From contig DYJM01000002.1 of the NCBI GenBank assembly GCA_020723125.1, forward strand, positions 1 to 60,015: 60,015 nt of DNA, read 5' to 3'. The translations under genes were made by a program, and so were the position numbers. Source of the stretch: Acidithiobacillus ferrivorans. Lineage in GTDB: Bacteria; Pseudomonadota; Gammaproteobacteria; Acidithiobacillales; Acidithiobacillaceae. Below, in pieces: positions 1-60,015 of this stretch (the stretch's first letter is position 1; each line of letters begins with the position of its first letter). The notes below the pieces were generated by a model. The model was not told the DNA's origin and did not search any database. It worked only from the letters and a program-made list of their open reading frames with translations.

Positions 1-1151
1 GCGTGGGCCAGTCGAGACAATAATTCCGGCCAGTTCCTGCCTGGCAGAATATTGCCCAATACCACTGCCTCACGGACTCCGGTCACCTGATCATAAGCTA
101 GAGCTTTTCCGCGCAAGCATTGTTCACCCAACCAGGCAAAGGCCAAAGCCTCAAGCGCCTGACTGGGAATCCCGCTTTGTTCTGCACCGTTATGTACCCG
201 CAACTCAGGTAAAGCCGACTGCAATTCCCGCATCAGCGTTGGATTCTCAGCGCCGCCGCCAAACACCAGCAATTCTTTTGCACCCGGTGTCCATTCCCGC
301 AGGGCATCTGCCACCGTTATGGCCGTCAATGCCGTTAACGTAGCCACAAAATCCGCTCCCAAATATTTCCAGTCATCCCACCATTGACCGACCAGCCGAT
401 CATCAAAACTTTCCCGACCGGTACTTTTGGGTGGAGATTGCCGGAAATAGGGGTGCTTCAGCCATTGGGCGAGGGGCAACGCCCGAACCTTACCTGCCGC
501 TGCCAATTTGCCGTCCAGATCGCAACGGGCTTCGCCTCCGCTCAGAATCCGGACGGCTGCATCAATCAAGACATTCCCGGGCCCGGTATCGAAGGCCTGC
601 AAAGCCCGGGAGTCATCACCGCCAGGGATCCAGGTCAAATTTGCCATACCGCCCAGATTCAGGACCAGACGGGGCTGATCTGCCTGAAACAGGCGCTGAT
701 GAAATGGGGGAACCAACGGTGCACCCTCACCTCCAGCAGCAACATCTGCTCGCCGAAAATCGTGAACCACCGTCAGACCCGTAGCGATGGCCACATCAGC
801 AGCGGAACCAATCTGCAGGGTAAAACCGGGAACAGCACGCGGCTGATGCCGAATGGTCTGGCCATGCAGGGCAATAAAATCGACTGGACCCAATTTATGG
901 ATGGCAGCCACTGCTACCTCCGCATAACAGGCTCCCAGTTGCCGATCCAGCACGGCCATTTGCTCAACGCTCAGCGGGCCATTGGCAGCAAGCACCATTT
1001 CCCGCAAGGGCGCAGCAAAAGCCTGGCTGAATAAACCGACATATCCCCGTGCGGGAGTAACGCTGAAATCCAGCACCGCTGCATCAACGCCATCGGCACT
1101 GGTTCCGGACATCAAACCCAAAGCGCGCAAGCCGTTACCGCTTCGCAACAA
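1..1151 (-). CDS. anmK: anhydro-N-acetylmuramic acid kinase (3' end runs off the left edge)
   Basis: Not in the ORF track. My own translation of the minus strand gives GLMSGTSADGVDAA near the N-terminus, FDTGPGN, and LGNILPG near the end. Probable TTG start at 1151 or 1148 (in-frame TGA just upstream); no stop in the last codons before the edge. Confidence 0.9.
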   Translation of the reverse strand, partial: MLRSGNGLRALGLMSGTSADGVDAAVLDFSVTPARGYVGLFSQAFAAPLREMVLAANGPLSVEQMAVLDRQLGACYAEVAVAAIHKLGPVDFIALHGQTIRHQPRAVPGFTLQIGSAADVAIATGLTVVHDFRRADVAAGGEGAPLVPPFHQRLFQADQPRLVLNLGGMANLTWIPGGDDSRALQAFDTGPGNVLIDAAVRILSGGEARCDLDGKLAAAGKVRALPLAQWLKHPYFRQSPPKSTGRESFDDRLVGQWWDDWKYLGADFVATLTALTAITVADALREWTPGAKELLVFGGGAENPTLMRELQSALPELRVHNGAEQSGIPSQALEALAFAWLGEQCLRGKALAYDQVTGVREAVVLGNILPGRNWPELLSRLAH

Positions 1152-1186
1152 GATTCAGAAATTGTTCCTGCTGCGAACAGCCTCGC

Positions 1187-1669
1187 TCAATGTTCGTGAC
1201 CGTACTCACCATGTACATGGCCGTGCGCCAGTTCTTCTGCAGTCGCATCACGCACATCCAGTACCGTGACATCAAAATTCAGCGTCATTCCGGCCAGAGG
1301 ATGATTCAAATCCACAGTCACATCATCGCCTTCAATATCAATCACCGTGGCCAGACGGGCACCTTCGTCCGTCTCGGTTTCAAACTGCGTCCCGATTTCG
1401 AGATCATCCGGATCATCAAAATCTTCCTTGGCAACCACTTCCACCAGATCCTCATCCCAGTCGCCATAACCTTCTTCGGGCGGAATGGATACTTCAACCT
1501 TATCGCCCGTGCGATGCCCAGCCAAAGCCTGCTCCAATCCGGGAATGATTCCGTGGTGTCCATGCAGATAAATAAGTGGTTCTTCACCTACAGAGCTGTC
1601 AATCAGCTCTCCCTCTTCATCGGTGAGGGAATAGTCGATGGTGACTACTTTGTCGTTGCTGATGATCAT
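1187..1669 (-). CDS. slyD: FKBP-type peptidyl-prolyl isomerase SlyD (short His tail)
   Basis: MIISNDKVVTIDY, DLNHPLAG and VRDATAEELAHGHVH motifs; ATG at 1669 preferred over the longer ORF start. Confidence 0.92.
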   Translation of the reverse strand: MIISNDKVVTIDYSLTDEEGELIDSSVGEEPLIYLHGHHGIIPGLEQALAGHRTGDKVEVSIPPEEGYGDWDEDLVEVVAKEDFDDPDDLEIGTQFETETDEGARLATVIDIEGDDVTVDLNHPLAGMTLNFDVTVLDVRDATAEELAHGHVHGEYGHEH

Positions 1670-1724
1670 ATTGGCCGTCCTATAGATGAGGGCTGGAGGA
1701 TAAAGACTGATTTCAGCGAGAATT

Positions 1725-2741
1725 CTAGCTTGACTGGGCAGAAACGGCAAAATTTTCCGGGGCCTCCCAAAACTGCCAGGAAGGCGCAAGAATCTCACTG
1801 AATGCCTTGATCCACATAGGATTGTCATTAAGTGCCGGAATATATCGCAAAGTCTTTCCGCCAGCATTCAAAAAAGTTTCTTTGCCTTCCAGCGCAATTT
1901 CCTGGAGAGTCTCCACACAATCCGTCGAAAATCCGGGGCAGAGGACATCGATTTCCCGAATCCCCTTCCGGGCCAGACTCATCAGGGTTTTATCGGTATA
2001 AGGCTCAAGCCATTTAGCCGCGCCAAAACGACTCTGGAAAGTTTGAACCCATTCGCCCTGCTTCAGTCCCAACGCCTGCACCAACAGTGCCGTGGTGGTT
2101 TCACACTGTTGACGATATGGATCACCCAACTGAATGGACCGCTGGGGCAGACCATGAAAGGAAATGAGTAACTTTTCAGCGCGACCATGTTCCTGCCACC
2201 ACTGACGGACACTTTCCGCCAGCGCATGAATATAGGCAGGATGGGTATGCCAGTCCCGGAGCATGCGTAATTCGGGAATATCCCGCATACCGCGCAACAC
2301 ATCGGCGACCTTGTCAAATATGGAGGCCGTAGTAGCTGCGGCATATTGGGGATAGAGCGGCACCACCAGGATTTTTTCACAACCCGATTGGCGCAGTTCA
2401 GCCATTTTCTGCGGTAAGGACGGTTTTCCATAGCGCATGGCCAGTGCTATGCGTACCTGTCCGGGGAAATGGGTATCACAATACTGCTGCAAGCCATCCG
2501 CAAGACGCTGACTATATACCATCAAAGGGGACCCTTCGGGCATCCAGATGCTGGCATAATTGCGCGCCGAACGTGCCGGACGGATAGTCAGAATCGGACC
2601 ATTCAATATGGGCCACCAGATAAACCGAGGCAATTCCACCACCCGCCGGTCACTGAGAAACTCACGCAGATAACGGCGTACGGCTGCCGCAGTAGGGGCC
2701 TCAGGTGTACCCAGATTGACCAGCAGAATACCAATCATCAT
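1725..2741 (-). CDS. hemH: ferrochelatase
   Basis: GILLVNLGTP, PLYPQY, SFHGLP, FQSRFG and DCVETLQEI motifs. Confidence 0.96.
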   Translation of the reverse strand: MMIGILLVNLGTPEAPTAAAVRRYLREFLSDRRVVELPRFIWWPILNGPILTIRPARSARNYASIWMPEGSPLMVYSQRLADGLQQYCDTHFPGQVRIALAMRYGKPSLPQKMAELRQSGCEKILVVPLYPQYAAATTASIFDKVADVLRGMRDIPELRMLRDWHTHPAYIHALAESVRQWWQEHGRAEKLLISFHGLPQRSIQLGDPYRQQCETTTALLVQALGLKQGEWVQTFQSRFGAAKWLEPYTDKTLMSLARKGIREIDVLCPGFSTDCVETLQEIALEGKETFLNAGGKTLRYIPALNDNPMWIKAFSEILAPSWQFWEAPENFAVSAQSS

Positions 2742-3514
2742 TCCTCCTGCAGTTGAATCACAACAGGCGCGTGATCTGAAGGTCGTTCAGCAGCCCGTGC
2801 ATTCCGATCGATGGCTACATCCTGAACCTCCGCCATCAAGGCGTTGGAGGCCAGAATCAAATCAATCCGCAATCCGCGATTACGGCGAAATCCTGCCGCC
2901 CGATAATCCCACCAACTCCATTCCTGAAGATCACCATGCTGATGCCGCCAGCTATCCTGCAACCCGAGATTCAGCAGGGCCCTCAGGGCTGCCCGTTCGG
3001 GGGGAGAGCACAGGACCTCTTCTCCCCAGGCCACCGGGTCATAAACATCCCGGTCATCGGGGGCAATATTAAAATCTCCGACGAGCAGCAGTCGGGGCCA
3101 TTGCTGCAATTCCTTTGCAATCAGAGCGCGCAGACGCTCCAGCCACTGCAGCTTGTAGGAATATTTATCACTTTCCAATGACTGGCCGTTGGGCACATAC
3201 ACATTTACCACCCGGGTGCCCGCGAAAGTGCCCGCGCAAAGCCGCGCCTGCCCGTCGCTTCCATCGGGCCAATCGCAGCGCCCATCTTCCGGCACACTGC
3301 GGCTGAGTATCGCCACGCCGTTATAGGTTCGCTGCCCATGATAAAGTGCGTGATAACCTGCTTCAGCCAGTTCGGCAACGGGAAAATTTTCATCGCTGAG
3401 TTTGGTTTCCTGCAGACACAGCACATCCGGAGATTTTTCCTGCAACCACTCCAGCACTTGCGGAAGCCGCACCTTGAGGGAATTGACATTCCAACTGGCC
3501 ACTTTCATGGACAT
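2738..3514 (-). CDS. xth: exodeoxyribonuclease III / AP endonuclease (paralog 1)
   Basis: SWNVNS, LQETK, YNGVA, GDFNIAP, WWDYR and SDHAPV motifs; start at 3514 or 3508. Confidence 0.93.
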   Translation of the reverse strand: MSMKVASWNVNSLKVRLPQVLEWLQEKSPDVLCLQETKLSDENFPVAELAEAGYHALYHGQRTYNGVAILSRSVPEDGRCDWPDGSDGQARLCAGTFAGTRVVNVYVPNGQSLESDKYSYKLQWLERLRALIAKELQQWPRLLLVGDFNIAPDDRDVYDPVAWGEEVLCSPPERAALRALLNLGLQDSWRHQHGDLQEWSWWDYRAAGFRRNRGLRIDLILASNALMAEVQDVAIDRNARAAERPSDHAPVVIQLQEE

Positions 3515-4116
3515 TATTGCGGCAGGGTCGCACTGACACTGGGCCGTAAACGCATACTGTGCATCCAGGCCAACAAATCGGGAAACTGGACCAGAAAGTC
3601 CGGAGCCCGCAGGTCCACATAACCCACTGCAGCTACCGTCGCAATTTGTGACAGATTCAATACCGGCGCAGATGCCGCGTCTTTCCACACCCTGCTTTCC
3701 TCCTGAAGCATGGCCAGCGCCGTAGTCACCTTGCCGCGCGCGCGCTGCAACATGTTCAGATCCTGACAATCAGCCGCGTGACGCTGCTCCAGAACCCAGG
3801 CGATGGTTGTATCCATGATGCCGCTGGCCAGTGCTTCCACCCGCAGGGCTTCAATACGCGCTTCCGGGTCCTTGGGAATAATCGCCGGGTCCGGACGCAA
3901 CATCTCCAGATACTGAATAATCACCGCAGAATCATAAACCGCCGAACCATCATTACGCAGCAGTACGGGGATTTTGCCCAGCGGATTGTGGCTGAGGGCA
4001 GCATGGTCCTGAGCCCGCAAATTGACCCACTCCACTTCGCAAGGGATGTTCTTTTCCAATAATGCCATACGGACCTTGCGGGCGTAGGGGCTGGTTTCGG
4101 TAGCAAACAGGCGCAT
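3514..4116 (-). CDS. glutathione S-transferase family protein
   Basis: SPYARKVR, NPLGKIPVL and YDSAVIIQYL GST N-domain motifs. Confidence 0.88.
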   Translation of the reverse strand: MRLFATETSPYARKVRMALLEKNIPCEVEWVNLRAQDHAALSHNPLGKIPVLLRNDGSAVYDSAVIIQYLEMLRPDPAIIPKDPEARIEALRVEALASGIMDTTIAWVLEQRHAADCQDLNMLQRARGKVTTALAMLQEESRVWKDAASAPVLNLSQIATVAAVGYVDLRAPDFLVQFPDLLAWMHSMRLRPSVSATLPQ

Positions 4117-4195
4117 CTTTTTCTCCTTATGGGTAGGCCAGCGTTGACTCTGTTATCATGACTTAAATTATCATCCCTAGCCAAGCCCAGGAATC

Positions 4196-5044
4196 ATGAA
4201 CTACCAACATCATTTTCATGCCGGCAATGCGGCGGATTGCAGCAAACATCTGGCGCTTTATCTTGTGTTGGAAGCCCTGACCCGCAAGGACACCCCCCTG
4301 GCCTACATCGACACCCATGCCGGAGCCGGCAGTTACCCGCTGGGCAACAGCGGCGAACATCTTGGCGGCGTTACGCGCCTCTGGGCAGATCGACGCAGCC
4401 TGCCCCAATCCGGGGAGTGGCTCAAACGTATTCAGCAGATCAATCACGACAAACAACTGCTGCACTACCCCGGCTCGGCCCGGCTGGCCGCCGAACTGCT
4501 CAGACCGGAAGATCGGATGATTTTATGTGAAACAGAGGCGGAAATTGCCTTGCAGTTGCGGGCGAATATGGGTAAAAGACCACACACCAGCATTCTCAGC
4601 GAAGACGGCTATCGCGCCCTTTTTGCCCATATCCCTCCTCAGGAAAAACGCGGTCTGGTGTTCATTGATCCGCCCTTTGAGCGCCGGGACGAATGGGAAA
4701 TGCTTGCCGATACCATACTGCGTGCCTATCAACGCTGGCCGCAGGGAACCTATCTCATCTGGTATCCCGTAAAAATACGGGGTACGATCACGCGGTTCTG
4801 GCAAGCCATACGCGGCAAGATTGCGGCGCAGGTGTTTGAACTGACACAACGGCCGGAAGAGGGTCGCGAAGCCCTGGCCGGTAGTGGTCTGATGCTGATC
4901 AATGCGCCCTGGGGCGTCAAGGAAGCCCTCAGCGCCGGTCTTACCGAACTTGGCCCGCTACTGGCCAACCCACAATCCGGGGGATTCTGGTCTCTGCGTT
5001 GTAGCGGCTGGGCCGCCCCTGAAAAAGCCAGTCATAAAAAATGA
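4196..5044 (+). CDS. rlmJ: 23S rRNA (adenine2030-N6)-methyltransferase RlmJ
   Basis: NYQHHFHAGN, IDTHAGAG, IDPPFE and IWYPVK motifs. Confidence 0.93.
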   Translation: MNYQHHFHAGNAADCSKHLALYLVLEALTRKDTPLAYIDTHAGAGSYPLGNSGEHLGGVTRLWADRRSLPQSGEWLKRIQQINHDKQLLHYPGSARLAAELLRPEDRMILCETEAEIALQLRANMGKRPHTSILSEDGYRALFAHIPPQEKRGLVFIDPPFERRDEWEMLADTILRAYQRWPQGTYLIWYPVKIRGTITRFWQAIRGKIAAQVFELTQRPEEGREALAGSGLMLINAPWGVKEALSAGLTELGPLLANPQSGGFWSLRCSGWAAPEKASHKK

Positions 5045-5077
5045 TTCATCCCAATCACGCAGAAAAAGGTTAAGCAG

Positions 5078-5362
5078 ATGGACAAAGAAACTCTTCCCAA
5101 TATCGATCATATTCAAAAACTGCTGCTTTATGGCGGCCCCTCCGCGCAGCTACAGCAGGAGCTGGTCAAAACGCCCGGCGCAGAAATCAGTGTCGCTGTC
5201 CTCTATCAACTGGCCCTGCGTCATGGCGTCATCAGCCCCACTGCAGCGCGTGAAGGTCTGGCCCTGCTGGCTACTACGGGGACAGCCGGCGACAGTGGCC
5301 GTAAAATTCTGGAAAAAGTGATTGCCGACAGTGATTTTCTGGCTGTGCGGGTCATGCGCTGA
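5078..5362 (+). CDS. small conserved hypothetical protein (resembles DUF2322)
   Basis: TLPNIDHI, SVAVLYQLA and AAREGLAL pattern recalled from DUF2322; sits in an apparent operon between rlmJ and xth. Confidence 0.6.
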   Translation: MDKETLPNIDHIQKLLLYGGPSAQLQQELVKTPGAEISVAVLYQLALRHGVISPTAAREGLALLATTGTAGDSGRKILEKVIADSDFLAVRVMR

Positions 5363-5374
5363 AGGAAACGGACA

Positions 5375-6136
5375 TTGCGTCTTTATAGCTGGAATGTGAA
5401 CGGCTGGCGGGCAGCCTGCCGCAAAGGTTTGCGGGACTGGGTGAAAGAGACCGGCCCCGATCTGCTCTGCGCTCAGGAAACCAAGGCGGATCCTGCAAAA
5501 CTGCCCGCTGCGGAAAGCCGTCTGGAAGGATATGACAGCTGCTGGGCCGTGGCCGAACGGGCCGGTTACAGCGGCGTCGCCACTTTCAGCAAAATTCCCG
5601 GACAAACTTCTCATGCGGGTCTGGGCATAGAGCATTTTGACCGCGAAGGCCGGGTGGTTGTCACCGATTGCGGCGATTTTGATTTGTACAACGTCTATTT
5701 TCCCAACGGCAAAAAAGATGATGAACGACTGGCCTTCAAGCTGGATTTTTATGCCGCCTTTCTGGCGCATATCAACCAGAAAATGGCGGCAGGCCGCCCG
5801 GTCATTTTTTGCGGCGATGTGAACACGGCGCATCAGCCCATCGATCTCGCCCGCCCCAAGGAAAATCAGCGCATTTCCGGCTTTCTTCCCGAGGAGAGAG
5901 CCTGCTTGGACCAATGGCAACAGGCCGGTTGGGTGGATAGTTTTCGTCACTTTCATCCTGATGAGGCCCGTTACTCCTGGTGGAGCCAGCGCACTGATGC
6001 CCGCAGTCGCGACATCGGCTGGCGCCTCGATTATTTCTGGGTACACCAGAGTCTTCTGCCGCGCCTGCGTGCGGCGGGCATCGCTACGGAAGTCATGGGT
6101 TCTGATCATTGTCCCGTCTGGCTGGAGATTATTTGA
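5375..6136 (+). CDS. xth: exodeoxyribonuclease III / ExoA-type AP endonuclease (paralog 2)
   Basis: SWNVNG, QETKA, GYSGVA, YFPNG, GDVNTAH, GWRLDYF and SDHCPV motifs. Confidence 0.93.
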   Translation: MRLYSWNVNGWRAACRKGLRDWVKETGPDLLCAQETKADPAKLPAAESRLEGYDSCWAVAERAGYSGVATFSKIPGQTSHAGLGIEHFDREGRVVVTDCGDFDLYNVYFPNGKKDDERLAFKLDFYAAFLAHINQKMAAGRPVIFCGDVNTAHQPIDLARPKENQRISGFLPEERACLDQWQQAGWVDSFRHFHPDEARYSWWSQRTDARSRDIGWRLDYFWVHQSLLPRLRAAGIATEVMGSDHCPVWLEII

Positions 6137-7032
6137 TGCGCCTCGAACAGTATGTGCAACTTGCCGAAAATGAACTGTTCACCGTGGCAGACTTGCGGCG
6201 CTGGGGGAGCAGCCGCTTTGCCGCCGCCGATCTGGACTTCAGTCAGGGACAACAAAATCCCCGTGCCGAAGCCGATCTGATCCTGGCGCGCGCCCTGCAC
6301 CTGGAACCCGAAGATCTTGCGGACTTTTCAGGTGCCCGGCTGCTGCCCGAGGAAAAGCGCCGGGTATTGCAGCATTTTTTTGAACGCGAAGTTCTCCGCA
6401 GGCCAGCGGCCTATATCACTGGAGAAGCCTGGTTCGCCGGGTTACGCTTTATGGTGGATGAACGGGTATTGATCCCCCGCAGCCTCATTGAGCCCTTTAT
6501 TGAAGAGGGCTTTGCGCCCTGGGTGGAAGAATCGCGCATCCAGCGTATTCTCGAAATTGGTACCGGTTCCGGATGCATGGCCATTACCCTGGCCCTGCGT
6601 TTTCCCCATGCGGAAATTGATGCCGTGGATATTTCCCCAGATGCCCTGAATGTGGCGCGCAGCAATGTCCAGAAATACGGGCTGGAAGATCAGGTGCATT
6701 TATATCAGTCCGATTTGTTCTCGGCTTTGCAGGGCCAACGTTACGATCTGATTGTCAGCAACCCCCCCTATGTGGATGCCGCAGCCATGGCCGAGCTACC
6801 GCCGGAATACACCCATGAACCACGCCTGGCCTTGGCCGCCGGCACGGATGGATTGGACTGTCTCCTGCCCCTGCTGGAGCAGGCTCCCCGGCATCTGGAA
6901 ACAGGCGGGGTATTGATTGTGGAAACCGGCGATGCAGAACTGGCGCTCAGCGAACAAAGACCCGATTTGCCGCTGATCTGGCTGGAGCACCCTGCGGGTG
7001 GCTCCGGTGTTTTCCTGATGACCTATTCATGA
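6136..7032 (+). CDS. prmB: 50S ribosomal protein L3 N5-glutamine methyltransferase
   Basis: PAAYITGEAWFAG, DERVLIPRS, IGTGSGC and SNPPYVD motifs; ATG overlaps the xth stop. Confidence 0.9.
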   Translation: MRLEQYVQLAENELFTVADLRRWGSSRFAAADLDFSQGQQNPRAEADLILARALHLEPEDLADFSGARLLPEEKRRVLQHFFEREVLRRPAAYITGEAWFAGLRFMVDERVLIPRSLIEPFIEEGFAPWVEESRIQRILEIGTGSGCMAITLALRFPHAEIDAVDISPDALNVARSNVQKYGLEDQVHLYQSDLFSALQGQRYDLIVSNPPYVDAAAMAELPPEYTHEPRLALAAGTDGLDCLLPLLEQAPRHLETGGVLIVETGDAELALSEQRPDLPLIWLEHPAGGSGVFLMTYS

Positions 7033-7953
7033 GTCAGTACGAGTGCCTTCAATGGGATGTTTTTCCTCGCTGAACAGCAACTGTAAAAACACCCGCACCG
7101 CCCGTGACTGAAAATCCGTCTGTGGGCGAATCAGAAACAGCGTCCAGAATAGACCGCGCGGCGGCTCCAGGCGCAGGGAGGCCAAGGGCCAGCGGACCTT
7201 GTCCAGTGCCTCCACCGAGGCAAAGCCAATACCCAAGCCTGCCGCGACCGCGTCGCGCAGGGCTTCGACGCCCGTCACCTCCACACTATAACGGGCACAC
7301 AATCCAGCATGAGCAATGGCGGCCTCGACGCGGCGCCGAATCCCTGAATGGGCTTCTCTCCAGACAATGGGTTGTTGCAGAATTTCCTCCCAGCGCGCCG
7401 ATTGTCGTCCTTCCTGCACCCAGGGATGATCCCGAGGCAGAATAGCCACCAGTTCGTCTTCCCGCCAGGCCTCCTGCTCCATGTGTTGGGGCAAATGATC
7501 TGCAGCAATTTGTTCTTCGGTAAACAGCAAATCCCAACTACCCAAAGACAGGGCATCCGGCAAAGGACCCGTTTTCAATTGCAACTGGATACTCGGGTAG
7601 GCACTGCGGAAACGGGCCAGATGTTCCATCAAAAAATAGTTGGCGACCGTATTGGTAGCCGCAATGCGTAAACTGCCTTCCTGCAGGTTCTGGCGCCGCG
7701 CCGACCAGCTTTCCACCTCTGCCAGGCTTTCGCGCAGGCGGCGGGCATAGGGCAACAGGGACTCACCTGCTGCCGTCAGCTTGATACCGCGACCACTGCG
7801 TTGATAAAGCGGTTCTCCCAAACTCAACTGCAATGCCCGCAGCCGCTCGGAAACAGCAGGCTGGCTGCGCTGCAAGATCCGGGCCCCACGCCCTACCCCT
7901 TCGGCCTCGGCAACAGCCAAAAAGGCCAACAATTCTTCTGCATGTATTTTCAA
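7027..7953 (-). CDS. LysR-family transcriptional regulator
   Basis: N-terminal HTH (LQRSQPAVSERLRALQ, LTAAGE) plus substrate-binding domain; TTG start; divergent from an MFS gene. Confidence 0.9.
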   Translation of the reverse strand: MKIHAEELLAFLAVAEAEGVGRGARILQRSQPAVSERLRALQLSLGEPLYQRSGRGIKLTAAGESLLPYARRLRESLAEVESWSARRQNLQEGSLRIAATNTVANYFLMEHLARFRSAYPSIQLQLKTGPLPDALSLGSWDLLFTEEQIAADHLPQHMEQEAWREDELVAILPRDHPWVQEGRQSARWEEILQQPIVWREAHSGIRRRVEAAIAHAGLCARYSVEVTGVEALRDAVAAGLGIGFASVEALDKVRWPLASLRLEPPRGLFWTLFLIRPQTDFQSRAVRVFLQLLFSEEKHPIEGTRTDS

Positions 7954-8044
7954 TTGGATTTTCCGATGAATACGCGTAAATCAATCTATTAGTTCTATAT
8001 TAGTGACAGCGCTACAGTAGGGCAAATTTGATGGGAGGCACCCG

Positions 8045-9613
8045 ATGGAGCGCATCCAGCCATTGTCCAGAACCTGGCCACTTTTTGCCGGTGTGGCCCT
8101 GGCGCTGAGTATGGGCTCATTTGATGGCGCCTCGGTGCAGGGTATTTTTCCCTATGTGGCGGGCGGTCTTTCCACCAGTAGCAATCACGCCATGTGGACG
8201 CTGACTTATTTCATCGTGAATTGGTCCGTGGGGATCACCCTCATGCCCTGGACCACCCAGCGTTTTGGCATGCGGCGGGTATTCCAGATGGCCGTCATGA
8301 TTGCTGGCATCGGCACCATTATCAGCGCCACCACCAGTAATCTCTGGATCATGCTGCTTTCCCGCGCCCTTGAAGGGATTGCCGCCGGGCTGCTGGTGCC
8401 CCTGAGCCAGAGTCTGTTTCTGCGCCATAGCCCCGAACGACAGCATGGTCTGGTCACCATTTTCTGGAGTAATGCCATGCTGGTTCCCTTTTTTTTCGGG
8501 CCGGCCCTGGGCGGTTTTTTGGCTACAGACCTGGGTTATCGCAGTATTTTTCTGCTTTCCCTGCCTTTCTGGATACTGGCATTACTGCTCGGTAGCAGTG
8601 GTATCCCCAAAGATCAGGGTCGCAAAAACATGTCACCCTTTGACGGCTGGGGATTCGGCCTGCTCTACGCCGGGCTGATGAGTCTGCAAATCGTACTCGA
8701 TCAGGGCGAAGAATATGGCTGGTGGCACTCTGCGTTTATTCTGAAAATGACCTTGATTGCTCTGGCTTGTTTTTTGCTGTTTGCCTGGCGCGAAAGCGAA
8801 ACAGCCCATCCCCTGCTGGAAATCCATTTTCTGAAGCGGCGCAATTACTGGTTGGGGCTTTTGCTGCTCTGCCTGGGATGGGCCATGTTCATGGGCTGGG
8901 CTTCCATTTTACCGCTTTGGGCAGAAGAAGATCTGGGCTTCAACGGCTTCTGGGCCAGCCTCGTTCTTTTCCCCATTGGGCTGGGGGCGATCCCGCTGTC
9001 TACCCAGATGGATCGCCTCCGGGGTCTGCTGGGCTTGCGCCGTCTGGCTGCCTTGTGTTTCAGCATTTTTGCCTTTGCCTATGGTAATGCTTATCTCAGC
9101 CCCATCAGCAGCCTGTCTGACCTGTTTTTTCCCATCCTCCTGATAGGCATTGGCGTCGGTATGCTCTTTGTGCCCCTGACCCTCATCATTCTTTCGGGTC
9201 TGGATAGAGAAGAAATCCCTTCAGCGGCAACGACCAGCAACTTCATCCGGGTATTCAGTGCAAATATCGGCGTGAGCATGCTGAGCGTCTATTGGACCCG
9301 TTACAGCGCCATGGCTGCCGACCACTTGCGCGGGCAGATCAGTCGCTTCCAGAGCCACCAGGATTTAACAGCGGCCATGTTGCACAGCATGATCATGGTC
9401 AAAGCCGACACCCTCAGTATCGACAACCTGTTGCGACTGTCCATGTGGATTTGCCTGGCCGCCGCCTTGATAGCCTACTTTTTCATCATCCCCCCGAGCC
9501 GCATGAAAACGGCCAGCGGCCCACAAAGCTATGTGGAAGAGGAAGAAGAGGAAACCGGCTTTGCCGCTTCGGCAAAAGCCGATGCCGCCGACGGCGCCAG
9601 AACCACTTCCTGA
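8045..9613 (+). CDS. MFS transporter, DHA2 (EmrB/QacA-like)
   Basis: Many hydrophobic segments; motif A-like TQRFGMRR, GPALGGFL and LQIVLDQGEEYGW. Confidence 0.85.
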   Translation: MERIQPLSRTWPLFAGVALALSMGSFDGASVQGIFPYVAGGLSTSSNHAMWTLTYFIVNWSVGITLMPWTTQRFGMRRVFQMAVMIAGIGTIISATTSNLWIMLLSRALEGIAAGLLVPLSQSLFLRHSPERQHGLVTIFWSNAMLVPFFFGPALGGFLATDLGYRSIFLLSLPFWILALLLGSSGIPKDQGRKNMSPFDGWGFGLLYAGLMSLQIVLDQGEEYGWWHSAFILKMTLIALACFLLFAWRESETAHPLLEIHFLKRRNYWLGLLLLCLGWAMFMGWASILPLWAEEDLGFNGFWASLVLFPIGLGAIPLSTQMDRLRGLLGLRRLAALCFSIFAFAYGNAYLSPISSLSDLFFPILLIGIGVGMLFVPLTLIILSGLDREEIPSAATTSNFIRVFSANIGVSMLSVYWTRYSAMAADHLRGQISRFQSHQDLTAAMLHSMIMVKADTLSIDNLLRLSMWICLAAALIAYFFIIPPSRMKTASGPQSYVEEEEEETGFAASAKADAADGARTTS

Positions 9614-10458
9614 CGTGGACGGGGAATTTCTATACCGGCGTTTTCGAGGGCTTCCGCCAACGCCCAGTTAAAAGCCGCATGGGTACTGCCAGGGCGCATC
9701 AGTCCGGACCTTTCCACCCAGACGATCATCTCGCAATCATACCCGGCCTCCCCAAACGCACTGATCCAGAGTGAAGGTGGGTACTGGGTGTTCGACGTAC
9801 ACAGGGGGTGAGCCAAGGCAGTATTCACCACCAGCTCACGGAGTTTTTCCCGGTCCGTCCCGTAGGGAACCCGAAAAGGAATGTGAATACGCATGACCGG
9901 ATCATCCAGACTCCAGTTGATCACTTCCCCATTCACAAACTGGGAATTCGGCACCAGAATATCCACATGATCGTTCGTCATTATCTGGGTATAACGCACG
10001 CTGAGTTTTTTGACTTCGCCGTGCAGGCCATTTTCCTTGATCTGAATATAATCTCCGACCTTGATACTGTGTTCAAAAAGCAGAATCAGACCAGAGGCAA
10101 AGTTGCTGAAAATATTCTGCAGACCAAAGCCCAAACCGACACCGACTACGCCACCGAGAATACTCAAACTGCTGAGATTGACGCCCACCGTTTGCAGGGC
10201 AATCAAAATACCCAAGGCAATGACCACATAGTAGGTCAACCTGGAAATTGCATAGGCAGTAGCCGCACCCAGACTCCGGGTCAGGGTTTTGCGTATCAGC
10301 CTTCTCAGCCAGATAGCGCCCCACCAGAGGAAAAACAGGATCAGCACAAATTCGATAATCCCCAGGGGTTCAATAAGAATATTGCCCGGCAAATGCCATG
10401 GCGTGGTAAACCATCGCCAGAAAGCCCCCCAATAATCATGCATATTCGGTTTCTCCAT
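9529..10458 (-). CDS. MscS-family mechanosensitive channel
   Basis: GVVGVGLGFGLQNIFSNFASG, IKVGDYI and VPNSQF..VINWS motifs. Confidence 0.9.
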   Translation of the reverse strand: MEKPNMHDYWGAFWRWFTTPWHLPGNILIEPLGIIEFVLILFFLWWGAIWLRRLIRKTLTRSLGAATAYAISRLTYYVVIALGILIALQTVGVNLSSLSILGGVVGVGLGFGLQNIFSNFASGLILLFEHSIKVGDYIQIKENGLHGEVKKLSVRYTQIMTNDHVDILVPNSQFVNGEVINWSLDDPVMRIHIPFRVPYGTDREKLRELVVNTALAHPLCTSNTQYPPSLWISAFGEAGYDCEMIVWVERSGLMRPGSTHAAFNWALAEALENAGIEIPRPRQEVVLAPSAASAFAEAAKPVSSSSSST

Positions 10459-10489
10459 TGATTTTTTTGCCCAGGTTAGGGTGTTTGTC

Positions 10490-10695
10490 CTGGAAACGGC
10501 AGTGGGTCTGGTCTGGGGGCTTTGCAGCGACTTTTGTTTCGCGCCGTTGTTGTTCTTGGCGAAATCCTGCGCCCGTCAGGAGAGCTGTCTGAGCCCGCAG
10601 GGCGAGTTCTCTCCTGACAGCAGGATGAGCCATAGAACAACAGGCAAGGAACAATGGAGCAAAAAGCCCCAGACCAGACCCACTGCCGTTTCCAG
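10490..10695. repeat. ~206-bp long-hairpin (MITE/REP-like) repeat, copy 1
   Basis: Perfect 29-bp terminal inverted repeats (CTGGAAACGGCAGTGGGTCTGGTCTGGGG) with nested inner stems; the ~148-bp core differs from copy 2 at 4 positions. Confidence 0.92.
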
Positions 10696-10807
10696 AACTA
10701 TGCCCAGTCTATCAGAATGCGCGCCGTGACAAACATACAACAACCCCTGCCGCAAAGCTTCCACATCAGTTACACTAAAGCAAAAATTGACTGGATAAGG
10801 TAGCCCC

Positions 10808-12547
10808 GTGAAAGCATTTGTTCTCCAGCCCCTGCAAGAGGCCCTCAATGCCCTGCTGCTGCAGGGCGTCATCCCGGAAGTTCCGGCTCAGCTCGAACTG
10901 GATCGTCCCAAGCAGGTGGAGCACGGCCATCTGGCCAGCAATATCGCCCTGCTTCTCGCCAAAAAGGCGGGGCGTAAACCCCGTGACCTGGCCGACACCA
11001 TTATTGCGGCCTTGCCCGCCAGCCCGTGGATAGTCCGTACGGAAATTGCCGGACCGGGGTTTATCAATTTTTTCCTGAGCCCTGCCGCTTTTCATGCGGT
11101 CATTGAAAAAATCCAGACCGAACAAAACCTGTTCGGGTCCAACCAACGCGGTGGGCAGCAAAAGCTGCAGTTGGAATTTGTTTCGGCCAATCCCACCGGT
11201 CCACTTCATGTGGGGCACGGTCGTGGTGCTGCCTACGGTGCAAGCCTGGCCAATATTTTGCGCTTCAACGGGTATGATATTTTCTGTGAATATTACGTGA
11301 ATGATGCCGGTCGGCAGATGGATATTCTGGCCGCCAGTGTTTATATGCGTTACCTCGAAGCGGCCGGACTGCTCCCCTGGCCCTTTCCTGACAACAGTTA
11401 TCGCGGCGCTTATGTGCGCGAAATTGCAGCACAACTACGCACGCAATGCGGTGATCGCCTGGAGCATGCCGCAGCCGACATCCCCAACCTGCCTGCCATG
11501 GAAGACGCCGATGCGGCTGTGGACACACTGATCGCCCACCTCAAGCAAAGTCTGGGGGAGGATTACCGCGTGCTGCACAGTGCCGGGCTCGATGAAATCC
11601 TGAACGACATCCGCAATGATCTGGAACAATTCGGCGTGCATTACGAACGCTGGTATTCGGAACGTCAACTGGTCGATTCCGGGGCCGTGGACCGGGCGGT
11701 GGCCGAACTGCAATCTGCCGGGCATTGTTATATTCAGGATGGTGCGCTCTGGTTCCGGTCAACCGCATTTGGCGATGACAAGGACCGGGTTCTGCGTCGG
11801 GAAAACGGCGCGTACACCTACTTTGCCTCGGATGTGGCTTACCATGCCGAGAAATTTGCCCGTGGTTTCACTCAGGTTGTGGATATGTGGGGTGCCGATC
11901 ATCACGGCTACGTTCCTCGCGTCAAGGCAGCACTCAAAGCACTGGGACTGGACGACGAAAAGCTCGAAGTCGTACTGGTCCAGTTTGCCATTCTTTATCG
12001 CGGGGCGGAAAAGGTATCCATGTCCACCCGTGCCGGAGAATTTGTCACCCTGCGCGAGCTGCGCGAAGAAGTTGGTAATGATGCCGCCCGCTTTTTTTAT
12101 GTGCTGCGCCGCGCGGACCAACACCTCGACTTTGATCTGGATCTGGCCAAAAAGCACTCGGAAGAAAACCCGGTGTTTTATATCCAGTATGCCCATGCCC
12201 GGGTTTACTCCATGCTCCGCCAGGCTACAGAAAAAGGCTTGAGTCTTCCTGCCGATAATGAGCGCGCACTGGATTGTCTGCAAGATTCCCGCGAGCTGGC
12301 TCTGGCCGATGCACTATGGCGTTTTCCGGAAGTCGTGCACAACGCCGCCCGGGATCGGGAACCGCATCAGATTGCTTTTTATCTGCGTGATCTGGCCGCC
12401 GCTTTTCACACTTATTACAACTCCACCAAGATTCTGGTGGAGGAACCCCCCCTGCGCCACGCCCGCCTGACGCTTTGCAAAGGGGTCGCCCAGACCATTG
12501 CCAATGGCTTGAAACTGCTTGGGGTCTCGGCACCGGAGCAGATGTAA
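10808..12547 (+). CDS. argS: arginyl-tRNA synthetase
   Basis: [17 protein letters not shown] (HIGH-type), GADHHGY, MSTRAG and [12 protein letters not shown]. Confidence 0.98.
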
Positions 12548-12553
12548 ACCGTC

Positions 12554-13423
12554 ATGCGTGATTATAAGAACCAGACCAGCCGCCCAGCTTCCGGAGAGCA
12601 GCGCCCGGCGCCTCCACCCCGGAGGCCGATGGAGCCCGAACCCGAACTGGAGGAAGAGCAGGAAGCGCTGCATTCTGCCAAAGATCGAGGCCCCAGACGC
12701 TGGCCCTGGATATTGCTCATTATCATTCTCCTGCTCAGTGCGCTGGTGTGGTGGTGGATCGCGCAATTACCCATCAACACCGGCAAACTGGGGCTCCTGT
12801 CGAGGAATTCAGGCAGCACTGCCGCTACCGCATCAGCCAGCAGTAGTGCCAAGCCTGCAACAGGGGGCAACTCATCCAGTGCCAGTTCCCTGGCATTGGC
12901 TACGGCCATCGCGTCCTCCGGTGCTTCTGTCTCCGACACCAGTACCGGCAAAAACGGAACAGCAGCCAGCACTACCAGCACCCGGTCAACAGCCGCTGCC
13001 GCTTCCACACGCAGCGGCGTGGATTTCAACTTTTATCAGATCCTGCCGAAAATGCATGTCGATATACCGGCAGACATACTCGGCAGTGGTCCGGGCATTC
13101 CCTCCGCAAGCACCAACAGCGCTGCTGCCGTGGCCGTACATCAGCCGGTGACCATTCAGGTGGGGGCATTTACGAATCGGGCTGCCGCCGTCGTGCTCCG
13201 CGACCGCCTGGCACTACTGGGCGTCAGCACCAGCATGAGCAAGGTGGATGGCAATGGCAGTAACACACTTTATCGCCTGCAAACCCGAACGTTTGATTCT
13301 TTGGCCGATGCCCAACCCACTCTCGCCAAAATTCGCGGCATGGGCATCACCCCTTTGCTGATTGGTAACGGCATCATGGGCACAGCTACTAATGCACCGC
13401 TGTCCCAGTCTCCAGCGCCTTGA
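12554..13423 (+). CDS. SPOR-domain cell division protein (FtsN-like)
   Basis: Single TM segment, Ser/Thr/Ala-rich linker, DFNFYQILP and C-terminal IQVGAF SPOR motif; follows argS. Confidence 0.8.
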   Translation: MRDYKNQTSRPASGEQRPAPPPRRPMEPEPELEEEQEALHSAKDRGPRRWPWILLIIILLLSALVWWWIAQLPINTGKLGLLSRNSGSTAATASASSSAKPATGGNSSSASSLALATAIASSGASVSDTSTGKNGTAASTTSTRSTAAAASTRSGVDFNFYQILPKMHVDIPADILGSGPGIPSASTNSAAAVAVHQPVTIQVGAFTNRAAAVVLRDRLALLGVSTSMSKVDGNGSNTLYRLQTRTFDSLADAQPTLAKIRGMGITPLLIGNGIMGTATNAPLSQSPAP

Positions 13424-13856
13424 TGGCTGCAGCAGGAGTTTCCTGACCGGCCAGTACCTTGTCCAAGCCAGGCAGGTAATGGTTTATGGTTTCCACACCC
13501 AATAACAAGTAGGGACGCAACAAGGCCGTGGATAATACGGCTGCCGGTGCCTGCAAAACCGTCTTGAAATTGATTTCGCCATCTTCCATATCCAGCTCGA
13601 AATTACCCAGAGACAGGCCATAGTTGGCACGGGTCACAAATTCGGCCACCGCCAATCGCTTGTTCGCGGTAATATCCAGATTCTGTGGACGCAAATAAAA
13701 CAGGATGCGCTCACGATCCGCATGAACATGACAGAAAATATCCAGAGTGCCATTGGGTACCTGCAGCGCACAGGTCATGACCGGGTAATCCGGAAGCATT
13801 TTGGCTTCCCAGTCCAGTTCCACAAACAGTTTTTCAAGCACTTCCACATGATTCAT
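13389..13856 (-). CDS. YbjN-domain protein
   Basis: VAEFVTRANYGLSLGNFELDMEDGEI pattern typical of YbjN-like proteins. Confidence 0.75.
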   Translation of the reverse strand: MNHVEVLEKLFVELDWEAKMLPDYPVMTCALQVPNGTLDIFCHVHADRERILFYLRPQNLDITANKRLAVAEFVTRANYGLSLGNFELDMEDGEINFKTVLQAPAAVLSTALLRPYLLLGVETINHYLPGLDKVLAGQETPAAAIKALETGTAVH

Positions 13857-14662
13857 TGTTGGGATCCTTGTTCAGCAAAAGCCTCGGCGAGGCGAAAAAA
13901 GGCAGCCTGATCCAGTGTTTCTGCACGACAGGACGGATCAATATCCAGGCTCTGCAACTGCTCCGCACTGAAAATGCCGCGTAAATTGTTGGCGATGGTC
14001 TTGCGGCGCTGCGCAAAACTGCTGGTGACAATCCGGGCAAAGGCCGGGCGCAGCCGATCGGTCAGCAAAACCGGCTTACAGGGTAGCAAACGCATGAAGG
14101 CTGAATCCACCTTGGGCGCCGGAAAAAAATTCCCGGGACCCACCGTAAACAGGGACTCCACTTCACACCAGGCCTGAATCATCACCGATAATCGCCCATA
14201 GGTTTTGCTCCCGGGGGCCGCCACCATACGTTCGACGACCTCCTTTTGCAACATGAAGTGCATATCCTGAATCCGTTCCACCGACTCCAGAATATGAAAA
14301 ATAATGGGGGTCGCGACGTTGTAGGGAAGATTTCCCACCACCCGCAGCGGCTTGTCGCTGTCACCCAGACGCGCAAAATCCACCTTCAGGGCATCGGCCT
14401 GCAGGATCGTCATTTGCCCAGGGGCCGCCAGCGCTTCAAGGCCGGGGATCATGTCCCGATCCAGCTCAATCACGGTCAGATGATCCAGAACCTGGAGCAA
14501 CTTTTGGGTCAACGCCCCAGGCCCCGGCCCGATTTCCAGTAGAACATCCTGCCGATCCGGGCGAATGGCATCCATGATGCGCTCCACAATGTAGGGTTGC
14601 ACCAGAAAATTCTGTCCAAAACGCTTTTTGGCTGCCGGCAGGGCCCCCACTTGCATCATCAA
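13853..14662 (-). CDS. rsmA: 16S rRNA dimethyladenosine transferase RsmA/KsgA
   Basis: KKRFGQNFL, EIGPGPG, VGNLPYN, MLQKEV and PKVDSA motifs. Confidence 0.97.
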   Translation of the reverse strand: MMMQVGALPAAKKRFGQNFLVQPYIVERIMDAIRPDRQDVLLEIGPGPGALTQKLLQVLDHLTVIELDRDMIPGLEALAAPGQMTILQADALKVDFARLGDSDKPLRVVGNLPYNVATPIIFHILESVERIQDMHFMLQKEVVERMVAAPGSKTYGRLSVMIQAWCEVESLFTVGPGNFFPAPKVDSAFMRLLPCKPVLLTDRLRPAFARIVTSSFAQRRKTIANNLRGIFSAEQLQSLDIDPSCRAETLDQAAFFRLAEAFAEQGSQQ

Positions 14663-14703
14663 CCTCGCTTCATGCTATATTTGGGCGACGCCTCCAGCAG
14701 GCG

Positions 14704-15276
14704 ATGCGAAACGGAAAGCCCATGCACCTCGTGCTTCGTCTTGACGTCGGTGGTCGTCCCATGGCCTGGGAAACCTGGGAAGAAGCCGCCGCCCATTATG
14801 TCCGGGGTAATGTTGCCTGGACTCTCGGGAGTCCTTTTTTCACTGCCCACGGTGGAGTATGCCGGCGCAGTGGCATTCATTCCCAGCTCGACATTCATCC
14901 GGTCATTGCCGTGCGCGGTCGCCATCTTGGCAAGATCAGGCCTCCCGCCCTGACCAATCAAACCCTGTTTCACCGCGATCATCATCTCTGCATGTACTGT
15001 GGCAAGCACTTTCCGGTCCGCGAATTGACCCGTGACCACATCATTCCCATTTCTCGCAAGGGCCGGGATATCTGGACCAATGTGGTGACCGCCTGCCGCA
15101 GTTGTAACAGTCGCAAGGACAACCGCACTCCGGACGAAGCGCAGATGCCCTTGCTGGCGGTACCTTTTACGCCGACCTGGGCGGAGTATCTGTTGCTCAG
15201 CAATCGCCGCATTCTCGCCGATCAGATGGAGTTCCTGCTGGCTCAGGTGCCCGAAGGACGCAGCCGGATCGGCTAA
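14704..15276 (+). CDS. HNH endonuclease (McrA-like with CxxC pairs)
   Basis: RDHHLCMYCG, TRDHIIP and NVVTACRSCNSRK; start may be 14722. Confidence 0.88.
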   Translation: MRNGKPMHLVLRLDVGGRPMAWETWEEAAAHYVRGNVAWTLGSPFFTAHGGVCRRSGIHSQLDIHPVIAVRGRHLGKIRPPALTNQTLFHRDHHLCMYCGKHFPVRELTRDHIIPISRKGRDIWTNVVTACRSCNSRKDNRTPDEAQMPLLAVPFTPTWAEYLLLSNRRILADQMEFLLAQVPEGRSRIG

Positions 15277-15311
15277 ACGCCTGTTGTTTTCGACCTGAAC
15301 CAGCTTCTCCA

Positions 15312-16313
15312 TCAGGGCCGGTTCATTTGCCGGTTACGGACAATTTCTGCGGCAGCATCAAGCGCATGGAGAAGACTTTCGCCTTGCGCCCGGCCTGTGC
15401 CCGCCACATCCAGGGCCGTACCGTGGTCTACGCTGGTGCGCACAATAGGTAAACCCAGGGTAATATTCACGGCCTCACCAAACGCATGATATTTCAGCAC
15501 CGGCAACCCCTGATCATGATACATGGCCAGAACTGCGTCGGCGTCCTCCAGCAAGCGCGGCGTGAACAGGGTATCTGCCGGCCAGGGGCCGGAAACCCGT
15601 ATACCTTCCTGTTGCAAGGAATGAATCACCGGGATGATGATGTCGGTTTCTTCATGCCCCAGATGTCCACTTTCACCGGCGTGCGGGTTTAAACCCGCGA
15701 CCATGATGCGGGGCGCGGCCAGAGCAAAATCCTGAATCAGGGAAGCCTGCAGAATCCGCAGGGTCCGTTCCAGACCCCTCCGGGTAATGGCAGTTGATAC
15801 TGCGGCCAGAGGCAGATGGGTGGTGGCCAGGGCAACCCGCAACCCGCGTCCGGCCAGGAGCATCACCACCTCGCTTTGCCCGCAGGATGCAGCGAGGTAT
15901 TCGGTATGTCCCGTAAAGGGAATACCTGCGTCATTGATGACGCCCTTGTGCACAGGAGCAGTGACCATAGCGTCCGCCAGCCCCACGCGCAGCAAATCCA
16001 GGGCCTTGTCCAGACTGCGCAACACCGCCGGAGCATTGGCAGGATCCAGATGTCCCGGCCGGCAACTGTGCAGCAGGGGCATATCCAGCACCCGCAAAAC
16101 ACCGGGCTCGAGCTCAGGCCATGGATCCCCTTCCTGCCAGGGTTCCAGACGCACGGGCAGCCCCAATATCATCGCCCGGCTGCGCAGACAATGCATATCT
16201 CCGAGCAGAAGTACGGCTGCCGGCAGAGCATGCGTCGCCAACTGCAGACAAATATCCGGACCGATCCCGGCAGGTTCGCCAACGGTCACCAGCAAACGCG
16301 GCAATGTATTCAT
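15312..16313 (-). CDS. pdxA: 4-hydroxythreonine-4-phosphate dehydrogenase
   Basis: GEPAGIGPD, GHTEYL, GLNPHAGE, MYHDQG and TSVDHGTA motifs. Confidence 0.96.
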   Translation of the reverse strand: MNTLPRLLVTVGEPAGIGPDICLQLATHALPAAVLLLGDMHCLRSRAMILGLPVRLEPWQEGDPWPELEPGVLRVLDMPLLHSCRPGHLDPANAPAVLRSLDKALDLLRVGLADAMVTAPVHKGVINDAGIPFTGHTEYLAASCGQSEVVMLLAGRGLRVALATTHLPLAAVSTAITRRGLERTLRILQASLIQDFALAAPRIMVAGLNPHAGESGHLGHEETDIIIPVIHSLQQEGIRVSGPWPADTLFTPRLLEDADAVLAMYHDQGLPVLKYHAFGEAVNITLGLPIVRTSVDHGTALDVAGTGRAQGESLLHALDAAAEIVRNRQMNRP

Positions 16314-16561
16314 AACCCGGATTCCTCTGGCAGCATTTCAACGATGCCCTCTGGTCCTTCCACACGCTGGGGCAAGCGCAATATCCGCGCCCGCAGCAAA
16401 CGGTCACGAATATCCACGGTCAGTACATCTCCTGGTTTTACTTCCGCCCCGGCCTTGGCAATCCGACCATTGATTTGCACACAACCGGCATCACAGATTT
16501 CCTTGGCCAGACTGCGGCGCTTGATGAGCCGCGACATTTTCAGGAACAGATCCAGGCGCAT
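16310..16561 (-). CDS. S4-domain RNA-binding protein (Hsp15/YabO-like)
   Basis: MRLDLFLKMSRLIKRRSLAKEIC and VKPGDVL. Confidence 0.85.
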   Translation of the reverse strand: MRLDLFLKMSRLIKRRSLAKEICDAGCVQINGRIAKAGAEVKPGDVLTVDIRDRLLRARILRLPQRVEGPEGIVEMLPEESGL

Positions 16562-16576
16562 TTTAGTCGAAGCCTT

Positions 16577-17497
16577 TCAACGCATCTGTCCAAGGATGTC
16601 GGTAAAGGCATCCTCCAGACGGGGTTCCTGCAAATGCAGATCAAGAATTTGCGCAGGCAACTGCTGCAACTGGGCGAGGACTGCACCCAGAGGATTACGT
16701 TGTGCATCAATGCGAAATACCCGCATATTTTCAGCAGCTCCGGTCAGCAAATCTTCCAGCGCGGGACCCAGCTCTCCCGGATCACGATCAAATGTTACTT
16801 GTAAAATGCGCCAGTTGGAGGCTCGCAACAAGGCTTCCTTCCTGTCCAGAGCAACCATTTTTCCCTGCTGCAGGATAGCAATCCGCTCGCACAATTCCTC
16901 AGCTTCTTCCAGATAATGGGTGGTCAAAATGACCGTTCGGCCCTCGGCATTGTAGCGCCGGATGAACTGCCAGAGTCCCTGGCGCAACTCTACGTCCACG
17001 CCTGCAGTCGGCTCGTCCAGTACCACTACCGGTGGCCGATGTACCAGTGCCTGAGCAATCAGCACCCGCCGTTTCATGCCGCCCGATAAAGTGCGGAGAT
17101 TGGCATTGGCCTTATCCGCCAAATCCAGCTCGGCCATGAGTTCATCCAGCCAGTCATCATTATGGCGCAGGCCGAAATAGCCCGATTGCAGGCGCAGAAA
17201 TTCGCGCACGGTAAAAAAGGGATCGTAGGCCAGCTCCTGGGGAACCACTCCCAGCAATTGCCGGGTTCGACGAAAATCTCTTTCGACATCGAACCCGAAA
17301 ATTTCCGCCACGCCACTGGAGCGGCGGACCACACCGGCAAGTATATTGATGAGCGATGACTTACCCGCCCCATTGGGGCCCAGCAAACCGAAAAACTCAC
17401 CGGCGTGAATATCCAGATCCACACCCGCCAGCGCAAGATGTCCGCTCTGGTAGGCTTTACGTAAACCCTGAAGGTGAATGGCGGGACAATCACTCAT
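16577..17497 (-). CDS. ABC transporter ATP-binding protein (YadG-like)
   Basis: GPNGAGKS Walker A, LSGGMKRR and LDEPTAGVDVELR. Confidence 0.92.
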   Translation of the reverse strand: MSDCPAIHLQGLRKAYQSGHLALAGVDLDIHAGEFFGLLGPNGAGKSSLINILAGVVRRSSGVAEIFGFDVERDFRRTRQLLGVVPQELAYDPFFTVREFLRLQSGYFGLRHNDDWLDELMAELDLADKANANLRTLSGGMKRRVLIAQALVHRPPVVVLDEPTAGVDVELRQGLWQFIRRYNAEGRTVILTTHYLEEAEELCERIAILQQGKMVALDRKEALLRASNWRILQVTFDRDPGELGPALEDLLTGAAENMRVFRIDAQRNPLGAVLAQLQQLPAQILDLHLQEPRLEDAFTDILGQMR

Positions 17498-17807
17498 GAC
17501 AAATGTGCAGCATATCCTGCAAACGATAAAGGGCCACCAGCTCCTGCAAGGGTTGCGACATCCCGCAAATTTGCAAAGTCACCCCTCTGGACGCCTGGAC
17601 CTGGGTCCATTCCATGAGCAAAGCCAGGGTGGCACTATCGCCGGACCCAAGCTCACTCAAGGCAATTACTGCACAGCCCTGACTGTCCCTGCTCCAGTCA
17701 AAGCGTTTGAGCAGTTCGTCCAGATGCGCAACCCGCCAGTCTCCCAGCAAGAAGAGTTGGGTCTGTCCGCCGACTTCACGGCGCTGCCAGCTGGCTCCCA
17801 GACTCAA
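17490..17807 (-). CDS. mlaB: STAS-domain protein MlaB
   Basis: DSATLALL and LQELVALYRL STAS pattern; position after mlaC. Confidence 0.8.
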   Translation of the reverse strand: MSLGASWQRREVGGQTQLFLLGDWRVAHLDELLKRFDWSRDSQGCAVIALSELGSGDSATLALLMEWTQVQASRGVTLQICGMSQPLQELVALYRLQDMLHICHE

Positions 17808-18445
17808 GCGGGCTGCTTCCCGGAACTTTTTTCAGTCGCATCTTTCTCGGTCATTTGCTGGAGCAAGGCGGGGATTCCGCGACTGGAAACTATCTGCCCG
17901 AAACTCTGTCGATAATTGAGAACCATGCTCACACCATCGATGTAGGTGTTATATATCCGCCAGCTATGATCGGTGTAGAGCAAGGCATAAATGACCGGAA
18001 TATCTGGACCACCATCGGCTTGGCGAATAACCATGTTGACCTGGGCTACGGGCGGGTCTTGGGAAACCTGCTGGCTACCCGTGATTTTTACCGTCTGACC
18101 ATGATAATGATTCAGCGCATTACTGTAGGTACGCACCAGCAGATCCTTGAAAAGGACTACAAATTCTTTCTGCTGCGCAGGATTCATCTGCCGCCAGTAT
18201 TGCGCCATGACATATTGGGACATGGTAGTGAAGTCCATATGCGGCAACACAATATCAGCCACCTGCTTTTTGACGGCCGGAGTGATGGGTTTACCCTTGT
18301 TGGCGCGCAGCACCTTCAAGACATTATTGGTGAGCTCATGGACCACGGTGACGGCACCCTGGGCGTTGGGAGCATCCGCAGCACTGGCCGGCACAGTCCA
18401 GGTGAAAATCAAACATAACAGCGCAATCCAGGTGATCTGACGCAT
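17804..18445 (-). CDS. mlaC: phospholipid-binding periplasmic protein MlaC/Ttg2D
   Basis: Signal peptide, LLVRTYS and DGVSMVLNYRQSF; AGGAGA RBS upstream. Confidence 0.9.
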   Translation of the reverse strand: MRQITWIALLCLIFTWTVPASAADAPNAQGAVTVVHELTNNVLKVLRANKGKPITPAVKKQVADIVLPHMDFTTMSQYVMAQYWRQMNPAQQKEFVVLFKDLLVRTYSNALNHYHGQTVKITGSQQVSQDPPVAQVNMVIRQADGGPDIPVIYALLYTDHSWRIYNTYIDGVSMVLNYRQSFGQIVSSRGIPALLQQMTEKDATEKSSGKQPA

Positions 18446-18457
18446 CAAAATTTCTCC

Positions 18458-18937
18458 TTATTGACTTCCTGAAGACTTGCTACTTCCTGCAGCCTTGCTG
18501 AACACCATCTGACCAATCATCTGATCGATATTGACTGCACCCTGGGTCATGGTAATGGTCGCACCGGGCTTGAGGTTCTGCGGCATGCCACCCGGCTGAA
18601 TGGCAATATACTGTTCACCCAGCAGTCCCTGCGTATAAATCGAGGCTCCCGTATCAATCGGCAGCTTGATGGACGGTTCGATGCGCATGGTCACATTGGC
18701 CATATAGGTTTTCGGATTCATACCGATATGGGTGACTTCACCCACGGTAACGCCACCGATCTTGACCGGACTGCGAGTCTTGAGACTGCCGACATTGGTA
18801 AAATCGGCATGCAGCACATAACCACTATCATAGGCAAAGCCGGAAAGATTCCCTACCCGTAGAGCCAGCACCACCAGTGCCGCAATGCCCAGCAATACAA
18901 ATATGCCGACCCACCAATCTATTGCCCGAGTTTCCAT
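18458..18937 (-). CDS. mlaD: MCE-domain protein MlaD
   Basis: SPVKIGGVTVGEV and TQGLLGEQYI; ATG at 18937. Confidence 0.93.
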   Translation of the reverse strand: METRAIDWWVGIFVLLGIAALVVLALRVGNLSGFAYDSGYVLHADFTNVGSLKTRSPVKIGGVTVGEVTHIGMNPKTYMANVTMRIEPSIKLPIDTGASIYTQGLLGEQYIAIQPGGMPQNLKPGATITMTQGAVNIDQMIGQMVFSKAAGSSKSSGSQ

Positions 18938-18950
18938 GTGCTTCCTGCCC

Positions 18951-19733
18951 TCAGCTGAATAGCAAAGCTGTAAGAATAAAATCAAGACCCAATACGGTCA
19001 GCGAGGCTGTCACCACACTCAGCGTCGTGGCATTCCCTACCCCTTCCGCCGTCGGCCGCGCCGTATATCCTTTCCAGGCGGCAATCCAGGTCACCACCAC
19101 ACCAAAACACAGGGCCTTGAACAAACCCGTCAGTATATCCCCTGAAAAGGTCACGTTAGACTGCATCTGCGCCCAGAAAGTCCCTCCATCCACCCCCAAT
19201 ACCGGCACGGAAATCAGATATCCGCCAAAAATCCCGACCAGATCGAAAATCGCGCAGAGTATGGGCACCGAGATGATCCCCGCCCAGAGACGGGGAGCCA
19301 CTACCCAGGCCAGGGGATTCACTGCCATCATTTCCATGGCGCTCAACTGCTCGGTGGCTTTCATCGAGCTGATTTCTGCAGTCAGCGCAGAGCCTGCACG
19401 CCCGGCAAATAACAAGGCGGTCAGCACTGGCCCCAGCTCGCGCAGCAACGACAAGGCAACCAAAGTCCCCAAAGCCGAAGTCGCCCCAAAACGCACCAGC
19501 GCGTAGTAACCCTGAAAGCCCAGAACCATTCCCGTAAAAAACGCCGCGACCACCATGAGAATCAGTGAACGCACACCAAAACCATAAATCTGCCGGAATA
19601 ATTGCTGAAAGCTGAAGTGCCGGTTAAACACACTGAGCAGGCTTGTCAGCAGAAAACGGCTGGCGGCACCCAGACCGGGAATGCTTTGCAGGGTACGGCG
19701 GCCCAATTGCGGAATAAATTCGAGCATGGCCAT
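18951..19733 (-). CDS. mlaE: ABC permease MlaE
   Basis: LLRELGPVLTALLFAGRAGSALTAEI motif. Confidence 0.95.
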   Translation of the reverse strand: MAMLEFIPQLGRRTLQSIPGLGAASRFLLTSLLSVFNRHFSFQQLFRQIYGFGVRSLILMVVAAFFTGMVLGFQGYYALVRFGATSALGTLVALSLLRELGPVLTALLFAGRAGSALTAEISSMKATEQLSAMEMMAVNPLAWVVAPRLWAGIISVPILCAIFDLVGIFGGYLISVPVLGVDGGTFWAQMQSNVTFSGDILTGLFKALCFGVVVTWIAAWKGYTARPTAEGVGNATTLSVVTASLTVLGLDFILTALLFS

Positions 19734-19736
19734 GGG

Positions 19737-20567
19737 CTATATCACCTCGCCAGCGGCATGGCTGTCCCGCAGCGCTGCGGCATAATCCTGGCGGGCCGGA
19801 TAATGGAAAGGCACCGGCCCATCCGGTTGCCCCCCCAGAAACTGCCGGGCCAGTGCGGAATCACTATTACGCAGTTCTGCCGGAGTCCCTTCAGCAATGA
19901 TTTTGCCGCCCGCCAGGATGAAACCATAATCGGCAATGGAAAAAGTTTCTTCCACATCATGGCTCACCAACACGCTGGTCGCTCCCAGGGCCGTATTCAG
20001 CCGTTTGATGAGTGAGGCAATAATGCCCACGCTGATGGGATCCAGCCCGGTAAAAGGTTCATCATAAAATATCAACATCGGATCCATGATGACCGCTCGG
20101 GCCAGGGCGATTCTGCGCCCCATTCCTCCCGAAAGCTCTGCCGGAAACAGACCCGCAGCGCCACGCAACCCCACCGCCTCCAGCTTCATCATGACCAGCT
20201 TGCGCAGTACGTTTTCCGGAAGGCGAAAATGCCGGCGCAGCGGAAAAGCCACGTTTTCAAAGGCGGTCAAATCGGTAAACAAAGCGCTGTGCTGAAATAA
20301 CATGCCCATCTGCCGACGCAGAGCATACATGGCATCCCCACTGAACTTTTGCAGATTCTGCCCGGCAATGCGAATCTGGCCGGATTGTGGACGCAAGGTT
20401 CCGGCCATCAGATTGAGCATGGTCGTCTTGCCCCCGCCACTGGCCCCCATCAGCGCAACAATGGCACCCCGAGGAATACGCATATCTACCCCCGCCAGCA
20501 CCGGGTGCGAGCCACGGGCAAAGCATACATTTTCCAGCTCCACAAGAGCCTCAGCCGCCATGAGCAT
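19737..20567 (-). CDS. mlaF: ABC ATPase MlaF
   Basis: GASGGGKTT, LSGGMGRR and YDEPFTGLDP; first gene of the mla operon. Confidence 0.94.
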   Translation of the reverse strand: MLMAAEALVELENVCFARGSHPVLAGVDMRIPRGAIVALMGASGGGKTTMLNLMAGTLRPQSGQIRIAGQNLQKFSGDAMYALRRQMGMLFQHSALFTDLTAFENVAFPLRRHFRLPENVLRKLVMMKLEAVGLRGAAGLFPAELSGGMGRRIALARAVIMDPMLIFYDEPFTGLDPISVGIIASLIKRLNTALGATSVLVSHDVEETFSIADYGFILAGGKIIAEGTPAELRNSDSALARQFLGGQPDGPVPFHYPARQDYAAALRDSHAAGEVI

Positions 20568-20676
20568 CCTTGTTCCATTATCAGCAGGGGTCAGAGTATA
20601 AACCGAACGGTCAACGGGGTACCAGAACAGGAGAAGACCGGCCTGCTGGCAGATCTAGAAAAACCTGAAAAATTCC

Positions 20677-20704
20677 TTGCATCCCATGCGGATAAGTGTA
20701 TAGT
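20677..20704 (+). promoter_or_regulatory. putative sigma-70 promoter for speD (TTGCAT-N16-TATAGT)
   Basis: Near-consensus -35/-10 hexamers directly 5' of the structured leader. Confidence 0.55.
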
Positions 20705-20710
20705 TCGCAT

Positions 20711-20875
20711 CTCGTTTCCACGGCACCGAAAGCAGTTACTAAGGGGGTCAGTCCTTAAGAGACTTGGAGCACGGCATGGCCACGTTCCAGCAAGGTAGGG
20801 CATAAAACCAAGTACTGTCTGGGGGTGCACGGGAGCTACTTCTTAACCTTTTTAACTTTGGTAAGGGGGGCACCT
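20711..20875 (+). promoter_or_regulatory. structured 5' leader of speD (candidate cis-regulatory RNA)
   Basis: Hand-identified nested stems forming a multiway junction, plus an anti-SD hairpin over the GGTAAGGG RBS. Confidence 0.5.
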
Positions 20876-21277
20876 ATGCGCTCGTTAGGACATCAAATCG
20901 TTGCAGACTTTTATCACTGTGACGGCAGTACCTTGTCTGATGTAGATTTTGTCACGGATGCCATGCTGGAGGCCGCTCGGCGCGCCAACTGCACCATTGT
21001 GACGCAAACCTTTCACCACTTTTCTCCCTATGGAGTCAGTGGTGCCGTAATCGTTGCGGAATCCCATCTGGCCATTCACACCTGGCCCGAATATGGTTAT
21101 GCAGCGGTAGATGTATTCACCTGTGGCGATATCATTCAGCCGGAAGATGCCTTGAATTACCTCAAGGAAGCTTTTGGTGCCGGCCAGGTCTCCACCATGG
21201 AGATGAAACGCGGGCAAGTAGACATGATGGGCATTCCTGCCCATGAACTGCGCGTCAAGCCGGTTCTCTGCGCCTGA
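20876..21277 (+). CDS. speD: S-adenosylmethionine decarboxylase proenzyme
   Basis: HHFSPYGVSG, AESHLAIHTWPE (pyruvoyl cleavage site) and DVFTCG; ATG at 20876. Confidence 0.96.
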   Translation: MRSLGHQIVADFYHCDGSTLSDVDFVTDAMLEAARRANCTIVTQTFHHFSPYGVSGAVIVAESHLAIHTWPEYGYAAVDVFTCGDIIQPEDALNYLKEAFGAGQVSTMEMKRGQVDMMGIPAHELRVKPVLCA

Positions 21278-21297
21278 AAGTACCTGTCACCACAGCG

Positions 21298-21329
21298 GGC
21301 GGGCTCTGAATACCGGAGCCCGCCTTTAT
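21298..21329 (+). terminator. GC-rich hairpin between speD and speE (weak terminator or stabilising stem)
   Basis: GGCGGGCTCTG/CGGAGCCCGCC stem followed by a short TTTAT tail. Confidence 0.55.
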
Positions 21330-21389
21330 CTCATTCCTCCGCAAAATCCACGCGGGGACATACCATTCCGGTCACAATGAGAGGCAATC

Positions 21390-22226
21390 ATGAGCACAGA
21401 ACTTTGGTATACCGAACGCTATGAAGAACATGGCGCGAGCTTGAGCCTGAAAATCCGCGAAGTACTGCATCGCGAACAAAGTCCGTACCAGACCATAGAA
21501 ATCTTTGAAACGGAACATTTTGGCACCCTCATGACTCTGGATGGTCTGGTGATGGTCACCGATCGTGACAATTATCTATACCACGAAATGATGAGCCATC
21601 CCGCCCTGTTTACCCACCCCGCACCCAAACGGGTGCTGATTATTGGCGGCGGAGATTGTGGCACCCTCCGGGAAGTGCTGCGTCACCCGGAAGTGGAAGA
21701 AGCCACGCAGGTCGAACTGGATGAAAGAGTGACCCGGGTTGCCGAACGCTTTTTTCCCGAGCTCTGCGAAAAAAATCATGATCCCCGCGCCCACTTTCAC
21801 TTTACAGATGGCATCGCCTGGATCGAGGAGGCCCCTGCCGGACGTTATGAGGTCATCATTGTGGATTCCACGGACCCGGTAGGACCTGCTGCCGGCCTGT
21901 TTGCCACCGATTTTTATACCGCCTGTCACCACGCTCTGGCCGAGCAGGGCGTTCTGGTTGCCCAATCCGAATCCCCGCTACTGCATGCTGACCTCATTCG
22001 CCAATGCCAACGCCGCATGGCAGAGGCAGGCTTTGAAGCGGTGAACAGCGTGTATTTTCCCCAGTTTTGCTACCCCTCCGGGTGGTGGAGCGGCACCTTG
22101 GGGCGCAAGGGTCTGAGCATGGACGCGTTTCGCGCTGAAGATGCCAAAGCCTTTACCGGCACCCACTACTACCACGCGGGTATGCAGCAGGCAGCACAGG
22201 TAGCCCCGGCTTTCCTGCTTGGCTAA
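21390..22226 (+). CDS. speE: spermidine synthase
   Basis: YHEMMSHP, LIIGGGDCG, DSTDPVGPA and YPSGWW motifs. Confidence 0.96.
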   Translation: MSTELWYTERYEEHGASLSLKIREVLHREQSPYQTIEIFETEHFGTLMTLDGLVMVTDRDNYLYHEMMSHPALFTHPAPKRVLIIGGGDCGTLREVLRHPEVEEATQVELDERVTRVAERFFPELCEKNHDPRAHFHFTDGIAWIEEAPAGRYEVIIVDSTDPVGPAAGLFATDFYTACHHALAEQGVLVAQSESPLLHADLIRQCQRRMAEAGFEAVNSVYFPQFCYPSGWWSGTLGRKGLSMDAFRAEDAKAFTGTHYYHAGMQQAAQVAPAFLLG

Positions 22227-22252
22227 ACCTGCTCGGAACTGAACCGCTTCAT

Positions 22253-22451
22253 CCTGAAAACGGCAGTTGCCGTGGGTGCTTTGCAGCGACCTTTGTTTCG
22301 AGCCGTTGTTGTTCTTGGCGAAATCCTGCGCCCGTCAGGAGAGCTGTTTGAGCCCGCAGGGCGAGTTCTCTCCTGACAGCAGGATGAGCCTTAGAACAAC
22401 AGGCAAGGAACAATGGAGCAAAAAGCACCCACGGCAACTGCCGTTTTCAGG
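22253..22451. repeat. ~199-bp long-hairpin repeat, copy 2
   Basis: Perfect 30-bp terminal inverted repeats (CCTGAAAACGGCAGTTGCCGTGGGTGCTTT); core nearly identical to 10519-10667. Confidence 0.92.
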
Positions 22452-22452
22452 T

Positions 22453-23064
22453 TTATTGGGCAGGCCGCCCCGGTCCGATATGGGTGTAGCGGGGACAGTA
22501 ATTCCAGAGATGCAAGGCTGGCGTATCATGTTCCCAAGCCAGGCGGGAAATGCTCCCGGGGTCGAGATGCAAATGATCGCCAAAGCGGAGTTCCAACCCC
22601 AGCCAGCGCGTCGCCAGGGCGCGCAAAATATGCCCGTGGGCAAAGCAAAGCACGTGCTTGTGCCCTTTTGTATCCCAGTCGTGAAGCAGCCGATCGCAGC
22701 GTTCCGTCACCTCTGCCGGGCTTTCTCCCTCCGGCCCGCCACAGCGGAATATGCTCCACTCTGGATTTTCCTTGTGAATTTCCTGGGTAGTCTTGCCCTC
22801 ATAACGGCCATAGCGCCATTCCATCAAATCATCATGCAATTGCGGATGCGCAAAACCGGCAAGGATAGCCGTGTGATGGGCGCGAATCAGCGGGCTGGAA
22901 TAAATCCCGTCAAAATGCCCCTGATTTTCAAACACGGCCCAGAGCGCCTCGGCATCTGCACGTCCTGCAGGGGTCAGACCAATATCCGTGTCCGAAGTAT
23001 GCTTACCCTGATCCGCCCATTCGGTCATACCATGCCGTACCAGGGTAATGGATTCAATTTGCAT
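22453..23064 (-). CDS. histidine phosphatase (phosphoglycerate mutase-like) family protein
   Basis: LVRHGMTEW, SSPLIRA, EWRYGRYEG and FAHGHILR motifs. Confidence 0.9.
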   Translation of the reverse strand: MQIESITLVRHGMTEWADQGKHTSDTDIGLTPAGRADAEALWAVFENQGHFDGIYSSPLIRAHHTAILAGFAHPQLHDDLMEWRYGRYEGKTTQEIHKENPEWSIFRCGGPEGESPAEVTERCDRLLHDWDTKGHKHVLCFAHGHILRALATRWLGLELRFGDHLHLDPGSISRLAWEHDTPALHLWNYCPRYTHIGPGRPAQ

Positions 23065-23189
23065 GATGGCTCTCCTGTTTTTTGCCAGACACTCTCCAAA
23101 CTATAGACGCTCCGACAAGGGGCTTGCGCGAATGGTCGCGGGTCGTTATGGTTTAATCAGTTTATCTAATTTATCTGATCAAGGGGCGC

Positions 23190-23561
23190 ATGATGGACAA
23201 GACAGCAATGGAGCTGGTCAAGGAAGCCAAGGCAGAAATTCGGGAAATGGATTTACAGCAGGCCCATGGCAAACACCAGTCGGAAGAAGTGGTTATTATA
23301 GATGTTCGCGAAGCCCATGAATTTTCTGGTGGTCATATTCCTGGTGCGCAGCATATATCCCGGGGCATGCTCGAATTCAAGGCAGACTCCCATCCAGCCC
23401 TCAAGGACAAGAATCGGGAAATCCTGGTTTACTGCAAAACCGGGGGTCGTGCTGCACTGGCCGCCCAGCAATTGAAGAAAATGGGTTACAGCAATGTTCA
23501 TTCCATTCAAGGTGGCATGGACGCCTGGGTTGACGCCGGTCATCCGGTTCACAGGCCCTGA
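23190..23561 (+). CDS. single-domain rhodanese (sulfurtransferase)
   Basis: IDVRE..EFSGGHIPGA, active-site loop YCKTGGRA and GGMDAW. Confidence 0.9.
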   Translation: MMDKTAMELVKEAKAEIREMDLQQAHGKHQSEEVVIIDVREAHEFSGGHIPGAQHISRGMLEFKADSHPALKDKNREILVYCKTGGRAALAAQQLKKMGYSNVHSIQGGMDAWVDAGHPVHRP

Positions 23562-23867
23562 AAACATCATGACGCAGTTCGTCTGCAATTCAATTTTGCA
23601 GGCAATGGATTGAGCGAGTCTCAATTATTGTGGTGAATGAGTACCCTGGGACTTTTACTGAGCGGCTGCCCGCCGCTAATGGCTGCCAGCGCGGCGGGGA
23701 CAGTTGCTTATTATCCTCTCCCCTGCCATCATTCTTCGCCATAAAATGGTGCCCCGATACGTTACCAATTCATCTTTCGGCGCGAGAATGTGGGGCAGTT
23801 TTGAACTTTCCCCAGTCATAAGGTGACCAAGACCAGGAGGCTCCCACCTACCACCAAGGAGAAGCAC

Positions 23868-25241
23868 ATGGTCAAGCGCTTTACCAAAGACAGCGATATC
23901 ACCCCGGCTTATGGATCCCGCACCATGGATCATCCCATTCCCAAATACCGATTGCCTGATGGAGAGATGCCTGCACAAACTGCTTACCAGTTGATTCATG
24001 ATGAGCTCATGCTGGATGGGAACGCGAGGCTCAATCTGGCCACTTTTGTTACTACCTGGATGGAACCCGAAGCTGAAAAGCTCATGGCTGAGACTTTCGA
24101 CAAAAACATGATCGACAAGGATGAATATCCACAGACCGCCGAAATCGAAACCCGCTGTGTGAACATGTTGTCCCGTTTGTTCAATGCCAACCCCGAAGAA
24201 AAACCCGTAGGCGTCTCGGCCATTGGTTCCAGCGAAGCCGTCATGCTCGCGGGTATGGCGTTGAAATGGCGCTGGCGGAAACGCCGTCAGAATAAAGGCC
24301 TGGGCACGGATAAACCCAATCTCGTCATGGGCCGCAACGTGCAAGTCGTCTGGGAAAAATTCTGTCGCTATTGGGAAGTGGAACCGCGTTATATTCCCAT
24401 GCAGGATGATCGATATACCCTTACTTCCGACGAAGTCCTGGCTATGGTGGATGAAAACAGTATCGGTGTCGTCGCCGTACTGGGTACCACTTTTACCGGG
24501 GAGTTTGATCCGGTCAAAGAAATCCACGACGCCCTTGTGGCCCATAATCAGCACAGCGGGTTGCAGGTTCCCATTCATGTCGACGCTGCCAGCGGCGGTT
24601 TTGTGGCCCCGTTCTTGCAGCCCGATTTACATTGGGATTTTCGCCTGCCCAATGTGGTTTCCATCAACACTTCCGGGCACAAGTATGGACTCGTATATCC
24701 TGGAGTGGGCTGGGCGCTGTGGCGGGGTGAAGAGCATCTTCCGGAAGATTTGGTATTCCATGTCAATTACTTGGGCGGTGACATGCCCACTTTTACCCTC
24801 AATTTTTCCCGTCCGGGCAACCAGATTGTCGGACAGTATTACAATCTCTTGCGTCTTGGGCGGGAAGGTTACACGCGAATCATGACGAATTTACGGGATA
24901 CTGCCCTCTGGCTTTCGGGCGAAATGGCTAAAATAGGGCCCTTCAGCCTCTTGAGTGATGGCAGCGCCATTCCGGTATTTGCCGTACGCCTCAAAAAAGC
25001 CAAATCCTATAGTGTATTTGATGTATCCGAACGGCTGCGTGTTCGAGGCTGGCAGGTTCCTGCTTACACCCTACCGGAAAATGCCGGTGGAATCGCCGTA
25101 TTACGGCTAGTCATTCGAGAAGGATTTTCACGAGACATGGCGGGTCTGCTTTTACAGGATATCAAGAGTACGATTGCTGAACTGGAAACTGCGCCGCCTG
25201 CTGTCAAAAAATCAGATGATCAACACTTTCATCACAATTAG
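23868..25241 (+). CDS. gadB: glutamate decarboxylase (GadA/B-like)
   Basis: LNLATFVTT, IDKDEYPQT, HVDAASGG and PLP-lysine motif SGHKYG; ATG 23868 with AAGGAG RBS. Confidence 0.93.
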   Translation: MVKRFTKDSDITPAYGSRTMDHPIPKYRLPDGEMPAQTAYQLIHDELMLDGNARLNLATFVTTWMEPEAEKLMAETFDKNMIDKDEYPQTAEIETRCVNMLSRLFNANPEEKPVGVSAIGSSEAVMLAGMALKWRWRKRRQNKGLGTDKPNLVMGRNVQVVWEKFCRYWEVEPRYIPMQDDRYTLTSDEVLAMVDENSIGVVAVLGTTFTGEFDPVKEIHDALVAHNQHSGLQVPIHVDAASGGFVAPFLQPDLHWDFRLPNVVSINTSGHKYGLVYPGVGWALWRGEEHLPEDLVFHVNYLGGDMPTFTLNFSRPGNQIVGQYYNLLRLGREGYTRIMTNLRDTALWLSGEMAKIGPFSLLSDGSAIPVFAVRLKKAKSYSVFDVSERLRVRGWQVPAYTLPENAGGIAVLRLVIREGFSRDMAGLLLQDIKSTIAELETAPPAVKKSDDQHFHHN

Positions 25242-25245
25242 CTCA

Positions 25246-26628
25246 TTATTCGCCTTCATCTTCATCTGCCGTTCCATTTTCCTTGAAGGCTGATGGATCC
25301 AGATGATAACGTCTTAACAAACGATAAAATTCGGTGCGGTTGCGCTGCGCCAACTGCGCCGCCTGACTCACATTTCCCCGGGTCATGCGCATGATCTGAA
25401 TCAGATAGTTCATTTCGAAACGCCCTTTGGCATCGGCCAGGGGCATGACTTCGCCCTCTTTGTCGCGCAGGGCGTGGCGAATCAGGGGCGCACCAATACG
25501 TGGTGTGGTGGATAAAACCACCGCCTGCTCAATGACATTGGCTAACTGCCGGACGTTTCCTGGCCAGGGCGCCGCCACCAGGAGCTCCATCGCCTCCGGA
25601 GCAATACCGCGCACATCCTTGCGGTTTTTAGCGGCGGTATCGCGCAGAAAAAACTCCGCCAGCAAGGGAATGTCTTCGGGGCGTTCGGCCAGGGCGGGCA
25701 ATTCCAGCGTCACCACGCAAAGACGATAATACAGGTCGTCCCGAAAACGCCGTTCGGCCATTTCCTTTTCCAGATCACGATGACTGGCGGAGATGATGCG
25801 AACATCGACGGCGATGCTTTCCGTTGAACCCACCGGACGAATGACCCGTTCCTGTAGAGCCCGTAATAATTTGACCTGCAGGGAAAGGGGCATATCGCCA
25901 ATTTCGTCCAAAAACAGGGTGCCTTTTTCCGCTGCCTGAAATAATCCCTGATGATTATTGGCCGCCCCGGTAAAAGCACCTTTCTTGTGGCCGAAAAGTT
26001 CGGATTCCAGCAACTGCTCCGGAAAGGCCGCACAGTTCAGGGCGATAAACGGCTGCGCCCGGCGTGGACTGGCCTGATGAATGGCCTGTGCCAGCAACTC
26101 TTTGCCCGTGCCGCTGGCACCATGTACAAAAACGCTGGCATCGGAGGCCGCTACCAGGCGTGCCTGATCCAGCACCGCCTGCATTTTAGGGCTACGGGTC
26201 AAAATTCTATCCCAACTGGTATCCTTGCCCTTTTTTCCAGAAGATGGGGCTACAGCGGCGGTCAAACTGAAAGCCCGTTCAACCTGGGCCATCAGATCCT
26301 TACCATCAAAGGGCTTGGTCAAAAAGGCAAAAACTCCCTGGTCCGCAGCCAGCAAGGCATCGGGGATGGAACCATGGGCGGTCAAAATGATGACGGGCAA
26401 GGTGGGATAATCGCGGCGAATGGCGTCCAGCAAGGCCATGCCGTCCATCTGGTCCATTTTCAGGTCGGTAATCACCAGCCCCGGATGCTCCATGGCCAAC
26501 AGCGCCAGAGCTTCGTTGCCATTAGCCGCCGTACTGATGTTATATCCCGCTGTTTTCATGCGCAGGGACAACAGGCGCAGCAAATCCGCGTCGTCGTCCA
26601 CCAGCAGGATTTTACCTTTATCTGCCAT
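25246..26628 (-). CDS. glrR: sigma-54-dependent response regulator, GlrR/QseF-like
   Basis: Receiver domain (LLVDDD..LLRLLSLR, TAHGSIPDA), AAA+ GAFTGA loop and C-terminal RNRTEFYRLL typical of GlrR. Confidence 0.88.
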   Translation of the reverse strand: MADKGKILLVDDDADLLRLLSLRMKTAGYNISTAANGNEALALLAMEHPGLVITDLKMDQMDGMALLDAIRRDYPTLPVIILTAHGSIPDALLAADQGVFAFLTKPFDGKDLMAQVERAFSLTAAVAPSSGKKGKDTSWDRILTRSPKMQAVLDQARLVAASDASVFVHGASGTGKELLAQAIHQASPRRAQPFIALNCAAFPEQLLESELFGHKKGAFTGAANNHQGLFQAAEKGTLFLDEIGDMPLSLQVKLLRALQERVIRPVGSTESIAVDVRIISASHRDLEKEMAERRFRDDLYYRLCVVTLELPALAERPEDIPLLAEFFLRDTAAKNRKDVRGIAPEAMELLVAAPWPGNVRQLANVIEQAVVLSTTPRIGAPLIRHALRDKEGEVMPLADAKGRFEMNYLIQIMRMTRGNVSQAAQLAQRNRTEFYRLLRRYHLDPSAFKENGTADEDEGE

Positions 26629-26631
26629 GAG

Positions 26632-27021
26632 TTAGTGTCCCTGCGGGAAGCGGGCGTTTTTCTCTATTTGTACCAATTCGTTCAGTTTACGACGTAATTC
26701 GGCTTCATGTTGCTGCGACTGGAGAAGACGATTTTGCAAGTCGTTCACCTTGTTTTCCAGCTTTTGGTATCCGGGATCTCCTGCCCTTGCATCGGCCAAC
26801 TGTTTACTCAGAACAGCTGCTTCGGCTTTTTCGGAAATGCAAGGTGCAGTCACCGGGGTCACTTTTTCCAGTTCGGCTATTTGTGCCTTGAGGGTTGCCA
26901 GCTCACTGGTTTTAATGATCTGTTCCCCCGGTTTGAGCAGTACGGCATTAGACGGAAGTGCTGGGACTGGGGTGCTGGCGCATCCCGCCAAGATCAACGG
27001 GATGCTGAGCATGGGAAGCAT
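26632..27021 (-). CDS. outer-membrane lipoprotein, QseG/YfhG-like
   Basis: LAGC lipobox, C-terminal coiled coil ending LRRKLNELVQIEK; lies between kinase and regulator as qseG does. Confidence 0.65.
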   Translation of the reverse strand: MLPMLSIPLILAGCASTPVPALPSNAVLLKPGEQIIKTSELATLKAQIAELEKVTPVTAPCISEKAEAAVLSKQLADARAGDPGYQKLENKVNDLQNRLLQSQQHEAELRRKLNELVQIEKNARFPQGH

Positions 27022-28447
27022 CCTGCCCAGCAAGGGGTAAACGCAACCTGAACCAAGCGCCTGGTGTTTTTTTATCCTGCAATTCAAGACTTCCCCCATA
27101 ACTTAACACATATTCTCTGGCAATGGCCAAGCCGAGACCACTACCTTCTATTTTTCCGGAATCCGAAGCTTCGCCGCGATACAAAATGTCAAAAATTTTC
27201 TCCCGCTCATCGGGATTCACTCCAGGACCCTCATCCTGAACGTCCAACACCGCATCTTCGCCCTGTACTTGCAAATCCACCCGTATGGTAGCGTTTTGAG
27301 GAGAGAATTTCACGGCATTTGACAATAAATTATCACAAATGGTGCGGAGTCGATCTGCGTGCCCCCGAATGCGCACCTCCTCAAGCCGGGTTTCCAGATG
27401 CAATGCATTACTTCTCAGACTGGGCTTGTAACTCAGCAGCAGATCCTCTACCACATGCGTCAGAGATAGCTCCTGCACCATCCCTGCACCCACAGGCCCC
27501 TCCGCCAGACTAAAGCGCAACAAATCTTCTATGAGGCGCTGCAGGCGTAAGCTGTTATCCCCTACAATCTGTACAATTTCCTGCTGCTCGGCACTGAGAT
27601 TCTGGCCGAGATCATCCTGCAACAACTCCGCCCCTTCGCGAATGGCTGTGAGCGGCGTTTTCAGCTCGTGGGAAAGCTGACGCAGAAAATGCAGCTTGGC
27701 CGCTTCCAGAGCATTCAGACGGTTCCGCAACCATTCCAGGCGATCTCCCAAACTGGCTATGTCGCGCGGACCTTTGACCGTTATGGGTGTTTCCAGATCA
27801 CCTGCACCCAGCCCGGACACCGCTTGATCCAGACGCCGCACCGGTCGGGTAATGAGAATAATGAACACAACAGCTACCGCGACTGACAGGGGTAAAACCA
27901 GAAGCACCTCAACAATGGTCAGCCGTTTAATGGCCAACGCACGCGTGCCCAGTTTACCCACCTCTGTACTGATTCCTTCATTCACATCACTTTGCAGACT
28001 TTGGGCTTCCCCGCTGGCCCGACTGAAATCACCTGCCAGAGCACTCCGGTTGCCCTCCAGGGAAACCAGGGGTAATAGCTGACGGGCACGGGATAGATTT
28101 TCAGCCAGATGATGCAGCCGCTCCCGGTCCACCGGCGAGGGGCCTGCCGCCGCAAACTGGGTACTGGCTTTTTGGTACTCGCTAAGGCTCTGATCATACA
28201 AAACCAGTAATGCCTGATCCTGCAGTACAGTGTATTGCAGACCATAACGCTCCATGGAACGCACGGCGTTATTCATGCGATTGGCCGCATCACTCATGGC
28301 CACTGCCCGGAGAATACTGACCTGCCCCTGTTCGGCAAAATGCGCGATGGAAAGCGTCACGCTGACAATGACCAATACCAGTGGCACGATGGCCAGACCG
28401 AAGCCAAACACGACCAGCTTGGAAATGGAACTTGGACGAAGGACCAT
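26948..28447 (-). CDS. glrK: sensor histidine kinase, GlrK/QseE-like
   Basis: Two TM segments, HAMP, FLRQLSHELKTPL H-box, NLLSNAVKF and GSGLGLAI. Confidence 0.85.
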   Translation of the reverse strand: MVLRPSSISKLVVFGFGLAIVPLVLVIVSVTLSIAHFAEQGQVSILRAVAMSDAANRMNNAVRSMERYGLQYTVLQDQALLVLYDQSLSEYQKASTQFAAAGPSPVDRERLHHLAENLSRARQLLPLVSLEGNRSALAGDFSRASGEAQSLQSDVNEGISTEVGKLGTRALAIKRLTIVEVLLVLPLSVAVAVVFIILITRPVRRLDQAVSGLGAGDLETPITVKGPRDIASLGDRLEWLRNRLNALEAAKLHFLRQLSHELKTPLTAIREGAELLQDDLGQNLSAEQQEIVQIVGDNSLRLQRLIEDLLRFSLAEGPVGAGMVQELSLTHVVEDLLLSYKPSLRSNALHLETRLEEVRIRGHADRLRTICDNLLSNAVKFSPQNATIRVDLQVQGEDAVLDVQDEGPGVNPDEREKIFDILYRGEASDSGKIEGSGLGLAIAREYVLSYGGSLELQDKKTPGAWFRLRLPLAGQDASHAQHPVDLGGMRQHPSPSTSV

Positions 28448-28559
28448 GAAGCTTTGCACTCCCAAAAACACCCAGGCTCCAGCGTAAATTCGCCGGAAAC
28501 AAATCGCAAGAATATCAAACCGAGAGTATGAGCCTGCAATATCAATTTTGATGTTTTAT

Positions 28560-28586
28560 CCTGAAAACGGCAGTTGCCGTTTTTAG
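28560..28586. repeat. collapsed (core-less) copy of the hairpin repeat
   Basis: 28558-28580 is identical to 22251-22273 (23 bp) and continues directly into a variant of the copy-2 right end. Confidence 0.75.
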
Positions 28587-28599
28587 ATTTATCGGACGT

Positions 28600-28627
28600 A
28601 AAAAACCCGGAGAAGATTCCCCGGGTT
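28600..28627 (-). terminator. rho-independent terminator of the small Asr-like gene
   Basis: Minus strand AACCCGG-loop-CCGGGTT running into a T6 tract. Confidence 0.8.
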
Positions 28628-28675
28628 CATCAGCACAACTGAAATCCGCGCCATCAGGTTGCGGATTGAGGCTAC

Positions 28676-28954
28676 TTACGCAGCCGGTTCAGCCTTCTTT
28701 TCTTCCGCTTTCTTGGTCACTTCAGGCTTCTTCGCTTCGACTTTCTTTTCTTCCACTTTCTTGGCCACTTCAGGTTTCTTCATTTCAGCTTTCTTCACCA
28801 TTTTCTTGTGCTCGGCCTTCTTCACCACTTTGTGCTCAGGCGCTTTGTGCTCAACCGTCTTTTCAGGAGCCTTGGCAGGCACTTCAGTGGTCGCAAAAGC
28901 AGCAGTAGCAGTCAAGAAAGACAATGCAGCAGTCAGGGCAACAATTTTCTTCAT
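28676..28954 (-). CDS. small secreted Lys/Glu/His-rich repeat protein, Asr (acid shock protein)-like
   Basis: Signal peptide MKKIVAL..AAFA, low-complexity mature part, internal 16-aa repeat, ends in EPAA; AGGAGAG RBS. Confidence 0.75.
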   Translation of the reverse strand: MKKIVALTAALSFLTATAAFATTEVPAKAPEKTVEHKAPEHKVVKKAEHKKMVKKAEMKKPEVAKKVEEKKVEAKKPEVTKKAEEKKAEPAA

Positions 28955-29027
28955 AAATAAGCTCTCCTCAAAAGATGATTACAGATTTCCGCTAGTAACG
29001 GTGCTGTGTCAGCAGCAACAAGCTCTT

Positions 29028-29043
29028 AGCATAACGCGTGCCA
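29028..29043 (-). promoter_or_regulatory. sigma-54 -24/-12 promoter (TGGCACGcgttATGCT)
   Basis: GG-N10-GC spacing, one mismatch to TGGCACG-N4-TTGCW; ~75 bp upstream of the small gene ATG. Confidence 0.85.
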
Positions 29044-29269
29044 ACTTTTTAACTCGATGATTATCATTAGAAAATAAAATATAAAAGCATTCATGGTGCT
29101 GAAACAGGCAGGATTGATCCTGGCGTCCCATCTCCAGCCAATAAAAACCTGGCCAGAAAACGCTCGGTGCAAGATTATTTACACTTATCTATCAGCCAGA
29201 TAAAAATAAGTTCCTGGTTCATTCCATAGCCTGGCAGCGATCGCCGCCATCCCGGAATGCATGGTAATA

Positions 29270-29353
29270 CGTCACTTGTTGGCGACAGGTGGAAAGGATT
29301 TTGTAATAAATGGATGATCTGATGCCGCGCGCGCCTGTCGTCATTCAACGACG
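29270..29353. promoter_or_regulatory. two GlrR-type upstream activator boxes
   Basis: CGTC-N10-GACA (29270-29287) and TGTC-N10-GACG (29336-29353), each one mismatch from TGTC-N10-GACA. Confidence 0.7.
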
Positions 29354-29437
29354 TCGCCGGAAAAACAGGTTTTGCAGGTGCCGGGAAAATTCCAGGAGGT
29401 TGCCGAAACGACTTCCTCCAGGTTCATTTTGCGCTGT

Positions 29438-29710
29438 TCAGGCAGAAGGTGGAACGAAACCTTCGGGTTGCTGCGCGCCATTACCGAAAAAGTAGGCTTC
29501 CATCTGTTTTTCCAGAAAAGTTCTGGACTTGGGATCTATCGGCGAAAGACGATATTCATTAATCAACATCGTCTGATGCTTCAGCCAACCCTGCCAGGCT
29601 TCCTTGGAAACTTCCTGATAAATACGCGCGCCCAGTGGGCCAGGATAAGGGGGACGATCCAGACCTTCCGCTTCGTGACCCAGTTTTACACATTGCACCA
29701 TTCGCGACAT
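29438..29710 (-). CDS. yggX: Fe(II)-trafficking / oxidative damage protection protein
   Basis: [18 protein letters not shown] and [11 protein letters not shown]; follows mutY. Confidence 0.93.
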
Positions 29711-29786
29711 AAGAAACTTCCTCACTAGAACATCAGGATATTAGGGAGACGCTGCCCATCTTACCTGAACCTGTCTTTCGGGCAAG

Positions 29787-30899
29787 TTACGAAGTCTGAC
29801 TTAGAATCTTGCGAACCGGGGTTGGCAATCCTTCTGCCAAGGCATTTTCCCGAGTAAACCAACGTCCTGTCAAAACTTGATCGGCGACACCCGGTGCAGT
29901 TTGAGCTTCCTGCACCGTCGCGAGAATGCAGCGGAAGTGTAATTGAAAATGGGTAAACACATGCCTCTGGACCATTGCCAGCGCCTTTACTTCTACGGTA
30001 AGACCATGACGGAGGACACAGAACTGTCGTACCCGCTCGCGCAGGAAGAGTCCATCGGCAAGGGCCTTTTGCTGCTGATCACACAGGACGGGCTGCGTGG
30101 CCCCTTCCGGACTAAATTGGGGCAGACTCCATAGCCCACCCCAGATGCCGGAATCCGGTCTTTTTTCGAGAAAAATCCGTCCATCACAATCTTCTATCTG
30201 CAACAAAAAAATGCAGCGCTCGGGTTTGCTCGGCTTGCGGCTGGGCAGCGGCAGTTGTTCACTCAAACCGCCCGCATAAGCCAGGCAACGCCGTTGTAAG
30301 GGGCATGCGTCACAGTGAGGATGGCGTGGAAGGCAAATCATTGCGCCGAAGTCCTGAATGGCCTGATTGTAGGTATGCGCATCAGCGGGGGTCAGCGCCT
30401 CTGCCAGCTTCCACAAATGCTGCAGGGTCTTGCTGGCCTTGGGATCGCTACGAATGGCCTGGGTCCGGATCAGGACACGGCGGGCATTGGCATCGAGAAT
30501 GGCGCGTTGCTGGGCAAAAGCGCTGGCCAGTACCGCAGCAGCCGTACTGCGCCCCACCCCCGGTAGCGTTTCTGCGGCTTCCGGTGTATCGGGAAATTCA
30601 CCCGCAAAATCCGTCATGATTTTTTGCGCAGCACGTTGGGCATTGCGGGCCCGGGCGTAGTAGCCCAACCCGCTCCACAAGGCCAGCACCTGGTCCTGGG
30701 GCGCAGCAGCCAAAGCCTCCCAATTGGGCAGGGCGTCCAGAAACCGCTGGTAATAAGGCCTGACACTTTCCACTTGGGTTTGCTGCAACATGATTTCCGC
30801 AAGCCACAGGCGATAACTGTCCCGAGTCTGTCGCCAGGGCAGGTCATGCCGGCCATTTTCACCGTACCAGGCCAACAATATGTCGGCAATCTGGATCAT
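29787..30899 (-). CDS. mutY: A/G-specific adenine glycosylase
   Basis: EIMLQQTQV, GLGYYARARN, LPGVGRSTA and the C-x6-C-x2-C-x5-C Fe-S motif. Confidence 0.95.
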   Translation of the reverse strand: MIQIADILLAWYGENGRHDLPWRQTRDSYRLWLAEIMLQQTQVESVRPYYQRFLDALPNWEALAAAPQDQVLALWSGLGYYARARNAQRAAQKIMTDFAGEFPDTPEAAETLPGVGRSTAAAVLASAFAQQRAILDANARRVLIRTQAIRSDPKASKTLQHLWKLAEALTPADAHTYNQAIQDFGAMICLPRHPHCDACPLQRRCLAYAGGLSEQLPLPSRKPSKPERCIFLLQIEDCDGRIFLEKRPDSGIWGGLWSLPQFSPEGATQPVLCDQQQKALADGLFLRERVRQFCVLRHGLTVEVKALAMVQRHVFTHFQLHFRCILATVQEAQTAPGVADQVLTGRWFTRENALAEGLPTPVRKILSQTS

Positions 30900-32158
30900 G
30901 GTTTCCGACTACGGATAAGCACATCTTCCGCCCGGATTTTTCCCCAGATCAGTTCTCCGATCCGCAGCGAGCCGGTGATCGGCCAGCTTGCGGGAAGCCT
31001 GGGTAGTAGCGCCCCCGGACCCGCTTTGGGCGCGGGGAGATAGGCAGCAAGGTTCAGGCGCTGGATCTGCAAAGCCAGATGAATTTTAAGGGGTTGCCAG
31101 GTTCCCGTAATGCTTCCAGACCAGGGGCTGGCATCCAGCAGTCCCTGGCGGATGCTCCAGGCGAAGCGGGGATTTTTCCAGACCAGTTTGCCACTCATTT
31201 TGAAATATCGCGGGACCCTGGGATTCGTCAATTTCGGCCAGAACAATCCCCATTTTTTAGCCAGCTCAGGCAGATGCTCTGTACTGAGGACATAGCCTGT
31301 CTGACCGGTCCATTGCGCCCAGGAAAACCGGGAATGATCAATCTGCATGTGAAAATCTGATCCGGCTTGCAGCGTTGCACTGCGCAGCGCAATTTTCTGC
31401 AGCCCTGGCTGGGCCTGTAAGTCCTGAAGGGAAAGCTCCATCCGCTGCTCAAGATTATCTCGCCAATGGACTTGTAGCGCGGGAATCTGCAGAGTTTTAT
31501 CCTGAATTTCCAGGCGCGGCATCTGGAGACTCAGGGCATCGGGAACCTGACGAGTGCCAATCAGCAATTGCAAATTGCGCAGAGAAAGTCCGCTGGTGGA
31601 GTGAATATCCATTTGCAAACGGCCCTGACCCGCATGTTGATTCCAGAACCAGCGTCCAGTAGCGGTCCCGACACCAGAACGAGGGAAACTGGCCTGCACA
31701 TCGGAGAGTCGCAATGCATGCCCCGCCAGACCAGTCCAGTGCAAACGGCCATCGCGGATCTGGACATCTCCCGGCAGACTGATATTCATATTGGTGGAAG
31801 AAGCTGCCGAGCCCGGGCTGCTTGGCCAGGGACCATACACAGAAGGCTGATCCAGAAAAATCCGGCGAATTTTTATATGCCCGGCAAGCAGGGGGCGCCA
31901 GAGCACACTGAACATCAGCCGCCGCAACCGCAGGCGGGGCTGTGCTGCTGTTCCGATCCGCAAGCCTTGCAGGGTCACCTGCAACTGCTGTTTGCCCCAA
32001 TAAAAGCGGGGATTGGCCTGCAGATGTACGGGGGCCTGCAGGCGGGCAGCGAGAACTTCTTCCAGAACAATACGGGGGCCACCGATGAACCAGAAAGCAA
32101 ACATTCCGATGAGCAGCAGCAACAGGAGCAGTATCAACCCGACCCCCATACGGTGCAT
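30896..32158 (-). CDS. AsmA-family protein (short form)
   Basis: N-terminal TM anchor, repeated amphipathic beta pattern, WRPLLAGHIKI and LNLAAYLP; upstream of mutY. Confidence 0.65.
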   Translation of the reverse strand: MHRMGVGLILLLLLLLIGMFAFWFIGGPRIVLEEVLAARLQAPVHLQANPRFYWGKQQLQVTLQGLRIGTAAQPRLRLRRLMFSVLWRPLLAGHIKIRRIFLDQPSVYGPWPSSPGSAASSTNMNISLPGDVQIRDGRLHWTGLAGHALRLSDVQASFPRSGVGTATGRWFWNQHAGQGRLQMDIHSTSGLSLRNLQLLIGTRQVPDALSLQMPRLEIQDKTLQIPALQVHWRDNLEQRMELSLQDLQAQPGLQKIALRSATLQAGSDFHMQIDHSRFSWAQWTGQTGYVLSTEHLPELAKKWGLFWPKLTNPRVPRYFKMSGKLVWKNPRFAWSIRQGLLDASPWSGSITGTWQPLKIHLALQIQRLNLAAYLPAPKAGPGALLPRLPASWPITGSLRIGELIWGKIRAEDVLIRSRKP

Positions 32159-32165
32159 GCGTGAT

Positions 32166-33878
32166 CTAGCTATGGCCGGTCTCCAGGGCCACAGAAAAAT
32201 CTCCCGCCAGGGCACCCATTGCCAACTGTTCGGCTTCGGCAATGGATGTCTGGCGGATGATTTCCTTCACCTCGGGGATTGCGCCCGGGTACATACTGAA
32301 TTCCCGCAAACCCAAGCCCAGCAGTAATGGCGTAAAGGCCGGATTGGCTGCCATTTCGCCACACATGGCTACCGGAATACCCTTGGCACGCCCGGCCGCA
32401 ATGGTGTGCTGAATCAAAGCCAGGACGCCGACGTGCAAAGGATCAAAAAGATCATTGACATCATCATCGCCGCGATCCACCGCCAGGGCATATTGGATAA
32501 GATCGTTGGTCCCGATGGAGAAAAAATCCGCACAACCGGCAAAATAGTGCGCAGCCACGGCCACGGCGGGCACTTCTACCATAATCCCGAGAGGCATATC
32601 TGGATCACAGGGCAGCCCCTCGCCACGCAATTCTGCCTGCAATTCACTCACCAGCGCCCGGCTTTGCAGCAATTGGCTCATACTGCTGAGCATCGGCAGC
32701 ATCAAACGCACCGGCCCCAAAGCCGAAGCCCGCAATATGGCCCGCAAATGTGGGCGAAACCACTCGGGCCGACGCAGACAAAGGCGCAGTCCGCGCAAAC
32801 CCAAAGCCGGATTCAGGGCATTATGTGTGGTCGTTTCATCGTCACTTAATCCCTTGTCGGCACCAATATCCAACGAGCGGATGGTCACGGGGGCACCCGC
32901 CATTTCGGTCACCACCCGGGAAAAGGCCTGATACTGCTCTTCTTCATCAGGAATATCGGGACGATTCATAAACAGAAACTCACTGCGATACAGCCCCACA
33001 CCATCGGCATTCATGCGCCGCACCAGACTGGAGTCGTCCGGTAATTCGATGTTGGCCCGCAAATGAATTTCCACACCATCGGCAGTAATGGCGGGCAGAT
33101 CCCGTTGTTCTTCCAGAAGCCGGCGGCGGCGCTGTCGTTGTTCCTGTAAGCCTTGATACTGTCGCAGTACCAGCGCGTCGGGTGCCACCAGAATGATGCC
33201 CTGATCACCATCGACAATGACCATGTCGCCGCTGCGTAGCAGACGACTGGCAGAATGGGCGCCAACGACTGCTGGCAGGCCAAGACTCCGTGCGAGAATG
33301 GCGGCGTGCGAGTTTGCTGCGCCAAAGTCGGTCACCCAGGCCAGGACCTTGTCCTTTTTCATGAGCACGGTATCAGCAGGGCTCAACTCTTCGGCAATGA
33401 TGATTTGTCCTTCCGCACTTTGCAGCGTCGGCGGCTCCCAGCCAACGAGCTGCCGTAACACCCGATCGGTCACCTGAATGATGTCTTCCCGCTTGGCACG
33501 CAGATAGGCATCTTCCATGCGGTCAAAAATTTCCAGCAGGCGTTCCCGTTCCAGTTGAATGGCCCAGGCCGCATTGCGGTGATCTTCGCGAATGGAACGT
33601 AATGGTCTTTCCCGCAAGGCGGGATCATCCAGCATCAGGAGATGCGCATCAATAAACAGGCGGGTATCCTGGGGTGCGTCGGCAGGAATCACGTCACGTA
33701 TGGCAAAAAGTTCATCACGGGCACGGCTGAGCGCTGCACGCAAGCGCAACACTTCTGCCTCCACGGCTTCTGGCGCCAGGAGATGTTCAGGAATATCCAG
33801 CGTCGTCGGCTCCAGCACCAGCGCTGTGCCAATCGCAATGCCACCAGAAGCCCCTATACCTGCCAGTTCAAAACTCAT
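32166..33878 (-). CDS. ptsI: PEP-protein phosphotransferase, PTS enzyme I (no GAF domain)
   Basis: SHAAILARSLG, GVGLYRSEFL, SIGTNDLIQY and MCGEMA motifs. Confidence 0.94.
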   Translation of the reverse strand: MSFELAGIGASGGIAIGTALVLEPTTLDIPEHLLAPEAVEAEVLRLRAALSRARDELFAIRDVIPADAPQDTRLFIDAHLLMLDDPALRERPLRSIREDHRNAAWAIQLERERLLEIFDRMEDAYLRAKREDIIQVTDRVLRQLVGWEPPTLQSAEGQIIIAEELSPADTVLMKKDKVLAWVTDFGAANSHAAILARSLGLPAVVGAHSASRLLRSGDMVIVDGDQGIILVAPDALVLRQYQGLQEQRQRRRRLLEEQRDLPAITADGVEIHLRANIELPDDSSLVRRMNADGVGLYRSEFLFMNRPDIPDEEEQYQAFSRVVTEMAGAPVTIRSLDIGADKGLSDDETTTHNALNPALGLRGLRLCLRRPEWFRPHLRAILRASALGPVRLMLPMLSSMSQLLQSRALVSELQAELRGEGLPCDPDMPLGIMVEVPAVAVAAHYFAGCADFFSIGTNDLIQYALAVDRGDDDVNDLFDPLHVGVLALIQHTIAAGRAKGIPVAMCGEMAANPAFTPLLLGLGLREFSMYPGAIPEVKEIIRQTSIAEAEQLAMGALAGDFSVALETGHS

Positions 33879-34156
33879 GCATCTTCCCCGAATCGGTCCT
33901 TAGCCAGCGCCAGCAAGGCATCGGCACAGGCCTGCTCTCCCTCTCCTTCGGTTTCCAATGTCAGAACGGTTCCCTGGGCTGCCGCCAGGGTCATCAAGCC
34001 CATGATACTTTTACCATTGACCCGCTGACCATCGCGCTCCAGCCAGACAGCACAGGGGTAACGTGCCGAAAGACTGACAAACTTCGCCGAAGGCCGGGCA
34101 TGCAAGCCCAACGAATTAATAATAGGATAGTCAACACGGACCGTCACAACACTCAC
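33875..34156 (-). CDS. ptsH: phosphocarrier HPr/NPr
   Basis: GLHARP (His15) and NGKSIMGLM (Ser46). Confidence 0.93.
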   Translation of the reverse strand: MSVVTVRVDYPIINSLGLHARPSAKFVSLSARYPCAVWLERDGQRVNGKSIMGLMTLAAAQGTVLTLETEGEGEQACADALLALAKDRFGEDA

Positions 34157-34276
34157 TCCCTGACAACAAGGTCAGACTCAAATGCTTTCAGCATAACCTG
34201 ACCGCGAAGGTGCGACCATAGCGCCGACAACACCGGGTATTGTGGCGAATGACCGCTACCCGTTCCAGGCTTATGT

Positions 34277-34684
34277 TCAGGTACGCGGCGCAGCACGCAG
34301 CGCAAGAATATCCACAACGCCCTGCACAGCCCCATCCAAGGCCCCCTGACGGGCTGCGGCCAGACCTTCTTCGCGCCGCGATAAAGCCCGCAGCAGCATC
34401 GCCAGATTCAAACCGCTGATGGCTGCTACGCGGTCTTCGGGAAGAATTGCCGGAATCAGGTTTGCCGGGGTTGCTCCGTAAAGATCATTGAGAATCAGCA
34501 TGGCATCACCTTCGGGCAGTTTTTCAATGAATTCCCACAGGCGCTTGCGCCCGGTTTCGGGATTGGCGTCGGGCAGAATCTCCACAACTTCGACGGCTGC
34601 TGGCATGGTGCCGAAAATATGTTCCAGGGTATTGGCAAATGCCACGCCCATACCTGCATGGGTGAGCAGAACAAGGTGAATCAT
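34277..34684 (-). CDS. stand-alone PTS EIIA, mannose/fructose type
   Basis: LLTHA, DLYGATPAN and GLNLAML motifs. Confidence 0.88.
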   Translation of the reverse strand: MIHLVLLTHAGMGVAFANTLEHIFGTMPAAVEVVEILPDANPETGRKRLWEFIEKLPEGDAMLILNDLYGATPANLIPAILPEDRVAAISGLNLAMLLRALSRREEGLAAARQGALDGAVQGVVDILALRAAPRT

Positions 34685-35583
34685 GTCAAAGTCTCGGTGA
34701 TATTCAGTTCTCGATGCTGAATCAGAATGCGTTGGCCTTTACTCAGTAATTCACGCGCCAGAACTTCCACCATGTACACACTGCGGTGCTGCCCCCCCGT
34801 ACAACCCAGGGATACCGTCACATAATTACGATGTTCCCGGGCAAAGGGGGGTAACCACAGCTGCAAAAAACTCCGCAAGGATTCCAGCGCGGTCTCTAGC
34901 TCTGGACGCCCTGCCAAAAAAGCCTGTACGGCAGCATCACGCCCCGTTAAAGCCCGCAATGCTGGATCATAGTGGGGATTGGGCAAGGCGCGCAGATCAA
35001 ACACAAAATCAGAATCCAGTGGCAGCCCGCGCTTGAAGGCAAAGGACTGCAACAGCAATACCAAACCGCCATAATGCTGCGACGCCAGGCTCCAGGCCTG
35101 CACCCGCAGGCGCAACTGGTGGGCATTGATCCGGGAAGTGTCCAGCCTTTTGTCTGCCATATCGGCGAGTGGCTGCACCATTTCCCGCTCCCTTTGCAGG
35201 GCTTTCAGCAGGGATTCACCGGGAGTAGCCGCACTGTCATCGGTGAGGGGATGGCGGCGGCGGGTTTCACTGTAGCGCTGCAACAGGGTGTCTTCACCCG
35301 CTTCCAGAAACAAAATACGCGGACGCAGTCCATAGGCATCCCGTAAATCCTTGAGGGCCTGCGGCAAGGCTGCAAAAAAATGGCGATTGCGCACATCGAT
35401 GCTGACGGCCGCCAATAATGACTGCCCCTCGCGATGCGCCAGCTGCGCGCCAAAGGCCACCAGCAGGGTAGCGGGCAAATTATCCGCACAATAATACCCC
35501 TGATCTTCGAGGGCCTGGAGCACCGTGGATTTTCCCGATCCTGACAGTCCGCTGACAATAATGAAGTCCCGCTCCGCCATCAT
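34681..35583 (-). CDS. rapZ: RNase adapter RapZ (YhbJ)
   Basis: SGLSGSGKS, DNLP, ETRRRHPL, LPNPHY and GCTGGQHRSV motifs. Confidence 0.95.
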   Translation of the reverse strand: MMAERDFIIVSGLSGSGKSTVLQALEDQGYYCADNLPATLLVAFGAQLAHREGQSLLAAVSIDVRNRHFFAALPQALKDLRDAYGLRPRILFLEAGEDTLLQRYSETRRRHPLTDDSAATPGESLLKALQREREMVQPLADMADKRLDTSRINAHQLRLRVQAWSLASQHYGGLVLLLQSFAFKRGLPLDSDFVFDLRALPNPHYDPALRALTGRDAAVQAFLAGRPELETALESLRSFLQLWLPPFAREHRNYVTVSLGCTGGQHRSVYMVEVLARELLSKGQRILIQHRELNITETLT

Positions 35584-36512
35584 TCCTCCCCGACACTCAG
35601 ACGTACCTGTTCTTCAAAGTCAGCGAGCATGTCGCCACCGGACTCTTTCACATACTGGCTGCGGGCCGCCGCTTCCACCAGCACGGCAAGGTTGCGTGCC
35701 GCCGAAACCGGAATGCGCAAGCGCGTCAGCGGAACCCCCAGAATATCCAGATTGTCGACCTTACCCTGCAGTCGGTCGATGTCGGCCAGCTCCATATCCT
35801 GCATATCCTGTATTTCGACCACCAGACGAATGCGTTTGGAACGAACAATAGCCGCCGCGCCAAAAAATTCCCGGATGTTGATAATGCCCAAGCCCCGCAC
35901 TTCCAGAAAATTCCGCAAAGGAGCCGGACAATGCCCGGTGATCACCTGAGGCGCCTCACGCACACATAATACGCTGTCATCGGCTACCAGACGGTGACCA
36001 CGGCTAACCAGCTCCAGCGCCAGTTCGCTTTTGCCGATACCGGCCTCGCCCTGCAACAACAACCCAACGCCCAGTACATCCACCAACACCCCATGCACTT
36101 GCTGCCGGGGAGCCAGCTCGCGATGCAGGTAAAGTTGCAGACGGGCGAGTACCTTCGGGGCCTCCAAGGCAGTCGTCATGACCGCCACTTGCCGGGACCG
36201 CAGTGCCTCCAGAAGTTCCGGACTCAGCGTTTCACTTTCGCAAAGTACCAACAGGCTCAGCTTCCCCGTTAGAAATTGCTCAAAACTCAGGGGGTTATCC
36301 CGTAAAAATTGGAGTTCACAAGTTCCGGCTATTTGTACGACGTGGGGACGAATAAAATTCAGAAAACCGACCAGAGCCGCGCCACCAACATCGTCTTCCG
36401 CCCAGGGGTCGCCACGCAGCTGGCAATCCTTATCTGGGCTATACAGACAATCCCAGAACATCTCCTTGTGGAGATCTTCGCAAAGCCGACGCAGACTGAT
36501 TTGTCTTTCCAT
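35580..36512 (-). CDS. hprK: HPr(Ser) kinase/phosphorylase
   Basis: GEAGIGKSELALELV, GHRLVADD and LEVRGLGI. Confidence 0.95.
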   Translation of the reverse strand: MERQISLRRLCEDLHKEMFWDCLYSPDKDCQLRGDPWAEDDVGGAALVGFLNFIRPHVVQIAGTCELQFLRDNPLSFEQFLTGKLSLLVLCESETLSPELLEALRSRQVAVMTTALEAPKVLARLQLYLHRELAPRQQVHGVLVDVLGVGLLLQGEAGIGKSELALELVSRGHRLVADDSVLCVREAPQVITGHCPAPLRNFLEVRGLGIINIREFFGAAAIVRSKRIRLVVEIQDMQDMELADIDRLQGKVDNLDILGVPLTRLRIPVSAARNLAVLVEAAARSQYVKESGGDMLADFEEQVRLSVGEE

Positions 36513-36532
36513 GTCCGCGTCTTCCCTGAAAG

Positions 36533-36979
36533 CTAATCAGAATGGGTCATTGCGGTACAAAACCCCTCGGCATTGTGCACCTTGAGCAAGTCTGCACGCA
36601 CTGCCTCAGAGGCCAAACGTACCGCCAGGGTCGAAAGAATTTCAAGATGCGCCGTAGCCGCCGTTTTGGGTACGGCCACCGCAATAAATACCTGCACATC
36701 CAGTCCATCGGGTGCGGCAAAAGAGATTCCCTGAGCACTGCGCAGGGCTGCCACAGCCACCTCAGTTACGCCGTCAATGCGGGCATGGGGAAGGGCAACG
36801 CCATGACCGATTCCGGTGGAACCCTGCTCTTCACGACTTTTCAGGGCCTCGGCAATGACGGGGGCTGTTTGTCCGGTCGACTCTGCGAGAAGCGCCGCCA
36901 AGGCGTCCAGCACGGCTCCGGCATCCGTAACCGGGGGATCAATCAGAACTTGTTGGGGAGTCAAGGGCAGAGTCGTCAT
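36533..36979 (-). CDS. ptsN: PTS EIIA(Ntr)
   Basis: REEQGSTGIGHGVALPHAR motif. Confidence 0.9.
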   Translation of the reverse strand: MTTLPLTPQQVLIDPPVTDAGAVLDALAALLAESTGQTAPVIAEALKSREEQGSTGIGHGVALPHARIDGVTEVAVAALRSAQGISFAAPDGLDVQVFIAVAVPKTAATAHLEILSTLAVRLASEAVRADLLKVHNAEGFCTAMTHSD

Positions 36980-36988
36980 GGTTCAGGG

Positions 36989-37330
36989 TCATTCCATCTC
37001 GACAATGGCTGCCAGACCGGAAGGATTGTCATTACGCCGGTCCTGGCGTTTTTCCTTGTAACTGTCAATCTGGCCTTCCAGTTTTTCGGTGACCAGATCC
37101 AGGGCGCGATACATGTCGGCATGCTGGGATACGGCGTGAAACACATGACCAGCCGCATACATGGTCACATCAGCAGTATTTTCGGGATTTTCATGGGGCG
37201 CATGTTTCAGAACAACCCGGGCATCAATCACCTGATCAAAATGTCGATCAAGCTTGCTGATTTTATCTTCTGCATGGTTTTTCAGGGCTTCTGTCAGGTC
37301 CAGGTGCTGACCGGTAATGGTAATTTGCAT
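36989..37330 (-). CDS. hpf: ribosome hibernation promoting factor
   Basis: MQITITGQHLDLTEAL and DMYRALD; downstream of rpoN. Confidence 0.92.
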   Translation of the reverse strand: MQITITGQHLDLTEALKNHAEDKISKLDRHFDQVIDARVVLKHAPHENPENTADVTMYAAGHVFHAVSQHADMYRALDLVTEKLEGQIDSYKEKRQDRRNDNPSGLAAIVEME

Positions 37331-37446
37331 GGCGCTCTCCTGTCCTCTTGCGAGGATTGTTTATGATAATCGCCCCTGCTCGGGGTCCGGCTTCAGTGTA
37401 GCGCCAACCGCCGCCACAAAAAACCCTGTATTATGGACGTCGAAAA

Positions 37447-38880
37447 CTAAAGCCGCCGACGCTGGCTCGCCGGCGGGATATTGGCGGCTTCCCGGTATTT
37501 GGCTACCGTCCGGCGGGCAATCTGAATGCCCTGATCGGCGAGAACCTTGGCAATTTCTGCATCACTCAGAGGATGTTTGGGATTTTCCGCCTGGGTCATT
37601 TTGATGAGCAGGGCGCGAATGGCCGTCGCTGATGCCGAGCCGCCACTGTCTGTTCCCACATGACTGGAAAAAAAGTACTTGAACTCGAAAAGACCTCGGG
37701 GAGTAACCATGTATTTCTGGTTGGTCACCCGGGAAACCGTGGATTCATGCATTTCCACGGTTTCAGCGATATGGCGCAGCACCATGGGGCGCATGGACTC
37801 CGGACCGTTGATAAAAAAATCCTTTTGCTTGTCCACAATTGCCCGAGCCACTTTCAAAATGGTTTCCTGACGACTTTGCAGGCTCTTGATAAACCAGCGT
37901 GCCTCATTGAGCTGATCCTGAATATATTTATGGGCGGCATCCTTGCCCCCGGCCATGCCCGCATAGCGGCGGTTGATGCGCAGCTTGGGCATGGCCTCAG
38001 GGTTCAGGTCCACCCGCAGGCGCTTTCCGGACCAGCGCACAATCACATCGGGAATGACGTACTCGGTATTTTCGCTTCCGACTTCTTCACCCGGTTTAGG
38101 GTTGAGGGCGGAAATGAGCGCCATGGCTGCTCCCAGCATGCCCTCATCAACCCCCAGACTGGTGCACAGCCGTGGATAATCATGGCGACCCAGGGCTTGC
38201 AAATGGTCTTTGACAACATCCATCGCCAACTTTTGCACGCTGGCGTCCACATCCGTCAACTGCCTGAGCTGCAACAAAAGACACTCACTCAGATCTCGCG
38301 CCGCCACACCGGGAGGGTCAAAGTCCTGAACGCGCAACAATACCGCCTGGAAAACGGCAGGATCAGCACCCATGGCAGCAGCCAGATCGTCTGTATTTTC
38401 AACCAGATAACCGCGATCATCAATGGCATCAATGATCATCTCCGCCATGTTGCGCTCCTCAGGACTGAAGTGCGTCATATCCGCCTGCCAGCGCAGATAG
38501 TCCTGAAGACTTTGACTGCAACTGTTGCGTGCTTCAAAGTCGGGAAGCTCATCATCAGAACCTCCGCCTGAGGCACTGGTGCCCAGATCAAACACGTCAT
38601 CCCATTGGCTGTCGATCGGCAAATCATCAGGCAAAGTATCTTCCGCAGCCAGATCCAGCTGGCGATCTTCAGAGGAGCTTTCACTGGGTTCGGGAGCGCT
38701 GCCAGGGACCCCGGTTTCTTCACCGGATACGTCCTCATCCAGAAGGGGATTGCTTTCCAGCATCCCCTGAACTTCCTGTTGCAGATCAACCGTCGATAAC
38801 TGCAGCAGGCGGATGGCTTGTTGCAGTTGCGGGGTCATGGCCAAATGCTGACCGAGTTTGAGTTCTAGACCTTGTTTCAT
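37447..38880 (-). CDS. rpoN: RNA polymerase sigma-54 factor
   Basis: MTPQLQQAIRLLQL, HESTVSR and the RpoN box ARRTVAKYRE. Confidence 0.98.
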   Translation of the reverse strand: MKQGLELKLGQHLAMTPQLQQAIRLLQLSTVDLQQEVQGMLESNPLLDEDVSGEETGVPGSAPEPSESSSEDRQLDLAAEDTLPDDLPIDSQWDDVFDLGTSASGGGSDDELPDFEARNSCSQSLQDYLRWQADMTHFSPEERNMAEMIIDAIDDRGYLVENTDDLAAAMGADPAVFQAVLLRVQDFDPPGVAARDLSECLLLQLRQLTDVDASVQKLAMDVVKDHLQALGRHDYPRLCTSLGVDEGMLGAAMALISALNPKPGEEVGSENTEYVIPDVIVRWSGKRLRVDLNPEAMPKLRINRRYAGMAGGKDAAHKYIQDQLNEARWFIKSLQSRQETILKVARAIVDKQKDFFINGPESMRPMVLRHIAETVEMHESTVSRVTNQKYMVTPRGLFEFKYFFSSHVGTDSGGSASATAIRALLIKMTQAENPKHPLSDAEIAKVLADQGIQIARRTVAKYREAANIPPASQRRRL

Positions 38881-38892
38881 TGCTTTCCAGAT

Positions 38893-39618
38893 TCAGATTC
38901 GAAACTGATCTCCCAGATATACCTGACGGACCATGGGATCATCCACGATTTCCTGTGGGCTCCCGGCCGTCAGCACCTTCCCATCATGCAATATATAGGC
39001 ACGTTCGCAAATGCCTAATGTTTCGCGCACATTATGGTCGGTAATCAGGATACCAATGCCGCGTTCACGCAAGTCCTGAATAAGACGTTGGATTTCCAAA
39101 ACAGAAATCGGGTCGATCCCCGCAAAAGGTTCATCCAGCAAAATGAAGCGCGGACTCATGGCCAAGGCGCGGGCAATTTCCACCCGGCGCCGCTCGCCGC
39201 CAGAAAGACTGTGCCCCTTGGTGTCGCGCAGCAGGCCCAAATGCAATTCGGCCAGGAGCTGATCCAGGCGATCCTGGCGCTCGGCTTTACTGAGCGGCAG
39301 GGTCTCCAGAACCGCGAGAATATTATCTGCCGCGCTCATTTGCCGAAATACCGATGGTTCCTGAGGCAGGTAACCCAATCCCATGCGCGCCCGTTCATGC
39401 ATGGGGAGTGCAGTGATATCGCGTTGCTGCAGAAAAATATGACCGCGATTCGGACGTATCAGTCCGACCATCATGTAAAAAGTGGTGGTTTTCCCAGCGC
39501 CATTGGGGCCGAGCAAGCCCACGACTTCCCCGGCGGCAACCTGAACAGAAACATCCCGGACAACCGTACGACGACGATAGGATTTGACCAGGGACTGGGC
39601 CTGGAGCAGATCGCTCAT
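38893..39618 (-). CDS. lptB: LPS export ABC ATPase
   Basis: [18 protein letters not shown] and [10 protein letters not shown]. Confidence 0.96.
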
Positions 39619-40145
39619 GGCCTCCCACCGCTGGCAGAGCGGTTTGCTGCTGCAGGATAAAACACGGAGTGGACGCGCTGTCCGGGGGCTGCCGTCACTG
39701 CCGTTTGCTGGTTATTCAAAAAGTAGGTTACCTGCTGGCCACTGATTTCATTTTTTTCCTGCCAGAGATGGGCGTTTCCCTGCAACACAATTTCCCCAGA
39801 ACCCGGTTTGTAAATCAGGGTATCTCCGTAGCCGTGGCGCTGGGCGCTGGACATGGTAAAACTGACGGGACTGCCGGTTGCCGTGGCCGTTTGTACTTTG
39901 CCCTGCTGGGCAGCTATGACGAGTTTGTTGGCATGAATGACCACATCACCCTGGGTCATAACGACATTGCCGAGATAAGTGGCCTGCTGGGAAGGCTTGT
40001 TTTCGGCATGCAGCGTATCTGCACTGATATGAATGGGTCCTTTGGCCAAGGTCTGCTGGGCCGCGGGAGCCGCCAGGGCCGCCAGGGAAACCATCACCAG
40101 CCCGACCGGCCAGTAACGCCCTATCGAGCCATGCTTAAGGCGCAT
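39615..40145 (-). CDS. lptA: LPS transport periplasmic protein
   Basis: Signal peptide, PIHISAD and GNVVMTQG; start 40145 or 40160. Confidence 0.88.
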
Positions 40146-40689
40146 AAACACCACGTACATTCCGCAAAATATTGACCTCCTCGGTTTTGACCGACGCCCA
40201 AAGCCCCATTCCGGTCATCCAGTCCTGACCATGTTCCAGACGAACCGGATCCTGGGTGCTAATAATGCCCGTTTGCGGATTATAGTGCACCCTCTCGGTC
40301 AGAAAACGGGTATCTGGTTTCATTGTCCCGATGACATTCCCCCACAGGGTAATCAGGTGGCCGGATCCATCGACCTTGCCCCGATTGGCGCGCAGATTCA
40401 GTTCCTGGCCGGGTCGAAACCGTTTGACTGCGACGTCTTTGAGTATGGTCTGATCGCGATGCGGTTCGTGGTAGGCCGTATGCGCCGTGGCCAGTAAGTC
40501 CAGCTTCCCGGCGGCATCATACTGGCGCATGACAACATCTTCAGCGGCCTGATCGCCCTTATGAATTTGACCGTGCCAGTCAATTTGCGGGAGCGACAGG
40601 GGGCGCTGCGGCCATGACCACCAGACCAGTCCGGCAAGCAATACCAGCACTACAGAAAATCCCAGACTGGGAAGGCGCAAGCGCAGCAT
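40135..40689 (-). CDS. lptC: LPS export protein LptC
   Basis: Single TM segment plus beta-jellyroll pattern; position between kdsC and lptA. Confidence 0.82.
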   Translation of the reverse strand: MLRLRLPSLGFSVVLVLLAGLVWWSWPQRPLSLPQIDWHGQIHKGDQAAEDVVMRQYDAAGKLDLLATAHTAYHEPHRDQTILKDVAVKRFRPGQELNLRANRGKVDGSGHLITLWGNVIGTMKPDTRFLTERVHYNPQTGIISTQDPVRLEHGQDWMTGMGLWASVKTEEVNILRNVRGVYAP

Positions 40690-41240
40690 CAACAATGCCC
40701 CTTTTGATAAGCCTGGGCCAAAATGGCGGACCAGCAGCCTTTAGCCTGCAAAATCAGCTCACATAATTCCCGGACGGCCCCTCGGCCACCCTCATACTGG
40801 CTTTGCCAGTGAACCCGCTGGGTGAGTTCCGGATGGGCATCAGCCGGCGCAGTGGCCAGCCCGACGCACTGTAAAATGGGCAAATCAATGAGATCGTCAC
40901 CCATGTACGCGATCATGGCATCTTCGACATTCAGTTCCAGCTTCAGCTCACTGTAAGCCAGGTGTTTGTCCTTGCAGCCCTGAAAAAGATGCTTGATACC
41001 CAGGTCCCGGGCACGATGCGCCACTGCTGGAGAGAATCGTGCCGTAATAATGGCCAATTCCACGGCATGCGCCTGCAGCAGTTTGATCCCGTAACCATCG
41101 CGCACGTGAAAGGCTTTGCTTTCGGTGCCGGCATCATCAAAATACAGCCGTCCGTCGGTCATCACTCCATCCACGTCCAGGATCAGCAGCCGGATTTGCG
41201 CTGCACTTTCCATCAGGGCTTCCGCTGCCAAACGCTTCAT
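40689..41240 (-). CDS. kdsC: KDO 8-phosphate phosphatase
   Basis: LDVDGVMTDG, YMGDDLID and GGRGAVRE motifs. Confidence 0.94.
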   Translation of the reverse strand: MKRLAAEALMESAAQIRLLILDVDGVMTDGRLYFDDAGTESKAFHVRDGYGIKLLQAHAVELAIITARFSPAVAHRARDLGIKHLFQGCKDKHLAYSELKLELNVEDAMIAYMGDDLIDLPILQCVGLATAPADAHPELTQRVHWQSQYEGGRGAVRELCELILQAKGCWSAILAQAYQKGHC

Positions 41241-42220
41241 ACAATTCCGGCCCGAAGTAAATCATGCATATTCAAGGCGCCGACCAAGCGCTGATTGTCG
41301 TCCACAACCAGCAGCGCCCCCACCCGTTTGGCCTCCATCAGGGCCAAAGCCTCGGCCGCCAGTGCCTCAGCGCGGATGCTGAAGGGTTGGGCATGAGCCA
41401 GGGCAGACATGGATTGCTCCCAGAGATCCTGACGTTCGGCAAAAGCCCGCCGCAAATCGCCATCGGTGAAAATTCCCAACACCCGGTCTTCACCATCCAC
41501 CACGGCAGTCATCCCCAAGCCTTTGCTGCTCATTTCCAGAACCGCATCACGCAGCATGGTCTCCAGGAATACCTTTGGCAAAGCCTGGCCCTGGTGCATC
41601 ACATCCTGAACCCGGAGCAACAGTCGCTTGCCAAGGCTTCCACCGGGATGGGAAAGCGCGAAATCATCCGCCGAAAAACCGCGTGCCTGCAACAAGGCCA
41701 TGGCCAAGGCATCGCCCATGGCCAAAGCGGCGGTGGTAGAAGCAGTAGGCGCCAGATTCAAGGGACAGGCTTCGCGCTGCACACTGCAGTTCAGATGTAC
41801 AGCGGCACTGCGCGCCAAAGTCGATTGGGGATTGCCGGTCATGGCGATCAGTGGCACGGCCAGACGCTTGACCACCGGAAGAATGGCCAGCAATTCAGCC
41901 GTTTCACCCGAGTTGGAGAGCGCCAGGAGACAATCAGAGCGGGTCAGCATGCCCAGATCGCCATGACTGCCCTCCGCAGGGTGCAGGAATAAAGCCGGAC
42001 TGCCCGTACTGGCCAGGGTCGCGGCGATTTTTTTGCCGATGATGCCGGATTTGCCCATACCACTCACCACCACCCGGCCCGAACATTGGAGAAGTAACCC
42101 GCAAGCCTGGACAAAACTGTCGTCAAGACGTGCTTCCAACGCACTCACCGCTTCAGCCTCCAGACGCAAAACATCACGCCCGGTAGCCAACAGATTACCG
42201 GCATCCATGCTTACTGCCAT
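41237..42220 (-). CDS. kdsD: arabinose-5-phosphate isomerase (SIS + CBS domains)
   Basis: GMGKSG, HGDLG, APTASTT and HPGGSLG; start uncertain (42220 or 42208). Confidence 0.95.
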   Translation of the reverse strand: MAVSMDAGNLLATGRDVLRLEAEAVSALEARLDDSFVQACGLLLQCSGRVVVSGMGKSGIIGKKIAATLASTGSPALFLHPAEGSHGDLGMLTRSDCLLALSNSGETAELLAILPVVKRLAVPLIAMTGNPQSTLARSAAVHLNCSVQREACPLNLAPTASTTAALAMGDALAMALLQARGFSADDFALSHPGGSLGKRLLLRVQDVMHQGQALPKVFLETMLRDAVLEMSSKGLGMTAVVDGEDRVLGIFTDGDLRRAFAERQDLWEQSMSALAHAQPFSIRAEALAAEALALMEAKRVGALLVVDDNQRLVGALNMHDLLRAGIV

Positions 42221-42232
42221 TCTGACAAACAC

Positions 42233-42511
42233 TTAATCTGCACGATCACCGTCCTGTTCCTGAATGGCTTCATAGACTGCATGACAATGGGGATGAGCCG
42301 CCATGACCTTGTCAATATCCGCAAATGAAGTCTGGCGCAGCAAGGTCCAGCAACGAATATTTTCTGCAGCCAGACTTTTTGGATGATGCGCATACCAGTT
42401 GCTGCTGTCCTTGGGCATATTATCGACAAGCACCTGCCCCCGCGCCCACCACAACAGCAGGGCAAAAAGTGCCAGCGCACCAATAATGACCAACGTATAT
42501 ACAATTTTCAT
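42233..42511 (-). CDS. small membrane-anchored hypothetical protein (WYxxHP..C..PxC)
   Basis: N-terminal hydrophobic helix and two cysteines; fills the gap upstream of kdsD. Confidence 0.65.
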   Translation of the reverse strand: MKIVYTLVIIGALALFALLLWWARGQVLVDNMPKDSSNWYAHHPKSLAAENIRCWTLLRQTSFADIDKVMAAHPHCHAVYEAIQEQDGDRAD

Positions 42512-42538
42512 AAATTCTGCTGGAAGACCTGGGTCAAG

Positions 42539-42973
42539 TTAAACTTCTTCGTGATATTGCTGGTTCAACAATTGTACCAGTTTCCCTTCGCGCTCAGTAA
42601 TATCCGCCATCAGACGGTCGCTGAAATCCTGCCAGAATGATTGCAGACGGGCGAGATCTTCTCCTTCAGCAAACTGGCCCATCAATTCTCCGACCTTTTC
42701 AATGACTTCACGAAGTTGCAAACTGGTACTCAGGGCATTTTTAATTTGTTCGCGAGGATGGGGTATCCAGCTCCGGTCACTGACGTAAGAGCGCAAACGC
42801 TCACCATATTCCAGAACCCGTTTGCGCAGCTTGCCGCCCAGACCGATTTGCTGACTGCGCAAATCCCCCCAGACAGCGAGTTCCATCAAATCAACCCAGT
42901 CTTTCCGCCAGCGTTTTCGGAGTTCGGCGGACACGGATATCGCGTCCTGGACGGCTACCAGGTCAAATTCCAT
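42539..42973 (-). CDS. hypothetical alpha-helical protein
   Basis: 144-aa ORF overlapping the murU stop; no recognised motif. Confidence 0.65.
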   Translation of the reverse strand: MEFDLVAVQDAISVSAELRKRWRKDWVDLMELAVWGDLRSQQIGLGGKLRKRVLEYGERLRSYVSDRSWIPHPREQIKNALSTSLQLREVIEKVGELMGQFAEGEDLARLQSFWQDFSDRLMADITEREGKLVQLLNQQYHEEV

Positions 42974-43640
42974 CTTGCCCTACCCTGCATATTTCCTGCG
43001 CCACTTGCCATCGCTCCGGCGTACCTACATCGGTCCATATTCCCTGATACAGGGTCCCCTCCACCACACCCGCTGCAATCCACTGTCGCAACCAGGGTGC
43101 CAAGGGTGCCGACTGTTCCGGGTAGCCCCGCAACAGCGCCGGATCTATGCGGGCAATTCCTGCATAAGTATGACGTTCTTCGCCCTGCAACGCCACCATC
43201 CCCGCATTCAGGGCAAAGTCTCCGGCGGGATGATGGGGGGGATTGGGCACTAGAACCAGATGCACCGCAGCCGGTGATACCTGGAGCAGGACATTCCAGG
43301 GAAAATCCGTACAAATATCGCCATTGACCAGCAAAAAAGGGGTATTTCCCAGTTGTGGCAAGGCCCGGATCAAAGCGCCGCCCGTCTCCAGGCGTCCCGA
43401 CCTTTCGTCACTGTAGATAATGCGCACTCCCTGCCAGTTGTAACCCAGTTTTTCCACAATCAGGTCGCCGAGATGACCGATATTGATGACGACCTCGCGG
43501 ATGCCCGCAGCGGCCAGGGATTCCAGATGCCGCACGATGAGCGGTTTTCCCCCGACTTCCAGCAAGGGCTTGGGAAGATGGTCCGTGTAGGGGCGCAAGC
43601 GTTCGCCCCGCCCGGCTGCAAGAATCATCGCCCGGGTCAT
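42963..43640 (-). CDS. murU: N-acetylmuramate alpha-1-phosphate uridylyltransferase
   Basis: AMILAAGRGERLRP, LETGG, VNGDI and WTDVGTPER; coupled to amgK. Confidence 0.88.
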   Translation of the reverse strand: MTRAMILAAGRGERLRPYTDHLPKPLLEVGGKPLIVRHLESLAAAGIREVVINIGHLGDLIVEKLGYNWQGVRIIYSDERSGRLETGGALIRALPQLGNTPFLLVNGDICTDFPWNVLLQVSPAAVHLVLVPNPPHHPAGDFALNAGMVALQGEERHTYAGIARIDPALLRGYPEQSAPLAPWLRQWIAAGVVEGTLYQGIWTDVGTPERWQVAQEICRVGQDGI

Positions 43641-44659
43641 CGCGCCAGCCAGTCCGAGAACTGCGGAAAATAACTGGACAGTTGAGCATCTTCAGCTAAT
43701 GCATCCAGTACATATTTGCGAAATTGCGGCAGTAAATCCAGATAACCCGACTTGCCATCGCGATAGGCCAAGCGGCAAAAAATTCCCAGAATCTTGATGT
43801 TGCGTTGCAATGCCATCCATTCGACACTGCGCACAAAGGACGCCTGCGGCAATGCCGCCCTGCCAGTTTTGCTGAGTCGGCCCTGAAAATCCAGAATCCA
43901 TTGGTGCCGGCGGGCCGAGCCCCAATCCCAGTAACGATCCCAAAGCAAGGAGGCCAGATCATAGGTCCAGGGCCCGGTCACCGCGTCCTGAAAATCAATC
44001 AGTACCAAGCGCCGGGGATCGGTCTGCAGCATGAGATTGCGGGCGTGGAAATCCCGATGGACCCAGACCTGAGGCTGATTGAGGGCATTATCCTCCAGCA
44101 ATGCAAAAAGCTTTTGCAGGTTCTGCTGCGCTTCCTCATCCAGCGTCACCCCCAGATGCCTGAGCAAATACCAGTCATGAAACAAAGCCAGCTCTTCGCC
44201 CAGACGTTGCCTTGAAAAAAACGGTAGACGAGGTCGCGCATCATCCTTTCTGCCCGCGCTTTGCAGGGCAATAATGAGGTCCAGCGCCTGCTGCATCCAG
44301 AACTCCGTTTCCGCGCCTGTATCCAGAATGGCCTTGAGATCCATGGTTCCCAGATCTTCAAGGAGCACAAAACCCGGCTGCAACTGCGCTGCCAGAATCT
44401 TTGGCACGGGCAGTCCAGCACTTTGCCAGCGCTGCTGAACCCGTAGAAAGGGCAAAATATCCTCAGGTGGTGGCGCATCCATAAACAGCCGCTGGTCCGG
44501 CAAACGCCAGTAATGCCGACCACTGGCATCACCGGGAATGGCCTGGGACTGTCCAGCATCAACGCCCCTGGCCTGCAGCCAGGCTGCTGCATCTGGCGAT
44601 ATTTGTCCGGCCGAAACAGCGGGCGTCAAAATTTTTCTGGCGTTTAGAGATTGCGACAT
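43637..44659 (-). CDS. amgK: anomeric MurNAc/GlcNAc kinase (phosphotransferase family)
   Basis: GDASGRHYWR, MDAPP, HRDFHARNLM and IDFQDA; divergent from lptD. Confidence 0.88.
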   Translation of the reverse strand: MSQSLNARKILTPAVSAGQISPDAAAWLQARGVDAGQSQAIPGDASGRHYWRLPDQRLFMDAPPPEDILPFLRVQQRWQSAGLPVPKILAAQLQPGFVLLEDLGTMDLKAILDTGAETEFWMQQALDLIIALQSAGRKDDARPRLPFFSRQRLGEELALFHDWYLLRHLGVTLDEEAQQNLQKLFALLEDNALNQPQVWVHRDFHARNLMLQTDPRRLVLIDFQDAVTGPWTYDLASLLWDRYWDWGSARRHQWILDFQGRLSKTGRAALPQASFVRSVEWMALQRNIKILGIFCRLAYRDGKSGYLDLLPQFRKYVLDALAEDAQLSSYFPQFSDWLAR

Positions 44660-44688
44660 AAAAGCATTTTGTGCGATTTTAGGCGCCT

Positions 44689-46884
44689 ATGAAAAGCCCT
44701 CTTCAGCAGGTTCGCAAATTTCGACACGGAAAATCCCTTCCGTCCGGACACGTTGCTTCTCCACGTCGCCGCATTTGCCTGGCCCTGCTGGCAGCATTGC
44801 TATGCCCCGGCCTCGCCTGGGCTACGACCGTGGAAAAGCCGGTGACCCTGTATGCCGATCAAGTCAACGGAATGGGCAGCGGGCACTGGACGGCCAAGGG
44901 TAATGTCGAAGTGCTTTATGGAGATCGGCGGGTTTACGCCGATACGGTGCATTACGACCAGGCCAAGGATGAAATTCTGGCTGATGGCCACGTGCGGATG
45001 GTGAGCCCCGGCCTGGTCACAGCAGCCCCCCAGGCCACCATACATCTCAAGGCCAACGAGGGGATAGTCGTACACCCCCGTTATCTGCTCGAAGCCGAGC
45101 AGGGACATGGTCATGCCGAAAGTGGTCGCGAGTTAAGCAAGGGTCACTATCAGCTCAATGAGGCTTGCTACACGACCTGCCACGGCAAGGTACCCGCCTG
45201 GCAACTGTGGAGCAGTCAGATCGACCTCAACCAGAATGACAACTATGTGACGACTGAAAATACTACCCTGAATGTATCCGGCCTTCCGGTATTCTGGATG
45301 CCCTATTTCAGTTTTCCGCTCAAGCGCCACTCCGGTTTTCTGGCTCCCGGCCTGGGTAGTTCCACCGTCAACGGCTTTTATCTGGGCATACCCTATTATT
45401 TCGACATTGCTCGCAACCTGGACGACACCTTTACCCTGAATTACTTCACCCGGCGTGGTGTCATGCTGCAAAACGAATTTCGTTATCTCGAACCGAACTA
45501 CAGCGGCAAACTTTTTCTGGATCTGTTGCCCTCAGACCGACTGACTCATAAAAATGTCTGGGCACTGTCCTGGCAGCACAACCAGAATCTCGGCGACGGC
45601 TTCAGTTTCAACGTCAATTACAATCGCGTCAGTTACAAAAATTTTCTTTCCGATTTCGGCAGCACTGCAGGTTTCGGCAGCAGTTTTATCGGCGGTATTG
45701 GTAACGCCCCTTACATTACTTCTACCGGCGGCATTTATTACAACAATGCCCACATCAGTGCCGGTGCCGAATTACAGGGTTACCAGGAACTCGCGCCAAA
45801 CAGCAGCGCACCTTATGCCCAGTTGCCACGCATTTATGCGGATGGCTACTGGCGGGTGGGACGCAGCGGCTACTTCAATTGGCATAGCAGCTTCAATTAT
45901 TTTTCGGCATCCACCGGTCCCATTGGTCAGCGCCTGGATTTGACCCCCACTCTGGGATGGCGCTTCAGCCGGGGTTGGGGTTTCCTCGAACCCCAGGCCC
46001 GTCTCTACTACAGCCATTATCAAATTCAACGCAATTTCCCTTATGCACGCGCCATCAACCGCACCCTCCCCGCCCTGAGCCTGAAGGGTGGGCTGAATTT
46101 TGTCCGCTACGGCAGCAATGGCAGCACGGCACTCCTGCAACCGATTTTCAAATATACCTTTATTCCCTTGCAGGCCCAGAATGACATTCCCAATTTTGAC
46201 GCCAGCGCGCCTTATCTGGATTTTCCCAGCATTTTTAGCGACAACGTACTGTATACCGGCAGTGACCGGATAAATGCTGCCAATCAAATTGCCTATGGGC
46301 TCCGTGGTACCTGGCTGACCCCTACGGGTCGTCAGCTCTGGGAAGCAGCCGTCGGGCAAATTCGCTATTTCAATCACGAACAAATCAATCTGGATGGTGA
46401 TATTGTTCCGCAGACCACACAGTCCAATTATTTTTTCGAGGGACAATACGCCCCCCTTGCCGACATGAACCTGCTCGCCAGCACCCAGATCAACCCGCAG
46501 CATGGTCAGCTCGACCGTCTCAATCTGCGCGCCCAGTGGTTGCCGGGACCGCAGCGGGTGATCAACCTCGATTACCGCTTTACCCGGGATTTCGTCAACC
46601 AAACCGGCGTTTCCGGCGCCTGGTCGGTATTCCGCAACTGGCAGTTACTGGGGAGCTATCAGTATGATGTTACCGACAGCAAGCCTCTGGAGGAGCTGGT
46701 GGGGATCGGCTATGATGGCGGCTGCTGGGCAGCGCACATGATGGTATATCATCAGATTCTGCTTGGCGGGCAGTCCAATAATGCTGTTTATTTCGAGATC
46801 GTGTTGCGCGGCCTGACCAGCCTGGGCAATGCCTCAACCGGTTTGCTCAGCCAGTATGTGCCGGGCGCCAGTATGGAGTTTTGA
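44689..46884 (+). CDS. lptD: LPS-assembly outer-membrane protein
   Basis: YTTC, PVFWMPY, SGFLAP, PYYFDIA and DRINAANQ motifs. Confidence 0.94.
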   Translation: MKSPLQQVRKFRHGKSLPSGHVASPRRRICLALLAALLCPGLAWATTVEKPVTLYADQVNGMGSGHWTAKGNVEVLYGDRRVYADTVHYDQAKDEILADGHVRMVSPGLVTAAPQATIHLKANEGIVVHPRYLLEAEQGHGHAESGRELSKGHYQLNEACYTTCHGKVPAWQLWSSQIDLNQNDNYVTTENTTLNVSGLPVFWMPYFSFPLKRHSGFLAPGLGSSTVNGFYLGIPYYFDIARNLDDTFTLNYFTRRGVMLQNEFRYLEPNYSGKLFLDLLPSDRLTHKNVWALSWQHNQNLGDGFSFNVNYNRVSYKNFLSDFGSTAGFGSSFIGGIGNAPYITSTGGIYYNNAHISAGAELQGYQELAPNSSAPYAQLPRIYADGYWRVGRSGYFNWHSSFNYFSASTGPIGQRLDLTPTLGWRFSRGWGFLEPQARLYYSHYQIQRNFPYARAINRTLPALSLKGGLNFVRYGSNGSTALLQPIFKYTFIPLQAQNDIPNFDASAPYLDFPSIFSDNVLYTGSDRINAANQIAYGLRGTWLTPTGRQLWEAAVGQIRYFNHEQINLDGDIVPQTTQSNYFFEGQYAPLADMNLLASTQINPQHGQLDRLNLRAQWLPGPQRVINLDYRFTRDFVNQTGVSGAWSVFRNWQLLGSYQYDVTDSKPLEELVGIGYDGGCWAAHMMVYHQILLGGQSNNAVYFEIVLRGLTSLGNASTGLLSQYVPGASMEF

Positions 46885-48323
46885 TGTCCTGCAAACGTCG
46901 TCCACTTGTTATTGCCCTGAGCCTGCTGCTTGGAACCCTTCCCGTTGCGGGCTGGGCCAGCACGCCTTTCCTGAACCGAGATACCCTCCTGGCCCAGGTC
47001 CCAGCACCTGCTGTTGATTCTGCACCAGCAACACATACTTATTCGGAAGATTCCGCACTGGCGCCCACGAATGCGCCAATGCCCAGCAACGCGGTGAATC
47101 TGGATAAAATCGTAGCCATCGTCAACAACAATATCATCACCTCCTTGCAGCTCGACCAACGCGTCAGCGCAGTGCGTGCCCATCTCCAGCAGAGTGATCC
47201 CAATGCCATGCCTGCGGATGACATTTTGCGCCGTCAGGTGCTGCAACAGATGATTTTGCAGGATATCGAGTTACAAATAGCGCAACGCGCCAACATCACG
47301 GTGGACAAAGGCACACTGGATCAGGCCATCAACAATCTGGCCCAGGCCAACCACATGACCGCTGATCAGTTACGTGAAGCACTGGTCAGCCAGGGACAAT
47401 CCTGGGAAGCCTTCACCAACGATCTCAAGGACCGCATTATTGTTGACCGACTTATGCAGCAGGAGGTGGAAAGTCGCGTCCATGTGGGTCCGGACGAGGT
47501 CAAAACCTTTGCCCGGCAACTGAAGGAAATGGGTGGTATCAGCTTCAACCTGCAGCAGATATTTATTCCCTTGCCTAACAATCCGACCCCCAACGCCATC
47601 AGCGCAGCCCGTCAACAAGCTATCGAAGTCCGAAATCTCCTGATTGCCGGAGAAGACTTTTCACGCCTCGCGGCGCAGGTCAGCAGCGGTCGCGATGCCC
47701 TGCAGGGCGGCCGGATAGGCTGGGTGAAAGCCGGAGAACTCCCTCCCTCGGTGTCTCAAGCCCTCATGTCTCTGAAAACCGGGGATATCAGCCAGGTCAT
47801 CGCCGGACCCACCGGTTTCCACATTTTCAAGATCCTCGATAAAAAAGACGAACAACCCACCATCACTGAGGTCAAGGCAGCAGCCATCGTGCTCCGCGCC
47901 GGCAGTAGCCTGCAACTTCAGGAAGCAGAAGACCGCGCCCAGGATATTCAGACTGCCCTTCAGAATGGCAGCCGTTTCTCGGAACTGGCGCGGAACTACA
48001 GTCAGGATCCCAACACCGCTGCAAAAGGCGGAGAAATGGGCTGGATTACCCCGGGACAGCTACCAGACACCCTCGAACGGACTTTGCTCACCTTGCAGCC
48101 TGGGGCTGTCAGCAGTCCCATTCGTGAAGGTGATGCGATTTACATCCTGCAGTCCCAGGGCCAGCGCCAGCAGCCCGTGAAAGAAAAACAGATCATGGCA
48201 GCAGCACGCATGCAGCTCTTTAACCGGATTGTCCGCGAACGCATGGATGAATGGCAACATCGTATTCGCGACAGTGCCTATGTAGAAATTCTGGAACCCA
48301 GCCTACGCAGCAGCGATGCCTGA
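46884..48323 (+). CDS. surA: periplasmic chaperone/PPIase SurA
   Basis: LDKIVAIVNNNII and two parvulin domains (GFHIFK, YSQDP..GGEMGW). Confidence 0.92.
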   Translation: MSCKRRPLVIALSLLLGTLPVAGWASTPFLNRDTLLAQVPAPAVDSAPATHTYSEDSALAPTNAPMPSNAVNLDKIVAIVNNNIITSLQLDQRVSAVRAHLQQSDPNAMPADDILRRQVLQQMILQDIELQIAQRANITVDKGTLDQAINNLAQANHMTADQLREALVSQGQSWEAFTNDLKDRIIVDRLMQQEVESRVHVGPDEVKTFARQLKEMGGISFNLQQIFIPLPNNPTPNAISAARQQAIEVRNLLIAGEDFSRLAAQVSSGRDALQGGRIGWVKAGELPPSVSQALMSLKTGDISQVIAGPTGFHIFKILDKKDEQPTITEVKAAAIVLRAGSSLQLQEAEDRAQDIQTALQNGSRFSELARNYSQDPNTAAKGGEMGWITPGQLPDTLERTLLTLQPGAVSSPIREGDAIYILQSQGQRQQPVKEKQIMAAARMQLFNRIVRERMDEWQHRIRDSAYVEILEPSLRSSDA

Positions 48324-49134
48324 AATTCTCCATAGTGCCCCAACACCTGTTGCAAGTGGCCAGCGAATCCAGGGCAGCCTGGCCCCGACCTGGACCCTGT
48401 TTTACAAGGAAACCCTGCGTTTCGGCAAAGTCTGGTTGCAAACCATTGCCGCCCCGCTGATTACTACCATTCTCTATCTGGTGGTTTTCGGGCACGCTCT
48501 GGGCAGTCATATCACCGTGTATCCGGGTGTCAGTTATACGGCTTTCATTGTGCCCGGCTTGATGATGATGTCTGTGCTCCAAAATGCCTTCGCGAACAGC
48601 TCTTCCAGCCTGATTCAATCCAAGGTGACCGGAAATATTGTGTTTGTGCTGCTCAGCCCGCTCACGCCCACGGAAATTTTTACGGCCATGGTCGCCGCTT
48701 CGGTGTTCCGGGGTATTTTAGTGGGACTGGCCATTTTTGCCCTGGCTTTACTGTATCTGCACATTCCCGTGCTGCATCCCTTCTGGATTCTGGTTTTCGC
48801 CATCCTTGGTGCCAGCGGCATGGGTAGTTTGGGTTTGATAGCGGGCCTCTGGGCCGAAAAATTCGATCAGATCGCCGGTTTCCAGAATTTTGTCGTCATG
48901 CCCCTGACTTTTCTGGCCGGCGTATTTTACTCAGTGCAATCCCTGCCGGGGATCTGGCGGCAGCTTTCCCTGATCAATCCCTTTTTCTACATCATTGATG
49001 GTTTTCGCTACGGTTTTTTTGCCGATTCGGATGTCAGCGTCTGGGCCAGCCTGGGGGTCAGTCTGGCTTTTGCACTCATCACCGGCTTTTTTGCCTGGCG
49101 CCTGCTGGATCGGGGTTACAAGCTGCGCCAGTAA
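48316..49134 (+). CDS. ABC-2 permease (YadH-like)
   Basis: TLFYKE, QTIAAP, NAFANSSSSLIQSK and GYKLR terminus. Confidence 0.9.
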   Translation: MPEILHSAPTPVASGQRIQGSLAPTWTLFYKETLRFGKVWLQTIAAPLITTILYLVVFGHALGSHITVYPGVSYTAFIVPGLMMMSVLQNAFANSSSSLIQSKVTGNIVFVLLSPLTPTEIFTAMVAASVFRGILVGLAIFALALLYLHIPVLHPFWILVFAILGASGMGSLGLIAGLWAEKFDQIAGFQNFVVMPLTFLAGVFYSVQSLPGIWRQLSLINPFFYIIDGFRYGFFADSDVSVWASLGVSLAFALITGFFAWRLLDRGYKLRQ

Positions 49135-49200
49135 TACGGCACGCCATGCGAAAATAGCCGCTTTGAAAAGGGGATCACAAATCTCCTGTTATGGGATACA

Positions 49201-49464
49201 ATGACCCACATGAACGCCAACATGATCAAATCACTTATTCAGCAAGAACTCCCGGATGCCCTGGTAGAAGTGCAGGGAGATGACGGTGCCCATTTTGAAG
49301 CACTGGTCATCTCGGCTACTTTTACCGGTTTATCCCCTGTCAAACAACATCAGCGGGTTTATGCCGCTCTGGGTGAACGCATGCGTGAAGAAATTCATGC
49401 GCTTTCCCTGCGTACCCTCACCCCTGAACAGGCCGAGCAGATCCGACATTCTGCCCAGCACTGA
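49201..49464 (+). CDS. BolA/IbaG-family protein
   Basis: GDDGAHFEA, QHQRVY and IHALSLRT. Confidence 0.9.
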   Translation: MTHMNANMIKSLIQQELPDALVEVQGDDGAHFEALVISATFTGLSPVKQHQRVYAALGERMREEIHALSLRTLTPEQAEQIRHSAQH

Positions 49465-49498
49465 AACCATCCACGCCCGACACGTCACGAGGATTACC

Positions 49499-49822
49499 AT
49501 GGCTACGATTCAAGAAATCATTCAGGAACAAGTTGAAAAACACCCTGTTGTGCTTTACATGAAGGGCAGCCCCCGCGCCCCTCAGTGCGGATTCTCGGCA
49601 CGCGCCGTACAATTGCTGCAACAATCGGGCGTGAAGGAATTGTTCACAGTGGACGTTCTCGCCGATCCCCAGATTCGCGACGGGATCAAGCAGTTTTCCA
49701 ACTGGCCGACCATTCCCCAGTTGTATATTCAAGGTGAATTTGTCGGCGGCTCCGACATCATGTCCGACCTCTACCAGCAGGGTGAACTCCAGAAGTTGGT
49801 GGAAAAAGCCCAAAACGCCTGA
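49499..49822 (+). CDS. grxD: monothiol glutaredoxin
   Basis: PQCGFS, WPTIPQLY and GGSDI motifs. Confidence 0.95.
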   Translation: MATIQEIIQEQVEKHPVVLYMKGSPRAPQCGFSARAVQLLQQSGVKELFTVDVLADPQIRDGIKQFSNWPTIPQLYIQGEFVGGSDIMSDLYQQGELQKLVEKAQNA

Positions 49823-49829
49823 AAGGTGA

Positions 49830-51759
<1,930 letters not shown>

Positions 51760-51763
<4 letters not shown>

Positions 51764-53061
51764 ATCGTCTCGACACCCGCGATCCCGATTTCACCCGACA
51801 GTTTCATTCCCTGCATGATTGGGATGCCAATCTCGATGATCAGGTAGAAGGCCGGGTCAGGGAGATTGTCCATGCCGTGCGCGACCGGGGGGACGCCGCC
51901 TTACGGGAATTTACCGAACGCTTCGATGGCTTGAGCACCACTTCTGCGGCTGACCTGGAAATACCCCGGACAGCTCTGGAACAGGCTTTAAACCGTCTCG
52001 AACCATTGCAGCGTGCGGCTCTGGAAGAAGCCGCCCAACGCATTCGCGCCTATCACGAACATCAGCGTAGCGAGAGCTGGAGTTTCAGCGAAGCCGATGG
52101 TACCCGGCTTGGCCAGCGCATTTTGCCCTTGTCCCGGGTAGGTATTTATGTGCCCGGTGGCAAGGCCGCCTACCCCAGTTCGGTGTTGATGAACGCCATT
52201 CCTGCCCACGTGGCCGGAGTTCAGGAGATCATCATGGTTGTCCCTACCCCCAAAGGTCAGGTGAACCCCTGGGTATTGGCCGCTGCCGCCATTGCCGGGG
52301 TGCATCGGGTGTTTTGCGTGGGTGGTGCTCAAGCCGTTGCGGCACTGGCTTATGGAACCGAAACCGTTCCTGCCGTCGACAAAATCGTCGGTCCCGGCAA
52401 TATTTATGTCGCCACGGCCAAGCGCATGGTTTTTGGTCGGGTAGGCATCGACATGATTGCCGGCCCCAGCGAAATCCTGGTGATCAGTGATGGGTCTGCG
52501 CCTGCAGAATGGCTGGCCTGGGATCTTCTGTCTCAGGCAGAACACGATGAAATTGCCCAGAGTATTTTCATCAGTTGGGATGACGCCCACATTGACGCTG
52601 TGCTCAGCGCAGTGGATCAGGCTCTGAGCGTGCTCGACCGCGCCCCCATCGCCAGTAAAAGCTGGGCAGATCGCGGGGCGGTGATCCGCGTGCGTGACCG
52701 TGCCGAAGCCTGCGAGGTCGCCAACAGGATTGCCGCAGAGCATCTGGAGCTGGCGGTAGCTGATCCGGAAAGCTGGCTGCCCGACATTCATAATGCGGGC
52801 GCCATATTCATGGGTATTCATAGTTGTGAGGCACTGGGTGATTATGTAGCGGGACCCAATCATGTTCTGCCCACCGGGGGCAGTGCCCGGTTTTCCTCGC
52901 CGCTGGGTGTTTATGATTTCGTCAAACGCAGCAGTCTCATTCAGGCGAGTGCGGCTGGCGCCAACACTCTGGGCCAGCTGGCCGAGCGTCTGGCGCTGGG
53001 TGAAGGGCTGAGCGCCCATGCCCGTTCTGCAGCCTGTCGCGTCACGGACCGGCAAAAATGA
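51760..53061 (+). CDS. hisD: histidinol dehydrogenase
   Basis: [27 protein letters not shown] and GPNHVLPT. Confidence 0.97.
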
Positions 53062-54128
53062 ATGGCCGGACGCTGATGGAAGTGCTGCTGCGCCCGGAAC
53101 TGCTGGCCAGCAAAGCTTATGCCGTCGCACCCAGCACCGGCCTGATCAAGCTGGATGCCATGGAAAATCCCTATGGGCTCCCCGATCTGCTGCGCCAGGC
53201 CTGGCTGGAAAGTCTGAGCGATGCCCCCATTAACCGTTATCCTGATCCCCACCCCGACAGCCTGATTACCGCCCTCAAAAAGCATATCGGCCTGCCTGCG
53301 GGGGTTGAACTCATGCTCGGCAACGGCTCCGATGAACTGATTCAGATTCTGGTGACCGCTGTGGCCGGAACAGGTCGGCCGATCATGGCGGTTGATCCCA
53401 GTTTCGTCATGTATCGCCTGCTCGCCGAGCAACTGGGACTGCCCTTCATCGGCGTGCCCCTGGATGCGGAATTTCAGCTGGATTTACCCGCAATGCTCCG
53501 GGCCATCGCCGAACACCAGCCCGCCATCGTGTTTCTCGACTGGCCCAACAACCCCAGCGGCAGCCTGTTCCCGGAAGCCGACCTCGTGGCCATTATCCAG
53601 GCGGCTCCCGGTCTGGTGGTGGTGGATGAAGCCTATCATGCCTTCAGTCAAACCACTTTTGCCGGGCGACTCGGACAATATCCCAACCTGCTGCTGTTGC
53701 GTACGCTTTCCAAAGAAGGTCTGGCAGGACTCCGCCTCGGCATGCTGGCAGGGCCATCCGCCTGGATTCAGGAACTGGACAAATTACGTCTGCCCTACAA
53801 TATCAACATCCTGACTCAACGCAGTGCCGCCTTTTATCTCCAGCACAGCACCGTACTCGATGAACAGGCGGATATTCTGCGCGCCGAACGAGACAGGATG
53901 TTCAAGGCCATCTCCGCCATGGGCCTGACAGTCTGGCCCAGTGCCGCCAATTTCCTGCTTTTTCATACGCCCGGGAAAGCGGCAGAAATTTACGCCGGTC
54001 TGAAAAACGGGGGGATATTGATCAAAGCCTTTACAGGCCACCCCCGTCTCGGCGACTATCTGCGGGTAAGTGTCGGCAAACCTGCCGAAAACAGCCGTTT
54101 TCTCTCCGTACTGGAGTCATTACTGTGA
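53058..54128 (+). CDS. hisC: histidinol-phosphate aminotransferase
   Basis: [19 protein letters not shown] and RTLSK..LAGLRLG. Confidence 0.95.
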
Positions 54129-54724
54129 AGCCGCGCCAAGCTGAAGTCGAAAGAAACACCCTTGAAACCCAGATTCGCGTTCAGATCAATCTGGATGGCT
54201 CGGGACAGGCGGATCTGCATACCGGCCTGCCTTTTCTCGACCACATGATTCATCAGATTGTGCGTCACGGGCTTTTTGATCTGAGCATTCAGGCTCATGG
54301 CGATCTCGACATTGATGCCCATCATACGGTCGAGGATATCGGCATCACTCTGGGTCAGGCTTTTGCCCGTGCAGTGGGAGACAAATCCGGCATCCAGCGC
54401 TATGGACACGCTTATGTGCCTCTGGACGAAGCCCTGTCGCGGGTGGTTGTGGATCTGTCCGGCCGTCCGGGCTTGGTGTTTGCCGTGGAATTTCCGCGTG
54501 CCCAGGTTGGCGGCTTTGACGTGGACCTTTTCCATGAGTTTTTTCAGGGATTCGTCAACCACGCCATGCTCACCCTGCATCTGGATGCCTTGCGCGGCCG
54601 GAATACCCACCACATTGCCGAAACCCTGTTCAAGGCCTGTGGCCGCGCCCTGCGCATGGCAGTCAGCCCCGACCCCCGAATGGCCGGCAATATCCCCAGT
54701 ACCAAAGGAACCCTGAGCCTATGA
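54125..54724 (+). CDS. hisB: imidazoleglycerol-phosphate dehydratase
   Basis: [20 protein letters not shown] and PSTKG. Confidence 0.96.
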
Positions 54725-55386
54725 ACGGCAGCAGGGTGGGCATTATCGATTACGGGATGGGGAACCTCTATTCCGTAGCCAAGGCCGTGGAATACCTGGG
54801 CGGTAAAGCCGTTGTCAGTGATCAGGTGAGTGAACTGGCCACTACGGATCGCATTATTTTCCCCGGTGTTGGTGCCTTCGGGGATTGTATGGCGGCATTG
54901 GAAGCGCACGAACTCAGCGATTTTGTCCGCGTAGCTGCCCAGACCCGCCCCTTTCTGGGCATCTGTCTGGGCATGCAGATGCTGATGGACAGCAGTGAAG
55001 AACATGGCGAACATGCGGGTCTTGGCCTCCTGCCGGGCCGCGTCATCCCCTTTCCCGAAGAAGCCTTGCACAGCGCCGATGGTCGTCGCCTGAAAATCCC
55101 GCACATGGGCTGGAATGAGTTGCATCAACTGGTGGATCACCCGCTATTCGCTGGCGTTCCACAAAATGCCCAATTTTATTTTGTGCATTCGTATTACGTG
55201 GAGCCTTCTGCCCCGGAAATTCTGGCGGCTTTCAGCGATTACGCTTTTCCCTTCTGTGCAGCAGTCGCGGCGGACAACCTTTTTGCCATGCAATGTCACC
55301 CGGAAAAAAGTGGCAGCGCTGGCCTGCGCCTGCTCGGCAATTTTCTTGCCTGGGATGGAGACTGCGGCTCCCAATGTGCCATCTGA
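54721..55386 (+). CDS. hisH: IGP synthase glutaminase subunit
   Basis: [20 protein letters not shown] and HPEKS. Confidence 0.96.
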
Positions 55387-55425
55387 GCTGATATTGCGGA
55401 AAGTTTTTTTACGGAGGATGTTGTC

Positions 55426-56154
55426 ATGCTGTTGATTCCGGCCATCGACCTCAAAGGCGGCAGTTGTGTGCGCTTGCGCCAGGGACGCATGGAAGACCAT
55501 ACCATTTTTTCTGATGATCCGGTTGCCACGGCCCAGCGCTGGGTGGATGGTGGCGCAAAACGTCTGCACATTGTTGATCTGGATGGAGCCGTACAGGGTG
55601 AGCCGGTCAATGCCAAAGCCATCGCGGCCATTTGCGAACGCTTTCCAGACCTGGAAATTCAGCTTGGTGGTGGCATCCGCAGCGAGGAACAAATTGAAAC
55701 CTACATCCAGGCGGGGGTGCGCTATGTCATTATCGGCACCCAGGCCGTCAAGGCACCGGGCTTCGTCCGCGATGCAGCCGTCAGCTTTCCCGGCCACATC
55801 ATGGTCGGCATTGACGCCCGGGATGGCAAGGTAGCCACCGAAGGCTGGTCCAAGCTGTCCCGCCACGATCCCGTGGATCTTGCCCAACATTTTGCTGCTG
55901 ATGGCATCGAAGCCATTATTTACACCGACATCAGCCGCGACGGCATGTTGAGTGGACCCAATATAGCCGCCACGGTAGCACTGGCGCAGGCCGTCCCGGT
56001 CCCGGTCATCGCCTCGGGAGGCATTGCCGACCTCGACCAGGTGCTGGCGCTCAAAGCCCACGAAGACGATGGGGTAATGGGTGCCATCACTGGACGGGCG
56101 ATTTATGAAGGGACACTGGACTTTGCCAGTGCCCGCGCCCGGGCCGAGGCTTAG
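55426..56154 (+). CDS. hisA: ProFAR isomerase
   Basis: [14 protein letters not shown] and TDISRDGML. Confidence 0.96.
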
Positions 56155-56158
56155 GGCC

Positions 56159-56920
56159 ATGCTTTCCAGGCGCATCATTCCCTGTCTGGATATTGACCAT
56201 GGCCGCGTCGTCAAAGGTGTCCAGTTCGTCGCCCTGCGCGATGCCGGCGACCCGGTAGAGGTGGCCAAACGCTACAACGACGAAGGCGCTGACGAGCTGA
56301 CTTTTCTCGATATTTCGGCCAGTTATGAACAAAGGGGCACCCTGGCGGAGGTGGTTTCAGCAGTTGCTGCCCAGGTATTCATCCCTCTGACCGTCGGTGG
56401 CGGGGTGCGCAGCGTCGAAGACATCCGCACCCTGCTGCTGGCCGGTGCGGACAAGGTCAGCATCAATAGTGCGGCCGTCAAGGAACCGGAACTGGTGCGT
56501 GCGGCGGCCCGGCGTTTTGGCAACTCCTGCATCGTGGTCGCTATTGATGCCAAACGCGTCGATGAGCACTGGGAGGTATTTACCCATGGCGGCCGTCATT
56601 CCACGGGTCTCAACGCCATCACCTGGGCACAGCAGATGGCGGACTATGGCGCCGGAGAAATCCTGCTGACCAGTATGGATCGGGACGGAACCGGCCTGGG
56701 ATTTGATCTGGAGCTGACCCGCGCTGTCAGTGATGCGGTTCCGGTTCCGGTCATCGCTTCGGGTGGCGTCGGTGCCATTGAACATTTTGCCGAAGGCGTT
56801 GTGCAGGGTCATGCCGATGCCGTGCTGGCTGCCAGTGTGTTTCATTTCGGACAGTTTCGCATTGCCGAAGTCAAAGCCGAAATGATCAAGGCCGGTATTC
56901 CCGTGCGGGAAAACATCTGA
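56159..56920 (+). CDS. hisF: IGP synthase cyclase subunit
   Basis: [16 protein letters not shown] and SMDRDGT; ATG at 56159. Confidence 0.96.
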
Positions 56921-56998
56921 GAACGCCGGGGGTGCATCCGGCATCAGACATATTGCGTAGTTTATAGAAACACACATACTTCGGGGGGTTATAGCAGC

Positions 56999-57691
56999 AT
57001 GGGTGATAACCAGTACAACGCTCTCCTGGCAGCCGTACGCTGGAATGCCGATGGCCTGGTTCCGGCCATTGCCCAGGATGCCCGCAGCGGCAGGGTCCTG
57101 ATGCTCGCCTGGATGAATGCCGAAGCCTTAACAGCGACTTTGCAGGATCGGATGGGCACCTACTGGTCACGTTCCCGGCAAGCCCTCTGGCGCAAGGGTG
57201 AAAGCTCCGGCCATTTTCAGCATCTGGTCGATCTGCGTCTGGATTGTGACGGCGACACCCTGCTGATGCGGGTTATCCAGGAAGGGCCAGCCTGCCATAC
57301 CGGCGAAGCCACCTGCTTTTTTCAGGGAGCCCCCGATGCCGAGGGCTGGCAACACCAGGCTCCGCCCCCAGGCAGCATTCTCGACAGCCTGCAGAGTATC
57401 TTGCATCAACGTCGGCAGGCTGATCCCGGCCAGTCCTACGTCGCGCAACTGCTCCATGGCGGACAAGACCGGATCCTGAAAAAAGTAGGCGAAGAAGCCA
57501 CGGAATTTGTGTTAGCCTGCAAAAATCATGAGAAAAAACCGATTATTGCCGAGGCTGCTGACCTGCTGTTTCACCTGATGGTGGCCCTGGAGGAACAGGA
57601 CTTGCATATCGATGATGTCCTCGCAGAGCTGGCGAGACGCGAAGGAATTTCCGGCCTGGATGAAAAAGCTGCAAGGCGTCCGCTGGCTTGA
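56999..57691 (+). CDS. hisIE: bifunctional phosphoribosyl-AMP cyclohydrolase / phosphoribosyl-ATP pyrophosphatase
   Basis: [20 protein letters not shown] fused to KKVGEEATE and EAADLLFH. Confidence 0.94.
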
Positions 57692-57766
57692 CGCAACAGA
57701 ATTTTTTTTCTATGGTCAAAGAGTTAGCATGTAGCGCATAGCCCTTTCGGGGCAAGGAGAGCAGTG

Positions 57767-57991
57767 ATGGGCGCTTTTAGTATCTGGCATTTGATTATTA
57801 TTTTATTGATTGTTGTGGCCCTGTTCGGCACCGCAAAACTACGGAATGTCGGCTCGGATCTGGGCTCTGCAATCAAAAGCTTCCGTTCCGCCGTCAAGGA
57901 AGAGGAAGAAGGGAAAAAGGATGCAAGCATCGGTCACACCATCGATGCCAGTGTTCAGCCCAGTAAAGAGCGCGAAACCGCTAATCGTTGA
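57767..57991 (+). CDS. tatA: twin-arginine translocase TatA
   Basis: SIWHL, LFGT.KL and GSDLG. Confidence 0.95.
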
Positions 57992-57997
57992 TCGGTC

Positions 57998-58396
57998 ATG
58001 TTTGATTTCAGCTTTGGCGAACTGGTTCTTCTGGGCATTATTGTTCTGCTGGTGGTCGGCCCGGAAAAAATGCCTGAATTGGCTCGAACCGCAGGCAAGT
58101 GGTACGGTGCCATGCGCCGAACCATGAATGGTCTGCGGTCTGAAGTAGAGCAGCAGCTTTTGCTGGATGAGTTGCGTAAGGAGGCAGACAAATTGCGGGA
58201 TTATGCTAACGAAGAAATTTTACCGGGGGACATTGCGGCCTCTTCTTCACTCCGGGAAACCCGAGCAAACGGGGATGATACCGGGGCATCCTTGACGCCG
58301 GAAAGTGGACCCAAACAGGCGGAACTCGATATTGGTTTCCTGCCAACGGCCATGCATACCGGTGACCTGCCTGGTCCTGAAGATCGCCTGCATTGA
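57998..58396 (+). CDS. tatB: twin-arginine translocase TatB
   Basis: MFDFSFGEL and VVGPEKMP. Confidence 0.93.
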   Translation: MFDFSFGELVLLGIIVLLVVGPEKMPELARTAGKWYGAMRRTMNGLRSEVEQQLLLDELRKEADKLRDYANEEILPGDIAASSSLRETRANGDDTGASLTPESGPKQAELDIGFLPTAMHTGDLPGPEDRLH

Positions 58397-58524
58397 TTGC
58401 TTTTCTCTAGCGCTGATGGAGTAGTTATTTTCATTCTTCCCTGCATGTCTTCTATCCCTCCGTACGGCCTGGATGCTTGCACACACACTTTTTTTTGTAT
58501 TCCGCCCGAGGAAATTGTTTAAAC

Positions 58525-59352
58525 ATGGAGAAATTGGCGGAGAACACGTTTATTGGTCATCTGCTGGAACTGCGTCGCCGGGTACTGATTTCCGTTATCG
58601 CCATTTTTGTTGGTTTTCTTGTTTCCTATCCCTTTTCCAAAACCATTTACAATATTCTTGCTGCCCCCCTGATTGCGGTTCTGCCCAAAGGCAGTCACCT
58701 GATCTACACCAGCCTTCCCGAAGTATTTCTCACCTATATTCAGTTGTCCCTGATTTCAGGATTTGTGCTGGCACTGCCCGTAGTGCTTTATCAATTCTGG
58801 GCTTTTCTGGCTCCGGGCTTATATGAACACGAACGCAAGGCATTTTTCCCCCTCATTTTCGCCTCGATATTTCTGTTTATTGGCGGAATGCTCTTTGCCT
58901 ATTTTGTGGTGTTTCCCAATGCGTTTCGTTTTTTTACCAGTTTTTCCGGTTCAGATATCACCGCCATGCCGAAAGTGGACAGCTATTTGTCCCTGATCGT
59001 CAAGTTTTCCCTGGCCTTTGGTCTGGCTTTTCAAATTCCCATTTTGATTGTCGTACTTGTGCGCGTAGGTATTCTTCAGGTTGCGACCCTGCGGCGGAGT
59101 CGTCGCTATGCGTTTTTAGTCTGCGCCATCGCCTCAGCCGTCCTCAGCCCCCCCGATGTCATGTCCATGGTGCTGCTCCTCATCCCCATGTACATGCTCT
59201 TCGAGCTGGGCCTGTTCTTTGCAGGACGCATCCGGACTCTTCAGCCCATTGCAGAAAACGCGGAAGAAGATGAAATACCTGAACGCAGTGCTGCCGACGA
59301 AATGGATGCGGCAGAGGCGAGTTTCCGGAAGAGGGATGAGGAGGAGCAGTAA
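58525..59352 (+). CDS. tatC: twin-arginine translocase TatC
   Basis: HLLELRRR, APGLY.HE and SPPD; ATG at 58525. Confidence 0.95.
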   Translation: MEKLAENTFIGHLLELRRRVLISVIAIFVGFLVSYPFSKTIYNILAAPLIAVLPKGSHLIYTSLPEVFLTYIQLSLISGFVLALPVVLYQFWAFLAPGLYEHERKAFFPLIFASIFLFIGGMLFAYFVVFPNAFRFFTSFSGSDITAMPKVDSYLSLIVKFSLAFGLAFQIPILIVVLVRVGILQVATLRRSRRYAFLVCAIASAVLSPPDVMSMVLLLIPMYMLFELGLFFAGRIRTLQPIAENAEEDEIPERSAADEMDAAEASFRKRDEEEQ

Positions 59353-59435
59353 ACAGGAACTACTGCGAGGCACCGCTTTGTCTTTTCTCTTTGTAGATTC
59401 CATAATTACAGCGAATCAGACATGGGGTGTGCGAA

Positions 59436-59669
59436 ATGGAAGACAATTTGGTACTGGAACAACTCAGAAAAATCCGGGCTGAGCTGGATGCCGCCCGTGA
59501 GCGTGACCACGAAATCATGGCGAGATTAGGCGGCATAGAGATAGGGCTTAGCCGCATTGCCCGCGACGAGGCGGGTAATTACGCTGAAGTTATCCATGAC
59601 CTACACAGCATTGACAGAATTCGGGAAAGATTGGACCGTATTGAACGTCGCCCGGAAATAGCTGACTAG
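59436..59669 (+). CDS. small coiled-coil hypothetical protein
   Basis: MEDNLVLEQLRKIRAEL..RLDRIERR heptad pattern. Confidence 0.65.
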   Translation: MEDNLVLEQLRKIRAELDAARERDHEIMARLGGIEIGLSRIARDEAGNYAEVIHDLHSIDRIRERLDRIERRPEIAD

Positions 59670-59723
59670 GGCCGCTTCATCATCAAGGTCACGCAACACT
59701 TTCCGAACAAACTTAATCTGCAC
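59670..59723 (-). pseudogene. truncated RelE/ParE-type toxin (first 18 codons only)
   Basis: GTG-start MQIKFVRKVLRDLDDEAA resembles a ParE/RelE N-terminus; similarity stops at 59670. Confidence 0.65.
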
Positions 59724-59954
59724 GCGAAGCCCATTTGTCGAACACAGCCGCAACTTCCTGTGTGGTGAAAAATCTCCGGCATCAGCCTCTGCAAGCCCAG
59801 CACGAATCTGGGATACCTGCCATTGCTTCCTTTCCAGGTACTCTTTGATAGCCTCCATGGCCAACCAGGACCGGCTACGTCCGGTCATTTCCGCCAACAA
59901 TTCCCAATCATGCTGAACGGCTTCTGGCACCCTGATAGTCAATACAGACGACAT
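59713..59954 (-). pseudogene. CopG/RHH antitoxin with a frameshift near its 3' end
   Basis: TIRV, GRSRSWLA and GLAEADAGDF; the expected tail TTQEVAAVFDKWASRAD* lies in another frame after the A5 run at 59768-59772. Confidence 0.72.
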
Positions 59955-60015
59955 GACGCTCCTCTGAGCTTTAATGTATGACTCAGCATCCATAAGATAC
60001 GACGCAACATGAATG

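What the first reader, a model, noticed from the sequence alone, without database searches (positions are those of the whole stretch)
20677..20878. Candidate riboswitch-like leader controlling speD-speE
Seen: after a plausible sigma-70 promoter, a ~165-nt non-coding leader folds by eye into a closing stem TTCC-a-CG-GCACC (20716-20727) / GGTGC-a-CG-GGAG (20824-20835), a stem GCAGT-t-ACT/AGTACTGT, and three inner hairpins (TAAGGG/TCCTTA, TGGAGC/GTTCCA, GGT/ACC). Downstream, CTTAACC can pair with GGTAAG at the RBS, and GGTGC can alternatively pair with GCACC just before the ATG. Known: polyamine genes carry cis-regulatory RNAs elsewhere (spermidine-sensing SAM-I variants, ldcC and speF motifs). 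It has some SAM-I-like words (AAGAG, GGAG, TGGCC, CCAGCAA) but no proper P3, so I do not assign it. Inference: a possibly new polyamine/SAM-responsive translational switch.
Basis: partly seen in the sequence, partly recalled or inferred. Interest (0 to 1): 0.7.

Follow-up and report, generated by a model that had tools for sequence, protein, structure and literature searches.

The report
Uncatalogued RNA switch candidate before speD
A strongly conserved untranslated RNA that matches no catalogued family sits in front of the spermidine-making genes of two orders of sulfur- and iron-oxidising bacteria and their kin; it is predicted to fold over the ribosome-binding site and is likely a feedback switch for polyamine synthesis, though what it senses is untested.

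Summary
The leader is real. Two blocks (20717-20726, 20825-20841) are nearly invariant in 36 distinct leaders from two orders; every complete match lies directly before a Bacillus-type speD, one copy per genome, about 12 nt behind a conserved sigma-70-like promoter. The leader stays 96% identical where speD four-fold sites are 55-59% identical. The blocks are predicted to form a helix with two bulged purines (P1) around an insert of 23-100 nt. Directly behind lies a conserved helix that pairs the Shine-Dalgarno sequence (P3). No Rfam family matches. The SAM-I-like words, two of three inner hairpins and the GCACC-ATG alternative are lineage-specific or unresolved. Covariation is thin (about three events, none in P1), all carriers form one SpeD clade, and no shared ON fold was found. 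Best reading: a new cis-acting translational regulator, likely an OFF riboswitch for spermidine (0.42); a protein-bound operator or another ligand remain open. The scan had not noted this motif; it has noted other structured speD leaders in other lineages.

The parts
20677..20682 (+). -35 hexamer TTGCAT of the inferred sigma-70 promoter
   Evidence: TTGCAT in 50 of 54 distinct upstream stretches, single-base variants in the other 4; not found by the consensus scan
20699..20704 (+). -10 hexamer TATAGT; start of transcription inferred near 20710-20712
   Evidence: TATAGT/TATCAT/TATGAT/TATAAT/TAGAAT in 54 of 54, 8-17 nt before P1; start site not mapped
20717..20726 (+). 5' strand of P1 (TCC-A-CG-GCAC), bulged A at 20720
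   Evidence: 8 of 9 P1 pairs never vary in 36 leaders, one C-to-U wobble; same helix from RNAalifold
20731..20740 (+). 5' strand of P2 (AG-CAGT...), after a variable internal loop
   Evidence: two pairs with changes on both sides (A-U/G-C 15/21, U-A/C-G 11/16), 94.8% of cells paired
20741..20810 (+). lineage-specific insert; holds the GGAGC/GTTCC hairpin (20766-20770/20784-20788) and the SAM-I-like words; the rest of its fold is unresolved
   Evidence: gap between the P1 strands is 23-100 nt; reduced to a short loop in L057-L060 and L065; hairpin paired in 10 of 10 family-f1 inserts with all loop indels inside it
20811..20820 (+). 3' strand of P2 with a bulged base at 20818
   Evidence: compact homologues fold into this rod as MFE in 4 of 4 tested
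20825..20834 (+). 3' strand of P1 (GTGC-A-CG-GGA), bulged A at 20829
   Evidence: invariant in 35 of 36 leaders; single copy in the window and genome
20835..20848 (+). anti-Shine-Dalgarno strand of P3 (conserved part GCT-A-CTTC 20835-20842; family-specific extension to 20848)
   Evidence: 7 pairs, 99.2% of cells paired, U-G/U-A exchange in 14 of 36
20860..20871 (+). Shine-Dalgarno strand of P3 (GGGGGGC at 20865-20871)
   Evidence: cost of opening it 8.1 kcal/mol, reached by 11 of 260 control starts
20876..21277 (+). speD, Bacillus-type S-adenosylmethionine decarboxylase proenzyme, 133 aa
   Evidence: TIGR03330 155.9 bits, cut-off 75.65
21390..22226 (+). speE, spermidine synthase / polyamine aminopropyltransferase
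   Evidence: TIGR00417 264.5 bits, cut-off 249.55; NF002010 368.4, cut-off 260

Best explanation
This is a conserved 5' leader RNA of speD that is predicted to block the gene's own ribosome-binding site, and it likely works as an OFF riboswitch that senses spermidine or a close polyamine. Shown: conservation far above neutral sites, fixed position between a conserved promoter and speD, and complementarity of two adjacent helices (P1 and P3) in all 36 leaders. Inferred: the transcript starts a few bases before P1; P1, with two bulged purines around a CG/CG pair, stacks directly on P3 (no unpaired base between them; a third bulged purine lies three pairs into P3); a bound polyamine would stabilise this P1-P3 stack, keep the Shine-Dalgarno sequence paired and lower SpeD synthesis (and that of the genes behind it), which is end-product feedback. 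The long insert is dispensable for the core and would only tune stability or add lineage-specific contacts.
For: Purifying selection: leader 96% identical vs 55-59% at four-fold sites and 51-62% further upstream. Core complete in 25 of 26 same-order relatives, the 26th cut by a contig end, and in 25 of 103 genomes of a second order, one copy each. Gene association: 14 of 15 full-core matches of the genome scan and 10 of 11 of the metagenome scan have speD behind them, the other two end at contig edges; the genes behind speD differ (speE; arginine decarboxylase + speE; none) but all belong to spermidine synthesis. Structure: 98.3% of cells paired against 29-58% for slid controls, 3 pairs with changes on both sides, G-U/A-U exchanges that fit the sense strand; RNAalifold finds P1 and P3 unaided; all large indels fall inside the P2 loop and the P3 loop; P3 is extended by U-A pairs in one order and A-U pairs in the other. 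P1+P3 is within 2 kcal/mol of the MFE in 25 of 36 leaders. Precedent: spermidine-sensing OFF switches before speD/speE exist (PMC10853860, passages and sections 5, 7, 8).
Against: No binding or expression data. P1 shows no compensatory change (8 of 9 pairs invariant), and the 3 covarying pairs are about 3 evolutionary events within one SpeD clade (one change on the tree, support 80/76). Folding z-scores are mostly weak (+0.76 to -3.33; window -0.24); P1 probability is 0.03 or less in 9 of 36 leaders. No shared ON fold: the GGAGCU segment takes different partners in different lineages. In family f1 the OFF fold is already the MFE by 8.1-8.6 kcal/mol without ligand, which is awkward for a ligand-stabilised OFF switch, although the SD:anti-SD duplex is strong (-11.7). 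The internal loop between P1 and P2 varies, and all three bulged As tolerate G in some leader, so there are few unpaired invariant bases for a specific pocket. The arm-swap test favoured the cognate P3 partner in only 12 of 19. Close SpeD orthologues in family f77 do without the motif (0 of 8).
Confidence: 0.42

Rival explanations
1. The same P1-P3 leader is an operator for a protein (SpeD, SpeE or another RNA-binding regulator) that clamps the SD helix; the self-symmetric CACGG/CACGG helix with two bulged As would suit a dimeric protein.
For: Invariant paired bases with few invariant unpaired ones fit shape-and-groove recognition; the pan motif, a stem with two conserved bulged As, was proposed as a protein-binding RNA (PMC2864571 section 23); the motif follows one SpeD clade.
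Against: No candidate regulator gene travels with the locus: upstream neighbours differ between lineages; single copy, not tandem as in pan.
Confidence: 0.2
2. It is a riboswitch, but for another pathway metabolite (dcSAM, SAM, MTA, agmatine or putrescine), possibly an ON switch that opens P3 when substrate is available.
For: The only constant gene is speD, whose substrate and product are SAM and dcSAM; in family f1 the unliganded prediction is OFF, as expected of an ON switch.
Against: No similarity to any SAM or SAH family in Rfam; no conserved ON fold; a simple rod offers few contacts for a nucleoside cofactor (inference).
Confidence: 0.17
3. It is a constitutive damper or stability element: P3 sets a low translation rate for SpeD and P1 protects the 5' end, with at most a non-specific response to polycations.
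For: SD opening cost is in the top 4-5% of control starts (11 of 260); P1 starts within a few bases of the inferred start site.
Against: A plain damper needs pairing, not sequence: it does not explain 27 near-invariant bases kept while four-fold sites fall to 30-46% identity between orders and families.
Confidence: 0.13
4. It is a pH-sensitive register switch: P1 can slip by one base into a helix with tandem A-C pairs that protonation would stabilise, capturing the first bases of the anti-SD strand and raising spermidine synthesis under acid stress.
For: The slipped register is the predicted SD-open fold in 12 of 13 family-f1 leaders; the one leader that changes both bulged As (L059) turns both A-C mismatches into G-C pairs; speD/speE are described as acid-stress genes (PMC8886135 passages).
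Against: The two outer pairs that would capture the anti-SD bases hold in only 27 and 20 of 36 leaders; L059 is one event and fits the bulged register as well; the neutrophilic relatives carry the same core.
Confidence: 0.05
5. It is a SAM-I-derived aptamer, a leader peptide, or a DNA operator.
For: SAM-I-like words are present in the window, and the GTG at 20825 is in frame with speD here.
Against: The words sit in the dispensable insert (5-13 of 36); no SAM-I model match at the locus; block spacing and GTG-to-ATG distance take all three frames (17/14/5 and 20/9/7); spacing of 23-100 nt and G-U exchanges do not fit a DNA operator.
Confidence: 0.03

Closest known systems
Spermidine riboswitch, a SAM-I variant (PMC10853860; passages and sections 5, 7, 8 read)
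   Same: Lies before speD/speE and related polyamine genes; OFF logic; rare and narrowly distributed.
   Different: Four-stem junction of SAM-I type in Gram-positive genera, acting by transcription termination (figure legend seen); this motif is a bulged rod stacked on an anti-SD helix in Gammaproteobacteria, with no SAM-I model match.
ldcC motif (PMC5737381, one passage read) and speF motif (mentioned in PMC7266159, one passage)
   Same: Orphan candidate RNAs before arginine, ornithine or SAM decarboxylase genes.
   Different: No Rfam match at E up to 10 in the window or in 11 homologous loci; that both motifs are Rfam families is recalled, not checked.
odc1 motif (PMC8632094, section 19 read)
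   Same: Polyamine-pathway leader whose ribosome-binding site is held in a stem.
   Different: Has a pseudoknot and a conserved 11-residue uORF in Alphaproteobacteria; here no conserved reading frame.
pan motif (PMC2864571, section 23 read; RF01749)
   Same: A stem interrupted by two conserved bulged As in a biosynthetic leader.
   Different: pan RNAs are mostly tandem and precede pantothenate genes; RF01749 matches 0 of 5 carrier genomes.
THF-II riboswitch / folE motif (PMC6800512, passages read)
   Same: Simple rod-like translational OFF switch limited to one order, showing that such a small architecture can be a true aptamer.
   Different: [quoted passage not shown]

Membership tests
SAM-I / spermidine (SAM-I variant) riboswitch | Four-stem junction P1-P4 | tested here: not met
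   Consensus is a rod plus an adjacent helix; compact members have only 23-24 nt between the P1 strands
SAM-I / spermidine (SAM-I variant) riboswitch | Match to the SAM-I covariance model | tested here: not met
   No match at E up to 10 in window 19500-22000 or 11 homologous loci; RF00162 has no match over the cut-off in 5 carrier genomes and none at all in G000
SAM-I / spermidine (SAM-I variant) riboswitch | Conserved core words of the aptamer | tested here: not met
   AAGAG 12, TGGCC 5, CCAGCAA 13 of 36; three recalled SAM-I words 0 of 36
SAM-I / spermidine (SAM-I variant) riboswitch | Association with polyamine synthesis genes | tested here: met
   speD in every complete case, speE and arginine decarboxylase behind it
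SAM-I / spermidine (SAM-I variant) riboswitch | Selective spermidine binding | not testable with these tools
   needs in-line probing
pan motif (RF01749) | Stem interrupted by two conserved bulged As | tested here: met
   both bulges are A in 35 of 36 leaders, G in one; the helix itself is predicted
pan motif (RF01749) | Tandem copies before pantothenate genes; model match | tested here: not met
   single copy before speD; 0 of 5 genomes match RF01749
ldcC and speF motifs | Match to their covariance models | tested here: not met
   no such hit among 4227 families; their presence in Rfam is recalled
Translational riboswitch (general class) | Conserved non-coding element in the 5' leader of a metabolic gene | tested here: met
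Translational riboswitch (general class) | Expression platform able to sequester the RBS | tested here: met
   P3 complementarity, 99.2% of cells paired; formation in the cell untested
Translational riboswitch (general class) | Secondary structure backed by covariation | tested here: inconclusive
   3 of 22 pairs change on both sides (29 of 500 shuffles as high); none in P1
Translational riboswitch (general class) | Two mutually exclusive folds shared by all members | tested here: inconclusive
   SD-open folds differ between lineages
Translational riboswitch (general class) | Direct, protein-free ligand binding that changes expression | not testable with these tools
   needs probing and reporter assays
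Leader-peptide attenuator | Conserved uORF frame | tested here: not met
   distances fall in all three frames

The most novel reading that the evidence does not exclude
A new riboswitch class, unrelated to SAM-I, in which a minimal bulged helix of about 45 nt stacked on the anti-SD helix reads spermidine or decarboxylated SAM directly: the second polyamine-pathway riboswitch architecture and the first in Gram-negative bacteria, with a natural 53-nt version ready for probing; in its boldest form the helix also slips register through protonated A-C pairs and so couples polyamine synthesis to cytoplasmic pH.
Probability: 0.45. Interest if true: 0.82.

Novelty: new variant of a known kind. Interest (0 to 1): 0.64.

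Why it matters
Only one validated polyamine riboswitch class was found in the papers searched, a rare SAM-I variant of Gram-positive bacteria, and its authors call earlier claims unconvincing (PMC10853860, section 5). An unrelated, small, invariant RNA tied only to speD would show a second way in which RNA reads polyamine-pathway flux, or give a first dcSAM sensor. Natural compact versions make the test cheap. It would also explain how bioleaching acidophiles regulate spermidine synthesis, which is counted among their acid defences (PMC8886135, passages). The reach is limited: one SpeD clade in two orders.

Tried and rejected
Rfam scans of the window and 11 homologous loci: only chance hits, none on the motif. 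Single-sequence folding: no better than shuffles. Consensus promoter/terminator scan: nothing; no intrinsic terminator, so transcription attenuation is not favoured. Search for the motif at other genes: genome scan 119 loci, 104 lacking the 3' extension and speD, many in one actinobacterial coding region (the scan covered 41 of 64 parts and inserts up to 77 nt only; my open-frame filter did not separate true from chance hits, 11 of 15 vs 101 of 104); metagenome scan 14 of 25 chance; viral contigs 25 matches to the 3' block, none above 8 bits with model R1; plasmids none; own speA locus none. Wider samples: 400 class and 400 phylum genomes gave few close SpeD homologues; leaders of families f77 (0 of 8), f164 (0 of 1) and 13 more distant speD loci lack the motif. 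uORF and in-frame GTG at 20825: rejected. RNA-seq contigs of relatives: one contig spans 20729-22252 and another starts at 20739, but one crosses the promoter (20520-20795) and the others break at various places; contigs cannot show a start or a level, so they are not used as evidence beyond presence of the leader in RNA libraries. Arm-swap test of P3: weak (12 of 19). Resemblances to glycine, guanidine, lysine and SAM-III aptamers were considered from memory and dropped for lack of any model match.

Full report
Setting. The leader lies between mlaF (19737-20567, minus strand; best match NF008809, below its cut-off) and speD (20876-21277, TIGR03330) followed by speE (21390-22226, TIGR00417). 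Two named records that carry the motif are labelled Acidiferrobacter sp. and Acidiferrobacteraceae (L197, L190), which names the second order.

Observation. The MFE holds the closing stem, the second stem, the GGAGC/GTTCC hairpin and a hairpin over the RBS, but is no more stable than shuffles (z -0.24). Rfam has no match. On its own the fold would be unremarkable.

Conservation. A DNA search of 41 genomes matched all 24 of family f1 and both of family f2. The match begins at the promoter. The two-block core is complete in 25 of these 26 relatives; one is cut by a contig end. In five diverged congeners the leader is 96% identical to the window while four-fold sites of speD are 55-59% and the DNA further upstream 51-62% identical; in two other genera 86-87% against 52-56%. 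In f2 the middle of the leader is a different sequence of similar length, but both blocks persist. A protein search of 400 class genomes found three further close SpeD homologues, one with the motif; its order then gave 24 leaders with the motif among 26 genomes with close SpeD, the other two being cut by contig ends. Model R1, built from these sequences, found one copy in 25 of 103 genomes of that order and one in the own genome; these hits include the training set, so they show copy number and place, not independent discovery. The motif is absent from 8 of 8 close orthologues in family f77, which mostly have short leaders, and from f164. On a SpeD tree of 31 rows (21 with, 10 without) the motif needs one change (support 80/76): one origin, inherited with the gene.

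Gene association. Pattern scans of genomes (119 loci, 41 of 64 parts scanned, inserts up to 77 nt) and metagenomes (25 loci) gave 15 and 11 full-core matches; 14 and 10 have speD directly behind, the other two end at contig edges. No full match was seen before any other gene. Behind speD come speE, or a pyruvoyl arginine decarboxylase and speE, or a convergent speA.

Anatomy. A -35 and a -10 hexamer with 16-17 nt spacing are present in 54 of 54 distinct upstream stretches, 8-17 nt before P1, so the RNA is inferred to start near 20711 and the whole structure to be transcribed. On 36 distinct leaders (alignment A2) RNAalifold predicts P1 (20717-20726 with 20825-20834, bulged purines at 20720 and 20829) and, with no gap, P3 (20835-20842 with the SD strand 20865-20871, bulged purine at 20838). 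Adding P2, 98.3% of cells pair against 29-58% in slid controls; 3 of 22 pairs change on both sides, which 29 of 500 shuffles reach; P1 has 8 invariant pairs and one wobble. The gap between the P1 strands runs from 23 to 100 nt and compact versions fold into the P1-P2 rod as MFE in 4 of 4 tested, two with z near -3.9. P3 is extended by U-A pairs in f1 and by A-U pairs in the second order, whose P3 loop holds a further nested stem with G-C/A-U exchange. The covariation amounts to about three or four events, so the structure rests as much on indel placement and wobble exchanges as on compensatory change.

What does not hold. The SAM-I-like words lie in the insert and occur in 5-13 of 36 leaders; three recalled SAM-I core words occur in none; RF00162 does not match the locus. 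TAAGGG/TCCTTA competes with AGTC/GA[C/T]T, with GTCCT/AGGGC (consensus fold) and with CCTTA/CAAGG (MFE); I could not decide among them. GGT/ACC competes with a GG/CC extension of P2. The GCACC-ATG alternative exists in 13 of 40 leaders. No reading frame is conserved.

Mechanism. The P1+P3 state is within 2 kcal/mol of the MFE in 25 of 36 leaders and 2.5-11.6 above it in 11; freeing the SD costs 8.1-8.6 kcal/mol in f1 and -5.2 to +4.6 elsewhere. In the window the cost is reached by 11 of 260 control starts sampled from 1026 heuristic SD-led starts (median 3.6), while the SD:anti-SD duplex is -11.7. The leader is thus built to occlude its RBS, and near balance outside f1. I commit to an OFF switch in which spermidine stabilises the P1-P3 stack: every associated gene makes spermidine, spermidine is reported to act at bulged helices of mRNA, and the validated spermidine riboswitch is an OFF switch before the same genes (PMC10853860, sections 5 and 8 and passages). 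Ligand, sign and absence of a protein partner are all inferred. Against it stand the lack of a shared ON fold, few invariant unpaired bases and the stable default OFF fold in f1. Rivals are a protein-bound operator like the pan motif, another ligand, a constitutive damper, and a pH-driven slip of P1 into a register with tandem A-C pairs.

Expression. RNA-seq contigs of relatives cover the leader, one running from 20729 through speD and speE; another crosses the promoter. They show presence only.

Novelty. No Rfam match. Eight paper searches listed nothing on such a motif; term searches in the main texts of PMC11109978, PMC8632094, PMC5737381, PMC2864571 and PMC7266159 found no speD motif and, in the four where it was asked, no Acidithiobacillus; bioRxiv 10.1101/538918 (passages) names no such RNA. 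One supplement of PMC8632094 had no hit; those of PMC11109978 and PMC5737381 could not be read and subscription papers are not covered, so an earlier listing cannot be excluded. The scan's own notes hold no look-alike but several other structured speD leaders in other lineages, which I did not test.

Verdict. A real, previously uncatalogued cis-regulatory RNA family; translational control is likely (about 0.85), direct metabolite sensing about even, spermidine the best single guess. Interest 0.64.

Noticed in passing
window 22253-22451: A 199-nt element with perfect 30-nt terminal inverted repeats just behind speE, with many 88-99% identical copies in the genome (38 BLAST pieces of 170 nt or more, about half being self-inverted matches; a second copy at window 10488-10695): a MITE-like repeat. 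RNA contigs have loose ends at its border.
   Followed up: partly
window 20838: In one poly(A)-type RNA run a single low-depth contig carries an A-rich tail behind 20838, just 3' of P1; similar tails occur at 20890 and 20988. Could be a decay intermediate stalled at P1; too thin to use.
   Followed up: no
window 21278-21389: The speD-speE spacer holds a GC-rich inverted repeat followed by TTT (about 21295-21327, seen by eye), a possible attenuating or processing hairpin that would let speD and speE be expressed unequally.
   Followed up: no
L071:1927-2403, L077:1935-2414: Acidiferrobacterales carry an archaeal-type pyruvoyl-dependent arginine decarboxylase (TIGR00286 above cut-off) between speD and speE.
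   Followed up: partly
window 20741-20810: The insert is itself almost invariant across family f1 although absent elsewhere, so it may have gained a function of its own; its fold is unresolved.
   Followed up: partly
L041, L047, L048, L050 (upstream of distant speD homologues): These four leaders share a different conserved word string (around TAGCCCAA-CGT) seen by eye, possibly another speD leader motif.
   Followed up: no
L258 upstream of speD: One f77 genome has a longer speD leader of unrelated sequence while its relatives have short ones.
   Followed up: no
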